DNA of 64,000 nucleotides, taken from the NCBI GenBank assembly GCA_047495785.1, contig JBLDXI010000007.1, positions 992,001-1,056,000 of the forward strand, given 5' to 3'. Numbering within the stretch: the first letter of the stretch is position 1; every line of letters starts with the position of its first letter. The notes beneath the pieces were generated by a model, which made no database searches, was not told the DNA's origin, and was given only the letters and a program-made list of their open reading frames with translations. This document shows positions 1 through 64,000 of this stretch, piece by piece. The translations under genes and the position numbers were made by a program. This DNA comes from Lepidodermella squamata. Lineage: Eukaryota > Animalia > Gastrotricha.

Positions 1-1113
1 AATTTTTCAATTTTCTTTCGATGGCCGGTTTGATGCGAGCTGAATCCTGCCAGAACCCAGCTTGTTATTTACATTTAATTGATTTAATTGAGCTAAATTT
101 TGCATTTCGAAGTATCTTCTCTATTAATATTTCCAACTTTCCGTGTCGCTGTGTAAACAACGGACGAGAACGTTGTGTTCGGGAGGCAATCTTTGCAAGT
201 CTCGTTTTGTTAACAACAAATAAAAAATTAAGTTAACAACTCGTCAACAAATTGTTAACAATAGAGCAGGCCTATCAAGGTTCCCAAGGCTGCTTTGCTG
301 AGTTCAGTGTTCCGTCTCCGATAATTGCCAAGCATATGATTAAAATAATTGTTCACGCGGAGATGGTGTCGCGAGCCCGGCGCTTAAGCAATCAAGAATG
401 TCCCCAGCTAAAATCATCGCAACTCATGCATAGAAAATCAGCGAATTTACGCTATACACCAATTCAATCGTTTACAACATAACCTACGACCCTGATCTAA
501 CACTCCTGGCATGAATAAATGACCATGCGGCATGGGGTTGGCAAGGGGATGGAGTGAAACTCAATGAAAGAACAATGGTCTTCAATTACATTCCTAGTTT
601 CGGACATTTTTCAGAAAGTGCGTGCTCGCCCTTTTGCGAAAAAATCCAAATTGAAAAACAACCCCTCATCCATACTTACGTGCAATTATAATTTGAGGTA
701 AACTTCCAAAATATGATTTATTAAATTTTGAAAAGAAACACCGTACTCAGCTCGTTAGGCTCTTACAATTTGAAGAAATAATTATTCTGGATTTTCTGAA
801 GTTAAAAATTTACTGCTCAAAACACTGAGTGTCGTAGTCGATAGCAGAGAAATTCAGGGCCTTTTTAACCTGGAAAAAGTCGAATTCCCGTAAAATTACA
901 ATTTGTGAAGGTCAAATCTCGAAAAAACTGTGCAGGTAGACCGGAGTCTGTTAAGCTACCGATAATTAAGGCGGGCTCGGTTACCTAAAAAACCAGCGAT
1001 AAATGCTTTTGGGTTTTATTCGCGCTTGACACAAACCTCAATTTGTAAAACAAATAAAGTAAAAAACGTAAATATTAATGTTTTCGAATTATGTCGCTAT
1101 ATCTGAAGCTATC

Positions 1114-1416
1114 TCACGAAGACTTCGCCTTATTTTTGCTGCCGAAAGTGCTGGCGTAAGAACTGCGCGAACCGCTCGACGGGCCGAAAATCAAGCGGCT
1201 ACGGCGTTGCACGGCGATTAGCGGAAATTCAGACATGATGTCGCTTTCGCTGAAGGCTGTTTCAGGCGCCTGTTCCTCGCCATTATCTTCAATCACCGCT
1301 GCATCGTCTGTTTGGCTGCCCCTCGATTCACCAAGACTATTCGCCAGCCAGAAAGCTTGAGTCGATACACAAAGACAACCGATAACCAAAGCGATAACTG
1401 CGAAATTGCTGATCAT
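1114..1416 (-). CDS. Small secreted prepropeptide (signal peptide, acidic pro-region, RRSR furin site, cationic 26-aa C-terminal peptide)
   Basis: ORF MISNFAVIALVIGCLCVSTQA (signal-like), D/E-rich middle, QRRSR then LIFGPSSGSRSSYASTFGSKNKAKSS. Confidence 0.65.
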   Translation of the reverse strand: MISNFAVIALVIGCLCVSTQAFWLANSLGESRGSQTDDAAVIEDNGEEQAPETAFSESDIMSEFPLIAVQRRSRLIFGPSSGSRSSYASTFGSKNKAKSS

Positions 1417-2023
1417 TTTCGAGATATTTCTATGTTAGGTATAACCAGGATAAACAGAAGCAAATATTTAGAACGAATTTTTAGGAAAAACAAGAAGATT
1501 TGACGCGCCACTGGTGACTTTGAGTGTTATTTTGGTGCGATCATGTGGTGTTTACCGCCGCCTTCAATACCATTTAGCCTGATGATACGGCGGGATATTA
1601 TTTCTGCGCCGATGAGCCGCCTCGGCCATAATTGCGTTTTGCGCTGATGCGTAAAAAACACTCCTTCAGGGATTGATGCCCGCAAAATAATCAACGCCCC
1701 ACACTCGGGCGAGGACAGCCTCCATTGATTTTTTTTCGGCGTGCGTGTGGAGGATTGCGTGAACTTTAATTCGAAGTTTTTTATTCATAAAAAATTGTGA
1801 AGGCGGATTCGTATTTTATGATCCCATCAGAAAAATCTTGTTACCATAAAATTTTATAAAAACATTGTTTTATTTTGATTTCCTCTCGTTTTTAAAATTG
1901 GATTGTTTGTATGAGGCCAAAGCTAAAATCGAGCAGATGAGGAAAGGAGTAGGTAGAAAATGCTTGCTAATCACGGTAAATTACGCTAAAATACGAGCAA
2001 ACAATTAAAGCGGTGTCTTAAAA

Positions 2024-3378
2024 TTAATTGGCATGGCGACGTTTGCGGCCGTAGATGGCAGGGTAGCCGAATCCAGTGTTAACAGCGCCGTAGCCGAGGC
2101 CGACACCGTAGCCTGGGTAGCCGTAGCCATAACCGAGACCGCCGACAAACGGAGCACCAACAAGTCCACCGGCTGAAATGATCGAAAATTACGAAAAATT
2201 CACGGAAAAAATTGGTAATAAATACCCAGAATTTGACGCTTTTCCTTGTGATGCTCATCATGTTCGTGGTGTTCGACGTCATCGGTATCGCGACGCTTGC
2301 GGCCATAGATAGCCGGGTATCCGAAACCGGTGTTAACAGCGCCGTAGCCGTAGCCAAGACCACCATAGCCGAGACCGCCGTAGCCGAAACCAGGGTAGCC
2401 AACACCGCCGAGCAGAACCTGGCGCTTGTCCTTGGGCGATTCGACGTCTTCAGTATCGCGGCGTTTGCGGCCGTAGATGGCAGGGTAGCCGAAGCCAGTG
2501 TTCACAGCGCCGTAGCCGAGACCGCCGTAACCAAGGCCGCCGTAGCCGAAGCCGCCGTAGCCGTAGCCCGGGTAGCCGAAACCGATCTGGCGCTTCTCCT
2601 TGATGTGTTCGGACACGTCATCGACATCACGACGCTTGCGGCCGTAGAAACCACCGACAGCTGGGTAGCCAACGCCAACGACGCCCGGGTAACCGTAGCC
2701 GTAACCACCGTAGCCAAGTCCGCCATAGCCAATACCGCCGTAGCCAGGGAAGATCTGTCGCTTCTCCTTGTGCTCTTCGTGGCTTTCGACATCTTCAGTA
2801 TCGCGGCGTTTGCGGCCGTAGAAACCTGCGCCGTAGCCGAGACCACCGTAGCCATAGCCCGGGTAGCCGCCGAAACCGCCGTAGCCATAGCCTAGACCAC
2901 CGTAGCCAACACCACCGTAGCCAGGGAAGATTTGACGCTTCTCCTTGTGTTCTTCGTGGCTTTCGACATCTTCAGTATCGCGGCGCTTGCGGGTGATGAA
3001 ACCAGGGAACGGATAACCAAAGCCAGGGTAGCCGAAGCCCGGGTAACCGTAGCCTGGATAGCCGAAGCCAGGGTAGCCATAACCAGGGTATCCCCAGCCG
3101 AAACCAGGGTAAAGATGGCGTTTCTCCTTATTGTCGTGGTGCTCAAGTTCAGCGTCTTCATCGACAGCCTCGCGACGTTTGCGGCCAAGAAGAGCAGCGC
3201 CTGGAAGGACACCGACGCCACCAGCGTAGTAGCCCGGGTAGAAACCACCGCCGTAGAAGCCGCCGTAGTAAGGCAGGCCGCCGTAAATTTGCCGCTTGTC
3301 GTGTTTGCTGGCGTGGTGGTCTTCATCGGCGAAGCAGGCCGATGCCGCTAGAAGAACCGCGAAAATAGCTATCCTCAT
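2024..3378 (-). CDS. Gly/Tyr-rich multi-peptide precursor (~433 aa, 7 peptides; 2 exons, intron 2173-2225)
   Basis: Signal peptide MRIAIFAVLLAASACFA; repeated [acidic/His spacer]-KR-Q..(GY/GF-rich)..G-RKRR units; GT..CAG 53-nt intron restores the 7th repeat ending GYPAIYGRKRRHAN*. Confidence 0.9.
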
Positions 3379-4753
3379 TGCTAAAACAAAGTGACTGAAA
3401 GATGGTGATGTTTTAATCGAGTCGAAACGACTGATGATTGAGCAGGTTGTTGAGGCGTGTATTTAAATGCTGGAATTGGCGACATTTGACCTGCAAATCA
3501 CGTGCGGGGAGGCCGCCAATCAGGCGACACGTGCGGCACGTGTCTGAAAATTCGCGCGTTGTCTAAAAATAGTTTTCCAGTTCAGGTGTTTACGTCCGAA
3601 TACATAAACCTGGAAACGAAAAGCGTACTCGAAAAGTTGAATCAGTTTTTCAGAATTTTTCTCTTACGGAAAAAAATCAGAAAAATTTCAGTTTTTTAAT
3701 AGGCCGTTTCGACAGAAATTTATTAAAAGGCCCTACTCCCAATTTTCTCGTCCTCCAAGAGTTTCCGGGTCGCGAATAATCTAATTCCCGATAAAGGACA
3801 GAAGAATTGTGATATTCCAAAAGATAGATTCAATAGATTTTCAACTGGATCGGTCCAGAACGGCATTCTGCAGCGTGGCCCGTAAGTAACGCAAGCAAAG
3901 AAAATACACAGAAAAGCATTCAGAAACTCTAAAATTAGAGAAAAATTCAAAAAATCACGAGAATAGTAATAAAGTAATTCACTTGTCAGTGGGATAAAAA
4001 TCCGGAGAAATTTGGTCCACCTAGGTAAAATACCGAAAATTACCGAACCAGTTACCATCGGGGTTTTCCGGGTTTTCTCCGGTAAATATTTGATATCTTC
4101 GCTCAAATCGCGGACAAAAGATGAAATATTCTCTCGGTAGGTTCAATTTTAATAAATTAGTTGAATTTCCTATACAAAATTTAACAATACTTAAGGGACA
4201 CGCTGCATTTAGATTACTCCGGTTTATTATGATCATTCTAACTCTCAACTTCGATAGGGCGACCGTACCGTAGTTCTGATAGTTAGCACGAAAACTCTAT
4301 TTTTTATAGTATAGAACTCGAAACGTCATGAAACCCGAAAAGAATATCCATTTGAGAAGAACTGGCAACTACGGAATCGTTGCTATTATACAGCGTTTAT
4401 TACCTGGTTTTGTGGCGATTTTTCTGAATTTTTTGCTGTCTTCACTTTTATATTAATAAATCCGCTGTTATGAGCTGAAAATATCGTTCACCGACTTATG
4501 AATCTCTCCCGTGAGTTGTAGCCAAACAATGAAAGAGTGAACAAAAAAAACGAAAAAACATCAAGCCAGATTTTTGTGTTTATTCAAGTGTCGATCAATT
4601 GATTTTCATGGCTGAATCTTTTCTAGAGAGGTACAAATGAATTCATAGAACAACGCTGTTAAAACCGATCATCTTATCATAACGATTATGCCAATTTTTG
4701 ATTTGAAAATTCGTTGAAACAAATGTCCATGAAGCGATGATTGAAGTGGCAGC

Positions 4754-5134
4754 TCACTTGCCGAGACCAGCAACCGGGGCCCACGGCATGACGACGCCGA
4801 CCGGCGAGTAGCACTGCAGCAGGTACAGCGAGGTGAACGTGCAGCAGACGGTCTGACCGGGCAGGTTGTTGAGGAAGGTGCAGTGGAAGGCCGGCCTTTC
4901 GGTGGGGCCGTAGGGAGTAAAAACAACGGCACGGTCGTCGGCGTTAACGGTCTCCACGAGGCCCTCCTTCAACTTGGCCTCCAGCTCGGCGTTGAGAGCT
5001 AGCGGGTTGGCAGTGGTCGCGTCTTCAGTGGTTTTCACAACGCTTTCAACGGTTTCATCAACAGCTGCTTCGCCAAGCTCGCGGGCGAAAGCAAACGGCA
5101 GGGCGATGAGCAGGAACAGAGCCAAGGTGTTCAT
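4754..5134 (-). CDS. Secreted prepropeptide with 4-Cys mature peptide and C-terminal GK amidation signal
   Basis: MNTLALFLLIALPFAFA signal; Glu-rich pro-region ending DDR; AVVFTPYGPTERPAFHCTFLNNLPGQTVCCTFTSLYLLQCYSPVGVVMPWAPVAGL-GK*; upstream 5'UTR intron (GAG|GTATAG...TTTCAG) and TATTTAAA. Confidence 0.8.
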   Translation of the reverse strand: MNTLALFLLIALPFAFARELGEAAVDETVESVVKTTEDATTANPLALNAELEAKLKEGLVETVNADDRAVVFTPYGPTERPAFHCTFLNNLPGQTVCCTFTSLYLLQCYSPVGVVMPWAPVAGLGK

Positions 5135-5787
5135 TTTGAATGAGATCTGAAACAAAAATACAAGCAATTTTTTTTTAAGAATTGATAGCGGTAAGGGTCC
5201 TATACCTCGTGAGTAGTAAGTGTTTTGAGCGATAAGTGAAAATGTAACTAAATCAATTGATGATTTCTTTAGGCTTAGGTACCGGTTTAAATACACGGCG
5301 CGAGGCGCGAAAACACCGGTGTTGCGTCATGCCTTTCATTGAGGTCCGTGTAGGTCGCGTGTCATTTAAAATGCTCTCGTGCCACATGTCGCATTAAAAT
5401 TAAACTGATCGCCTGGTTTCATCGAATAGCTCAAAGAAGGCGCGATTTTTCGTTTATGAATAAAAATTAGCACCACCAAAATTGAAATGTTCAGAGCACC
5501 TCATTAAACAAAATTTTAGTAACAAATTGTCTTACGAATTATTTTCTTTATTGATCGATGCACTCCAGGATTTTTATTGTAGCTACCTGAGGTGCCCACA
5601 GCTGTTTAGGCAGAAAATTTTTCAATTTTAGTTTCAAAAACTGCTGATATCGCTGATATCGATGATATCGACTGCTGATATCACTGATTCGTAAAATCGA
5701 TAATCGGTAGGTACCAGAAATCGATATCGGCTCTGCAGGCTGAAATATACCAATCGCCGATATCGCAAAAAAACGTGCATTAGTGAC

Positions 5788-8104
5788 GAATCGGTGTTAC
5801 TTCATACAGGGTATTTCAAACAGTGATAATTTCATACAGTGATAATTTCATACATTTTTACATTAAATCGTGACTATTTCATACAGTGTCAATCCGGACA
5901 ATGATTTTTCGAAAATATCAGTGGAAATCGTGATTATTTCGTACAAAACAAGGATTATTGATTTTAACTCATGAAATCGTGATAATTTCATACCGAAAAG
6001 GCGGGAGATGTAAATGAAACGCGTGTTAAACGAGCTATAAAGCGGCTCAGGAACCATAATCCAGCTTAATACCTCTTAATTGCTACTTACTCGCTACCAT
6101 GCTTTTCTCAATCTTACGGCATTTACTGTCTTTGTTTATCGTATGCGACGTATGCGGTAAGGATTGCCCCACTGAGCGCGGCTTGAAGATTCACAAGACG
6201 AAGATGCATCCAGGTAAATAGCCGGCCCAATGAGTAAAATTTGTAGCTAATAAGTCGCTGTATAGTAGGAAATGCCACACCGGCGTCTACATCTTCTACG
6301 CCGGCAATGAGCCGCCAAACTTCAGTTGCAATGGAGTTCGAGGACTCTATTCCCATGGCCTCATCCTTAGTCTCTTCATTCTCACAGAACGATGTCACCT
6401 TCAACATGAACAACTCGTTCATGCCAAGCGTCTCGTCTACTCCTGCCCGCCTCGCCGCCCCTGATCAAACCATGTTCCAGCCTATGTTTCAACAGTTCGC
6501 TCAGTTCATGAGATGGATGCAGCCAACTGCGGCTATGCAAGCCGGCCTGAGCTATGTCGTTATGTACTGGATAAAATCGGCGATCAGAACAGAAAAAGGC
6601 AAGTCTGTTCACGATGTATACAACGACAAGGTCGGGAAGATGTTGGACTTTGGCGAAGATCATGGTTTAGAACGGTCGAAACTAGTCACTGCTATTCCTT
6701 GCTACGAGAATTGCAAGCGGACGCTTTACCAGCACTTCGATCGCTGTCAACCGAAGAAGCCGAAAACCGTCGCCAAATGGTTCGATCAGCTTAGCTCAGG
6801 AGCCGAGAAGGTCAACCAGTATCGCTTCAACAGCCGCAACCAGCTCTTCCTTCGCCATTTCGAGATCGTTCGGAATATCAAGGTTCCCGGAGCATTCGCT
6901 GTTTACGCGACCGATGCTGATTTGATTCGGATGGCTCAGTCAACTAGGACGTTCGTAGATGGCACCTTCAAATGCGTGCCAATTATCTTTTACCAACTAC
7001 TCGTATTCTTGACTCTGTTGAAGGACAAATTTGCGGTTCCAGCGTGCTACGTCCTCATGACGAACAAGTCTCAAGAATTGTACGTCAAGGTCTTCCAGTA
7101 CCTCAAAGGCGAGATGCTCAATCTAGTTCCATCAATCACGCAACCGCTAACAACTTGCGACTATGAACTTGGCATGATGAATGCCTTGGCTCTGGTTTTC
7201 CTCTGCGACATAGCAGGGTGTCATTTTCATTACTGCCAAGCCGTTTTGAAATGGGTGCATGAGAACGGTCTATGGACCGATTATCTTCTGGTGGAAGGCG
7301 AAATTCATCGCATCGTTCGCCGTATAATGGCCATTCCTCTGCTGCCTATGGATCACATGAGACCCGCTTTTGATTTAATCTGGTTTGGCGCCCAACCCCT
7401 TATCGACCAATCCGAAAATTTGAAGAAATTTTTCGAGTACATCGATTCGTATTGGTTTAAAGTTGTAACCGAGGAGAGATTTTGTGTTTATCGAAAGGAA
7501 TTTCGCACTAACAACTTTGCAGAAGGCAACAACAACAAGATTAACACGAAGGTTGGAGTGAGTCACCCTAATGTCTGGCGCTTTTCGAATTCTATGCTCG
7601 AGCTAGAAAACGATTCTCGAGTTGTTATCGACCAAATCACCGCAAACACCTACAAGCCGGCTAGCTCCGGAATCAAGCTTTATGCAAAAATATCGAACTT
7701 GATCAAGCTGCGCTGGGACGAGTTCGATCAGAACAAGCTTACTCCAATTGAGTTCTTGGATGCGGTTTCCGATGCGCTTTCTCAACTCAAGGTGAAGAAG
7801 CCAAAGGCGAAAGAAGACTTTCGCGAACTGGCCCCTTTGGACTTTGTTGATCCTGAGGGTGAAAGTGAAGATGATAATAATGGTGATAAAGATGATGATT
7901 AACGGTTAAATCTGTTTTCGGGTTGTAGAGAAAATAAAGTATGAAATTATCACGATTTTCGTTGGTATTTTTTTCGTATGAGAATTATCACGAAAAAATC
8001 AGAAAAATGTCATGAAAATATCACGGAAATAATGTACGAGTTACTACTGGTTTTGTATGAAATTATCACTGTATGAAGTACCCTGCATGAACTAACACTT
8101 TTCC
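5788..8104 (+). mobile_element. Mutator-like (MULE) DNA transposon, apparently full length
   Basis: Imperfect TIRs (GAATCGGTGTTACTTCATACAGGGTA / reverse complement GGAAAAGTGTTAGTTCATGCAGGGTA), subterminal GTGATAATTTCATAC repeats, perfect 8-bp TSD TTAGTGAC at 5780-5787 and 8105-8112. Confidence 0.9.
6307..7902 (+). CDS. MULE transposase
   Basis: FVDGTFKCVP..FYQL, TCDYELGMMNAL, GCHFHYCQAV (CxxH), RTNNFAEGNN: intact DDE motifs; start codon uncertain. Confidence 0.9.
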   Translation: MSRQTSVAMEFEDSIPMASSLVSSFSQNDVTFNMNNSFMPSVSSTPARLAAPDQTMFQPMFQQFAQFMRWMQPTAAMQAGLSYVVMYWIKSAIRTEKGKSVHDVYNDKVGKMLDFGEDHGLERSKLVTAIPCYENCKRTLYQHFDRCQPKKPKTVAKWFDQLSSGAEKVNQYRFNSRNQLFLRHFEIVRNIKVPGAFAVYATDADLIRMAQSTRTFVDGTFKCVPIIFYQLLVFLTLLKDKFAVPACYVLMTNKSQELYVKVFQYLKGEMLNLVPSITQPLTTCDYELGMMNALALVFLCDIAGCHFHYCQAVLKWVHENGLWTDYLLVEGEIHRIVRRIMAIPLLPMDHMRPAFDLIWFGAQPLIDQSENLKKFFEYIDSYWFKVVTEERFCVYRKEFRTNNFAEGNNNKINTKVGVSHPNVWRFSNSMLELENDSRVVIDQITANTYKPASSGIKLYAKISNLIKLRWDEFDQNKLTPIEFLDAVSDALSQLKVKKPKAKEDFRELAPLDFVDPEGESEDDNNGDKDDD

Positions 8105-8475
8105 TTAGTGACACTTTTTGTTAGCCACTGAAATGAAATAATGAAAAATTGTGGTTCAAAGGAAAACGATGAACTCGAAAACCCGATTTTTTCCTTTATT
8201 TCCGGCTGAATTTCCGAGGCCTGAGTTTTCTCGCCCTTGGAGAGCATTCATTTCGCAATGTAAACGGCTGATCATTCTACACGAAAAATTAAGCCGTTCT
8301 GTGTTCCGAATCCCGCCATCGTCCATATTTGTCACACAAGTTAGGAAAGGCAATTAAAACTCGAATTTTTATTGAAATCCATCGAATATATTTTTTTTCA
8401 ACAGAAAACCTCATACTACGAGCTGATTTTTAAAACAGAATTTGTAAACGTTGAAATTATGAAATCATTTTTTTC

Positions 8476-10044
8476 TCATGCTCCTGGCAGCATGCCCAGG
8501 GTGCGCATTGCCACCTGGTCGCCAGTGTGAACAGCATCTCGTTCAGCCGAGGATAAAGCATGGCCGCAAATCAGAACATTGTCGATATTTCCCACGAAGC
8601 CGCCCAAAATTTGATCAGCACCAATAGTATACGGACAGTGGCCGATAAAAAGATCGCCGGAAACCGCGGCCGATGAAGCAAGATTCTGTAAAATTTGAAA
8701 AATTACAAAAAATTACGAAAAAAATCAGGTAATTACGCCATCAACGTAAACATTGACAGTTTCATCGAGCCAAATGACGCATGCTTGGTGCCAAGAATCT
8801 CCAGCTAAGTCTACACCGGTCGAATTGAATCGATTGAAGGCGGTTGTAGTCATGCCAGCTTCGAAATTTCGACCCTTAACGCCGCCATAGAACGTGAAAT
8901 GGGAATCTAACTCAGACGCTGAATTCCGATTAGATAAAATACCACCGTCGGCATTGCCGCTAAAAAATTCTAATAAAATCCGCAATTTTTAAATTCAAGT
9001 TCATACTAGAAACTGAAACACCACGACGCTTGATTTCTCGTTCCAGTAGCACCGAGATCGATCGATTTAAGACCCGGAATTTCAAGCCTCGAGGTTCCAC
9101 CTTTAACCTTGAGAGAGCCGCCACTTCCAGTTGCGGTCATACTCCCGTCGAAAGTCGCGCCATCAAATAGAAAAGTCGATAATTTCGAGGAAGATTGATC
9201 CAAGGTGTTAGCATCAAACGGCAGCCATAGCTGGCACAAATTGCCAGAATTATTATTCTGATACTCATCCAACTGGAACGTTGAGCAACCGCAACTGTCG
9301 AGATTGAAGCGTGACCCGGTTGCGCATTTAATTTTCAATGCATTGATTTTGAAAAAATTCGCGCCATCAGTGCCACGAATTACAGTACCGGCGGCGTCGC
9401 GGCAATGCGTCGAATTGATGCGTTGAACGTCGAGGCGCACCTCGCACGAATCGCGACACGTGAGATCGCGCTCGCAGATGCCACTTTCAGGGTTAAAACG
9501 GGTGAATCGTTCGCAACACACCTGCTCACGCGAGTCGCATTTTTGGTACGAATTACAAGGCTAAAAATAAAAAATAAAAAATTATTTGGCGTAAATTCAA
9601 ATATTATTATTAAAAATTAAATTAAATTTATTTTAAGGCAGATTTTTTCATAAAATAATGAAAAATATTCTATACCTGTCCGGCTTGATAGAACCGATTA
9701 GTTGTTGATTTGAGGCATGGGTGAGGTGAACAAGGCTCGTCTGGATCTTCCTCGATGCACGTCATGACCCGTTCATCAAAAGCCGTTCCATCAGCACACG
9801 GCCGAGCTAGACCTGTCGCATTGCCATCGTCTAAGAAAAAGCACTATCCCCTTCAATTAAAAAATGTAATAGACTGAGGTCATCACTTTCTTACCTGAAT
9901 AAAGGAGCGGCAGTCCTTGGGGTTGGCGTAGTGATCCTTCTGATTACGCCGTTCTCTACATTCTTGGCAGAATTCGTTAGGAAATTGAGCGAAAACAGCG
10001 CTAGCTAACACAAGGATAACTGAAGTGAAAGTTGATGTTAACAT
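8476..10044 (-). CDS. Secreted chitin-binding type-2 (peritrophin-A/CBM14) + LamG/concanavalin-A-like protein (Pif-like architecture), 5 exons
   Basis: Signal MLTSTFTSVILVLASAVFA; YANPKDCRSFIQC..RPCADGTAFDERVMTC; further Cys modules (KCATGSRFNLDSCGC); LamG: LWLPFD..WHQACV..VYVDG..FVGNIDNV; GT-AG introns keep frame. Confidence 0.85.
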
Positions 10045-12497
10045 GATTTTGTCTAAATTAATTGTTAAATTTCTAGACTCACCTCAAAATAAACAGTTGT
10101 TAATGCCTTTCTAGCGTGTGCTGTCCTGATGAAGATCGCGTGCGCCCCATTTATTACTTGCCTCAATAGTTCGATTAAAAACACAAAATATGAACATGAA
10201 AAATGACAAAAATTCAACATTTTGGTAACATCAGAACCGGTGACAATTGAGCAGATAAATTTAAATTAAATTAACTTAGTAATTTCAGAAACATTCAGTC
10301 GTCAGGAAACAAAGATGGTGAAAACAGTGCCATGCCGATTTTTTTACTCGATTCAGGTAGATCGGGTTGGGCAAAAAATTGAGACGATAAATGACAAGAT
10401 GTTATGAAGGGTAAACAACGTGGCTGTGTTTACGTTTTTCAATTCAATATTTATAGCAACGTGCTGAGGGCAAATTATTGATGACACTGCGTATAATAAA
10501 GCTTATACGATAGATGTTTCTAGGTCAGCAGACGTTGTTTGACGCGCGCTGCGAGAAAGGTCAATGTTCAATGACGTAAGTGATGATTCATGCAAGCGCT
10601 TATCAATCTAAAAATAGCTCGCGATGGCGATGAGCACAAGCTTGATTGAAGTGCTGTCAACAGATGCACACGACAATAGTTGAAAAGTAATAACGTGATT
10701 TTTGTTGCGTCTCAAGAAATAATACAAAGCTTTTGTCTGGGGCATGCTTCACGATACGTCGTTCCAGTTTTTAATTTTATGAATTTTTCAATGCCACGAA
10801 TCGAACAAACGAGTTACCCGTCGTTTTTACCTCGAACAACCGGCGATCTGTTATGGAGCGGTTAATTGAAAAGTAAGTAATCTAACATACCATGCTAGCC
10901 AATTAAAAAATTAAGCGAAGATCATAGGCTTAGGCATAGGCTCAATTTGCCCATCGCCCTACACATTTTCTAGTTGGAAATATTTCGAAATTTCGAGTGA
11001 AATTTTACCTTTTGCGTATGCGCGCTTGAAACATACTACTAAGGCATCATCAGTAGAGGTGGAAATGAACTTTTACCCAACGTTCGAACTCTTTAACATC
11101 CTTAATTTCTATAGTATAAAATTATTTTCTCGAGCTCTTTAATTTTTGTCTTGATTTATGAAAATATAATCTAGCTTATACAGCGTTGTTCTTGTTTTTT
11201 CCTCGAATAGCTTGAAAATATCGCCTAATTTGTTGGAAATAGAAAATAGGACTCGTCTTACTTTTCTCGCGTATTGCGGGGAAAAATTGACACACTGTCC
11301 ATCTGGACACTGTGACAGATTTGCAATTTACTAGAATTCGAAAATCTGCAAAAAGCAACCACGCGTTCGATTATAATATTAACCGCCATTTGTCTGTTTT
11401 CTTCTGCCTTGAAAATTGGCTGTATTTCAAAAAAACATGATACATTACGGGTCACTTTTAGAACTCATTTATTATTCAAATGTGACTTGGAAAAGTCGGA
11501 GTTGAAGAATATTTCTTAATTTTATAATGTTTCAACATCTCACGCCTAAAATGTCAAGCGTTTCATTCATGCCAAAATCTAGTAAAAGATCTGTGATGCG
11601 TCATTTTAATTATAATTTCCCTAATTTGCTCATTGCTCATTTGTCGTATTGCTCTTTTTCGTTGCTCTAATTATCGCTGTTAATTTGGCTGTTATTTTTC
11701 GCTTGCCGCTGATCTTCACAACTCCGCAATGCCTCGATAGAGTCATCGATTCCGGTGTTGAACCTGGTTTTTCCAGATGAAATATCTATCAACTAAGAGA
11801 CCTCTCGAGGACCTTCAAACTGGGGCACACGAAGATCCTTAATCGGTTTCCCTGAGCCTCTTTCAAGGTGTCATTTTCTTTCCTTTTTACTTTCTTTCAA
11901 GGGCTCAGCTATGAATCACCAACCTTAATTACTACCCCGGGTTTCATTAACCCGCAGCGACGATTTATTTCGTGAAAAAATCATTTCAGTAATGGTTGCC
12001 AATAGACTTGATTCGACGAGATTTTTAAGATGATTTCCCCTTAATGTTGGATTCTCTATTTTACTCTGTGTGAGAACTATTGCTGAATCCTTATCGATTT
12101 CGCACTCCTCAAATTCAACCAACACTGCAGCCTATAGAAAACGAGACCCTTATATGAGCAATCCATGGTAGCTTGTTTATTGGGTCATTTTGTGAAGCGT
12201 TTTAACATAGATAAGCTCAGGTATAATATCACCAGCAAAAAGTCGTTGTAATTAGTATCACCGTGTTTCGCCAAAATTACAATAATGTCGATAAAATCGT
12301 GATAATTAATCAATTGATAATACTAGGGCGTAATATAACAAGAAGGTTATTTAATTTTCGGTTGCGATGATTATGTTAGTTGTAGATTAATAATTATATT
12401 CAAGTAATAAACTGGAACACACTTATTATAAGAAAAATGACGCAGTGTGATTTAATAATTTTGATTTTTGCTTTGCATCTTTTCTTATCAGCCAGGA

Positions 12498-15400
12498 TCA
12501 TTGGATATGAAAGAGCAGGTCATCGAGGTCTTTGTAGAGCAGGAAATCGGAAAGACTGGTCGGAAGGTTCAGCCGTTTGATAGCCGCATGCCGCGCCTTG
12601 AGGCCACGCGGCAATCGGCGCAAAATCGACGCGCGACACTGCGCCATCAACGAGCGGGGGTAAAACGCTGTGAAAAAGGCCGCATAATCGAAAACAATCG
12701 CCGGCACTTCGGCACTCGTCGTCGTCGTTTCAACAACAACAGCAGCTGCCGGTAAAACGGCGGCACCGTTCAACCGGCGAGGGCGCAGTTTTTCGGCCGT
12801 GTCCTGTAGCGAGGACACATTAAGGTGGCACGACCGCGACCGTGCTTCGATGACTAACCGCGCCACGACTTCGTTCTTCTGAACAAACCTCAAACCATCG
12901 GCGGCGTCGAACCGAGCCCCGTCGACGCTGATCGGGTTGAAATCGAGCAGATCTGGTATTGCGATCGCACCGGCCCGAAGTAGTGGCAGAACGGCATTAC
13001 TTAGAATGGGCATCAACCGATTTTGCGCGAAAGCGGCGTCGTAGAACGTTGCCATGAGCATGGACTCGCCGTCGGGGGGTTCGGCTTCGAAAAACGAACC
13101 AGGCAACGACTCCACGACGCTGACAGCTTCGTTCGCGTCGAAGATGGCGAGGAATGAAAGAACTTGGTAGGATTTGAGAAGTTCGAAGTTGAACGAGGCG
13201 TAGCAGTTCTCGGCACCGTAGTGGCTTATCAACTGCTTGTAGATGGCGATTAGCGACCGCGCCGCCGCTTCAGCCCCAGGCCGCCGCTCTGTGAGATCTG
13301 TAAAACATGGGGAAAAGTGGTTCAGCATATATATATATATATATATGTTAAAAAGTTAATGTCCCTGATAAGCTCGCTCACCAAAGGGCGGAATTGGAGC
13401 GTTCATTGCGCTGTAATAGCTAACCTGTTACCCGCAGAACGTTACACATGGCCGAGTTCACAAAACGTTGGTTAAAGATTTTTATCTCAAGAAAATGGGT
13501 CCAAGGTTCATTCGAAAGAAATTATCGGATTTAGGCTTGTTTTGTAGAATTTCTGGAAAATGAAGGGGACCTTGTAAAATTAATAAAAAGATGCAGGTCG
13601 TTTCACGCATTATGCCCCGGGAATTTACCTGGAATTTTGGAGCTCACCTTGAATTCCGGGACTTGGAATATCAGGTGATGTTATAGGATGTTTTTGTAGT
13701 TTCGGCGGAACTTCGGCCACTCCAGAAGCCGCTTGATCAAAATTTTCATTTGCCATTCTAAGCTTTTACATCCCCAGGCTATCTAACGGTACCCTACTCA
13801 TGTGGTCTTTAACGCACCACCTTTTTTTAAGATTTTTAAAGCCAAAATCACCCTATTTGACGGTACTTCCAGAAAATAGAAAACGAGAACAGCGTAAATA
13901 CTCGGAAACTCAAGTTGGCAAAGAAAAGACCCCAGTGGAGTCCAAATGGTTGGAGTGACAGTTGCAAAGCCCAAGGATAGACCAAACTGGATTTGTACGA
14001 TTCATATCAATAATGTACAGTTCTAGATCTCTATTTCCAGCGGAACTTCAATGACTGCTCTACGGAAGACGTGGAATCGAATTGGAAATTATTCACCAGT
14101 TATTAGCTACCCAACGGTATCCTACTCCTGGGGTCTTTTTCTTGCCACCTTAAATTTATGATGAGTACAAAACGCCATTTCGCTGTAGCACGGCGGCAGC
14201 GATGTTATCAGGTCAGTTTAAATAACAGAATATCTTTCAGCGGAATCGAATTTGCCTGCTACGGAACCTAATTTCTGATGAGCAAAAGGTCGCTTTTCGA
14301 ATATTTCCATGAAATTAAGGCAATGTATAAATTCTTTAATAAAAAAGCGTCTTAAACAGAATTTTACGCTTAATTTAATGAAGATATATTCCAAATTATT
14401 TTGATAAATAATGGCATTCTTGAAAGTTTCGAAAAGGCTCATTGAAAGTTCCAAAATTTGGTTCCGCTAAAAGTAAGACCCTTTAAATAATTATTAAAAT
14501 GTACCGCCAATAAAATATAAAAAAGTATGGTGAAATGCGAACCACTTGCACAGACCCTTAAGAAGTTGACGCATAAACACAAATATTTTGCTGACCGATA
14601 TGTAATTAGGCGTGTAAAAACTGTTCTCCCAATTTATATTGATCGTGTACGCGGGTCGTGATGCGCAGCATCCCAAATTTAGCAAATCTTTTGCATCTCG
14701 CAGCTCGTACCAAACTCGCGCGATAATTCGCACGTGCTGAAGAGGCCATTGGGGTTCAATGTGGGTTCAATTAAAAGAGGCACAAATTTTGCTGAATGGC
14801 AACATTGAGAAAGGAAAATTTGACCCAGGCTAATAAATAAATAGCGAATATACCGTGCTTCGAATTGAGTTAAAAATAAACTAGTTTGCCTGTAAAAGTA
14901 GCCGAGAATCCGCGGAAAAGTGACATCAGCGGCCGAGTCGGGTCTCCGCTTTTCGATCGGCTCAACAACGTAGGAATAGCGGCTTCAAAGTGCCAAGAAA
15001 TAGCGGCGCATAGCAGTGACATAGCTATACACGGCGGCGTTTTAAGATGACGGTTCAACGACAACGCCCCGGTCAACATATCAATATTCCTCGACCCAAC
15101 TGCACACCATAGTAGTAGCTCAAGATTCGGCGTGAATTGCTGCTGAAACGCGAGTTGCTGCCTTTCGAGGAAAATTGCAAACATGTCCCGGTAGACGGCC
15201 TCGGAAGGCTCGAGAGGTTGCTGGTCTTCACCGTCGTGATAATGCGGCATCGTCGCATTTTTTGCCAGCCAGATGTAAGAATCGCCATGCAGACCGCCGT
15301 CGATCAACTCGACACGTGCTGACGGTTCGATGAGACCGAGGTTGAGATTCTTCTCGAGATTGAATGATGAATCGAAGCGGCGTTCGGCTTTTCTCGCCGC

Positions 15401-15520
15401 CGCCTGGGCCGCGTGCCATAATTCGACATTGTAACCCTGGCGAAGTAAGGGGCAATCGTGGCCGCAGCCGAGTTTAACATGCAGACCGGCGCTTTTGTAG
15501 AACGCACCGTTCGTTGTCAT
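12498..15520 (-). CDS. Ankyrin-like/SOCS-box protein, paralog A (exons 15520-14890 and 13297-12498)
   Basis: Exon 1 matches the paralog N-terminus (HVKLGCGHDCPLL..GY, IDGGLH, PPCIAMSLL); exon 2 has LPLLRAGA..PD and SOCS box YPRSLMAQCRASILRRL..LNLPTSLSDFLLY; junction inferred as phase-1 GC-AG. Confidence 0.75.
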
Positions 15521-17407
15521 ACTATTATCGATAAAATCGGCGTATAAAAATTGGTAATAAAACTGGAACAAGAGCCACGTCGATATTGCTGCTAGTGCGT
15601 CGTGACCCGGTTTGTAGTAGTGACGTTATAAATATTCAGTGTGTGAGAAATCATTGTGACTAAAAGAGATAGATAAAAAGGATGAGCAGCTCGTCGCGCG
15701 GCAGAAGATGAGCACATGCTGCTCATCGTTATCTCTGTGGCTGGCGACGATTTAATCACGTATTTTTTTGATGTTTGGTTGAATTATTATGTAGCCTATT
15801 TTAAAGCACTTGTTTGCTCTCCACGGCGGGGAAACGCGTGTCGCATCTTTAAACATCCAGTCAAAATATTTTTATTTCCTCCTAAGCTCATTTCGTTGTA
15901 TGACTCGACGCACAGCTTTGCACCACATTGGATTTTCTAAAGATAAACCACCCCCGGCTGCTTCACACCCTCAAATTTCGACCTAGATGATGCTCATTCC
16001 AACCGGTGCGAACCCATATAATTAGTAATTAATCAAATAAATTGCATATTAATACTGCTTTGGTTTTAAATAAAGGAATAAAAAATTAAAAACTAAATTC
16101 GAAAAGTCCACCTTAACATTAGTTTAAAAAATGTATTTTTTATAATTACTGCGATTATATTAGATAGGTAAGTCAAAATGTGGTCATTCAATAAAATATA
16201 ACCTATTTTGCCCTAATTTCTAATTTTCTAATTATTATCGAGTCGTTCTCCAGCCGAATTCAATTAGGTAATCCGCAGATGAGCAAAAGCTTTATCGAAT
16301 TATAAAAGAGCGTTCTATTACTACTTAAAACGTGAATCGAAACCTAATTTCCCACCCGAAGTTGGCTCAGAATGGTTCGCAAGGGTCAGTTTCTGACGTT
16401 TCATTTAATATGCCACCACATGCGACAACAACGTACTCGAAAGATAGAAGAAAATGAAAAGGTGAGTGATGATAACGGTTGAAACAAAGTTGTGCCTGTT
16501 GCATTCTTGTTTGTGCTGCTTCGCGGATAATACGAAAATAGATAAATATCATGAGCTAGCTGTCATGCAACTTGTTTATTTACACAGCCTAATGCATACC
16601 GAGTAGTTCTTAGCCAACTTTGAATAAAAAGAGACAGATGCTGACACAATAAAATGAGGATGTATAACATTAATATGAGAGGGCAAAAAAAGATTGCGAA
16701 TTTAGCAAATTTCTCGGGCGCAAAAAATAGCCTATTCACAGGAATTCTTTTGAAGTTTGGCTCAAAGAATCGGCTCAAAAAAATTGAAGCGAGATAAAAA
16801 TAGGCCATAGTAAACCATTTCGTGGTAGTAGACTGCCAAAATAGTATCGGCAATCACGTGACGTCTGATTCACATTGCGTGCTGTGAGAATTGCCCATTT
16901 TAAAATCTAACCGAAATAGGTAGAGGGCGGAAATACGCATGTTTTTATTATGCGTGGTTCCCCTCCGCTGCTCGCCTCGACGAAAATATAAAGTAACGTC
17001 TATAATCTTATCGTGAAACGTGCGTTTAAATATACATGCACATAGTATCCAAAACTCGATAATTGAGACTTCATTGTGAAGATAAGTACGATGGTAAGTG
17101 CTGTGCCCTATTATTTTTGTAATTTACACGCAGTCGAGTGGGAAAATTTCCGAAAAATCCCGCATGTTTGACGAATGATGACAAGTCATTCAGTCATGCG
17201 TAAATCCAGGGTGTCATCGTTTTATCTATAATTAAATGTATGTATGTTAAATGATGACACTATCACGATTATCTGGTTGATTGATCTGATTGATCTAGAT
17301 CCTATAGACATTTATTGATGCGGGGCAACGGTTTCTATTAGAAGGGCGCGTGCCATGGATTTCATGCCCGGAACGACGAAAAAACCAATTTTCCTCCACC
17401 TAATATA

Positions 17408-18540
17408 CCGTAACGGTCCCTAACTTTGGACAAAACACGTTTTTTAATTTTTAAAAATTAACCTTTCGTCTGAAAAATTTGGAAAAAAATTCGAAACCTC
17501 GGGGCGAATATTCTGGATCGACAGGTAAATTTTGAGAAATTTCGGAGCTCACCTTGATTTTTAAGAAATAGATTAAGAAACCTCTAAATTTGGACAGAAA
17601 GCCCCAAATTTGGACACTTCATTTGCATATGCTAATTAGAACTTACGCTAATTGTATTTCATGTTGCGCAATTTTTCTCGTGTTTTTAAAAGCGATTTTG
17701 CCAACGATTTTAGACTAGAAAAATGCTACTACCAATTTTAATCAATTATCGTCAAAACTAATGCAGATAAACGCTATACCTCCGGCTTTAATACCTTTAA
17801 AGGACTATGATTTTTCTGAGAACCATGATAAACCGGGTAAAATGTCTCTTGCTTGAAAAGTAGACAGAGTAATATCAATCAGGGGTTAAACCACGGTTTG
17901 AGTTAGTAATAAAGTTTCTTCATCCCTGAATTCTACCTGAATCTACCAGAGGGGGATTTTCATTTGTCAGAACCATTATCATGCTCTCTAGCCAGAATGA
18001 TGAAGCAGCGTAATGTGCTAGGTTGCACAACCTGGCAGGCCGCAGACTAGGCTTCGTGCTTTAGCTAAAATTTCAAGGTTCCAGCAATGTATAGCCATCC
18101 TTTTTAAAAACTCACCAAAAGCATACGTTTCATTTGCATATGCATACAGAAAAAAATAGCATTAAAAGCGTCCAAATTTAGAGGCAAAATTCAATATCAC
18201 CTGTATCGAAATTGGCTCGTTTATCCGCCGAGATTTTTTTACAGTATTTAGTTAAGGTAAAACCATGTGAGCAAAACAATTTTCAGCCCCAACCGTTCAC
18301 AGGTGAGCGTTTGGCAAGGGGGGTCCCAAAACACATTTCCGAGTGATCGAGCGTCGGCGATTTTTCCCAAATCGATGGTATATGGAAGTATTGCCAAATT
18401 TGGTACCGATGGAAAGCCCAAAAGGCGAGCTATTTTTCAGTGCGATTTGCCACTTTGTATCAGTTGTGCACAAACAGATATTCAGGGCCAAAGCTCAGAG
18501 CGTCCACAATTAGGGTGTCCAAATTTAGGGACCGGTCCGG
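17408..18540. mobile_element. Non-autonomous Tc1/mariner(pogo)-like element
   Basis: TIRs CCGTAACGGTCCCTAACTTTGGACA / reverse complement CCGGACCGGTCCCTAAATTTGGACA; TA on both flanks; no coding capacity. Confidence 0.75.
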
Positions 18541-18676
18541 TACTGGTTTATTTCGTTGAAAAATGAAAAAAATCACAACAACAATTTGAAAGAGTTGAAC
18601 AGGGCTGATGAAAATCTCAACAAACAGAACAGTTATTAGTTATCAAATTTAAGTTTTCATGTGTTTTTTGCTGATC

Positions 18677-20029
18677 TTAAATATTGAGCAGAACGTCGAA
18701 TTCGCGGAAATGAAGAAAATCGGTTAAACATTGCGGCAGATCCAGTTTTTCAATAGCCTGCTGTCTTGGCTTCGAGCCAACAGGTAAACAGCGCAAAATC
18801 GCCGTCCGACAGGCTAATTGAAGTCGGCGGGGAAATTGCTGCTTAGCAAACGCCAAAAATCGTTGCATATCACCGTTTACTGACCGCGAATCCAACTCAG
18901 CCCTTGCGATATTCAAAGTCATGGCGCCTACATTAATTCGGCCTGATTGACGGGCTTCGATTATCAGCTCGCTGAGCACACAGGGTCGGTTCCATAGGCA
19001 ACTCAACAGAGCTGTTTCGTCGTCGAGAAAGCAGCCGTAGGCGTCGAAAATTAACGAAGCGTCTTGTTCAAGGGGATCGGGTTCGAATTTGGACCCAGCT
19101 CGAAGCATTGGCAATAGGGCGAATTTGATGATTCTAGCGGCTCCTGATAGAATTTTCTCCCTATCTTCCAGCACCATAACACCGGATGAGGCCAGTAAAT
19201 GGTGAATAGCTCCGATTGGAGACAGCGAAATTTCTTGCCTAGGTGCCGTGAAAAAGTCTTCCCAAGCTCTCGATTTAGCGACTACGACGTGTTTCTGTAG
19301 ATTCGAAACAGTTAAGGCGGATTCAATTAATTCTCGAGCAGGTTCAACAGCGCCGCGTAGTGCCAAAAGCCCGGCATTTTGAACGGGGAAACTCGCGAAA
19401 ATTTCGTCGCAATCATCCGAATTTTCTAGGAGAATTCGAAGAATCTGCGAATGGGGCCGGAGCAGCTTCGGGTGCAGGGTGTCCCAGCCTACAACGTGGT
19501 TCGCCATGTAGTCCCAAAACGCGCGGCAAAACATGATGCCCGTCGCAACTGGGGCTCCAAGTCGAAGTAGCATCGCCACGGCGTCGATATTAAAATGCTG
19601 CATCGCGTGGACGAGCAGTGAACCCAATAAACACCTCGGAATTTCAACGTCATTATCCGCCAAAATTTCCTCCAATTTTGCCAGGTCGGAAATCGTGAGA
19701 AAACCAAGAGCTTTTAGGTGAGATTCAATCACCGATTTTCCTTTGATTTTTCCGATAATTTTTCGAATTAATAAATCACGAGGGATAGAAGTTGAAGTTG
19801 AGTCATCGTTGTGGAAGACGATTTCAAAGCCGTGGTGAAGGTCGGGATACACGAGTAGGTAGTCGGATGGCCAGATAAGGTTTGACCCGCCGGTCATAAA
19901 AACGAGATTTGCGGTTGAAATTGAACTTTTCAGGGCTTCTCGAGTCATTTCAAAGAGCCTTCGCAGGTAATCGGGCCTGGCGATTTCGCATTGCAGGTGG
20001 CATTTATGATCGAGCTGGGAAATTTTCAT
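18677..20029 (-). CDS. Ankyrin-like/SOCS-box protein, paralog B
   Basis: HKCHLQCEIARPDY, VYPDLHHG, AVAMLLRLGA, ILRILLE, C-terminal FPRRLQLACRTAILRCL..LDLPQCLTDFLHF. Confidence 0.85.
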   Translation of the reverse strand: MKISQLDHKCHLQCEIARPDYLRRLFEMTREALKSSISTANLVFMTGGSNLIWPSDYLLVYPDLHHGFEIVFHNDDSTSTSIPRDLLIRKIIGKIKGKSVIESHLKALGFLTISDLAKLEEILADNDVEIPRCLLGSLLVHAMQHFNIDAVAMLLRLGAPVATGIMFCRAFWDYMANHVVGWDTLHPKLLRPHSQILRILLENSDDCDEIFASFPVQNAGLLALRGAVEPARELIESALTVSNLQKHVVVAKSRAWEDFFTAPRQEISLSPIGAIHHLLASSGVMVLEDREKILSGAARIIKFALLPMLRAGSKFEPDPLEQDASLIFDAYGCFLDDETALLSCLWNRPCVLSELIIEARQSGRINVGAMTLNIARAELDSRSVNGDMQRFLAFAKQQFPRRLQLACRTAILRCLPVGSKPRQQAIEKLDLPQCLTDFLHFREFDVLLNI

Positions 20030-20370
20030 CTCGATTAACACCTAAAAATGAAGAAACAATTTGAAAATTTAAATTTAAATTTCAAGCAAAAATGAGTGCA
20101 AATTGAAGTGAAGGGAAAATGCGAAATAATTTAGTCCACTTGATGTCACGTGTGGATCGCTCATTGTTAAGCATGGCAACAGGTGGCAAGCATTTACTTC
20201 GAGTGACCGAAATGAGGTCAAATATTTTACTAATAATGCGGCGTCACACCTTGGCGCGACAAATGATAAAACTCAGCGCATTGCTCCAAACCCCAAAAAT
20301 TTTATTATTAGCGTTGAAAAATCACAAAAAATCACGAAGATGACAGAAATAAAATGAGAATGAATGAAAA

Positions 20371-21795
20371 TCAAGATGACGTATCATCGATGAGAACAAA
20401 TCTGAGCACTTCCTTGCATAGGTTGAATTCTTTGAAATTCAAAAAATTTGAAACACAACGAGGTAAATCGAGACTTTTAATCGCCTTGCATCGAGCTTCC
20501 AGGCCAACAGGAAGGCAGTTCAACACGGCTTGTCGCGATATGGCCTGTAAAGATCGTGGGAATTGTTTGGTAACGTGGCTAGCGAAGAGTTGCAAATCGT
20601 TGGCATCGCGCCAATTCGGTAAACCTGCCGCGAGCTCGGCTAAACTCTGCGTTAATTTCTGCGGATTAAACGACGTTTTCCGCCGCGATTCGAGTAAAAT
20701 TTCCGTCAACACCCACGGCCGACGCCATAGCTCGGTCATCACAGCTCCGGGCTGGTCCAACAGGTAGCCGAAATTGTCAAAAATTAACGCCGGATTTTCA
20801 AGAGGGTCCGGGTAAAAAACTGCACCCGATCGCAAAAGCGGTAGAATAGCGATGAGAAACATTTTCGCAGCTTCTTCTATCAACAACTGCCGCTCGAAAT
20901 GGCTAGCCTTGTAAACGGCTAGATTATAAGCAATTGCTAGGCACGTGCTAGCAGGTAGGTCGTTTCGGCTAGGCAACCAACGAAATGGCCGGGCTAAGGT
21001 TTGGGTAAGACCTTTTTCCGGGGTAGCCCTGATCAGCATCAAAGCCGCCTCAAAAGCTCCACATTGCACCAAATGACCGACCATGTGAACTGGGATAACG
21101 CTAGTAACCGGTGATTTATACGTCAAATTTGCATTGTAGCCAATCAGCCGGCGTAGAATGTTAGTTTGAGCCTCGCGTTGCTCGAAGGTCGCCCCGTCTA
21201 GTCGCGATAAAACGTGAGAAATCGGCCGATCTGATGAGTCATGAACGTTCACGCCGTAGTCGGTATTTGCGCCGAAATCAAGTAAAACCGCGACGCCTAT
21301 ATCGAAATCGTCATTAATGGCCTGCCGTAGTAACGACGCCAGAAGACATTTCGGGGTTGAAGCCTGATTTTTTCGCAATAATTCAGCGAGAATTCCGTCG
21401 TTTTTCGCGTAAACAGCGCAATATAATTGCATTTGAATTCGGCATAATTCGCATTTCCGGCATTTTCCAAGTTTTTCGAATTCGGCTGAATTTTCGGGCG
21501 ATATAAGGCAGATTTCGCCGAGAATTTTAACCGCCGGCGTTCCCCAGTCGTGGCGATGCATAACGATTTCGCGGCCGTCGTGTAGATCAGGGTCGACTGT
21601 CGGCGTATCGACCCAGGTTGTGAACGGCTTGAATTGGTGGGGCAGAACGTAAATTCGCTGATTTTCATGTATGCGTTTCGTAGCGATGCTTATTAGCCGT
21701 CGGGCGTTCTTCATGAAGCGCCGGTAGTAGCCGGGCTTTGACAGCTCGCAGGTATTGCGGCACAACATCTCAGCATGCCGATTTTTCACCGGCAT
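20371..21795 (-). CDS. Ankyrin-like/SOCS-box protein, paralog C
   Basis: HAEMLCRNTCELSKPGY, VDPDLHDG, VAVLLDFGANTD, ILRRLIGYNAN, C-terminal FPRSLQAISRQAVLNCL..LDLPRCVSNFLNF. Confidence 0.88.
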   Translation of the reverse strand: MPVKNRHAEMLCRNTCELSKPGYYRRFMKNARRLISIATKRIHENQRIYVLPHQFKPFTTWVDTPTVDPDLHDGREIVMHRHDWGTPAVKILGEICLISPENSAEFEKLGKCRKCELCRIQMQLYCAVYAKNDGILAELLRKNQASTPKCLLASLLRQAINDDFDIGVAVLLDFGANTDYGVNVHDSSDRPISHVLSRLDGATFEQREAQTNILRRLIGYNANLTYKSPVTSVIPVHMVGHLVQCGAFEAALMLIRATPEKGLTQTLARPFRWLPSRNDLPASTCLAIAYNLAVYKASHFERQLLIEEAAKMFLIAILPLLRSGAVFYPDPLENPALIFDNFGYLLDQPGAVMTELWRRPWVLTEILLESRRKTSFNPQKLTQSLAELAAGLPNWRDANDLQLFASHVTKQFPRSLQAISRQAVLNCLPVGLEARCKAIKSLDLPRCVSNFLNFKEFNLCKEVLRFVLIDDTSS

Positions 21796-22465
21796 TTTTC
21801 GGCGGAGTTTATTCGGGTAAATAAATTTACTGGTAAATAATTTGACCTAAAATAATGTGGAACGTTTAAGTGGAACAAATATGTCCATTTTTCAAAAAAT
21901 GAAGGATTCAACGCGGCGCTGATGGAAGTGCCAATTTCAGTGAACCAGCAAAAAGGCAAAAAGGTGTGTACTAAATCAATCAAAACCCAGCTGGCGTGAC
22001 CACGTAAGCGCTTAATTCTTGTACAGATGGCCACATTGAGAAAGATCAGGACCTTATAAACAAAATTGAATTCAACGCCAAACAGGATAACAGGTTAAGT
22101 CGCAATGTCCGCTAACAAGTGAAAAGTTAATATTGGCGAATATTAACCAGAGTAGATGAAAGAAAATAAATCCATACCTACATTTCGCTATGCTGTATAA
22201 CTAGTTTTTCTTTTATTTCGATTTAGGTACAGTGGATTCTGAAACACCGATTTTCCAGATGCAAACGGCATTTTCTAGATGAGACTATATCGTTGAGCGG
22301 CTGACAATATTAGGTTCTGATCTGGAGAAATTCACAGAAATTAAAAATGGAGTTGGCCCCAACGATCTCGAACTATCAGAATGGCAATATAGACAGGGCG
22401 GTTTTTGAACGCCAAATTTTGTTCAAGCCGTTGACCAGAAAAATGAGCCCATTCTTTGTTGTTTT

Positions 22466-22625
22466 ACGGGTGTGGCGCGAACGCCGGTACCCAAGTGAAA
22501 TATTTTGCACCCGACTCCGCCGATGAGGCAGAGCGCAGGGGTCAGCGGACCGCAGTGCAATGGCCCGCCTCGCCCTGGGGCGACCGACTTGCTGAGCTCG
22601 GTTCATCCCAGTGCCAGGTAAGTTT
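22466..22625 (-). ncRNA. U1 snRNA-like gene (variant), copy 1
   Basis: AAACUUACCUGGCAC 5' end, CCCAGGGCGAGGC, U1A loop AUUGCAC, CUGACCCCUGCG, terminal GCG-UUCG-CGC stem-loop; 160 nt. Confidence 0.9.
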
Positions 22626-22654
22626 AGTGGCCATAGGTCTACGCGATCGACCCC

Positions 22655-22674
22655 ACTCAGCAGTCGGACCATAA
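22655..22674 (-). promoter_or_regulatory. Candidate snRNA proximal sequence element
   Basis: TTATGGTCCGACTGCTGAGT at about -49..-30, conserved with copy 2; resembles the Drosophila PSEA core CCCAACTG. Confidence 0.35.
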
Positions 22675-22742
22675 AAGGGTACTGAAGTCATTTGGTTATT
22701 CCTCTTTTCTTCATAAATTCTGATTAAAAATATTGCGACAGT

Positions 22743-22814
22743 TAGCAGAGCGTAGTTTCGATCTACAGACCTCTGGGTTATGGGCCCAGCGCGCTTCCAC
22801 TGCGCCACTCTGCT
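22743..22814 (-). tRNA. tRNA-iMet(CAU)
   Basis: AGCAGAGTGGCGCAGTGGAAGCGCGCTGGGCCCATAACCCAGAGG..GATCGAAAC..; A1:U72 pair, ATCG T-loop, three G-C anticodon-stem pairs typical of the eukaryotic initiator. Confidence 0.97.
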
Positions 22815-22883
22815 TGTCTGAAAAGTGATTTAGCCATTCGATCATTGTTTTTAAAGTTTCAAAGAATTCAAATGGAAAAATGA

Positions 22884-22965
22884 TGGCAGCGGTGGGGTTC
22901 GAACCCACGCCTCCGAAGAGACTAGAGCCTAAATCTAGCGCCTTAGACCACTCGGCCACGCTACC
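22884..22965 (-). tRNA. tRNA-Leu(UAG)
   Basis: 82-nt cloverleaf GGTAGCGTGGCCGAGTGGTCTAAGGCGCTAGATTTAGGCTCTAG.., long variable arm, GGTTCGAACCC, T5 terminator. Confidence 0.97.
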
Positions 22966-23066
22966 TTGCTAGAACCAGTACCTTACATTTTCTCTATCGT
23001 CAATCTACTTCGATAAAAAAGATAATAGCATCATAGAAGAATAACAAATTTTACTGTGACAAAATG

Positions 23067-23486
23067 TCAAAAATTTCTGGCTGACATGATTATAATAATT
23101 ACGGCCATGCCGATGGTAACAAACGCCCATATAATCTTCGGGCAAATATCGACAGCGCTGCAAGTCTTTTTATACTTCCGGCCATGGTTCCGTTGTCTTG
23201 ATCGTCTTGTGTTGATACAGCTTCGCCCATGTCCTTCTACGATTTGGCTTTGAGGATTCAGTGAAGCTCCATAGGCGTCTGTGCCGTGATAAATGTCGAA
23301 ATCCTGGAATCTAAGCGAGGAATCTCTGCACTGACTCGGTTGTCTGATCACTGGGACGATTGCGGAATAAGCTGGAGGCGGCTCTGGATTGACATTTTCA
23401 ATCGAAATTACCCAATCCTTATGGCCAACAATGTCGCGGTAATTGGGCGGAAGAGGCAAAGTGTTGTCATATTGGTAGGCATTCAT
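23067..23486 (-). CDS. Small tail-anchored membrane protein with two PY motifs
   Basis: LPPNY and PPPAY motifs; basic stretch followed by C-terminal hydrophobic helix IIWAFVTIGMAVIIIIMSA. Confidence 0.65.
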   Translation of the reverse strand: MNAYQYDNTLPLPPNYRDIVGHKDWVISIENVNPEPPPAYSAIVPVIRQPSQCRDSSLRFQDFDIYHGTDAYGASLNPQSQIVEGHGRSCINTRRSRQRNHGRKYKKTCSAVDICPKIIWAFVTIGMAVIIIIMSARNF

Positions 23487-24855
23487 GGTTATTTGTTCGA
23501 AGCTCAAATAATATCTGAGTTATTTAGAGTCAAATCAGATTTGACCTGCAAAGTAAATATCTATACAATTATATATTAGGATTTTGGCACTATGAATGTT
23601 GGTTATCGTTGGACTTTTTAGTAATAACCCGATAAAATATTTATTCACACTAGACTAGGTTGATAAAACGTGCTTGGGTACTCGGGTTCTTGATAAGCAA
23701 GAGTTCAAGGCGTGAACTCACCTCATAATAGGTGACATTAATAGTCGATTCGGTTAAAAATAAAACGGGTAAATTCAACATTTGATATCATCTGTACTGT
23801 TTTTATTACCAATTATTTGTGTGGGGGTGTGGGGTAAACCTTTGCCACGAAAGTCACCTCGTTGCCGACTTCACACAAAAATGTTTTTCTCTCCAATTTA
23901 GTTGCGGGACCTTTTTTACTACATTAACTTTTGATGTCCAGGAAAATGGCCTTCGTTTGACATTGATTTGAATCGTCAGCCGGTCGATTTTAGACATTAA
24001 GATATCGTCTCCAGCGCGTGATACGCGGCTTTCTAGCTCAGTACACTTATATATATTAGTGGATTTGTATTGTAAAATATGCGTAGCGTTTTTTTAGCGA
24101 TGTTTACATTACTAACCAATGCACCCAACTTATTACTGTAACATTGCATATATCGAAAGGCGCATTGCATAGGCGAAATCATGATCACGGTGAAAACGTG
24201 ATTATCACCGATAATGATATTCTGCCGTTTTTGAACTGGTCTCAGATCTGACACGTGTAAACATCGATTAGACTCAATATTTTGTGATAGGCAGGAATAG
24301 CTTAGAGCTTGTGGTATTAGCAATTTACTCAATTGACATTATTTCTAGGAAAGATACTCATCTCGTGAAAAAAACTGCTTGAAATTCTTCGTTATCTCTG
24401 ATCTCTATGGAGGGAAGTCCAGTCGCAGCCTCCACTTTTGCAGTCAGTATTCTGAGAGGGATGCTGAAATTGCAATGAAGAGCTACATGCAGGCGCGATG
24501 TCAGATTCTCGGATTCTCAGATTCAAGAGCCTGATCGTGTTGCACGATCGTGAAGCAGCATGACGCAGCGTTTCCCAAACCGTGTCCTATAGGAGACTCG
24601 TTTACTATGCCAACTTTCATGAGTCGGTGTCCTATGGGCCTCAAAATGACAAAAGGACAAGAATAGATCCACATAGAAACGACGCATTTTTGGACCGTTT
24701 GCAGACTCAAAATCGAGAAAAAACCGTCAGCTGAAGCTCGCCCTCTTCGCGAGTCTCCTATTCTATGAATAATTTTATGGAATGCATTGTTATAAGCACG
24801 TTACAGACTGTAATTTCATAATTAAGAACGAAAACTCCAAAAACCCCGAGGCATT

Positions 24856-26166
24856 CCCATATCGGCACGAAGCTGATGAACGGAGGTGAACGGCTATTTG
24901 ACACATGCGAACGGAGATGAACTTTTTAGACACAAGGTGAACGGACGTGAACAAGCAAACGAACATTTGTTCACCCCCGTTCACGTTGCATGCTACGTGA
25001 ACGGATCTGAAAAAATAACAGCCAGCCGGCAAAGAGGTGAACCTAAGTGAAAGTTTTTGTAGGCTGATAATACGCTGCTAAATTTTAGCGGGAAAACTGT
25101 CGTGAGGTGAACTGAGCAGAACTAAGCCCACCCCGAGCAGCAAGTTCACGATTTTTGTGAAAAACTGCCAAGTTCGAGTGAGAAAATCATGAACATGCCA
25201 TTTTTGCCAACTTTCACCTTCTATCCGTAACTTGCTGCTGTTTTTGAAAAAACAACTGGAAGTTCAAGCCATGGCACATAGGAATCGCACTGCGAAACTG
25301 TCTACTTTTGGAGGATTCTAACCCATGCGAAGCTAATAAATTTTTAGTTGGACAAAATCGCCTTGCCAATTTAGCTCAGTGGAATTGATTTTCCCTCTTA
25401 AAAGTTCAATAACCGTAAGAAATAATAAGTTCAGCAGGTGCATAACCAGGATAATTTTATGGTAATTGTTATCGATCTGAGAGTGAAATTTTCATTTTCC
25501 CCAGGAGAATCCAAGATCGGCAACACGTATTTCCAAGGTATTTTAGACATCCAGACTGGCCTTATTGGGCCATCCGACGGTACCTTGCTCATGGCGTCTT
25601 TCTCCCGCCGGACTTGGGCCGATTTGGCCGATTTGAAAGTGGCCCTACTGTTCGTAGTCATACACAGTTGATGTTAAGTACCAACAATTCACTGGCCAAT
25701 TTCCAGCCCGTAGAAATTAGAGTCAATTGAGTGAACTCAGAGCTAATAGAATCTAACCGCTGACTCATTTACTTAAGAATGCGCGTGATTGTGTGATAAT
25801 TGCTTAAACAATGTGCCAGCGTGCGTACCAGTAGCTCAAATGAGCAAGTCGGTTTCAGTGCAATCATTGAAGAGAGTACAAGTAGCAAGCAATGTATGGA
25901 GCAGCTGAGTGGCGCAGTGGATAAAGAGGCAAGGCGGAAAGTGAGAGTTACAAATTAGGGCTGTGGTTCGATTCCCTAAGCCGTTCAATGGGAAGATTCT
26001 CTTTTTTTATTTTGTTCCATAATTTTGGTGAACGAAGATGAACCAGACAAGCTGAACCGAGGTGAACCAAAACAGGTGAACGGAGGGGTCATAACTTTTT
26101 ATTTCGCCCATCCGTTCACCTCCCTATTTCGTTCATCTCCGTTCACCAGTTTCGTGCCGATATGGG
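24856..26166. mobile_element. Non-autonomous TIR element (CMC/EnSpm-like, CCC...GGG ends)
   Basis: TIR CCCATATCGGCACGAA at both ends, subterminal GTGAAC/GTTCAC repeats, 2-bp TT flanks. Confidence 0.7.
25901..25985 (+). pseudogene. tRNA-derived (SINE-head-like) sequence
   Basis: A box TGGCGCAGTGG and B box GGTTCGATTCC but no cloverleaf or anticodon arm. Confidence 0.5.
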
Positions 26167-28447
26167 TTGTCTCGTTTTTGAGATGCTATACGTCGTTTTC
26201 AGTGTCGAATTCAAAAAATGTCCTCGCTTCGCTTGTGTTTACACGTGGAATATTCGATGGATCTATTTCGAGCTAGGTTGTCATCAAAAATCAATTTGAA
26301 CAAGTAGGTAATCAATTTGTAGCTCAAAAATTTTACCAATTCTCAACCAATTTGCATTCATTTTACCAAGGTGCCCTACGAGCCATTATCATAGAACAAT
26401 GATGTGTCATACGAGACAACAAGTTTGGGAACCGCTGGCATAAGGTTAGCTCAGCCCGATCCAGGGGAGGAAAAATATCATTTCATATTTGGTGTATAAC
26501 TTGGGCTAGGAATATCGTTTTTTTTAGGGCTGAAAACAGGCATCGACGGTTCTAGTGCTGAGCTATCACCGAGATGCGTCCAAATAGCAACAAGTACACA
26601 AATCGCGACACAATTGCGGTGATTAGTTCTGCATCGGCACTTCTCTTATATAATTTGCGCGTAATTCATCGGCCACATTATTGCAGAGAATTTGCTACGG
26701 AGTAGTTGCGTTACCAGCTCATTGTTTACGCCGTAAATGGCTCCAGATGCGCACAAATCATGAAGTTGCCGTCATGGAGTTGCTACTCATAAACATCATT
26801 TCCATTCTTACAGACGCATCCATTTCCTCTTTTTTTACCCAGATAACTACGCCACTTTTCTGCTAAGGCCTGCGAGTCTAGTCAAAGAAAAAGTAATTTT
26901 TGTCGCTTTCAGACCAATTTCGATTGCGATTCCGGTGAATTACATATCTCTAATTATCAGCGTGATAAGCCCTTTCTAGCCATGTGAATACCAATGCCTT
27001 ACTTTTTAAAATTGTTCTTTGAAATCACGAAAATGATTTTTATTGATAAATTGTAGATCGCTGTCAATCTTCGCCCAATCATCCCGGGAAGATAATGAAA
27101 ATAAGCTACAAATAATTCTCCGAATTTTATTTGCCAAAACGTTGCTTGGCAACTATGCTGCTGCCTACATTTTTCCGAATTCTTAAAGTGGTCTTCCTTT
27201 TGAATCGATTGACCTTACCAACTGATCGATTTTTAGTCTCGAGATTTCGAGCCTAATTATCTTGAAATTATGAGGCCAGTGTGCCAGGAGGGATGGGGTG
27301 TATCCTCCACTTTAAAGCTTTTACGAGAATCGATGGTTTTCAAGTCCTGTATATCGAGAAAAATAGCCGTGAAAACTTGTTCTATTTTTGCGTGTAGAAT
27401 GCTCATTTGAAGATGCGCTTGGCGTAAATCTCACCGATGAATTATCTGCTTTTATCTTTGCCTCATACAGCGTGTCCGCGAATTAGCGCGACAATTTTTC
27501 AATTTGGCAACTTTTTGTGAGAAATTCGAATAATATTTTTTTCTAAATTAAACCTAACGAGGGAATATTCTGTCGGCACGGCGTAGACACGAAACAACAA
27601 ACGCGACAAAACAGCGGAACCAATAACAGCACGCGACGAAACAGCGTAAACCACGGAACAGCGTGAAAAATATATATGTAATAGTACACACTAAGAGCGC
27701 GCGAACGCGACAAAACAGCATAAACACTATAAACAGCGACCCATTTGTTTTATTATTATTTATTTTAATCGGAAAACTGATGCGCCTCTTGCTACGCTCT
27801 TGAGCTAAAATTTAAGGTGGATCTCAAGTAAACTCCTTCTTTCTAAATCAATCGTTACTGTATTACCGCGCTTGCTTGGTCATGCCGTTATCTTTTTTGG
27901 CTCGATTGTCACGTCGCAATATTCCAGTTAAAACGACACCGCCTGAAAGCGATGTTCGTTTTCTTTTGCCTGTGAATGAAAGTTACCTAGCTATAACGAT
28001 ACCTCGACGTGGCTCCGGCATCTTGGGCCGGCTCGTGTCAGAGTATGGCGGCATTGAAATTACAGGCTCTCGCGTATTTTTTACCTGGGTCAGAATAAAG
28101 TGATAATACTACATAAAAATTTCAGGTTTAGCGATGCATCTTAGTCTTTACTACCTTGAGCCATCGACACGCGAGTGCGCGCGAGTGCGCGCGAGTGAGA
28201 CAGGCGGCGGGCCCCCCACAGCGTGTGCAAATAGTATGTAGCACGCGGTCAACCGACCGACCGCGCTTCTACTATTGTATACCTAGTCGACTTTATCCGC
28301 CTTAATCATTTTTAGTTGGAGTTTAAGTCGCTGTTGAAGTGGTTTTTCCGGTTTTAGTATTTGTAATTGCCAACTTGAAAGGTCTAATAAGCCGCCTAAT
28401 TAATCCCTACTAATACTGATTCCGCAATGACTACTTTAGTTATTAAA

Positions 28448-31400
28448 CCCATATAATCCCAGTATGCATTATAATGCGTTTGTATATTTATAGAGCCACA
28501 AACTGCCAGAGCATTGCAAAACGCATGATTTAGGTGTCGATTGATAGCTGAAAAACTACTTCATAAGTTTGGGCACTTTTTATTAGGCATTGCGTATTTT
28601 ATCAAGAGCTATAGATATTAGAAAATCGATAATCGCCAAAAATCGATTTGTGATCTTCGATTTATCGGAATCGATATTTACATGCAAGCAATCCTGGTAA
28701 AACATTAGGATATCTTACAGCATACGATTTCAGGATTATTTTCATATAAAAAACATTATTGTATGAGGAATGGCTAATTAATGGCGATATCGAAATCGAT
28801 CATGCAGTAAACTGCACACTGGGTACTAAAGGGAGCGTAAGACAAAGTAAGCAAATCAACAAGATCAAACAAGAAAAAAAATCAGAATCGGTCAAAATCA
28901 TGGCGTTTAAGGAATTAAATGAAATTCTGAGAAGTGCGGAATGCAAAGGCCTACATCGCACGTCGTGCAATGGTATGCTGAACGGCGATTGCAACCTGGA
29001 AAAGCGCAATTTCTCATTCTATGACCTTCGTTGAACGCAACCAGGTGGCGCTTCTCGGCGAGTCGAACTTCGTTTGGCACTCTAAACTTATTAGACCGAT
29101 GAACAACAACTTGCAAAGCATTCCGTTCAGGTGGCGTTCCGTATCTGCCAAGATAGAAATTGACCAGACGTCTCCGGAAGTCGAGCAAGGGCGCAGAGCT
29201 GGCGTCTTTCCGGGTCCGTGATCGATAGAGGATCCAGGCGTTTTGAATAGCTACTTCCAATAGCCAAGTGAATAGAGCCCAGTACCATTTTTTTGACCTG
29301 ATGCTGGTCCTGTAATAAAAAAAGCAATGACGGAATAATTATAAGCCCGTTAATTTTACCTGTAGTAAGATATATTCTGATCCATTCTGTCTGTTCCACC
29401 CATTGCTTCGTTGTATTTGCTTATGGCGAACGGCTGTAAAATATTAATACGTCTGCCGTGCTCTTGGCTCCAACGCTTCACAGATTGAAAGGGCTTTGTA
29501 CCATATTTGCTGCTGCTAACAGTGACGACAGCGTTGTCCATCCACCGAATGAAGACAGTACCGGATTCGCGATGAACGCGGGAATCCATGGACCCTCGTG
29601 GCATTTTCTTCATTTCCGCCTTGGGCTTAAGGGGACAATTTGCTAGCATATTGTCTCTAATTGTGCCTGTGTGATGGCACCCACGAGCGTAAAGCTCCTG
29701 CGTTAGAGCAAGACGAGTAAAGTAGTTATCAGTGTAAATATGATAAAAGTTAGGCCGAGCAGCCAGAAGATTAGCGACAAGATCTAGTACAACATTACCG
29801 CCAAGACCGAACTTTTTGAGGGCAACAGGGTCCGACCGTGACCAAAGGCCCTGATAGAAGTCAAAATTGATGAGATACCCGTTTGGGGCATTCAAACAGA
29901 ATGCTTTATAGCCAAAACGTATTGGTTTGCCTCGTATAAATTGTTTACATGGATGTCGCCCGAAATACGGAGCCATCGATTCGTCGACGTCCAAGTTTTC
30001 GAATCGCTGCCATTCGAATTGAGCAAGAAATCGATTGTTCAACAAATCCATAAGTTCCCTTATCTTGCCATAACTGAAAAATATTTCCCGAAAATTTATA
30101 GAAAAATTCTCAATTATTATTTATTCGAGAATTACCGATCATTTTGAGGTAGGTTGTCGTTGTCAGCAAAGTGTAAATTCGCCATGATTTCGTCAAACCG
30201 GTTCCGGCGCATAGCCTGAGCAACAGCGTTATTTCTAAGGTCACTGTCGATCGACCAATAATTGTGGCGCCGAGGGAGGACAGAATAGCCGGAGAGCATC
30301 AGTATAGCAAAGAAGCATCGAAGTTCAGCAGCATCAGTTGTAAATGTTAGACCTTTGCTCCGAGCGTAGTCGTTGGAATACTTGACCACCATCGCCATCA
30401 CTTTATCGTCCCAAAACAGTTCGAACAACTTGACTTCGAGTGGTACATCTGACGGCTGATCATCTTCATCAGGATCATCACCAGGGTCACCACCATCTGG
30501 ATTTCGCCGAAAATCAGCTAGAGAGGAGCAGGTTGGCTTGTCGCCGATCGAGAACGAGGCTGCTGTTGGCTTTGATTTGTTCGGAACAGCCTTGCGCCGC
30601 TTCGTGGGCACACAGTTTTCATCGTCTTCGCTGTCAGAATCGCCGTGTCCGCTTTCGCTAGTGTCATCATCGCGATGTGTAGTTGAATAACGTGCGCAAG
30701 TTCTTCGAGGGCGAGTTTCTTGGATAGGGGTACTTTCAGGTTGGCGCTCGGTAAACGGCGTCCTTTCGGCTTGCGTAGCAACGGCGGCTCTTTCTTCATC
30801 GGTAAGGGACGAAAGCACTTTCCGGCGTCGTTGGCGAAGACCGGAATTAGTTACATTCGGGCCTAATATTGGAGACGGCAAATTGAAAGGCAATCATTTC
30901 AAAAAAGACTCACCTATTTGCTGGATCGATGGGGTCTTGTTACTGCTCGGATTGTTGCCAGGTAGCTGTTCAGGGAGCGAATCAATATCGGGTTCAATGC
31001 GTTCGTTGTTAACGAATACGACCTCAGCTGGAGCGAGAAGAAGTCGGGGAGGTAAATTGTCAATAACCCCGCCACCGTCTTCTTCGCCTGAGTCAACATC
31101 GCTTGTAGAGCCGTTGCCTGGCGGCAAGACGTAAATGCTTTCAACCCGTTCATCGCCTTCGCCCGGTATGTCTTCATCGAGCATATCCAAGACCTCTTGG
31201 AGAGTGAACTTCTTTACCGCCGTAATGGCGACAATTAAAGACCATAAGACTAACAAGGTTTTAAGATTCATTTATTACAATAGTATGAATTTTAAGTTAC
31301 TCTGAACGAATAGTGACATGCTATTGACCTTGGTGCCGACATTGGGTGTCAAGAAATGTTGACACTGTGGCACCATGTGCTCTGAAGCACGTGGCAAACA

Positions 31401-31653
31401 GTTTTCCTACTCGTTTTTATCTTAAAATTCCCTCCAGGTGTCATTCAACGTGACTTTCTGCTCAACTCACTAATATTAGGTTGACGTACCCTGTCTATCC
31501 CAGTATGCAGTATACTGCATGGTGTCAAAATGACGTAATCACTACATCAAACGAAAGTCCTAATTTTTATAAGCAATATTTACAATAGCATCGACTTATT
31601 AGTTCTGCAGCATTTTTAGATATAATAATAAATAGGTTGTGGGAAATGATGGG
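28448..31653 (-). mobile_element. piggyBac-like transposon
   Basis: CCCAT..CCCA imperfect TIRs, TTAA at 31654-31657 (left flank TTAAA), internal palindromic TGCAGTATACTGCA-type repeats near 28800 and 31500. Confidence 0.85.
28907..31271 (-). CDS. piggyBac transposase, 4 exons (introns 30863-30913, 30074-30135, 29310-29359)
   Basis: LDVDESM, YTDNYF, GGTDRMDQ catalytic Asp motifs; KPIRFGYK; C-terminal Cys-rich domain CAFPGC..CTTCDVGLC..H; all three GT-AG introns restore frame. Confidence 0.9.
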
Positions 31654-32712
31654 TTAACCAATTAATTTATTGAGTAATAAAGCGCGGTGTTTCTAAGCTA
31701 TGCTGTTTATTCAATAGCAACAGCTGTTTCCGCTCTTCGCTGTTTTGTCGCGTTTTAAGTAATAATAATACTTTTCAACGCTGTTTTGTCGCGTTTAGTC
31801 TTATTCGCTGTTCCGTCGCACTCTGTTACGTCGCAAGTGGTAATTTCGCTGTTTTGTCGCGTTCGCTGTTTCGTGACTACGCTGTTTTGACGATCTGCCA
31901 TTCTATCTTTTAACCGCGATATAACCGATAAATAAAAATTTACCGGAGAAAAATTCGGGAAACCCCGATGGTAACTGGCTCGGTATTTTTAAGTACAGTA
32001 AAAGTTGTGTAAACCGGACTAGCAGCGCGCCAGGCAAAATCGTCCGGTTTAGAGCAAATCCGGTCTAAACGGCCACCGGACTTGGCCCGGCTTAGGAAAT
32101 CAAAGTCTAAATTTGCGCTTGGATAACGATTAATTACGGTTAATAGCAGATTTAAGAAATGAAAATCAAATTATATTTCCTGCCCCATCGGCACCAGTTC
32201 GAACCTGGTCGAATACATTTTGTTTAGCCGAAGCTAGTCGAGGAACGGTTTGCATGGTCGAACGTGGGCGAACGTATTGAGATGTGGTCAAACGATTTCG
32301 GGCATGGACGAACGTGGCCTAACAATTTTTGACATAATTGTGCTTGGTCGAACTAATATCTCATATCGTAACTTTTATCTACGGGTGGCCAAAAAATTCC
32401 GCAGAAGGCGAATTCGGTTTGTATTTTATCCGGTTGGACCTAATTCCTAATCACCGGACTTTTTTAAACCCATTATTCTCGTTATTTCTTTTCAATTTTT
32501 CTGAATTTTTCTGACCGTGAGATGTGACTTCGTGTCTGATTTTAGAGTTTCTGAATGTTTTTTCCGTTTATTTTCTTCGCTTGCGTTACTTTTGGGACAT
32601 GATGTAGTTCTTCCTCAAAAAAGAGAGTGATGCGGCCAAGTTTCCCCACTTCGTCTCGATCATTTCATCGGTTTCGTTATTTTTATTTGAGAAGGTTTTC
32701 GGCTGCGCTCTG

Positions 32713-33880
32713 TTGGCTATAGCACAAGCAACTTCACGTGATGCGTCACTTGGTTCAACTCAGCCAGTGCAGTCGGACATTGAATTTACCTGTGACAGTT
32801 GTTTCAAAGAGTGCGACTTGAAAAAGGAACTACAGGCGCACAAGCGCTTCTCGACAAACTGCAGAACATCATCAATCAGTATATCTGACCACGTTAGTTT
32901 TCCCACTTCAAACAGCCCCGCTTTTCAAGCTGCCAGCCTCATTCCACGAGGACATCGATCGACTTGACAGAGGTGCAGTGAAGCTACCCAAGGACACGCC
33001 TTCAGCGTTCTCATAGGCCACCAAGAAATGGTGCGGGCTCGGCGTCATGCGAGCGAAATGGGACGCATTCATTCAACACTACTCGACCTGCACGAAATAG
33101 GCAAAACTCAACAACCCGCACTTGACTATCTGTCGAGTTTAGCGAATCGCACAAGGGTCGGGGCATCGAGCTCTGTAAAGAAGTTCCCTCGTGCAACAAA
33201 TGGGTGACGAGCAAGGCAGGACTATCGACAATCGACTTCACCATCACACTCAAGATGCGCGCAGACGTGTGCTCCAACCGAGCGAACCCAGGACGCACCG
33301 AAGGAACCCGTTGTCGCCACTGCGATAGCGAGACCGAAACCCTTCCCTACATCCTCGGAAACTGCGAATTTGGCAAGCTAATGAGGAACGCGCGTCACCA
33401 CCGCATCAGATCAACCATCGCCGCCGCCCTTGCGAAAAAGGGTTACAAAGTTAACGAGGAACTTGCTTGCACTACCGATGACGGCCAGCCGAAGCGGGTC
33501 GACATTCTCGCCTACAACATCGCCAGCAAGCAGGGTTGGATCATCGACCCAACCGTTCGTTTCGAACTAGGCGCCAGCCAGCCAGCGGATGTCGACGCCG
33601 AGAAGAAGCGTCACCGCGAGCCGTGCGTCTCGAACCTTCAGAAGCGATTCGATCTGGAATCAATCGAGGTCGTGGGACTAATGGTCGGTGCTCGTGGCCC
33701 CATTCCTCGTCAATTCGTCAACTTCCTAAAATGCTTTGAGCTCCCAACAACTACTGCCCACTGCCCACGACATCGTAATATCCGTGATCAAAGTCTCAAC
33801 GCGCATCGTGAACAACCACATTTACAACAGATGATGATGAAATAACCTTTTGTGTAAAATTGTATAAATTCTACTCAGTG
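32713..33880 (+). mobile_element. Degenerate, internally deleted RLE-type (R2/NeSL-like) non-LTR retrotransposon
   Basis: N-terminal zinc-finger-like FTCDSC..LQAHKR; CRHCDSETETLPYILGNC knuckle (His lost), RHHRI, RVDIL..IIDPTVRFE endonuclease; RT missing. Confidence 0.8.
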
Positions 33881-34883
33881 TCTTAAGGCAAATAATCACG
33901 GTGGTGATAACCTGATAAAGCTCAGTTTACCACAAGCTTAAAATAATGGCCCTTAGTTTAACATGCTGCCTAATTTTCCAATAAATGGCGGAAATCTCGA
34001 TTTTTCAAAATTTTCGTGTGGCTTTAGGCTTTAGTGATATGAATCTATGTTGTTCCGCCCTATATTTGTACGGTATGACATCGATGTGGTATCGATTGCA
34101 AGCTTACAAGAATATAAGTTGGCTTAGATTTGTTTTTAAACTTGGGGAACTTGAGGAAACTACCTTCGGAGTTGAGGGACCTTGAAAATCTACTTCAATC
34201 GAGGGAAGACTTGAGTACTTAGGACAGTGCTCCCTCAGCATTTTTGGCGGCCGGAAAGCCTTAACTCCGGCCACAGGTACGATTCGACCCTTCTCCGGCC
34301 AAGATCTAAGTAACTTTAACAAATGTTTGCCTGCGAAAGTACGATTGCGTTTAGGGGGGATTTGATCAATTTTCACTGGCTTTCATCGTCAACAAGAAAA
34401 ACAACCGTATTTGTTCCAATAGTAAAACCCATCCACCAATAATCGCTCATCCCTAATACAGATTTTTGGTGTATTGATACAGTCGTGTTTTTATAAATTA
34501 GTATTCAAACATTAATATAAACATCTCTGTTTTTTTATTTTAGGAACCTTTGTATCGAGTTTTACATGGAACGAGAAGACTTATCTCGTTACATGGCTAT
34601 GACATGGCCGAAGATGCTTGGCTATTCGAAGGCGAATTCCTCATGGCGGTTGATAACTTTATATGAGGTACAATTTGTGATTCTGATTTGACCGTCGATG
34701 GGGATTCAGAAGGAGGCTGATCAGCCCTTTCGCTTCATCCACTTCAGCGAATGCGGGAAATTCCCGTTTTGCAACGACAAAAACTGCAAGGAAGAAAGTT
34801 AGTTTGAATTTTGATTATTTGTTCTAGCCTTATTGCCTTAAATTCAATTTTAATTTTTATGCCATGTCCACTTATTTTCCCAG

Positions 34884-35715
34884 ATATTCCGACTTGTACA
34901 AAACGATGGCGGTGTCGTTTCTCTCAAAAGCCCATCGGCCTACGATTTCATTCGGCTTGGCGGCTTCATCCCGCTTCCTCATCGAACTACTCTAAACAAG
35001 ATTGTGCCTTACGAGTACAAGGCTGGCGTTCACAAGTCGGCTATGGCTGCGCTGGTTGGTGAAATCGACGATAACGCCAAGCCCTATTGATTTTTTGGCG
35101 TCGAAATCGACGTCGAATGGCGTCGAAGTTCCGGTCAATGGCAAAACCGAAGTCGTCGGCGATGGCATGGTCGTAAGCCGAGCTGCTGACAAACCGGATG
35201 AAACCGCTATTATAGCATCTGCATTATGTTGCGATTTGTCGAGTCGCCGTTTTTCTTTCCCGGTTGAATCAGGCATGCCGTCGGAAGAACTCGCGTCTTG
35301 TATTGGCGAAATCGTTTCCGAACTGGCTCAACACAACAGTCACGGGATGTGGCTAACGGCTAACGTTCGACGGCGACGGCAAGAATCGCGAACTTCGGAA
35401 CTATCTCGAAGAGAATCCGAGTATGAACGCCCGCGGTGAAGCTCTGGAACTGATTTTTGATGTTCCTCACTTGCTCAAGGTAAATTTAGAATTTTCCCTA
35501 ATTTTTCACGAATTTTACGAAATGTTCCCCCAACTTTCTCAAATTCATTGACCGAATTTTAATAAATTTTCTTAAATTTTCAGACTCTTCGCAACAACCT
35601 GACCAAGAAATCGTGGGAATTGGACGGCAATGGCTCGCAGTTCTACGCCAACGTCTTCGAAGAATATGATGATCCGGCAGGTTTGGACGATGCCCAATGC
35701 GATGATGAATCATAG
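34884..35715 (+). pseudogene. P-element/THAP9-family transposase pseudogene
   Basis: Across frameshifts and a stop: RYSDLYK..KSPSAYDFIR..PLPHRTTL, TFDGDGKN, IFDVPHLLK|TLRNNL (DxxH motif, joined across a GT-AG intron). Confidence 0.8.
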
Positions 35716-36096
35716 AAAGCGAAAACTGAGACAGTCGATTTATTTCTCCTCAAACCATGTTAGTGGTGATGGACCTCCGATGTCATTCCAGTTTCAGCTT
35801 TTTGTAAGAAAATAAAAACAGCTAAACGGTGAACTGATTAATTTAATGGGCCTTTCAATCGCATTTTAATATTCACACTTAATGAAGCTATCATCTTAAT
35901 TCTAACTGGAAGAAAAATCGCTGAGACCTGAGACGCGAATGAGATTCACATCAAATGTAGCGCTCGTGGAAACAGTCTTCGCGATATATCAATATATCGA
36001 TAGCTGCCTGGTAAAAATCGTCTTTTCTGCTTTCTGCAGCTATTTCACGCCACCAGTTACCAGAAAATCGACTTGAGGATACATTTTTATTCTCAA

Positions 36097-36310
36097 TTCA
36101 ACAGCGATTATTTCGGCATACAAAAAGTGTATACGCTATTTAACGGCGATTATTTCGGCATACAAAAAGTGTATACGCTATTCAATGGCGATTATTTCGG
36201 CATACAAAAAGCGTATATGATATTCAACAGGGATGATTTCAGTATACAAAAAGTGTATGCGCTATTCAACAGGATGATTTCAACATACAAAAAGTGTATA
36301 CGCTATTCAC
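36097..36310. repeat. ~42-bp minisatellite, ~5 copies
   Basis: Unit CAACAGCGATTATTTCGGCATACAAAAAGTGTATACGCTATT. Confidence 0.9.
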
Positions 36311-38311
36311 TATAGATCTTTGACTGACCTTTTTCAGCCATTTAATTGAGCTCTTGCTAAAACAACGCATCGCGAATAACTCAGTGACCAATATATTTGA
36401 ACGGTTAAAAATAGGTCGCTGGAAATCACGACGATATTGCGCGACTAAGTGGAAACAAGAGTTAAAATTGCCCCTATACTACAACTATAGTGGACTAGGC
36501 TTCATGACTCGGACTCACCCGAAAAGTGACAATGTAAACCGGCAACCTGAGTTGACCGTTTTCAGGTTTCAGACCTACCGTATTCCCTTGCAAACTGTGG
36601 CAGCCAATATGAACGCCGGCACATCAAAAGTTGAATAACGAAATCCCTCATTAAGTATGGCAGTGCCACAAACCGGAAGGGACTGGTATATTAAGCGAAG
36701 CAGGAATAAAATCGTGATTTTATTTATTTTGATGCGCGAAAGCAGAAGCCAAAAATTTGTTTTGATTAGAATTAAAATATCGGTTGTAGAAGATGACTAA
36801 AATATTTACGAATTTTACTCGAAAAATTAAAAAAATTAGTTGGCGAAAGCCACAATTTAATGATGAAAATCGACGGTGAAACTACAATTTTCCGGTTTGA
36901 AGTCCCAAAATTGACGGTGAAACCGCAAAATTGATAACAGATAGCCTTTCCCCCTGAATATTAAACCATTTATTCGAGGAATTTGGCATCATTGTCGTTG
37001 CTCTCGTCGTCAGTGATGCCGGTGGGTTCAGGGGCAGGCAGGTTCTTCATCTTCGGACTCGTTTTCGAGGATGATTTGGTCAGTCGAGAATGAAAGTCGG
37101 TGGTGCATTGGTCGATGATGGGAGTTTCCAATTAGCTTCGCAATACGCACTCTTAGCCATATCACGGGTAAAGTGTAAAGAAAAATCACGCATCACGTAT
37201 GGTAGACGGCTCGAAACGGCATTGAGCCGTGATTACCCGTTACACGTCACGTAGAAACTTCTCTTTCGTGACGCGTTGATGACGAAATATCTCGACATTT
37301 GCTGTTTCTATCAGTTATCCGTCACGCCTTGAGTAGTTTTTCCGTGATAAATGCCGTAGACATGCGCGCGATGGACAATTTTGGTCGAGAAAGTGTATCA
37401 TCGGCTGTGCATCGGTAAATTGACGGCTTTCTGCGCAGGTTAACTCAAACGCCCTCGTGAAAGGCATAGAAAATATAAGAATGCTCTAATAACGTGATCG
37501 CTACGAAATGGCTTATTTTCTATATACTTACGTTAGTCCATTATGATAAAAAAATCCTGATTGTTTGCTAGATTATAGCTACGAGCAGAAGGGCTGTAGC
37601 GTAAACATTAAAACATCGCAACTCATACTTCTCGTTGCAATCCACTAATATATAAAATATGCTCAGCAAGAAAACCGCGTATCACGCGTTGGAGACGATA
37701 TTGAGCGATAATGTCTCGAAAATCAGGGACCTATAAAGACAGGCGCTTCGACCAGCAGATTCCTCTTATTAGCAATTTACCAACGACATCTTAGAATTTG
37801 ATTTGAAATTTGTTGCGCATATATCTAGAGCTTCAGTCGCCTGATTTTTTGCCAATTATTTGTCCGATAATTTCGACGGTTTTTAATGTACATTTTCACT
37901 AGAAATTTCCCGCGTCGCAAAGCTTGCCGATGAAGGTTTAAAATACAATTTATTGGAAATAATTATTTGTTGATGCTCTTTGAGCTCGTTTGTATGATCC
38001 GGAGACCGGAGGCTTCCACTGTGACGGGACATGTTTAAGTTCAGCAGCTTCTAGTCCGGAACTGGTCAGTCAGTTTGCTATAATCCAGAAAAATCGCCAG
38101 TCACAACACAGAACTTACAAAGATTATTAATCGCGTGCCAGGTTTTTCATGAATGGTCATAATTTTTTACAATTTACGTTTGGCGATAATAAAAATGCTC
38201 ACTATTATTTGCTGTGTATTTTTTTATTGAATGATAACGTATCTTTTCACCCGCCTTTTTTGCCATAGCCCAACTAGATTCACACTCAACTCGAACTACC
38301 AAGCAACAACG

Positions 38312-38974
38312 ATGGCTAGTGGCGGATCCGACACAGCAGATGGCCGAAAGCTGCCTAAAGTACTAGTTTTCGATTTAGATGGCTGCGTCTGGGCTCCAGA
38401 AATGTACGAATTATGGGGAGGAGGGGCTCCTTTCGAGCCTGTAAATGGCGGCGAACATTTAAAAGTATGAACGGTTAACAAAATCCTCCTTAATTTTTAT
38501 TTCTTTTTATTTCCTAAATTTTTCATTTTTACTTGACAGGATCGCAAAGGAGAAAAAGTTCAACTCCTAGGCAACATTCGAGACATTCTTCTAGAGTTGA
38601 AAACTCATCCGAAATGGTCTAAAACAGCTATTGGAGTGGCATCAACCTGTGACGAGCCAAGCTGGGCTCGGGAATGCATTCAGAAATTCAGTGTTGGGCC
38701 TAACCTCAAGCTCAAGGACGTCTTTCAACACGTTGAAATCTACAAGGCGCGAAAAACCACGCACTTGAAAGCGATCTCGAAGGCGACCGGTGTGGCGCTG
38801 GAGGACATGATATTTTTTGATAATCAAATGAATAATTGTGAAGATGTTGTTGCAATTGGCGTTACTGTCATGTACACGCCAGATCCTCACGGCGTGACAT
38901 GGGCGAATTTTAACGAAGCGCTAGAAAAATTTCCGTGTCCTGGCAAAATTCTTGGAACCAAGAAATGGAAGTGA
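38312..38974 (+). CDS. MDP1: Magnesium-dependent phosphatase 1-like (HAD IIIC), intron 38465-38539
   Basis: PKVLVFDLDG motif I, VAST motif II, KTTHL, MIFFDNQMNN motif IV; phase-0 GT-AG intron. Confidence 0.88.
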
Positions 38975-39399
38975 AATAAATGATGACGACTAAACGAGTT
39001 TTTTTTCGCAATTCGAGAGAGGAACAGTAGTTTTTCATGCTTAACAAAAATTGCAAAAATTCATCTTTGACATGGGACAGAAAAACTGAAATTGGGGAAA
39101 TTGCCTGTAAAATTAATTTTAATACTAAATTTGATCAAAATCCTACTACGAACTCCATTACTTCTGTAAAAAGTTCCAAAACCGATCCAATTTTACGAAG
39201 TCGGCCTTCTTTCCAGCAATTTTAGGCCTATTTTATCGAGACATGCAGATAGCAAGCCAATAATCAAAAGGAATTGAATAGAAAACGAAATTCCCGAATT
39301 CCATTGAAATTTGGCGAATAGTTGAGAAATGGGAGCTAAAAATAGAGAAATTCGGTCATAATTTAACGTCCTTACGATTTGCTTTGGCATATTTCTGAT

Positions 39400-40425
39400 T
39401 TTATTTTACTACCACCGCCTGTTACGGCGCTCTCGGCGCGATTACATAGCCTCATAGACTTAGAAATTTATGATGCAATCAACAATGTAAAAAGGCGATA
39501 TAAAATGAACGGTAGAAAAGATAATATGCCGTTTCTCTAAAAAGAGTGCTGGTTATAAAACGACTTGTAGCCAGTCCCGTGGGTCGTGTGAGAGGCTCAG
39601 CTGGCTAGGTTTTGAAACTTCACGTAAATGCCAAGCTGGGCACTTATCGGCAAGTACTTTGCGAGCGTCTTCTGACGTTGGGCGGATACCGCAGACGTAG
39701 TTGATGTAGTCCGCCGTATCTAGACCTGCTGCTAAGCAGCGTTCGCCATAGCGTTTGAAGGCACCAAGGAAGACATCCTCAATGGAGTCGACTCCGGCGT
39801 AAGCGATGACGTCTATTACTTCCGTTTCGAAGGGCAGATCAAACAAGGCTCGAAGGCAGTGGGCTTGGATTTCCAACAGTTTTCCAACCGAGGAGGGCGC
39901 AAGGCAACGAAGGGCAGGGGCTCCATAGGCAACCAAGGACTCCAGGACTGTTTTATAAAAGAGCACACAAAGGTTTTTAGGCAAAACATGCCGCTTGGCC
40001 AAGGCGTAGAGGGCGCCAAGGCGAGGCTTCAGTTTTGAGGCAATTATTTCAAGATGGTAATTCCAACTTAGCTGGGGTGTGAGATAAATCCCGAGGTAGC
40101 GTGCGCGGTTGACCTGAGGCAGGGGCTGGCCATATAGCTCAAAGCGTACTTCAGGAGGCGAGTTGCCATATCTACCGAAGACGATCACTTCACACTTCCC
40201 CGGGCTTAAGCGAAGCCGCCATTTGTTGCACCACACTTCGATTGAGCGTAGGCGCTTTCTTAGCCTCGCGACGCTGGCTGCAATCGAGTAGCCGAAGGTC
40301 CAGATTAGGGAGTCGTCAGCAAATGTGCCTTTTGCGACAGATCTGGTGGCGTCTTGCGGCGAGGAACCTTTTGGCTGAATGTCCATGGCATAAAAGATAA
40401 AAAGTAGAGGTGCTTTGTAGTTCAA
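39400..40425 (-). mobile_element. 5'-truncated LINE reverse transcriptase fragment
   Basis: FADD, WCNKWRLRLSPGKC, RYLGIYL..LSWNYH, LFYKTV..YG; A-rich 3' end near 39400. Confidence 0.85.
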
Positions 40426-40712
40426 AATTATTTTGATCTAGACAAAAATTCGCATTGGGGAACTGCGTAAAATTAGACGGATGAGAAACTGCGACGGCGT
40501 TATCAGCATGTCCGTAAAATTCCACGGGTGTGGTATAACCGAAGCCCTTGTCAAGATCTGCGATTGTATGAGAAGGCACCTGGATAGACTCATGTCCAAC
40601 GGACGGGGGCCAAAATGCATGGAAACCTATAAAAACGCCTTGAACTTCTGAGTTCCAATCACAAATTGATTTTTCCGTTTCAATATTTTTCCGTTAACTT
40701 TCCGACTATAAA

Positions 40713-41088
40713 ATGAAGGCAGCCATTATCGCAATTGCACTTTTTGTCGCCAGTGCCAACGCTTTTAGCGTGCCAAGTAAGAGTGGGAGACAATTTTTAC
40801 CGAAACGTCGACAATTTCCGCATTTTTATTGTTTCAGTTTCGTGTGATCCGAAGACGACCCCGGCTGGTAAGCTGTGCTGTGAAGGCACTCAATTCAACG
40901 CTACCCCGATGGAAGATTGCTGCGGTGCGTTCGTTTACAACATCAATAACTCGATTTGCTGCAATCGCCGCCCTCTTCGCGTGCCAAGTGGGTCACCTCA
41001 TAATTACGCATGCTGCGGCAATGCTTTCTACGAAAAGGGCAAGCAGTCCTGCTGCAACGGCCAAGTTGTCAATAAGAAGAAGTGCTAA
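40713..41088 (+). CDS. Small secreted galaxin-like di-cysteine repeat protein, 2 exons
   Basis: Signal MKAAIIAIALFVASANA, GTAAGA..TTTCAG intron, five CC motifs (LCCEG, DCCGA, ICCNR, ACCGN, SCCNG). Confidence 0.8.
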
Positions 41089-41222
41089 ACTGTTCGAAGC
41101 AGAAATTCATCCAATTATTGACTGAAAATCAAAGTTAATCCAATAAATTTAGGTTGGGGTTTACTTAAGGTTTAATTTTTTGAAGTGCAAATGAATCTTG
41201 GTTACTACGTTGCTCCACAAAT

Positions 41223-42218
41223 TTATTCATCGCAGACTAAAAAGAAGAACATTGAAAATATGAAAATGTCTTCAACATAGTGTAGTCCTGCTGCCTTATT
41301 AGTGGTGCTACTTGGTTCTTCCGCCGCCGAAACCGTAGTAGAGGAGTAGAAATCATCGTATTTCGGAGTAAGGGAGGATCCAGCAGTCGCAGTTGTAGTA
41401 TTTGGCTCGTCCTTAACGGGTGTTTTCCTATGCTCTAGCTTGCAGTTATTGCGCAATTTCATGGCGCTATCGTCCGAAATCAGTCTACTATGGATTGAGA
41501 GGCAGGAAATGGCGTCTTGAGGCCGCAAATAAGTCGTAGGCACGTTTTTGTCGCATGATGCCTTCGATCCTATAGCGATTCGGAAACCTCGTGTCTGAGG
41601 ATATTCAGCAGGAATATTCAAGGTAGCAGCACCGCTGTTTTTTGGCATGCCATCAACAAGATTGGCGTATCTTAACATTTCGCCTTTCCTGTCAATCTCC
41701 AAGGTAAAATAGTTCCATTTCCCAACAGCAAAACCTTTCATATCACCCTCATCGAACCCGGTCGGCCCGAGTTCATAATAGATTCGGCCATTACTTGAAT
41801 ATCCAATAGATAGGTAGCAACTCAGTTCATCATTCGATGAATTAACAAGGTATATTGACAGAATCCCGCCCTTTCTCATCGTCTGCTGGCTGTAATTCGC
41901 GAGATAGAAGTACAAATTTACAGTTATATCGTAAGCTCGACGATTCGGTTCGCTATATTGGGCTATGTCGCAGGAATGTCTACGCTCGAAAGTTGTGAAA
42001 GATGTTTCAGCAATTCCGAATGGGCCATCCTCGGCTAGTTTCGGACAGCTTTTCGTGCCTTCTAGCAGAATTGCGTTGTTTGTTACGTCGTTGAGGCCAG
42101 TTCTCCGCGAGTAGGGCCAAGCTCCAACGAGTGACGCATTTTCAGGCCAGATGATGGAGTCCGCCAATGCGGGATTGACCACCAAAAATTGAGCTATTAG
42201 TAGAACAATTAAGAACAT
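41223..42218 (-). CDS. Secreted or GPI-anchored LamG/concanavalin-A-like protein
   Basis: Signal peptide, LVGAWPY, VGKWNYFTL, AISCLSIHSRLIS, Ser/Thr-rich stalk, hydrophobic C-terminus. Confidence 0.65.
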   Translation of the reverse strand: MFLIVLLIAQFLVVNPALADSIIWPENASLVGAWPYSRRTGLNDVTNNAILLEGTKSCPKLAEDGPFGIAETSFTTFERRHSCDIAQYSEPNRRAYDITVNLYFYLANYSQQTMRKGGILSIYLVNSSNDELSCYLSIGYSSNGRIYYELGPTGFDEGDMKGFAVGKWNYFTLEIDRKGEMLRYANLVDGMPKNSGAATLNIPAEYPQTRGFRIAIGSKASCDKNVPTTYLRPQDAISCLSIHSRLISDDSAMKLRNNCKLEHRKTPVKDEPNTTTATAGSSLTPKYDDFYSSTTVSAAEEPSSTTNKAAGLHYVEDIFIFSMFFFLVCDE

Positions 42219-42597
42219 TCGAGAGCGAAATGATATTTTTTTGATTCGGCGCTTTTCATCAGTTAATAAATTCGCAATAAGTCACGGTCAACTTGTGATA
42301 AGAAAATCTGTCGGGCGCTGAATAACTGGTTTATTCGCGCGAAACTTGCACTGTTCTTGATATTTATTGAAATATTATTTTCAGCTTAATCTTCGTGGCC
42401 AGAATGCACGTTAATGAAGAGGTAGAGAGGCACGCAGAAGTGCCGCGTCTCTTGAGCATACTTATCGGAAAAGGTTTATCGTTTTTAATAAAATTTTTAC
42501 TTACACCAAGGTCTTATCAACTGTAATTCAACTGTAATGCGAGAAAAAGATTAGAAGGTGTGAGAAATTCGATTAAGTGCCAACTGCAATGTAACAT

Positions 42598-42721
42598 GGA
42601 AAGGAAAGGAAAGGAAAGGAAAGGAAAGGAAAGGAAAGGAAAGGAAAGGAAAGGAAAGGAAAGGAAAGGAAAGGAAAGGAAAGGAAAGGAAAGGAAAGGA
42701 AAGGAAAGGAAAGGAAAGGAA
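42598..42721. repeat. (GGAAA)n microsatellite
   Basis: About 25 perfect pentamer units. Confidence 0.98.
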
Positions 42722-43164
42722 TCATCCTCGGCATCCAGTTAACCGTCTATAACCTGCCGCAAATGCAGCTCCCATTGGCCTTCGGTCATCGCATTCGATA
42801 TTTGATGTCACTGAAATAGTACTCTTTTTAATTCACATTGAATAGCAAAATCCCCGAAAGTAATGGCTGCCTGCAAGGAATCGAACCACGGCATAAAAAT
42901 GCTATCACACACGAAAACAAAAGAAAACGCCAAACAGTGTATCTCCAACGCACGTGGCGTGAAAATGTTGCATCGTCGGTTAGGGCCATCCGATCACTCA
43001 TGTTCCGGCAACCCGACATTTTTTATATTACAATTTTAATATAATTTTTTTTCTATTTATCTCAAAATTAACACTCTCGGAGATTACATTATTTGTAGCC
43101 GCGCCTGCTCGATGAAATTTGATCAAAATTCCGTAGTTATTATCTTTTAGTTTCGAGACAGCAT

Positions 43165-43385
43165 CCACTGTGATGCCACTCAATTCGAAGCTACCCCGAC
43201 GGAAGATTGCGTTAGTCATGAGACGTATGTTTTGACAGAGAGCAAACAGTCCTGTTGAAACGGCCATGTTATCGAAAAGAAGACTTGCTCAAAACGTTAC
43301 GAGGCAGAAATTGATTCCAGAGCGAAAATTATTGACTAAAATGAATATTAGTCATCCAAATTAATTTATAGGTTGGGGTTTTAAT
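43165..43385 (+). pseudogene. Decayed duplicate of the galaxin-like gene
   Basis: CACTCAATTCGAAGCTACCCCGACGGAAGATTGC and CAGTCCTGTTGAAACGGCC (Cys codon to stop) plus 3'UTR match 40885-41160, with an internal deletion. Confidence 0.75.
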
Positions 43386-44121
43386 TCTGCGCGTGCTTTT
43401 GCACATGAATATTCATGACCTTACAGTAATGACTAGAAGCATGGCTTTGAGTGCACTCAAACAGCAACTTATTGACATCAAGGGCGGCGTTTCTTAGCAA
43501 TGCGTCTTTTCACGCGCGGCAGAAACCTCTTCGAATTTTATTATTATTATTTCGCCCGTAAATACCTCATCTCATTCTACCTTAATAAGTAGTTGCGTCA
43601 GTACAGCAAAACAACGGCATCTATCTCTGTTTTATTTAAAAGCGAGCTGTAAACAAAGAATTATAGTTATAATAATATAAATAAACAAAAAGTTTGAGTA
43701 ATACGCCCGCGTTGGGTGATCTATTTCGCTTCGTCATTTTACGGGCACTCTCTGATGGGTATTCGTCATTCATTTATTCATTCATTGAGGTGCTTAATTA
43801 TTGAAAGCCAGCCCCAAGCTCCCTATTAATACTGCTGTTTTACGGGACGGGAATACAAGTGACAAAAATCTACAATATACCAAAGCAGCGATTTCTTTTC
43901 ACAACTGAATACCTGAATAATAACAGGCCTTTTCTTAGGATAACACAAAATCTGTTGCCTCTGCTTCATTGATGCCGTGTCAAGATGAATCGCCCGCAAT
44001 TCTTGACCGCTGTTGTAGCGCGAAATTGGCGCCACACTTTGGCGGCTCTTTTTCAAATTACGCATCGGCCATGACGATGTGACAAATTTTTCGGAGATCT
44101 ACTACTACTTCCAGAGCAGCT

Positions 44122-46254
44122 ATGGCGTCTTCAAACCGACCGCCTGAGGCTAGACCATTCCTTCCTGCTGGAAATCAAGTATCAAACAGAAATAATGCTC
44201 TAAATATTCAGCATTTGGGTAATTTTAATTAATTTTAATTAATTGAATTTCTGTAAAATTTTTTATCAGGACCTGCTGCGAAAATTCTCATAGTTACTGG
44301 TGCTGTGATATGCGTCCTGCTGATCATTTCTTTGCTCGTTTTTTACCTATGGATATGGCCGCATCCTTGCTTTAAAATCACCGATAAATCGTCGAAAAGC
44401 CCCATCGAAATCGCCTTCGATCTGCGAAAGTCTCTAATTTACCTGATTTTATCAAAACCTCTACCGACCGGGCTTTTTAAAAGTCCGCTAAAAGTCTGCG
44501 GGAAACAGCCGAATTTCGACGCAACGCTGATGGCAGCATTCAGTCGGGTTAAATTAGCCGCGACTAAGGTCGCCCTAAAACCGGCCGAAAGCTGTTTTTC
44601 CGATAATTCAAATAGCCAAGCGATGAAATTAGTCGTGAAAAATGGCGATTATTTCTCGAATATGACAACGAGTGGCCTGGAAATATCGATTGAATTGGTC
44701 GATAAATCGCCTAAAAAGCCAGCGTTCGCCAGGCCATCGGTAAAATACCTGCATTTATCGGCTCGAAACGGCTCGCTACACTCACCGACGCCTAAGCGGC
44801 TAAAAATCGATATCGAACAGCAAAGTCAATTGCATTTCGAGCCGCCGATCGGTGTATGGCTGAGTGATTCGCTCAGTCTTTTTACTAATGACGTTTTACT
44901 ACTACCATCAAAATCCGCGGAAAATCACTGCGGCGCCCCGGCGATTGGTTTGGGAGTCGACGGTGGGATTTTATCAAAAATCGGCCAAGTTCTATCGCAT
45001 CTCATCTACTACGGCAGTTTTAGCCAGTTGGAAACCAGCGCCGGGATTACTCAATTACTTTTCGTGAAATCAGTTGAAATTTCGCAATTTACCGCTCAAA
45101 CTAACCCACTCATGTTCGATGTGAAAATGGTGAATCAATCGCTATCGGAAAGGGGGCGAGTTTTCAGTTTGAAAGAGGCCTACTTCAAGCTGGATCATTC
45201 TCTTGTTAGAGTCGATAATCTGAGTTTAAACCTCGGCGATTCTGAACTAGCTTTAAAGAGCTTCCTAACCTTCGAGGCAAATTTGTCCCATGTCAACGCG
45301 AAAGGAACAGCGAAAAAGTTGGCTGGTGGCCAGGGTGGGTCGAAAATTCAGGAGGAATCCCAGTTAGACTCACCGCCGCCTCAAATGCCAGTTGAAATGT
45401 CGTTCCGCGACTCGCATTTCAAATTTTACTTCGACTCTGACCTATTTTTCAGCCGCAAATCAGTTGAGAAAACTTCGAATCAATCTATCTCGGCCTTTAA
45501 TCGGACAGGTTTTTTTCGGATGAAGCACGTTAATGCTGCTCAATTTGGCTACGACCAGCAAAATTCAAGTCTAACCGCTGCGCTTTTAAGCGGGAATCTC
45601 GAAACAGTCCTCATCAGGTCTTCAAGTGAATTCGTCCCGGATTTAGTTACCTCACTCGTTCAACTTATGATTATTTTCAATTTCACGATTTCAAACGTTC
45701 GAGGTCAGAACGTTAAGGTGGCTATGGGTGGGTCGCCGCGTGAGACCGCCCTTCAGCTGTACCGAATCGGGAAAATTTCGAATGAAATGAAGTTTGCCTT
45801 CTCGTTTTTTGACCATTCGGTGAAATCTCGGGAAATTGCCAGCCCGAACGCGCCTTATGCCGTAATAGCTCAAGCGCTAATGTCCGGTCCTGCGAGCCCA
45901 GCAATTAACAATAATTCAAAACTTCCACTGCTTAAATCTTCTTCGCCGTCGTTGCTTGCTGCCGGTTTAAAATCGAGCTCACTAGTTTCAGCCCTAGCCC
46001 CGCCGACTGGGATGGACCTCCAGCTATGGACCTTTACGATTAACGACCTGAGAGCTGCGGCTTTCCTGCCCAGTAAAAGTTACTTTCAAATCGACCGGCT
46101 ATCCCTAAAACTTGACCCGAGTTCATCTGATTCGAAGTCTACGGAGAAAAAACAACAGGAGATTCGGAAAAATCGAACTAATAGCAGTGGTGATAAATCG
46201 ACACAAAACGCCGACAACGCATATAATTACGACGATTATTCTGCTTTTTTCTAA
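44122..46254 (+). CDS. Uncharacterised ~690-aa single-pass membrane protein, 2 exons
   Basis: ATG 44122, phase-1 intron (G|GTAATT..ATCAG) joins to the 649-aa ORF; hydrophobic helix near the N-terminus; Ser/Leu/Phe-rich remainder with beta-strand-like patterning. Confidence 0.7.
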
Positions 46255-46449
46255 TTAAAAAAATATTTTTATTGAAAATCGAAAATAAAAATTGAAAAAA
46301 TGACGCTAAGTTTTGCGGTAAATATGTGATTTAATTAATCCCTCAAAGGTCATCGCATAAAACTTAATTAAATAATTAGCAATATTAGCGTGACCCAGAA
46401 GTTGCGCCACTATTTTTTGATTCAGCAACTTTTTGTGACTAATTTTAAA

Positions 46450-46610
46450 TTTTAAATTAAACCTACAGAGAGAATATGCCATATTTTATCCGCGATGTAA
46501 CCGAAGAAATAAAAAATTTACCGGAGAAAACCCGGAAAACCCCGATGGTAATTGGTTCGGTAATTTTCGGTATTTTACCCGGCTGGACCAAAGTACTCCG
46601 GATTTACCAT
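46450..46610 (+). repeat. Dispersed repeat family A (other copies ~3990-4160 minus, split copy 27540-27574/31900-31990, fragment ~63760-63800 minus)
   Basis: Shared TTTACCGGAGAAAACCCGGAAAACCCCGATGGTAAYTGGTTCGGTAATTTTCGGTATTTT core. Confidence 0.8.
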
Positions 46611-46923
46611 TAACAAGTGACATGATTGATCACTATTGCTGTAATGTTTTGAATTTTTCCATAATTTTTCTGGCCATGAGATGAGACTTCGTCTCTCATT
46701 TTAGACTTTCTGAACCCTTTTTCGTGATTTTCTTTGCTTGCGTTGGGACAAGTTGTGAATAATAAAACTCGACGACAATTTATTGCGGAATAAATATACG
46801 AAGGTAATTTTATTGGAATTTTAAAGCTTTGCGAAATATAAAAATGTTTCATCTGCAAGTCATTTGAATATAATTTGCAAGCTTCGGTCGAATCCCACCA
46901 GGAATTCCATCAAATTTTGTAAA

Positions 46924-49900
46924 TTAAAAGTGGAAATGGCCACTGTGATCGTCGTGCTCGTGTTGATGTTGGCTACTCGTGTATTTAACAGCCTCGTGTT
47001 TGACACGAACATTCGATTGCTGGCATTTACCCGTCGTAGCATCAGCCTGGCACGTCTCCAGATCAACGTCAGGAATCGCGCCGACAACCATGTTCGACGG
47101 CTCGCTCCACGCCGTCATTGTCTGTGACTCCTCTTCGACAACAAAAGCTACGACGGAGAAGTAGACCTTAGACCCAGCTGGCCATGACGACTTTTCAAGC
47201 GTGATTGTGCCGGTTCGGGCGCGGCCAGCTACGTCGGTCGGTTTCGATGGCAATTTGAAACTTTCGACAATTCGGCCGTCGATTTTCGGCGAAACTTCGA
47301 TTTCGTCACTGCGGCCCCAAGCATCAAGCGGGTTCGATGTAGCGTTCAGGGCATAATAGGTCGCTAATAAAATGATCAGAAAATAAATGATCAAAAAATC
47401 GTTCTTTTCAAAATTTCGATATTTCAAATTTGAAATTTTTGAAATTTTGAAAAATCAACCTTCAACCTTTTTGAAATTTGAAATTTGAATTTTGCCAAAT
47501 TTGAAATAGAAATTTTTCAAATTCAGGTCTTAAAATACTCACGTTTTCCGCTATCAACTTTCATGCCATTCCTGGCAACGGCAATCCAGGTAAACGTAAA
47601 GGTCACATTGTCCTTAGTCGGTTCAGTGCTAGCCAAGCGGAACTCAGTGCAACGAGCCGGCGGCAACGTTTCAACCAAATCGTCCGAATTGCGGCTGTTC
47701 AACTTTTTCGGCACAACAACGCGTTTCGGCTCGCTTTCGCCCACCAAATTGCGAACGTCTCTGCCTTCGCTTGAATAAAGCATAGAGTCGTTGATTCGAC
47801 GTCGGATAACAGCTGATTTTGTGCTGTACAGCGACCCGCTCTGGTCTTCGAAGCGAACATCTCGCACCTCGAAAGTGCCGATTTGAAGCTCGCGGTTGAA
47901 AGCAATGTAGTTCCATTCGTGTTTGAAACGAGCCAAGAAATTGTCAGATTTCGGGAATCCCAACAATACACGTTTTGTCTACAATTTGAACATTTTTAGA
48001 AAATAGGATTTTAAAATTAAAAAATTAAAAAAATTAGATTAAACTCACATAAAACGTTTTTCCACCATCACCCTTGACTCGAATTGTGATACCATAACGG
48101 CCAGCGTACAATGCGTTATCATCAAGGCTGAAAACACCCGAATAGATGCCGTCATTCTTGTACAAATCAACACCATCCGCGGCGAAATTTTCGTAGCTCC
48201 GCCCATCGTCCACCAACGGAATGATCCAGCGCCTGTAATAAAGCCCTAGATCAGCCTGGCTCTCAAACGCCTGACCACTCTCGACAACAGCCTCAACCTG
48301 AGCGTTCAGGACAGCCATTGATCCGAACGAAATTGAAGCAACAATAACTTGGACGTTTTGTTGAGGACGGCGCCACCATAGGGCTGGGTTGGTAATCTCC
48401 CCAACTCGAATCTTACTAGTATACATTTTACCCTCAACAGTGAACGTTTGCTGCATTGACGTATCGACAATAGTTGCCGCCGAAATTGTTACGGGTTGAT
48501 GCTTAGATTTGTAAGCTGCCGAGGACGAAATTTGAAACTGCCAGTTGCCAACTTGTGGTTTGAAATTCATAGGGCAGGACAATTTGTTTAGAGTGGTTGA
48601 AACTGTGCAATCGACGACTGATTGCGAATTCGGGTCAATTAGTGATCCGGAGACTGGGGCGAGACTTGGGTCGTAGAAGGCCGAGATCAAGTTGTCATTT
48701 GACAACCCATCGTCCAATAAAATCGGGACAGCGATCTTGCTACCAGGCTTCAACTCGGTGTTAGTCGTAGACAAAACCGCCCTAAATAAAAAAAATCGAT
48801 TATTTTACTGTTTTTTTTTCAACCAATTATTGTGTCACCTTTTGATTGTGTCATCTTGGGTCAGTTCGATTAGAGCCGATTGGAAACTGACCAAAAAGCT
48901 GTAGATGCTGTCAGCGTTAGAAATCAAGAACGATTTGCCGCCGGTTTTATCGGCAATCTTTTCCAGCTCTTTATCCGCCTCGTCCGTAATTGCGACCGTG
49001 TGAACAACAACACGCTGGGCGATAATTCCATCGATGCTGTCGTCGTAGAAATTATCGGTGAAAATTTCGCCGTTCGGCCCGCATCGGTTATTCTCGCCGT
49101 CGGTCATCAGCAACATTTGACCGCCGAGACGACCGGTTTTCTTCAGCATATCTGTCGCCAAGTTCAAACCACTTTGAATGCAGGTAAAACCATTTGGTAC
49201 GATTGCTTCAATGGCTTTGATCAAACGAGCCTAAAATAAAAAATAAAAAATATTTAAATTAGGCGAAAAATTTTAAATATAAAAATCAATCGATTAGAAT
49301 TCGATTTGAAATTGGGTCAAATTTTCCTAATATTAAAATAAAATTTCAAAACTAATGAGGTCACACCTTTCCAGCAGCATCGCATTTCTCGAAATCTGAA
49401 ACTTTGGTGGCGACATTATCAAAGGTGACCACACCCAAGTAAATCGTTGGATCGGTCAAATCGATGAACTGAGAAGCTGCCGCCTTCAAATTTGCAATCG
49501 GCTGGTCAACCATCGACCCGGATGAGTCCAGAACCAGTACGATGTAATTAGGCGCTGGGGCAATGGGTTTAACTGTCGTCGTCCCACTTCCAGATGGCTT
49601 TTGGGTAGTCGTGGTAGGGCCGCCTTTATTCTCCTCATACGCCTCGTGAACGATGATAAATTCAGGGGTGGTGTCAATGTTGGATCGTGGCGGAGTCCCG
49701 CGGCCGTTGAAATCGTCGTGGGCTAGCATGACGTCGAACGTAGCGTGGCGGTTGCAAACACGGTTGTGCGTGTTGTCCATTTCGATGTTGTGGTGGCGTG
49801 TTGCGTCGCATGAGCGGCCGTCGCAGAAGTGGATAACTTGGTCGGCGTCGAAAAGCGGCGGCGCCCAATCTGGCAGCCAGGCCAACGAGGCTGTCACTTT

Positions 49901-52493
49901 GCTTTCCTTAGCCTGAGCTGACCAGTGCAGTTGCATGTCTTCATCGCAATAAACATAGGTCGTGTCATTATCCTAAAACGAAAAAAAACAATTATCGAAA
50001 ATTTTTAAATTTAAATTAGGAAGTGGCTATTTACACCCACCTGGTGGGTGTCATAAGGTGACTATTTACACCCAGTGTTCTTAAGATGCTAAATACACCC
50101 TTTTCGGGTGTAAATAGCAAGATTAGCGCACCCACTGGGTGTAAATAGTCACCTTATGACACCCACCAGGTGGGTGCAGATAGCCTCGACCTTTAAATTA
50201 AAAAAATTAAATTAATTAAAAAAAGTGAAAAAAATTCATAAAATCTGAAAATAATGAAAACGCAAGCCGACATTTGAGCAAAGGATATTTGCGCAAATTA
50301 GGCTCATTAGCCTTAAAAATAAAATTCAATAAATTTTGAAATCGAATATTACGACATTTGAGCAAACTACAAAATTTAAATTAAACTGCTCATTTGCTCA
50401 CATGTCTTTGCTCAAATGTCGCACAATCCTTTCAAATTGGCGTTTTCGAATTTTTCAATTTTGAAATGAATTTTATTATTTATTTTGAAAAATGGATTTT
50501 CCCTCGCACTCATTGACCTTACCTGGACGCATCGCGGAATTCGTTGATCCAACAAGGCTTTGTTCGGGTTCATTTCGATTTCATTGCGCGGGAATTCGCG
50601 GAAAATTCCAAAGTGATTGAACGCGAAATGCTTGACAATATTCGGTACGACAAGTTGCGCCTCAAAATCATCCGGCGTCATCGTAGTGCCGAAGCCCTGT
50701 GCCCCGCAAAATCCGACCTGAATAGTATTCATCGTCGCTCGAACAGGCGGCGAGTCAGGCTCTACATGGACATTAGACTTGACCAAATATTCGGCCGTGT
50801 TCATTTTCTCATCAGTCCTAACAGCGTTGGCTAGGCTTGGGTCCCAATGACGGGGTAGAACTATGCGGACACTTCGGAAAACCGCTCGCTGTTCAGTTGA
50901 TTTGTACAGCAAATCGCTAGCTTTAGTAAACGAATTTTTGATCTGCTGCAACAGGTAAGGGCTATTCGTGATATTTGGGTCAATGGCGACGCGGACATTT
51001 CGGTATTCATTATTGTCGAAGGTCATTCGCGTTGACGCAGCTTTGACCTTGGCGCAGCAAACAGCGTTTTTGTGGTACAAGGAACGGCACTCGCTCAATC
51101 CGGCTTGAACCAACCGGCCGCTGGGGCATTTCGTCGCGCTCACTGGGTCGGAACCACTGAACAGGTGGCAGACGCCCTGGCCCGAGGCGCAGTCGCCTAA
51201 ATTACTCTCCATAGTCGGTCGGCACAGGAAAAAAGCCGTAATTTTCGCCCAGCGGTCGTTGCAAGGCCAAGCGTTTTGCGCACCCTGGACTGTGGTACCA
51301 ATACGGATCCAGTCGGCACAGGTTCCAGCGTTGAAACGAGCGAGGTTAAGATCGGGATCGTTCCACAGCATCTCAGCAAAAGATCCAAAGGCCTCGGGAG
51401 TCTGAAGTACGAATAAAATTGGAATTTTAGATATTCTGAATTAATAATTATGAATTTATTAAGAATTTCAGATTCCTAAATACTGATACATAGCAGAAAA
51501 TATCTTAAAATTCCCCATTATCGGGTTTTAGAGCCAGTTCCCAATTTCTAGAAATCCGAAATTTAAAGTAAAATTTGAAAACTCAAAATTGAATTTTTTT
51601 AATTTCTAGCCCGATTTTTAGAATATTGGTAAAATGTTTACCATGTGGCCACCAATGTCGAAACGATCGAAAAATAGGCTGTTAATCCTCGACTGGACAG
51701 CCAATTGCAAATTAGCCAAAATGCGTTGATAAACCAAATCCGGCCTCGTCGTAGTGAAATCATTCAGCAAAAAGTAGGCAAAAGCGACATAACTCGCAGC
51801 CTGGCAATCGCCGCGCGGAACACAGGCGTCACGGAGTCGGTCATACCCAGGCAAGATGAATGGCAGAAAATTGATGACACGTTCCGGGGCCAAATCGTCG
51901 AGGTCGCTAAGCAACTTGTCGAGGCGTTGATAGGCCGTGGTGTAGCGCGGGCTGCAGCGAACCCCAGGTGATTGGGGTGTCTGCTCAACGCAACAGGTGG
52001 TTTGTTCGCGGTACTGATTAATGCCGCAGTTGTGATTGGCATCAGCCGAGGCGGCGTTCGAACAATAACGGGGCAATACACAAGCGCCATTTCGTTGACC
52101 TTGATCGGCTCCGAGAAGGGTGTTACCTTAAAATTCGAAAAATTTAAATTTTATTAAAATTTGAAACCTCTCCGATTTACCTTTGCATGCATCTCGTTTG
52201 ATGTAGCAGCATTGGGAACCTTCCGGGCATTTGAAAGGGTTGGTGTTGTTCAACGCTTGGGATTCGCCCAAATTCTGAAGACAAACCGACTTGTTTTCAC
52301 AGGTTCCAGCTTTTTGCGAGTTGGGGCTCGTGGTACCAACTGGTTTCCAGGCACATTCAGTTGTGCCGAGGTCGCTTGATTTCCATGGCTTGAACAAACT
52401 GCCTTCGTTGTAGTAGCAATCAGCTACAGACTGGCTGGCATCGACCAGGCACGTGGCGAGTGCTGAAACCAGCACTCCAATCACTATTTTCAT
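46924..52493 (-). CDS. CLCA-like protein with N-terminal Cys-rich repeats and GH19-like insert, 8 exons
   Basis: Signal peptide; NNEYRNVRVAIDP..FTKASDLLYKSTEQRAVFRSVRIVLPRHW (CLCA_N); HFCD..HN..HNRVC; vWA VLVLDSSGSM..T..LMTDGE; LVDDG..D..KNDGIYS; canonical GT-AG introns. Confidence 0.88.
50018..50192. mobile_element. Palindromic MITE within a CLCA-like gene intron
   Basis: ~55-bp near-perfect inverted arms GGCTATTTACACCCACCTGGTGGGTGTCATAAGGTGACTATTTACACCCAGTG. Confidence 0.75.
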
Positions 52494-52917
52494 TTCTCCG
52501 CAGGGAAAATTCTAAAAAACGAAAAAGCGACTGCCCTTAAATTCGACACTTCGACTGTTTTATATATACTTCTCCCTCCTTCCAAAGGCATCTGTCGCGC
52601 ATATTTCTGGCGTTATTGTGGGCCTCTACTGATAATGAGAGATAAGGCTCTTTAGGTGCTTTCCTTTTTTTATTGCAGGGGCAAGTTTTATGACATCTGG
52701 TATGTGGTGACCTCTTTCGAGATATTTCCGCTGTGTGGATTTTTTTTAGGTTTTATTGCCTGATATGGCCAGGGCGTGGCGGGAATATTATTTAATCAAT
52801 TCATCCAGGGAAAAATGGGTGTTTAGGTCGGAGAAATAGGTCAGAGAAATAGATCGGAGAACTTCAAGTCATTAAAGGCCTAAATATGAATATTACGACT
52901 TTGCAATCAAGAGTCAA

Positions 52918-52999
52918 GGTAGTGTGGCCGAGTGGTCTAAGGCGCTAGATTTAGGCTCTAGTCTCTTCGGAGGCGTGGGTTCGAACCCCACCGCTGCCA
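52918..52999 (+). tRNA. tRNA-Leu(UAG)
   Basis: 82-nt cloverleaf, one substitution versus the copy at 22884-22965; T5 terminator. Confidence 0.97.
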
Positions 53000-53068
53000 T
53001 CATTTTTCCCATTTAAATTCTTAGAAATTTCGCATTCAATATCAAGTGATTGGATTACTCTTCAGACA

Positions 53069-53140
53069 AGCAGAGTGGCGCAGTGGAAGCGCGCTGGGCC
53101 CATAACCCAGAGGTCTGTAGATCGAAACTACGCTCTGCTA
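53069..53140 (+). tRNA. tRNA-iMet(CAU)
   Basis: Identical to the copy at 22743-22814. Confidence 0.97.
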
Positions 53141-53208
53141 ACTGTCGATATATTTTTAACCAGAATTTCTATGTGAAAAAGGAATAACCAAATGACTTGA
53201 GTGTTCGC

Positions 53209-53228
53209 TTATGGCCCAACTGCTGAGT
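53209..53228 (+). promoter_or_regulatory. Candidate snRNA proximal sequence element
   Basis: TTATGGCCCAACTGCTGAGT at about -49..-30 of the U1-like start. Confidence 0.35.
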
Positions 53229-53257
53229 GGGGTCGATCGCGTGGACCTTTGGCCACT

Positions 53258-53417
53258 AAACTTACCTGGCACTGGGATGCACCGAGCTCAGCAAGTCGGT
53301 CGCCCCAGGGCGAGGCGGGCCATTGCACTGCGGTCCGCTGACCCCTGCGCTCTGCCTCATCGGTGGAGTCGGGTGCAAAATATTTCACTTGGGTACCGGC
53401 GTTCGCGCCACACCCGT
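53258..53417 (+). ncRNA. U1 snRNA-like gene (variant), copy 2
   Basis: Same U1 hallmarks as copy 1; two substitutions. Confidence 0.9.
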
Positions 53418-53643
53418 AAAATCGAAAACAATGAAACTGTTCCTTATTCATTGGGCTGAACAATCATCGAGTGATTTCACTATATTATGGTCCCAAACTT
53501 GTACCCTTTAATTCAACTGCTACTCATTGATGAAACTGATGAAGTAAATGAAATCGGAGGTACAAGCTACTGCGTAAATCTTGTCCGAACCGGAAAATTT
53601 TATTTTAAAACTTCAACAAGGAGATTAAAAGTAATCGAAATCA

Positions 53644-55017
53644 TCACTTGTTGCCGCAGATGGCAAGATCACTAAATTCGAGATATTTCAAAATCGAACT
53701 CGGCAATAATTCACCCAGTCCGTGCAATCGAAGTGCATCTTCCCGTGATTTCAGCCCAACGGGAAGGCAATTGACGATCGCTCGGCGGCAAATCGATTGC
53801 AAAGTGCGCGGGAAGGCCTTTCGTAACGGCTCAGTAATTCCACTGGTCAGCGATTCAGGAAACCCCGACAACGCATTATTCATCCTGCCGATATCAAATC
53901 GATTAAACATCCGAGCTTCGACGATAAATTTCATCAACACCTCAATCTGCGGCTTTACATTCACATTGTCCCGCAATAAATTGATTAACAAATTGAAAAA
54001 CGCAGCATCCTCTAATAAATCCGGCTCCAGCCGAGCGCCAAGACGAATAAGGGGTAGAACGCCGTTTTCAAGCGCCCGTTTGAACGCAAAGGTCTCCGGG
54101 GCGTATCGATACGCGATTCGAGACGCGTGGTAAAGCGACATTGCCAACGGCGAATATCGAGCCGTAAATCTATTCGTATTGCCTGGCTTCCCCAAATTAT
54201 TCACCGCATCGATTGGGGTGTTGGAAATGATAAGATTCGCAGCTTCCGGGCTTGAAACAGCTATTCGACTGACTTGATGTAGCGGAATGTTAAGGCCGGT
54301 ATCAATCGGCTCTGTCAAATCAGCGCCGAACTTGATCAAAAGGCGCAAAATTTCGGTAGCTTTCGCCGTTAACGGATTAACAGGCTGCTCCTCAAATTGC
54401 TGAAAATCGTGGATTGACAGCATTAGGGTGACTACAGTTAGTGGCTTGCTTAGATTAGTCCGATTAGGCGACGCGCCGAATTCAAGGAGAGCTTCAACGC
54501 CTTCGTCGAAGTAACTTTCAATGCAGCGATGCATTAAAGAGGCTAATAGGCAATTAGGTAAGTTGGTTTGCTTTCGTAAAATCGATCTCATCGTTTCGGC
54601 ATCTAACGACAGTCGAGCTATATGGAGGACCATCTCAATCTGAGGCAGAGGAATCGCATTGCCGTTTTTCACTTCTTCGTCGATTTGGCGTAGTAGGATC
54701 ATTTTAAGCCGATCACAGGCGTTTGTCATTGATTCATCTCGCCGCCATTCGATGAAGAGATGGAAGTCGTGGAGGTCAGAATCGACGAGTTCGAGCAAAT
54801 CGGCCGAACTCAGTGTTCGAGCAGTCCCAGGCCGGCCCGGCTGTTAATTAATCTCTGTTAATTCAAAGATTAAATTTCGGTTGGAAAATTTTACCTGAAT
54901 AAGGCAACGACTAGCGGTTTCTGACAATAATTGAGCCGTGCTGAGTAAATTATTCCGATAATTTGGCTCAGTTATCGGACATCGCCCATTGCACGCGAAA
55001 TTTGAGTGGAGTTCCAT
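53644..55017 (-). CDS. Ankyrin-like/SOCS-box protein, paralog D, 2 exons
   Basis: HSNFACNGRCPITEPNY, CAG|GTAAAA..AACAG intron, VDSDLHD, VEALLEFGASPN, ILRLLIKFGAD, FPRTLQSICRRAIVNCL..LLPSSILKYLEF. Confidence 0.88.
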
Positions 55018-56275
55018 CAACTTTCGAGTGAGAAATGATGGCAAAGTATGTTTCCAAACAAATTTAATTCTTCGCCTTACACGTTACGCTGTATGCACAG
55101 TCACAGCTTGGAGGTGTTGCGTAATTCATAGCCGGCGAAGTTTGGACTTGAGCAGCAAAAGGTGAGCATAAGGCATGATGTCTGAATTTATTCAAATAAA
55201 ATATGGGGATTGTTTTTTTGATCGGTTGATGCGTCATCAATATTACTGATCGAAATTAATGGACGTCTAGGAAGGCAATCGGCAAATTCAGTCCCTACAC
55301 GCGTCCTTGACTCGGACTTTAGGAGCCTAAGGCTCATTCGAAGCCCATTTAACTGTTATTAATCAGTCAATTTCGGCGAGAAAAATGGATTCAAGCCTTC
55401 TTATTATAATTTCCAACACCAGTGCGCATTTATTTTGCTGCATCAGGTGGTGCGGTACGGTGACAGCGAATGCGACAAAACAACAAAAACTTGCTATGTA
55501 GATGCATTGGTAAAGTTCCCCGAATCTGCAAAATAATCGTTCGCGATTTTGACGTTGTCGATATCGGAGACCCTAGCTCGCGGAGGGCCAATTATTCCCC
55601 AGTAGGCGCCTTGACCACCCAAATGCGTAATCCCAAAAGCTCATCACTGTTGCGCAACAGCTGCCGCAGAAAATCGAGCGACCCAATCATTCGTAATTAA
55701 TTATAATTTATTTAATTGCGAATTTGACGACTCAAGTGATACGTTTCAGTCGTGTAGCGTCAATATATTCCCGACGTTTTTTAAACCGGCTACTTTTGCG
55801 CATTCGACGTTTCCGCGCAGATTTAAATTATAGAAAATATATTTATCTTAATTATTCATTTAACAGTGGCGCAGTTGATGGAGCAATAACGCCTTACGGG
55901 GCAATAATGCCGCGCAAATTTCGAATATGTCGCAAATTAAAAATATATTGTTAACTGAAATGTCATGCGGAAGCGTCGGTTGGAAAATGTTGATGAATAT
56001 ATAATTTTCGATAATGAATTCACGGAAAGAAAATGTCGGTAAAATAAGTAGCGGGTTTGCGCAACCGTCGGTAAGATAAGGCCGGGAGACCGTTTCAGTT
56101 TCGTAGCGGCCCGAATGCAATCAAAAACCTTTTCATTCTAAATAAATAACACATGTTATATTGTTAGCACTGTTGAGAATGTCATAATTCAGCCTATCTA
56201 CTTATGCATAATGTATTATAATGTAAATGTTATTCGAATAATGCAGCATAAGATAGAGCGTTCAAATTCTGCTGT

Positions 56276-59200
56276 TTAAAGTTCCTCGGCACCTGGCAGG
56301 CGGACGCATACCATCGGTAGAGTGCTCGTGCATTCGAAAGTAACGGTTGAGTAGTCATCCATGCCTTGAAAACAAAATGCAAAAATTAAATGGCTGAAAG
56401 ATAATCCTTTTGCGAAATTATGGTATCAAAAGCGCATTATTGCGAATTTTAGGATGAGTCCCTCTCAGGAATCCCTCGATTCGTTTGGCTGCGTCAAACT
56501 CACTCGGGGTTGCAGATGGGGGGAAACTTTATTTCTCCATGGTAGCCATAAAGTATTCCCTTAATGCTTTAATGTAGAACCCACTCCACTTCTAGCCCTT
56601 GTAGATGGTAGAAAGCCCTTCATTGATGCTTAAATTTGGCAGCAGGTATGAATTGAAATGATAGAATTGCTGATAATAAACTATTTCAACTCATTTTATC
56701 CTGTGTAGGCCGGCGAATTCCGCGATGATAAAGATATGTCTCGGGTTAGGTATTTCAAAGAAACTTACAATGCATATCGTGCTGGTTTATAGACTGAAGT
56801 GCGACGCCAGTTCGATAGTCTTGCAATAGGCTAGGATAATCTCGTATTTTCGCATTCAGAAAGATGTTGCCCGCGGATGGATACGTGGCTGCTAGGGTCG
56901 ACATGGACGTCGAATCAGCGGCGATTGGAAGGATTTTAGACGCAGCCTTGCACATCGCATCCGCCTGCGTCCATGACGTGGCCGTGTTACTGCTCTGCAA
57001 GGTCACCGCGCCCTGAAAGCAAGCAAGTTGATCAGTCCGGTAGTCGATAATTTTACGACACTACCGAGATTGGATCTTCGCAGTAAATATTAGTCAGTGT
57101 GAATGTTGTACAGTGGACATCGTTGTAGCCGTAAGATAATGCCGAGTCGATGCGCAACGACACGCCTGAATTATAAACGGAAAGACGTACCAATCACATT
57201 TTGTATTTCCCCAGTTTCAAATATTTACCTAATCGTTTTCTAAAGAAATTTACTAATTAATCAATCAAGTCGCTATACCCGTAGTAGAGGTTTGCCATCA
57301 GGCATTTTGCCCTACAACGCATCGTTGACCCGAAATCAAAGAAATTCATGACAGAACCAGGATTTGGATCGAAATATCGATCTCACAGTCCATTTTTGGC
57401 AGTAAAGGTGTTAGCTAAATCGCAGAAGTTCGGCACGAAAGACCTACTTCTCCTGGCTGATCCATTACTATACAGTTCACGACACGAGTTGGCTTCTCGA
57501 TGAGCGCGCTAATCGCTATGCCTAGCGAGGATGACTTGGGTCTTGCGTTTGAAAAAAAACAGTGTGTGGAGTCTAGATTCTATTTGTGCCCTTGATTTTG
57601 CGATCCCCGGAGGGCAACTTACATGCTCCTTCGCTTTTCGGTTCGCCGGGGAACCAGCTGACTGGCTTCAAGCCCCAATCAAGTATTTGGCCATCATCGA
57701 ACATGAACGACCCTACATCTGCACCCCAGAAACCTGCATTTCCAGCAAAAGCGGCGGTTTGGTCATCATACGACGCCGGTTGGCCACCGTTGGCCTGGCA
57801 TGCTCGTAATGCGTCCATGTAAGTCATTGCGCCGCCCGGTGCAAAGAACAGCCGCGCTGTATAGCAAAATTGCATGTTTTTGCAAGTAATATGCCATATG
57901 CCATGATAAGTCAAGTTCGCCAAATTACCATTCTCGCAAGCTGAACCAGTGTAGCTGATGCTGCACGTGCAGACGTTTGTATCGAAACATGAGCCGCCGT
58001 TTTGACATGGTGGGTTGCAGGTTGCTGTTATGAAAATAGGTCGATTAGTCGATTAGTTTTCTACGTGGTTAGATCACCTGAAGGACGCTCGCACAGAGCT
58101 TTCAATGGTGTCGTGCAAGCAACAGCGTAAATCGAGCCATCCGGGGCAATAGCGCCGCCTGCAAGATTGATTTTCACGGAAAACTCAATGTTTGACTTTC
58201 TCGTTTCGCAACTTACATGACTTTGTGTCGCTGAAGATTTTCGGTCCTCCGATTCCATCTGGCAAAGCTTCGTTACTGCCGTATGGTTTTCTGTTCAGCC
58301 AAGCGTAGTACGGTGCTGTTCGATCGCGCTTAAATCCAGCCCACATCGTCATATTTTCCTCGATTTTAAATTGCAGTAGATTATTGACTCGCGTGTATTC
58401 GGGTTGTTTCTTCATACTGAGTATGATCATTCCCTTGGCCTCGCAAAAGGCCTTGGCGCCGTTGAAGTCATTGTTTTGCTTGAATAGACGTACTTTGCGC
58501 TGCAGATCCAAAAAATTGACAGTGTTTATATCAGTGAATTATCGTTTGATATTCGCAAATGAATAATTAATTACTTGAATAGTGCTAACTCCTTAATTAA
58601 CAATATAATTGTATTATTACTAGCAAATAGCGCGACAGTCGTGGTCGTTTACACAACAATGCTGTCCGACCAGCTGGCTGCTCAAAATTTTCGCGATAAG
58701 CTGGTGGGAAAACCCGGATAATAAGCGGTTGGAAGATACCTCGGTTATTGAGGGCTTTTAAGTATCAAGGGTTCTAGGTATATATACAAGAAGCGCTCTC
58801 CAGAATTCACCTACCGTAGCTGCATCTTGGCACATTATGTAGCTTAGGGTATCAGTGCAAGGGCGCATTTGGAATTGAATGTTATAAGGAGAGATAGAGG
58901 GACCTGTATTAGGGAAATTGCGTAGAATATACATCGCTTCAACGCTTGACTCTCGACTCACAGTCGCCATCTCCTTCAGGCACGTTCAGTTGCCCTGATG
59001 GATACAAAGGCAGTCCGGACATTATCGAGTTGTCGAAGGCGTTTAGGAACTTGGCAGTCAGCCCGATGTAGCACGATGCGTTAGCGCAAACAGTTTTCGC
59101 TGCCGCTAGATCGCCGGCTGTCATCGGTTGCGCCAGCCGGCCGCCATTATTGTAGCAGTAAACAGCCGCACCCGAGTAGATGGTCTCTGCAGCTACCATG

Positions 59201-60810
59201 AAATACTTCGCTACAAAGCATCAAATGAGTTATTGCGGCTATTTTGAACAAGAAGCGCTAATAAAACCTGTTTCACAAAGATTGCCGCTGAAACCTTCTG
59301 GACAGTCGCATTGTGTCGCCGATGATCCGCATTTGCCACCGTTTTGGCATGCCAAGTTGCAAACAACTGTTGAAGCTTGAATCAAACAATACGATCATTA
59401 GGGAAGGTCATTTCGCTAAAATTGGTTGCCATAGTCACATTCCCTCTATTTTTAGGATTTTTTCTTCAAGCTTCCATTGAAAGTAGGACGGATGAAAAGC
59501 ATTAGCGTTTACCATTCATGCACGCCGCGTGGTTATCGGCAAATTTCGTTGAATTCGCGTAGATGATACCCTGATTAGATGACATTTAAATTAACAATTT
59601 TGGCTTAAAATAATTTGCTCACCTCAGTCGAACCTGGCGGACAAGTGTTATAACATCTTTTGCCGTTCGGCGTATCGCATTGTACAGCGTACTGAAACGA
59701 GAAAAAGTAATTTTGTGGTTGAATCAGACTCGAGCTTACCCATGACAAGCAGTTCGCTTTGTTTCGGTAGACACCAGTCGAAAATTCACTGGTTTCATTG
59801 GCACCGCAGCCAATGCTGTTCAACTTGCAACCAATGAACTCACGTGTTACAGCATTGAAACAGCGAATGTGGGGCATAATCGAATCAGCATCTCCACCTT
59901 CAATGAAAGATTAATAACATGTGTTGATGATGAAAAATATTCAAGAAGGGCAATTTTGTTGAAACATTGACAGCGATGAGTGCTCTATGAATAAAATTTC
60001 AAAGCAATCAAGATTAATTTTCATGAAATCAATATGACTGTTGGTCTCCCAACGATTGAGATGGATGAGTCAGAACTTTGAAAAGCTAAGTAAGTACTCA
60101 GTACTCAGAGATTCTTGCAAGAATCCCACTTTAAGTCAAGAAACGTTATGCAATATGCTGTAAAATACAGAAAATACGCCAAATCCCACTTTTCACTTGT
60201 TACCGCGATAATATTCAATCGCAGACATTTGCAAAATATAATAACGAAGTAGTTATAAAAACTCACTGCTAGAACTGCGAAGGCAGGCGTCCAAGCTCGG
60301 GTATTCCGTAGATTTTGTCTAAATTACATCATCATTTGATAAGCAGATTGAAAGATATGTTGCATTGACTGTTGAGCGCTCTTTAAAGTAAACTTTCGTG
60401 GCAAGAACTGCGTTGAAGTGCTAGGAGTGACTTTTGGTTACAATGGGGTATGAGTATACTTGAAATCAATTTCGCGCATAGAGTACACTATAAACCATTT
60501 AAATCAACTATATCGCAGGCCTAACGTTGAAAGGTTACTTTGAACGACAGTCAACTTTCAATGCAACAACAGGTAGCTTTAATGTTTATTACCCCACTGG
60601 TACACGAAAAGTTCTTCGGCACGCAGGTGACCAACTTTTGAGCAGCATCAATGCAAGCGCTGAACTTTTGGTTCTGCGAAAAAAATGTACAGCTTATAAT
60701 CCCTGCAGACAATTTCATCACAATGCTCACAGGAAAAGATTTGAAGTCTGTAGCACAGGCTGCTAGATTTGTTCTAAATGGAATCGCTCCATTATATGGA
60801 CCAGCAACCT
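56276..60810 (-). CDS. Multi-exon EGF + C-type-lectin-like domain protein (5' end unresolved, may extend to ~61.9 kb)
   Basis: EGF exons CNLACQNGGKC..CDCPEGFSGNLCE and CNPPCQNGGSC..CTCSISYTGSACE; CTLD-like exons (YSGAAVYCYNNGGRLA, FNGAKAFCEAKG..MWAGF, YMDALRACQANGG..WFPGEP, WTQADAMC); stop at 56276. Confidence 0.7.
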
Positions 60811-62022
60811 GGAAAAATGAGAAAAGACTACAGGAATGATGCAAGATGTTAATATGGATTGCAGGAACAAAATGTCTAATTACCTGTGATTGATTTTAAA
60901 CAGGTTTTTGCTACCAGTGTAAAGTACGCTCGATCAATGAACGTCCATGCAAATTACGATTGGTGCTCAACAAAGCCGAACGTGCTTCACCCTTACCTTA
61001 GCGTACAATTCCAAGGTAAAATCGAAGGGCAGAGTGTCTAACAATGCCGGGACAAATTAAAATTATACGGCTTCGGTCTTTTGCTAGCAATTAACTTTTG
61101 GCGCCATTTAAGCGTTTTTCCATTTTTGCCAATTTTATGAAAATTTTTATTATCATTCCAAGGGTTCCAAGGGTTCCAAGTTAGTAGGTTTTGTTTGAGG
61201 TTGTATGTTCTATGTTGGTTGTATCCATGCGTGTCTTGCTACTTGAGCAAAAAAAATTGCTGAAAAAGTTGTTCCGTGGCTCGAATCTTGATCAAACCTT
61301 AAATCAAATTTCAATAAAATGCTGCACTTCGAATTAATTGATATCACTATAATTAATGCCACATGCCACATATCCTATATTAAAAGTCCGTTTGCATTCC
61401 GCACGGATGTGGGGTAGGAAAATGATTTCCGGGTTCAGTCTTGGGTCTTGGTAATTATCCTCAATTTCCTAAATAATCCGAGGCATTTTTTGAAGGCTGT
61501 GAATTTAGGTAATTTATAGGTACACCTCAGAGAGACGGCATAATCACGAATAGGCCATCATACCAATATAATACAAAAATATTACTATATTTCCGAATTG
61601 AAAAGCATTTAAATAACCATGATTTCGTTTGTTTTGCCGCATCCAGGAATGCCAGGCCGGCACGTTGCTGCGTAAGAGGCGAATCGGTAACACAATCGCG
61701 CGGTCTGTTGAGAAGAGATTTTTCCTTCAATTTTCACAAAAATACTAGCTAAATCGGGAACACGTACCGCTCTCATACAAGACAATTGATCTGAGGAAGA
61801 GCTTCCAAGCTGAAAAATATAACAGATTTTTATAGGCACGTGTCCCATAAGCGAAGTCGGATCCGGGAGCTGAGATGTTTTCTACTTGTTTTCACTTGTT
61901 TTCACTTAATTACCAGCCGAAGAAAACGAAGGGTCCCCCTGTGGTTTTTTCAGCCTTCATCTGGTTGGAGTCCTGAAGCTGGGGTGTCGCGCACCCTGCC
62001 CATAAGTAATGCAGTAGAGAAT

Positions 62023-63603
62023 TAGGGGTGAGCCGGAAATTCGGATAACCGAATTATTCGGTACCGAACCGAACCGAATTCGCGTATTCGGTTCGGTTCC
62101 GGTTGGGTCTGAAATTCGGCGAATTCGGTTCGGTTGGGCAGAAAATGACCGAATTTCAACCGAATAATTATCCAAATTTAGATGTACCGTTCATTCTACA
62201 GAACGCAGTATAACACCGCATTTAAGTAAGATTTTTTACCGATCGGTTATTGAAACCACCACTTACCGGTATGAACCGATGAAACGAGCTGGTTTTTTTA
62301 TTTTAGTCAGAAGGCTAAACATGCATAGCAATAGCTTATCTGCGTTCCTATATCAATTAGATCTTCATTTATATTCTAATTGAAGCTCTAGGAAGTTTGA
62401 AGTATTAATAATCAACTGTATCGTTCATCTAAAAGCTTAAATTAGCAATGTTAGTACCTAACTTACTTAGGTAAATGGTACCTAATTAAACTTGAAAATT
62501 TTCGTAATTTCAAAATAACTATATGACAAGAATAATTTGCAAATGTTTTCTGAGAGCGATCCCCGTGAAAAGATCAACACCGTGATTTCTAAGCTTTACA
62601 GAAACAAAGTTTTATTCATTTAAATTTTAAATTGTAAGTTGTTATTGCCCATTAGTATGGCGCGCGCGTGTGTAAATTTCAACTTTTTAGCGCCGGGGAG
62701 TTTTGAAAAACAAATTAGATATTCTGAATCAGCGTCAAAAGTTAGGGCTATGCGCGCAATTATCTTTCAAAATGGAGAAGAAATAACGGATAGAAAATCG
62801 CGACTTGAGTGTGAGTGAGAGCGCGCGCGCACAACAAAACTTTGCTTGCTCGCAGTTGCGGTGACCATCTTACTGCTTTTACCCGAGGGTGAGCGCTCAT
62901 CTCAGGTACGCGCGCGCACACCGCAAACACAAACACACATAATCACGCGCTATCAAACTTTAGCTTCTTATTTCTTCTCCATTTTGAAAGATAATTATGC
63001 GCAAATTTGCACGTAGCCCTAACTTTTTACGCCGATTCAGGATATCTAATTTGTTTTTCAAAACTCCCCGGCGCTAAAAAGTTGAAATTTACACACGCGC
63101 GCCACTTTAAGACCTTTCAGTGCTTACACACACGCGTAGAAAAAAGAGAGAAGTGGTGTAATAAGGACCTACCTATATTATTCGGATTGTAAGGCGCGAT
63201 ATTAGGTTAAAAATAAAACATTTAAAAAATGGTAAAAAATTTGAAATAAAACATTAAATTTGAAAATGTATACGGAATAGTCTATATAATTCTGATTGTA
63301 ACCAACCAGCAGAGGTGATTTTGCTATCAACGCTATGATGAGCTTGTGTTACAAAAATATTCCAGTTATTTTCCGAAAAAATTGAATTTGCCGCTAGATA
63401 AGCTCGCGTTTTACTCAACAATCCGGTTCGTTTCGGCAGATTCGGCCACCGAATTTCAAACCGAATTATTCGGTTGATATCCGGTTCGGTTCGGTTTTTT
63501 TTGTCATTTCGGTTCGGTTTATTCGGAAACCGAATTTGCGATAACGAATTCGGTTCGGTTCGGTTCGGTTCGGTTTATTAAAATCAAATTCGGCTCATCC
63601 CTA
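62023..63603. mobile_element. hAT-like non-autonomous element
   Basis: TAGGG(G/A)TGAGCCG TIRs, CCGAA/TTCGG subterminal arrays, 8-bp TSD TAGAGAAT/AAGAGAAT. Confidence 0.8.
62656..63106. mobile_element. Long-TIR MITE (Kolobok-like) nested in the hAT-like element
   Basis: ~130-bp inverted arms TGGCGCGCG..TGTAAATTTCAACTTTTTAGCGCCGGGGAG..; right end CT followed by TTAA. Confidence 0.7.
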
Positions 63604-64000
63604 AAGAGAATATTCACAGAAAAGGGTTTAGAAATTCTAAAATGGGACACGGAGGCTAATTCATGGCCAGAAAAATCTTAGAAAATTTCAAAATGCCGCG
63701 AGAATGACAGGTAAGCCACTCACCAATAAGCTTAAAATAATCCGAAAAAATGTGGCTCAACCGAATAGAATACCGAAAATTACCAAACCAATTACCATCG
63801 ATGTCGCTGAGTTCAACGGACCAAATATTAGCGGACCAGTGTTTTGGATTAGGTTGGAGGTAGTTCCTATGATTAGTCGATTCCCCCTGGAAAGTGCCAT
63901 CCAATGACGAACTATGCACACCTGAGCTATTTAGCCTCACTCTGGCAGTCGCAAACATCCAATTACTACAACAACAACTTGATTTGGTTCGCCAAATTGG

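Follow-up and report, generated by a model that had tools for sequence, protein, structure and literature searches.

Two loci in the 64,000-nt stretch of Lepidodermella squamata DNA analysed here (the window) are real, well-conserved U1 spliceosomal RNA genes. Judged from the sequence, they encode a lineage-specific variant of this known family that is altered at two protein-binding sites, the U1-70K loop and the Sm site. We think it likely that both loci are the animal's standard U1 gene of the major spliceosome, modestly altered at these two docking sites. Few RNA-protein contacts of eukaryotes are as conserved as the U1-70K loop and the Sm site, and human U1 RNAs that are defective at either of the two are degraded.

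Gene identity and architecture

Full-length matches to the Rfam U1 model (RF00003) were found at 22466-22625 on the minus strand (copy A, 102.1 bits) and at 53258-53417 on the plus strand (copy B, 102.3 bits). Both span model positions 1-166 with an E-value of about 1e-24; the gathering score of the model is 69.5 bits, and U1 was the winner of the clan competition. Each copy is 160 nt long, and 158 of the 160 nucleotides are identical between them. The MFE fold of the 160-nt RNA is that of a canonical U1, comprising helix H, stem-loops I-III, the four-way junction, an unpaired Sm linker, and stem-loop IV.

The individual elements are located here in copy A, on the minus strand. The 5' arm AAACUUACCUG occupies U1 positions 1-11 by direct reading (22615-22625) and contains ACUUACCUG, the complement of the 5' splice site with which the arm would pair; it is single-stranded in the MFE fold. 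Loop II carries AUUGCAC (22555-22561), an exact match to the canonical U1A site, and helix H is GCAC/GUGC. Loop I, which is the U1-70K site by position, reads GCUCAGCAAG (22588-22597). The linker between helix H and stem-loop IV, AAAAUAUUUCACUU (22493-22506), is unpaired in the MFE fold, and the Infernal register places the proposed Sm nonamer AAUAUUUCA (22496-22504) within it. Stem-loop IV (22468-22492) has the apex GCGUUCGCGC and is canonical in both the RF00003 match and the fold. By its score, its 5' arm, its junction with stem-loop IV, and AUUGCAC, the RNA is an architectural member of RF00003. An initial annotation of this DNA had named the 5' arm, loop II, helix H, loop I, and the Sm linker, and all of these strings are present as quoted.

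The likeness to canonical metazoan U1 (RF00003; human structures, PMC4383343) extends to the length class, the 5' arm, helix H, stem-loops I-IV, AUUGCAC, the apex of stem-loop IV, the position and spacing of the Sm site, and the loop I nucleotides G28, U30, C31, A32, A35, A36, and G37. The differences from human U1 are A29C, C33G, and G34C in loop I (human numbering) and the heptad AAUAUUU instead of AAUUUGU, which is followed by CA instead of GG.

Scanning metagenomes with the pattern AAACTTACCTGGC, a gap, and CCATTGCAC returned 18 contigs (L001-L018), 16 of which hold a full U1 by Rfam. All 18 U1s compared have the same 5' arm, which the scan pattern itself demanded. In an alignment with 11 metagenome U1s, 19 of the 27 consensus pairs show compensatory changes, bearing out the helix compensation that the initial annotation had described. 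In helix H, for example, pair three occurs as UA/AU/GC and pair four as GC/CG/UG across the alignment. Stem-loop II was recovered poorly by the sequence-only alignment; it is paired in the Rfam match and in the MFE fold.

Loop I and the Sm site

The alterations of loop I and of the Sm site to which the initial annotation had drawn attention are real, but their extent was overstated: seven of the ten loop positions are kept, and the Sm heptad has a single change. Loop I reads G28 C29 U30 C31 A32 G33 C34 A35 A36 G37 in human numbering and, compared with GAUCA(N)GAAG, preserves the UCA core and the AAG stack. In the 2.5 Å structure of U1-70K with stem-loop I, C31 and A32 lie on phenylalanines of the RNP motifs, G28 is flipped onto Tyr112, U30 rests against Leu175, and A35, A36, and G37 form one continuous stack (PMC4383343). 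C33 and G34 form a stack flanked by Arg191 and Lys138, both of which bind phosphates of these two nucleotides, and no base-specific contact is described for C33 or G34; A29 and A36 form the trans Watson-Crick/Hoogsteen pair that closes the loop (PMC4383343). All bases that contact the RNP motifs of U1-70K, as well as G28, U30, and A35-G37, are retained in the U1 studied here.

Variation among other U1s separates the three substitutions. In 16 environmental U1s, position 33 is C, A, U, or G, position 34 is G or C, position 35 is A or U, and position 37 is G or U, and two of the 16 carry the identical string CAGCAA. Since positions 33 and 34 vary in this way, C33G and G34C fall where change appears to be tolerated. 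Position 29 is A in all 16 comparison U1s, so that A29C occurs in none of them. When the hairpins are folded in isolation, the prediction for both copies is a CAGCA pentaloop with C29-G37 and U30-A36 paired and a G bulged out, whereas an open 10-nt loop is predicted for three canonical U1 hairpins; these predictions concern the free RNA, not the protein complex.

We took the register and the pockets of the Sm heptad from solved structures (PMC4383343, PMC4756616). The heptad AAUAUUU matches the U4-type heptad AAUUUUU at six of seven positions, and the one U-to-A change falls at the position of the SmD3 pocket. Infernal aligned AAUAUUU to AAUUUgU of the model, with two G positions deleted. The nonamer is preceded by 2 nt and followed by 3 nt of linker, for which the Rfam consensus has 2 and 4. 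The literal consensus PuAU4-6(G/U)Pu is absent, and what stands at the right place, with the right spacing and single-stranded, is AAUAUUUCA. An alternative register, UAUUUCA, is less likely: it mismatches at three positions and is spaced less well, with 4 nt in front and 1 nt behind.

Positions 8 and 9 of the nonamer are CA rather than GG. In all 16 comparison U1s, a U-run is followed by (U/C)UG, and the U1 of the window is without the G there. The nonamer's two final nucleotides are held loosely in the solved structures, and their removal spares in vitro assembly (PMC4383343, PMC4756616). There is also a precedent for a purine in the heptad: in human U1, the G is unable to enter SmD1 and sits outside the central hole (PMC4383343, PMC4756616). 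Recognition by Gemin5 is reported to need the second A and the first and third U (bioRxiv 10.1101/2023.08.19.553944), and these three critical bases are all kept in AAUAUUU.

Taken as an ordinary U1, the RNA would most likely still be assembled with U1-70K, U1A, and a normal Sm ring. Its unchanged ACUUACCUG arm would pair with 5' splice sites, and its four-way junction and stem-loop IV are normal in the fold. C33G and G34C fall at what the solved structure describes as stacking and phosphate contacts and not base-specific ones, A29C alters the non-Watson-Crick pair that closes the loop and may replace it with a C-G pair, and in the heptad, only the base that would be bound for the SmD3 pocket is changed, to a purine that may sit outside the pocket like the human U1 G at SmD1. 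Transcription is probably by RNA polymerase II from the conserved upstream block described below. The genes are presumably expressed; a weak hint comes from two 'metagenomic RNA-Seq' runs, in which 0.82 and 0.64 of the sampled U1 words occur, and one of these runs contains about 0.22 of the words of a 701-nt stretch, which is roughly the share of U1 alone.

Genomic context and conservation between the copies

Each U1 gene is the last member of a cassette of three genes on the same strand, in the order tRNA-Leu (TAG), tRNA-Met (CAT), U1 (ARAGORN and Rfam). The two cassettes are inverted relative to each other and lie about 30 kb apart. Next to copy A, the tRNA-Met gene (22743-22814, minus strand) lies upstream of U1 across a spacer of 117 nt, and the tRNA-Leu gene (22884-22965, minus strand) lies a further 69 nt upstream of tRNA-Met; their twins are at 53069-53140 and 52918-52999 on the plus strand. 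The tRNA-Met has sequence features that we take to be those of a eukaryotic initiator. The spacers are 69 and 117 nt long in both cassettes (22743-22965 and 52918-53140), with 36% and 17% of positions substituted and zero indels, and this fixed spacing poses the question of whether transcription of U1 depends on how far away the tRNA genes lie.

Two blocks upstream of U1 stand out. The proximal block, at -49 to -1 (22626-22674, minus strand), is identical at 45 of 49 positions between the copies and is a candidate core promoter. The distal block, at -78 to -60 (22685-22703, minus strand), shows no difference between the copies and may be a PSE (proximal sequence element), a component of snRNA promoters. 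Both blocks look like snRNA promoter elements, an assignment made from their position. Directly 3' of U1 (22446-22465 and 53418-53437), the copies have AAAA, an AAA about 4 nt further on, and AATG in common; 11 of these 20 nucleotides are identical before the flanks diverge, and the common letters may be a weak 3'-box-like processing signal. We rejected transcription of U1 by RNA polymerase III, or together with the tRNAs: tRNA-Met is followed by a T5 run, the region near -30 has no TATA-like element, and copy B is without a T-run after U1.

Identity between the cassettes is patchy. It is 158/160 in U1, 72/72 in tRNA-Met, and 81/82 in tRNA-Leu, compared with 97/117 in the spacer between tRNA-Met and U1 and 44/69 in the spacer between the two tRNA genes; it is about 46% in the first 100 nt past U1 and about 37% upstream of tRNA-Leu. 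The two differences within U1 are an A/C at position 23 (window position 22603), which is unpaired in stem-loop I, and a C/U at position 107 (window position 22519), which turns a G-C into a G-U pair in stem-loop III of the MFE fold and corresponds to a bulge column of the Rfam model. Both are structure-neutral under the fold and under the model.

The initial annotation had counted the same 2/160 differences in U1, including the G-C to G-U change in stem III, and 20/117 in the adjacent spacer, and had read them as constraint on the RNA. These counts are exact, and the excess in the spacer is significant (Fisher p = 1e-6), but the 117-nt spacer is itself not a neutral standard, as the blocks at -49 to -1 and -78 to -60 are conserved. 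The spacer between the tRNA genes has 25/69 differences (Fisher p = 6e-13 against U1). Because both spacers differ so much more than U1 does, we conclude that the U1 RNA is under strong constraint.

Other features of the window include four long ORFs that end in a SOCS box (Pfam PF07525), all on the minus strand (12498-13328, 18677-20041, 20371-21795, and 53644-54798), the last of which has a match just below the Pfam cut-off. They suggest that a SOCS-box family, which would be lineage-specific, has expanded locally; a word-based protein search gave no match for the 474-aa member. Transposon remnants at 6307-7902 (plus strand), 29356-30893 (minus strand), and 39553-40425 (minus strand) comprise an ORF for a MULE transposase, two ORFs that together make up a split piggyBac-type (DDE_Tnp_1_7) transposase, and a weak reverse-transcriptase fragment.

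Alternative readings and environmental U1s

The pattern of conservation bears on whether the two copies are functional at all. They could be silent or decaying, alike through recent duplication or gene conversion and not through selection on the RNA, and their inverted arrangement 30 kb apart is a layout able to favour conversion. Yet the copies are nearly 100% identical across the three RNA genes, 64-83% across the spacers, and close to random past the 3' end of U1, and such patchiness is better accounted for by selection acting on each RNA gene than by one conversion tract or a recent duplication. Both differences within U1 also preserve the fold, and the promoter-like blocks are conserved, so that we give this reading hardly any credence. 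The same strong constraint counts against a specialised variant U1 that would act beside a canonical U1 gene located elsewhere, in the manner of human vU1. Variant U1 families are known from other animals (PMC8457000, PMC10870369). In the window, however, both U1 copies carry the variant form, and an Rfam rescan of the 64 kb up to an E-value of 0.5 found no canonical U1 (with a GAUCACGAAG loop and a AAUUUGUGG-type Sm site), no third U1, and no other snRNA. The human vU1 genes, paralogues of U1, are substituted at the sites for U1-70K, U1A, or Sm; they occur alongside a canonical U1 that predominates, and their RNAs are mostly culled by quality control (PMC12667742), whereas the variant described here appears to be the sole form and is strongly conserved. 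A specialised snRNP beside a canonical one, which the initial annotation had proposed, thus finds no support in the window, and we consider it improbable. Its other suggestion, a lineage in which the sequence of the U1 core has drifted or co-evolved, fits a window with two variant copies and no canonical one.

How far the core itself has changed is a separate matter. If this is the only U1 of the lineage and its core is really different, the reading of C29 and AAUAUUUCA would call for co-evolution of U1-70K or of the proteins at the SmD3 or SmD1/D2 positions, or for paralogues in their place. Several features speak for such a change and against a standard U1: by sequence, the RNA is an outlier at both sites, with neither A29C nor the heptad's U-to-A change occurring in any U1 of the comparison set of 16, and folding predicts that A29C closes the loop to a pentaloop, in contrast to canonical loops. 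Moreover, its nonamer is without G at positions 8 and 9, as is the U7 site, which recruits Lsm10/11; by analogy, the CA found there may matter, as CU at these positions in U7 helps to specify the Lsm10/11 ring. U7, with the Sm site AAUUUGUCUAG, is the known precedent for an alternative ring that is specified by sequence. The U1 of the window, however, is without the U7-specific CUAG, is 160 nt long where U7 is roughly 60 nt with a histone-pairing 5' end, and has the architecture of U1; membership in a U7-type snRNP was therefore rejected. Those nucleotides whose role is base-specific or critical have been kept, and the two nonamer bases that differ from GG are the loosely bound ones that are dispensable for in vitro assembly. 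On balance, a really changed core is possible but unlikely, and we assign a similarly small probability to its modelled form, a sole U1 with a C-G-closed pentaloop and a purine-interrupted Sm site without the 3' G. If true, it would need co-evolved U1-70K and Sm proteins (at the SmD3 or SmD1/D2 position) or an assembly that is independent of Gemin5.

If the sole U1 of this lineage carries both A29C and a purine in the heptad, it would be a natural experiment on how much change these contacts tolerate, and the genome would be a place to seek matched changes in U1-70K, SmD3, and Gemin5. If these proteins are canonical, the known sequence range of functional U1 would become wider and no new mechanism would be involved. 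A wider range would help the annotation of U1 genes and the judging of human U1 variants.

None of the metagenome U1s is a close relative of the U1 studied: the best has about 60% identity, and the flanks are unrelated. A scan of genome contigs for the 5' arm combined with the variant loop gave 31 matches, every one of which fell by chance in bacterial DNA and lacked a downstream U1, and by our own estimate about 35 chance matches were expected. A generic U1 pattern matched 13 times in viral contigs, and Rfam recognised none of these as U1. A string search for the variant loop and Sm sequences found neither in any paper of the literature collection that was searched.

The environmental U1s that start with AAAC (nematode-type and other; L001-L018) have the AAACUUACCUGGC start in common with the U1 studied. 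Their overall identity to it is 50-60%, and they differ from it in that all keep A29 and a U-run/(U/C)UG Sm site. Two of them, L008 and L009, resemble it further in helix H, which is GCAC/GUGC (GCAU/GUGU in L009), and in the loop string CAGCAA. Both have the C33G/G34C swap in loop I (GAUCAGCAAG/U) together with a normal U-run Sm site, which means that this swap arose in at least one other lineage.

Many of the environmental U1s lie in dense clusters with other small RNA genes. L003, L004, and L013 carry 5S rRNA-U5-U1 clusters (the shorter L003 only U1-5S), L012 and L016 carry U5-U2-U1, and L005, L010, L017, and L018 carry U4-U2-U5-U1 repeats. These clusters are tandem snRNA arrays of eukaryotes.

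Follow-up and report, generated by a model that had tools for sequence, protein, structure and literature searches.

A CLCA-family gene of the gastrotrich Lepidodermella squamata with an N-terminal cassette of cysteine modules and a predicted, highly diverged GH19-like domain

The vertebrate CLCA proteins (CLCA1-4) are metalloprotease-like; they are secreted, cleave themselves and contain a VWA domain. The family has been studied mainly in vertebrates, as mucus-associated regulators. The GH18 chi-lectins, such as YKL-40, are secreted chitinase-like proteins that are catalytically inactive and function in binding. The window analysed here, a stretch of 64,000 nucleotides of the L. squamata genome, contains a gene that can be compared with both. 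It encodes a member of the CLCA family with an undescribed cassette which, judging from structure models, holds a highly diverged GH19-like domain. Our literature search found no paper joining CLCA with GH19.

The window protein resembles CLCA proteins in being secreted, in a CLCA_N domain that scores above the Pfam cut-off, in a VWA domain with the DxSxS...T...D site, in a beta-rich region containing 'KNDGIYS', and in the order CLCA_N-VWA-beta. It differs from them in an N-terminal cassette of about 375 residues that has not been described for CLCA, and in a His-rich C-terminus; no transmembrane segment or other membrane anchor is evident in the protein.

Gene layout and reading frame

The gene occupies 52493-46924 of the minus strand and consists of eight exons, placed by hand from ORF frames and splice consensus and separated by short GT..AG introns. 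Their lengths total 4281 nt, or 1427 codons (Table 1). The encoded domains follow the order signal peptide, two Cys modules, an all-helical domain of about 175 aa, a third Cys module, CLCA_N, VWA and a beta-rich region. The initial annotation had placed three GxC..C..C..CC modules ahead of CLCA_N, with a helical region at about 51222-51956 between the second and the third, and both sequence and coordinates agree with this layout. Exon 3 ends in the donor CAG/GTAAGG at 50523/50522. Intron 3 is unlikely to hide a further exon: it contains no coding-like ORF, but a 175-bp palindrome. The upstream neighbour is an ankyrin and SOCS-box gene ending at 53644, and a convergent ORF that matches no family lies downstream of the CLCA gene.

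Table 1. Positions of the gene's features in the window, with the evidence for each (P0001, metagenome ortholog; L002 and L018, other loci of the same genome).
Feature	Positions	Strand	Evidence or remark
TATA-like element TATATATAAAA	52558..52568	-	about 65 nt 5' of the ATG; sequence reading
Exon 1 (phase 1 end)	52181..52493	-	ORF and sequence; 48% identical to P0001 residues 6-97
Signal peptide (exon 1)	about 52493-52434	-	
Cys module 1 (exon 1)	about 52418-52206	-	
Intron 1, GT..AG	52180-52127	-	
Exon 2	52126-51642	-	47% identical to P0001 102-259
Cys module 2 (GACVLPRYC...CC), exon 2 first part	51990..52126	-	first Cys sits at the end of exon 1
Helical domain, N-terminal part (helices H1-H5), exon 2	51642..51989	-	predicted GH19-like
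Intron 2	51641-51402	-	
Exon 3	51401-50523	-	57% identical to P0001 260-529
Helical domain, C-terminal part (TPEAFGSF..LW, GTCADWIR, CNDRWAKI, FFLC), exon 3	51222..51401	-	continuous ORF; aligns with L002
Cys module 3, C-x6-C-x13-C-x12-C-x9-CC, exon 3	51051..51197	-	predicted beta-defensin-like knot
CLCA_N, first part, exon 3	50523..51020	-	Pfam PF08434, E 1.5e-17
Exon 4: end of CLCA_N, Thr/Pro-rich linker, start of VWA with MIDAS DSSGS	49367..49972	-	Pfam CLCA 0.0036, VWA 1.9e-4
Exon 5: remainder of VWA	48839..49230	-	Pfam VWA 5.8e-5; 32% identical to the L018 VWA
Exon 6: beta-rich region after VWA, CLCA-typical 'KNDGIYSGVF'	48049..48781	-	weak Pfam MG2 match, 0.0043
Exon 7: no domain recognised	47543..47978	-	ORF frame and GT..AG boundaries
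Exon 8: His-rich C-terminus HQHEHDDHSGHFHF, stop codon 46924-46926	46924..47363	-	sequence

An exhaustive HMMER search of 1.84 billion representative sequences, with a paralog as the query, returned a single protein, P0001. It is encoded on a metagenome scaffold as an uninterrupted ORF of 532 codons running from the signal peptide into CLCA_N, and the window gene is orthologous to it, with 47-57% identity over exons 1-3. A second ortholog, P0005 (544 aa, 58% identical to P0001), is likewise a single ORF from signal peptide to CLCA_N and lies on contigs of 35-40 kb with eukaryote-type genes (TTL, IFT52). On these eukaryote-like metagenome contigs, the next ORF after P0001 and P0005 encodes a VWA domain. 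Exons 1-3 of the window gene are collinear with P0001: the exon 2/3 junction is exact (M259/T260), and the exon 1/2 junction differs by a one-residue indel in a loop.

The N-terminal part might instead be a separate gene or transcript that was wrongly joined to the CLCA gene. What room there is for this idea comes from the way the polypeptide was assembled, namely from genomic ORFs, with ortholog collinearity covering only the exon 1/2 and 2/3 junctions and the exon 3/4 junction placed from frame and splice consensus. We nevertheless consider it extremely improbable. Exon 3 is one ORF that encodes, in succession, the last part of the helical domain, module 3 and the first part of CLCA_N, both orthologs are uninterrupted across the entire cassette into CLCA_N, the same layout recurs in two paralogs (L003 and L029), and the sole TATA-like element and signal peptide are found at exon 1. 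Because exon 3 is a single ORF and so are the corresponding stretches of P0001 and P0005, we reject a separate transcript. The cassette and the CLCA body are shown, at the level of genomic reading frames rather than of cDNA, to form one polypeptide, as the initial annotation had supposed.

Cysteine modules, CLCA body and paralogs

A single pattern, C-x(6-17)-[G-x-C]-x(5-13)-C-x(11-16)-C-x(5-10)-CC, describes all three modules. P0001 and P0005 agree in every Cys of the cassette, and the CVLPRYC motif of module 2 is kept in both. With this invariance, and with its recurrence in L003, L029 and a further locus, L002, the layout of the cassette is beyond chance as judged from sequence conservation. 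Six cysteines, a terminal CC and a G-x-C recall beta-defensins, the C-terminal domain of big defensins and the arthropod CLIP domain, which characteristically has 1-5, 2-4, 3-6 disulfides and whose Cys spacing we presume to be of this kind. The window modules differ from all of these in their longer loops and in matching no Pfam family: no defensin family was found for the modules, and no CLIP (PF12032) when exons 1 and 2 and P0001 were scanned with E-values up to 10. In the P0001 model, module 3 was predicted at pLDDT 70-84 and modules 1 and 2 below 50. Structure comparison of the model matched module 3 weakly to 6qbk, 2rng, 6qes, 1zlh and 2k2z, with an r.m.s.d. of 2.4-3.1 over 43-49 residues between the predicted module and the big defensin 6qbk. 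The earlier description of the modules as defensin-like thus receives weak structural support for module 3, which might form a beta-defensin-like knot, and does not carry over to modules 1 and 2 at their low pLDDT.

CLCA_N (PF08434) was recognised in exon 3 with 64.4 bits against a cut-off of 25.6, with a second piece in exon 4; the score of P0001 is 69.2 bits. The metal site of the VWA domain is complete: exons 4 and 5 supply DSSGS, the Thr in 'GFTC' and the Asp in 'MTDGEN'. The position of the HExxH motif was located by eye, by alignment to HEWAHLRWGVFDE, the known HExxH motif of CLCA. KHFAF stands there in the window protein (NIVKHFAFNHFGIFREF), KHFSF in P0001 (NIVKHFSFNRYGIFREF) and KLFAM in L029 (VAKLFAMNRWGFGDE). 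Because of these replacements, the zinc site appears to have been lost in the whole lineage, and self-cleavage by that site, which would be expected of a CLCA protein, is unlikely.

In the 121-Mb assembly, the CLCA_N model detected no loci beyond the window gene, L003 and L029, and all three carry the cassette. L003 and L029 form a tandem pair on another contig, each with a signal peptide, knots, helical domain, knot and CLCA_N. L002 is a single ORF comprising the signal peptide, modules 1 and 2 and the helical domain, and it ends in an early stop followed by AATAAA; the gene after it is an unrelated PAN-domain gene. L002 is apparently a stand-alone version of the cassette, and it lies within a tandem triplication of about 13 kb, in which the other two copies are truncated or contain stops. 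In public data, the family amounts to one 50%-identity cluster among the 1.84 billion representatives. Our searches placed the cassette only in the present genome and two related metagenome clusters; the word searches among them are blind to full-length gene models of about 1400 aa, and relatives may exist in other proteomes. No protein in the length range of the L002 ORF came from a word search with it, no usable match came from the ESM Atlas, and the only find of the search for the family among metagenome contigs, a phage contig (L027), proved to be a chance match. Because the family is so narrow in public data, its biological reach is probably limited to the lineage.

Predicted fold and catalytic residues of the helical domain

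The helical domain, with six conserved Cys, has 116 of its residues in exon 2 and 60 in exon 3. The initial annotation had assigned it to GH19 by eye. Neither PF00182 nor any other Pfam family matched the domain even at E 10, with the window exons searched one by one and with P0001. Searches of PHROGs and NCBIfam gave chance rows only, phmmer and hmmsearch against the PDB returned no GH19 for the domain, and when exon 2, the opening part of exon 3 and exon 3 as a whole were compared with PDB sequences, the outcome was chance rows or none. A scan of the whole genome with a GH19 HMM did not flag the window gene and had L018 as its sole match. The family alignment (A5) was compared by hhalign, in local, low-mact and global modes, with a GH19 alignment of ten sequences built from phage records (A6), and the result was not significant (Prob 0.6%, E 0.1), at the low power of a shallow family alignment (Neff 2.2). 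The match of L018 to family alignment A3 was not significant either (E 0.11). Both family alignments were anchored on full-length rows.

For structure prediction, P0001 and L002 stood in for the window protein. Residues 20-376 of P0001 were folded by AlphaFold with an alignment of 8 rows, and the helical part of the model has a pLDDT of 65-92. The helical domain of L002, about 30% identical to that of P0001, was modelled at pLDDT 77 and pTM 0.75, with pLDDT ranging from 39 to 77 over five models. The two predictions draw on 8-9 sequences of one family with shared alignments, so they are not independent. In structure comparison, the best PDB matches of both models were exclusively GH19 proteins, including phage endolysins, a T6SS effector, and bacterial and plant chitinases. 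They extend over 125-141 of some 160 residues, and their Z-scores exceed that of the first unrelated row by 2.5-5 units. The chains 9ms7, 9eoi, 8p8e, 7r6s, 8xcl, 1wvu, 3hbd and 6lnr are GH19 by sequence according to a GH19 profile. Foldseek gave no significant match for either model (E >1, TM about 0.4). The PDB rows of highest TM for the L002 model were 9ms7 and 8p8e, and in a viral library the rows of highest TM included two Lysin A entries (TM 0.42-0.47) and a predicted chitinase of COG3179 (TM 0.42, prob 0.51), none of them significant; the highest-TM rows of these searches span TM 0.39-0.47.

The predicted models therefore show the alpha-rich, lysozyme-like fold of GH19, and the helical domain probably has this fold in the protein as far as the models can tell. 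The GH19 assignment of the initial annotation survives as a resemblance of folds in AlphaFold models and fails in all sequence and profile tests, and the Foldseek comparison it had proposed ranked GH19 chains highest by TM for the L002 model without reaching significance. Compared with the GH19 enzymes (PWe2 9ms7, 9eoi, KTN6 gp46 8p8e, ChiC 1wvu, and plant chitinases of classes I, II and IV), the window domain has no detectable sequence homology, has six Cys of its own, and is set between cysteine knots.

The same observations might be read as an all-alpha domain that is stabilised by disulfides, specific to the lineage and without relation to GH19. The resemblance would then reflect a helical arrangement that is widespread, or an artefact of AlphaFold on shallow alignments, and the cassette would be a novel adhesive or structural N-terminal extension of CLCA. 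The uniformly negative sequence and profile tests would be expected in that case, as would the non-significant Foldseek result, the uneven quality of the L002 models and the lack of any counterpart to the central hairpin region of GH19. It would be harder to explain why the best PDB matches in two models of about 30% identity were all GH19 proteins from various subfamilies, why they span most of the domain, and why they are so clearly separated from the unrelated rows. We regard an unrelated domain as a serious but doubtful explanation, and keep to the GH19 fold in what follows.

Invariant residues in the GH19 set are E49, E58, R124-G125, a T, N134-Y135, N187 (of INGG) and an Arg. None of them, the T and the Arg included, is conserved in the helical-domain family; E49, E58, R124-G125, N134-Y135 and N187 have no counterpart in alignments A3 and A5, and the signature [FY]-x-G-R-G-x-x-Q-[IL]-[ST]-x-x-x-N-Y and the INGG Asn are absent from all family members. 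The GH19 hairpin region is occupied by two helices in the models. With the invariant Glu pair missing from the family alignments, the loss of the catalytic HE reported in the initial annotation is borne out. By residues, the protein would also fit the double pseudo-enzyme proposed there, since the canonical residues of GH19 and the HExxH of CLCA are both lost in its sequence.

The GH19 register was inferred from the ranges of the 7r6s alignment and not by superposing individual residues. The first GH19 helix is missing from 7r6s, whose N-terminus falls on the beginning of the second helix in each of the two models. For this reason, the third helix, 'AASYVAFAYFLLNDF', would correspond to the catalytic helix of GH19, an equivalence proposed earlier that agrees with the 7r6s ranges in both models. 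The alternative of placing the catalytic helix at 'ITxERxxNFLPF', which was the top piece in hhalign, was set aside because 7r6s starts at the second helix. The two hhalign matches, neither of them significant, are mutually non-collinear and put the catalytic helix of GH19 against the second helix (NFLPF), opposite to the favoured register. The last helices are paired only by the match of L018 to A3 and by motifs aligned by eye (SFAEMLW with SAxWFW, and DWIRIGTTVQG..NDRW with DxxxVTxxINGG..DR).

In the favoured register, the position of the acid Glu holds Asp in the window protein, P0001 and P0005, and Leu in L002. An acidic residue (Asp or Glu) follows at +7/+8 in the first three, the pair being Asp/Asp(+7) in the window protein. 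These residues could be taken for the remains of an active site: the domain might be an active glycosidase or lysozyme with non-canonical residues, tethered to a CLCA scaffold like L018, in which, for example, the conserved Asp of 'LL[NR]DF' acts with the acidic residue 7-8 positions later. L018 demonstrates that this genome tethers an active-looking GH19 to a CLCA-type scaffold. However, the paralogs L002, L003 and L029 are without those acidic residues, RG, T, NY and the INGG Asn of GH19 are all missing, the substrate-binding hairpin is replaced by two helices in the models, and the register is known solely from alignment ranges. We consider such an enzyme very unlikely; from the sequences, an active GH19 mechanism is unlikely in orthologs of the window type.

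Proposed role and the GH19 gene L018

We are inclined, with somewhat better than even confidence, to see the window protein as a CLCA protein with a cassette containing a GH19-fold pseudo-enzyme that acts as a non-enzymatic glycan binder and scaffold. A secreted CLCA-family protein, about 1427 residues long in this gene, would have gained the cassette of about 375 residues in this lineage. Its helical domain, most likely of the GH19 fold as in chitinases and lysozyme-like phage endolysins, would have lost both its two catalytic Glu residues and the hairpin 'RGxxQ[IL][ST]..NY' that binds the substrate, and the protease-like domain of CLCA would have lost its HExxH, with the metal-binding site of VWA left intact. 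We infer a putative glycan-binding head with chitin, peptidoglycan or another such polymer as its ligand, carried by an adhesive body of CLCA and VWA domains that would reside in mucus, cuticle, eggshell or the matrix of the gut. By analogy, it would resemble the GH18 chi-lectins, in which a glycosidase fold without its catalytic acid is kept as a secreted binding module. The chi-lectins are built on the GH18 TIM barrel, whereas the window domain would have the alpha fold of GH19, and its binding is presumed by comparison.

An invertebrate lineage would have rebuilt CLCA, with the protease motif gone and a head of lysozyme fold and knots placed on every copy. If this head binds chitin or peptidoglycan, it would be the GH19 counterpart of the GH18 chi-lectins, and would clearly exemplify how an enzyme fold can be recruited for recognition, in the surface immunity of animals or in the building of their matrix. 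The models would also illustrate how far the GH19 fold can drift past detection by sequence.

A more far-reaching reading, which we advance only tentatively and consider rather unlikely, is that of a GH19-derived pseudo-enzyme family new in animals, in which an endolysin-type lysozyme fold was turned into a sensor of chitin or peptidoglycan and forms a pair of 'binder and cutter' with L018. Defensin-like knots would flank the sensor, which would be mounted on every CLCA scaffold of the lineage, the fold might be of phage or bacterial origin, and the pair would serve mucosal or cuticular defence.

L018 is the one true GH19 of the genome. It is secreted, contains HET..E..GRGFLQIT..NY, and matches Pfam at E 4.2e-8. 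No GH19 relatives of L018 were found in bacterial and viral contigs, and a word search gave one protein, P0006. The GH19 domain of L018 is fused directly to a CLCA-type VWA domain, the same as that of the window protein (44% identity over 64 aa, 32% over 112 aa). The two genes also share, if the models are right, a lysozyme-fold head at the N-terminus, so that the genome would thus mount such a head on a CLCA-type scaffold twice, once in an active-looking form (L018) and once in a degenerate form (the window gene). They differ in that L018 has no Cys-knot modules and its head has no significant similarity to that of the window gene, and in that its GH19 domain takes the place of CLCA_N, whereas the helical domain of the window protein precedes CLCA_N. 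The VWA domain and tail of L018 are collinear with exons 4-6 of the window gene.

Relatives of the cassette gene in the same genome

Two further CLCA genes, L029 and L003, lie about 12 kb apart and carry the N-terminal cassette as in the window gene. The Cys pair of the helical domain (G[TS]C ... PC) is kept in the window type but has been lost from both. The apparently stand-alone cassette paralog L002 belongs to a tandem triplication, each unit of which holds one stand-alone cassette gene and one PAN-domain gene. The cassette gene is intact in the first copy only; the second is N-terminally truncated and 93% identical, and the third, 65% identical, is interrupted by stops.

Coordinates of the features discussed
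Feature	Location	Strand	Details
L029, CLCA gene	G000:C9:2989500-2995500		
L003, CLCA gene	G000:C9:3002477-3005737		
Triplication (L002, L005, L006-L008)	G000:C13:3515276-3541887		period ~13 kb
L018, GH19 gene	G000:C10:550053-553328	minus	ORF L018:391-1962; signal-peptide exon near 2191-2108
Palindrome, CLCA intron 3	window 50018-50192		near-perfect, 175 bp
His-rich C-terminal tail, CLCA protein	window 46927-46968		HQHEHDDHSGHFHF
Open frame	window 44305-46254	plus	649 codons; convergent with CLCA gene
Ankyrin-repeat protein gene	window 53647-54798	minus	C-terminal SOCS box; upstream neighbour of CLCA gene

A GH19 domain on a CLCA-type scaffold

In the secreted L018 protein, GH19 is joined directly to the CLCA-type VWA and tail, without CLCA_N. 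This GH19 domain, with the signature HET..E..GRGFLQIT..NY, appears active, and a word search returned a single relative, P0006, a 'predicted chitinase' of 222 aa.

Features within and around the window gene

The palindrome has 60-nt arms that are 92% complementary and separated by 55 nt; its core sequence occurs once within the window, and it looks like a MITE-like insertion. The His-rich tail is a possible metal-binding C-terminus. Neither a transmembrane segment nor a GPI signal is apparent. The convergent open frame, without any Pfam match, is Ser/Leu-rich in translation and has numerous N-x-S/T sites, and the SOCS box of the ankyrin-repeat neighbour matches Pfam SOCS_box (E 1.4e-4).
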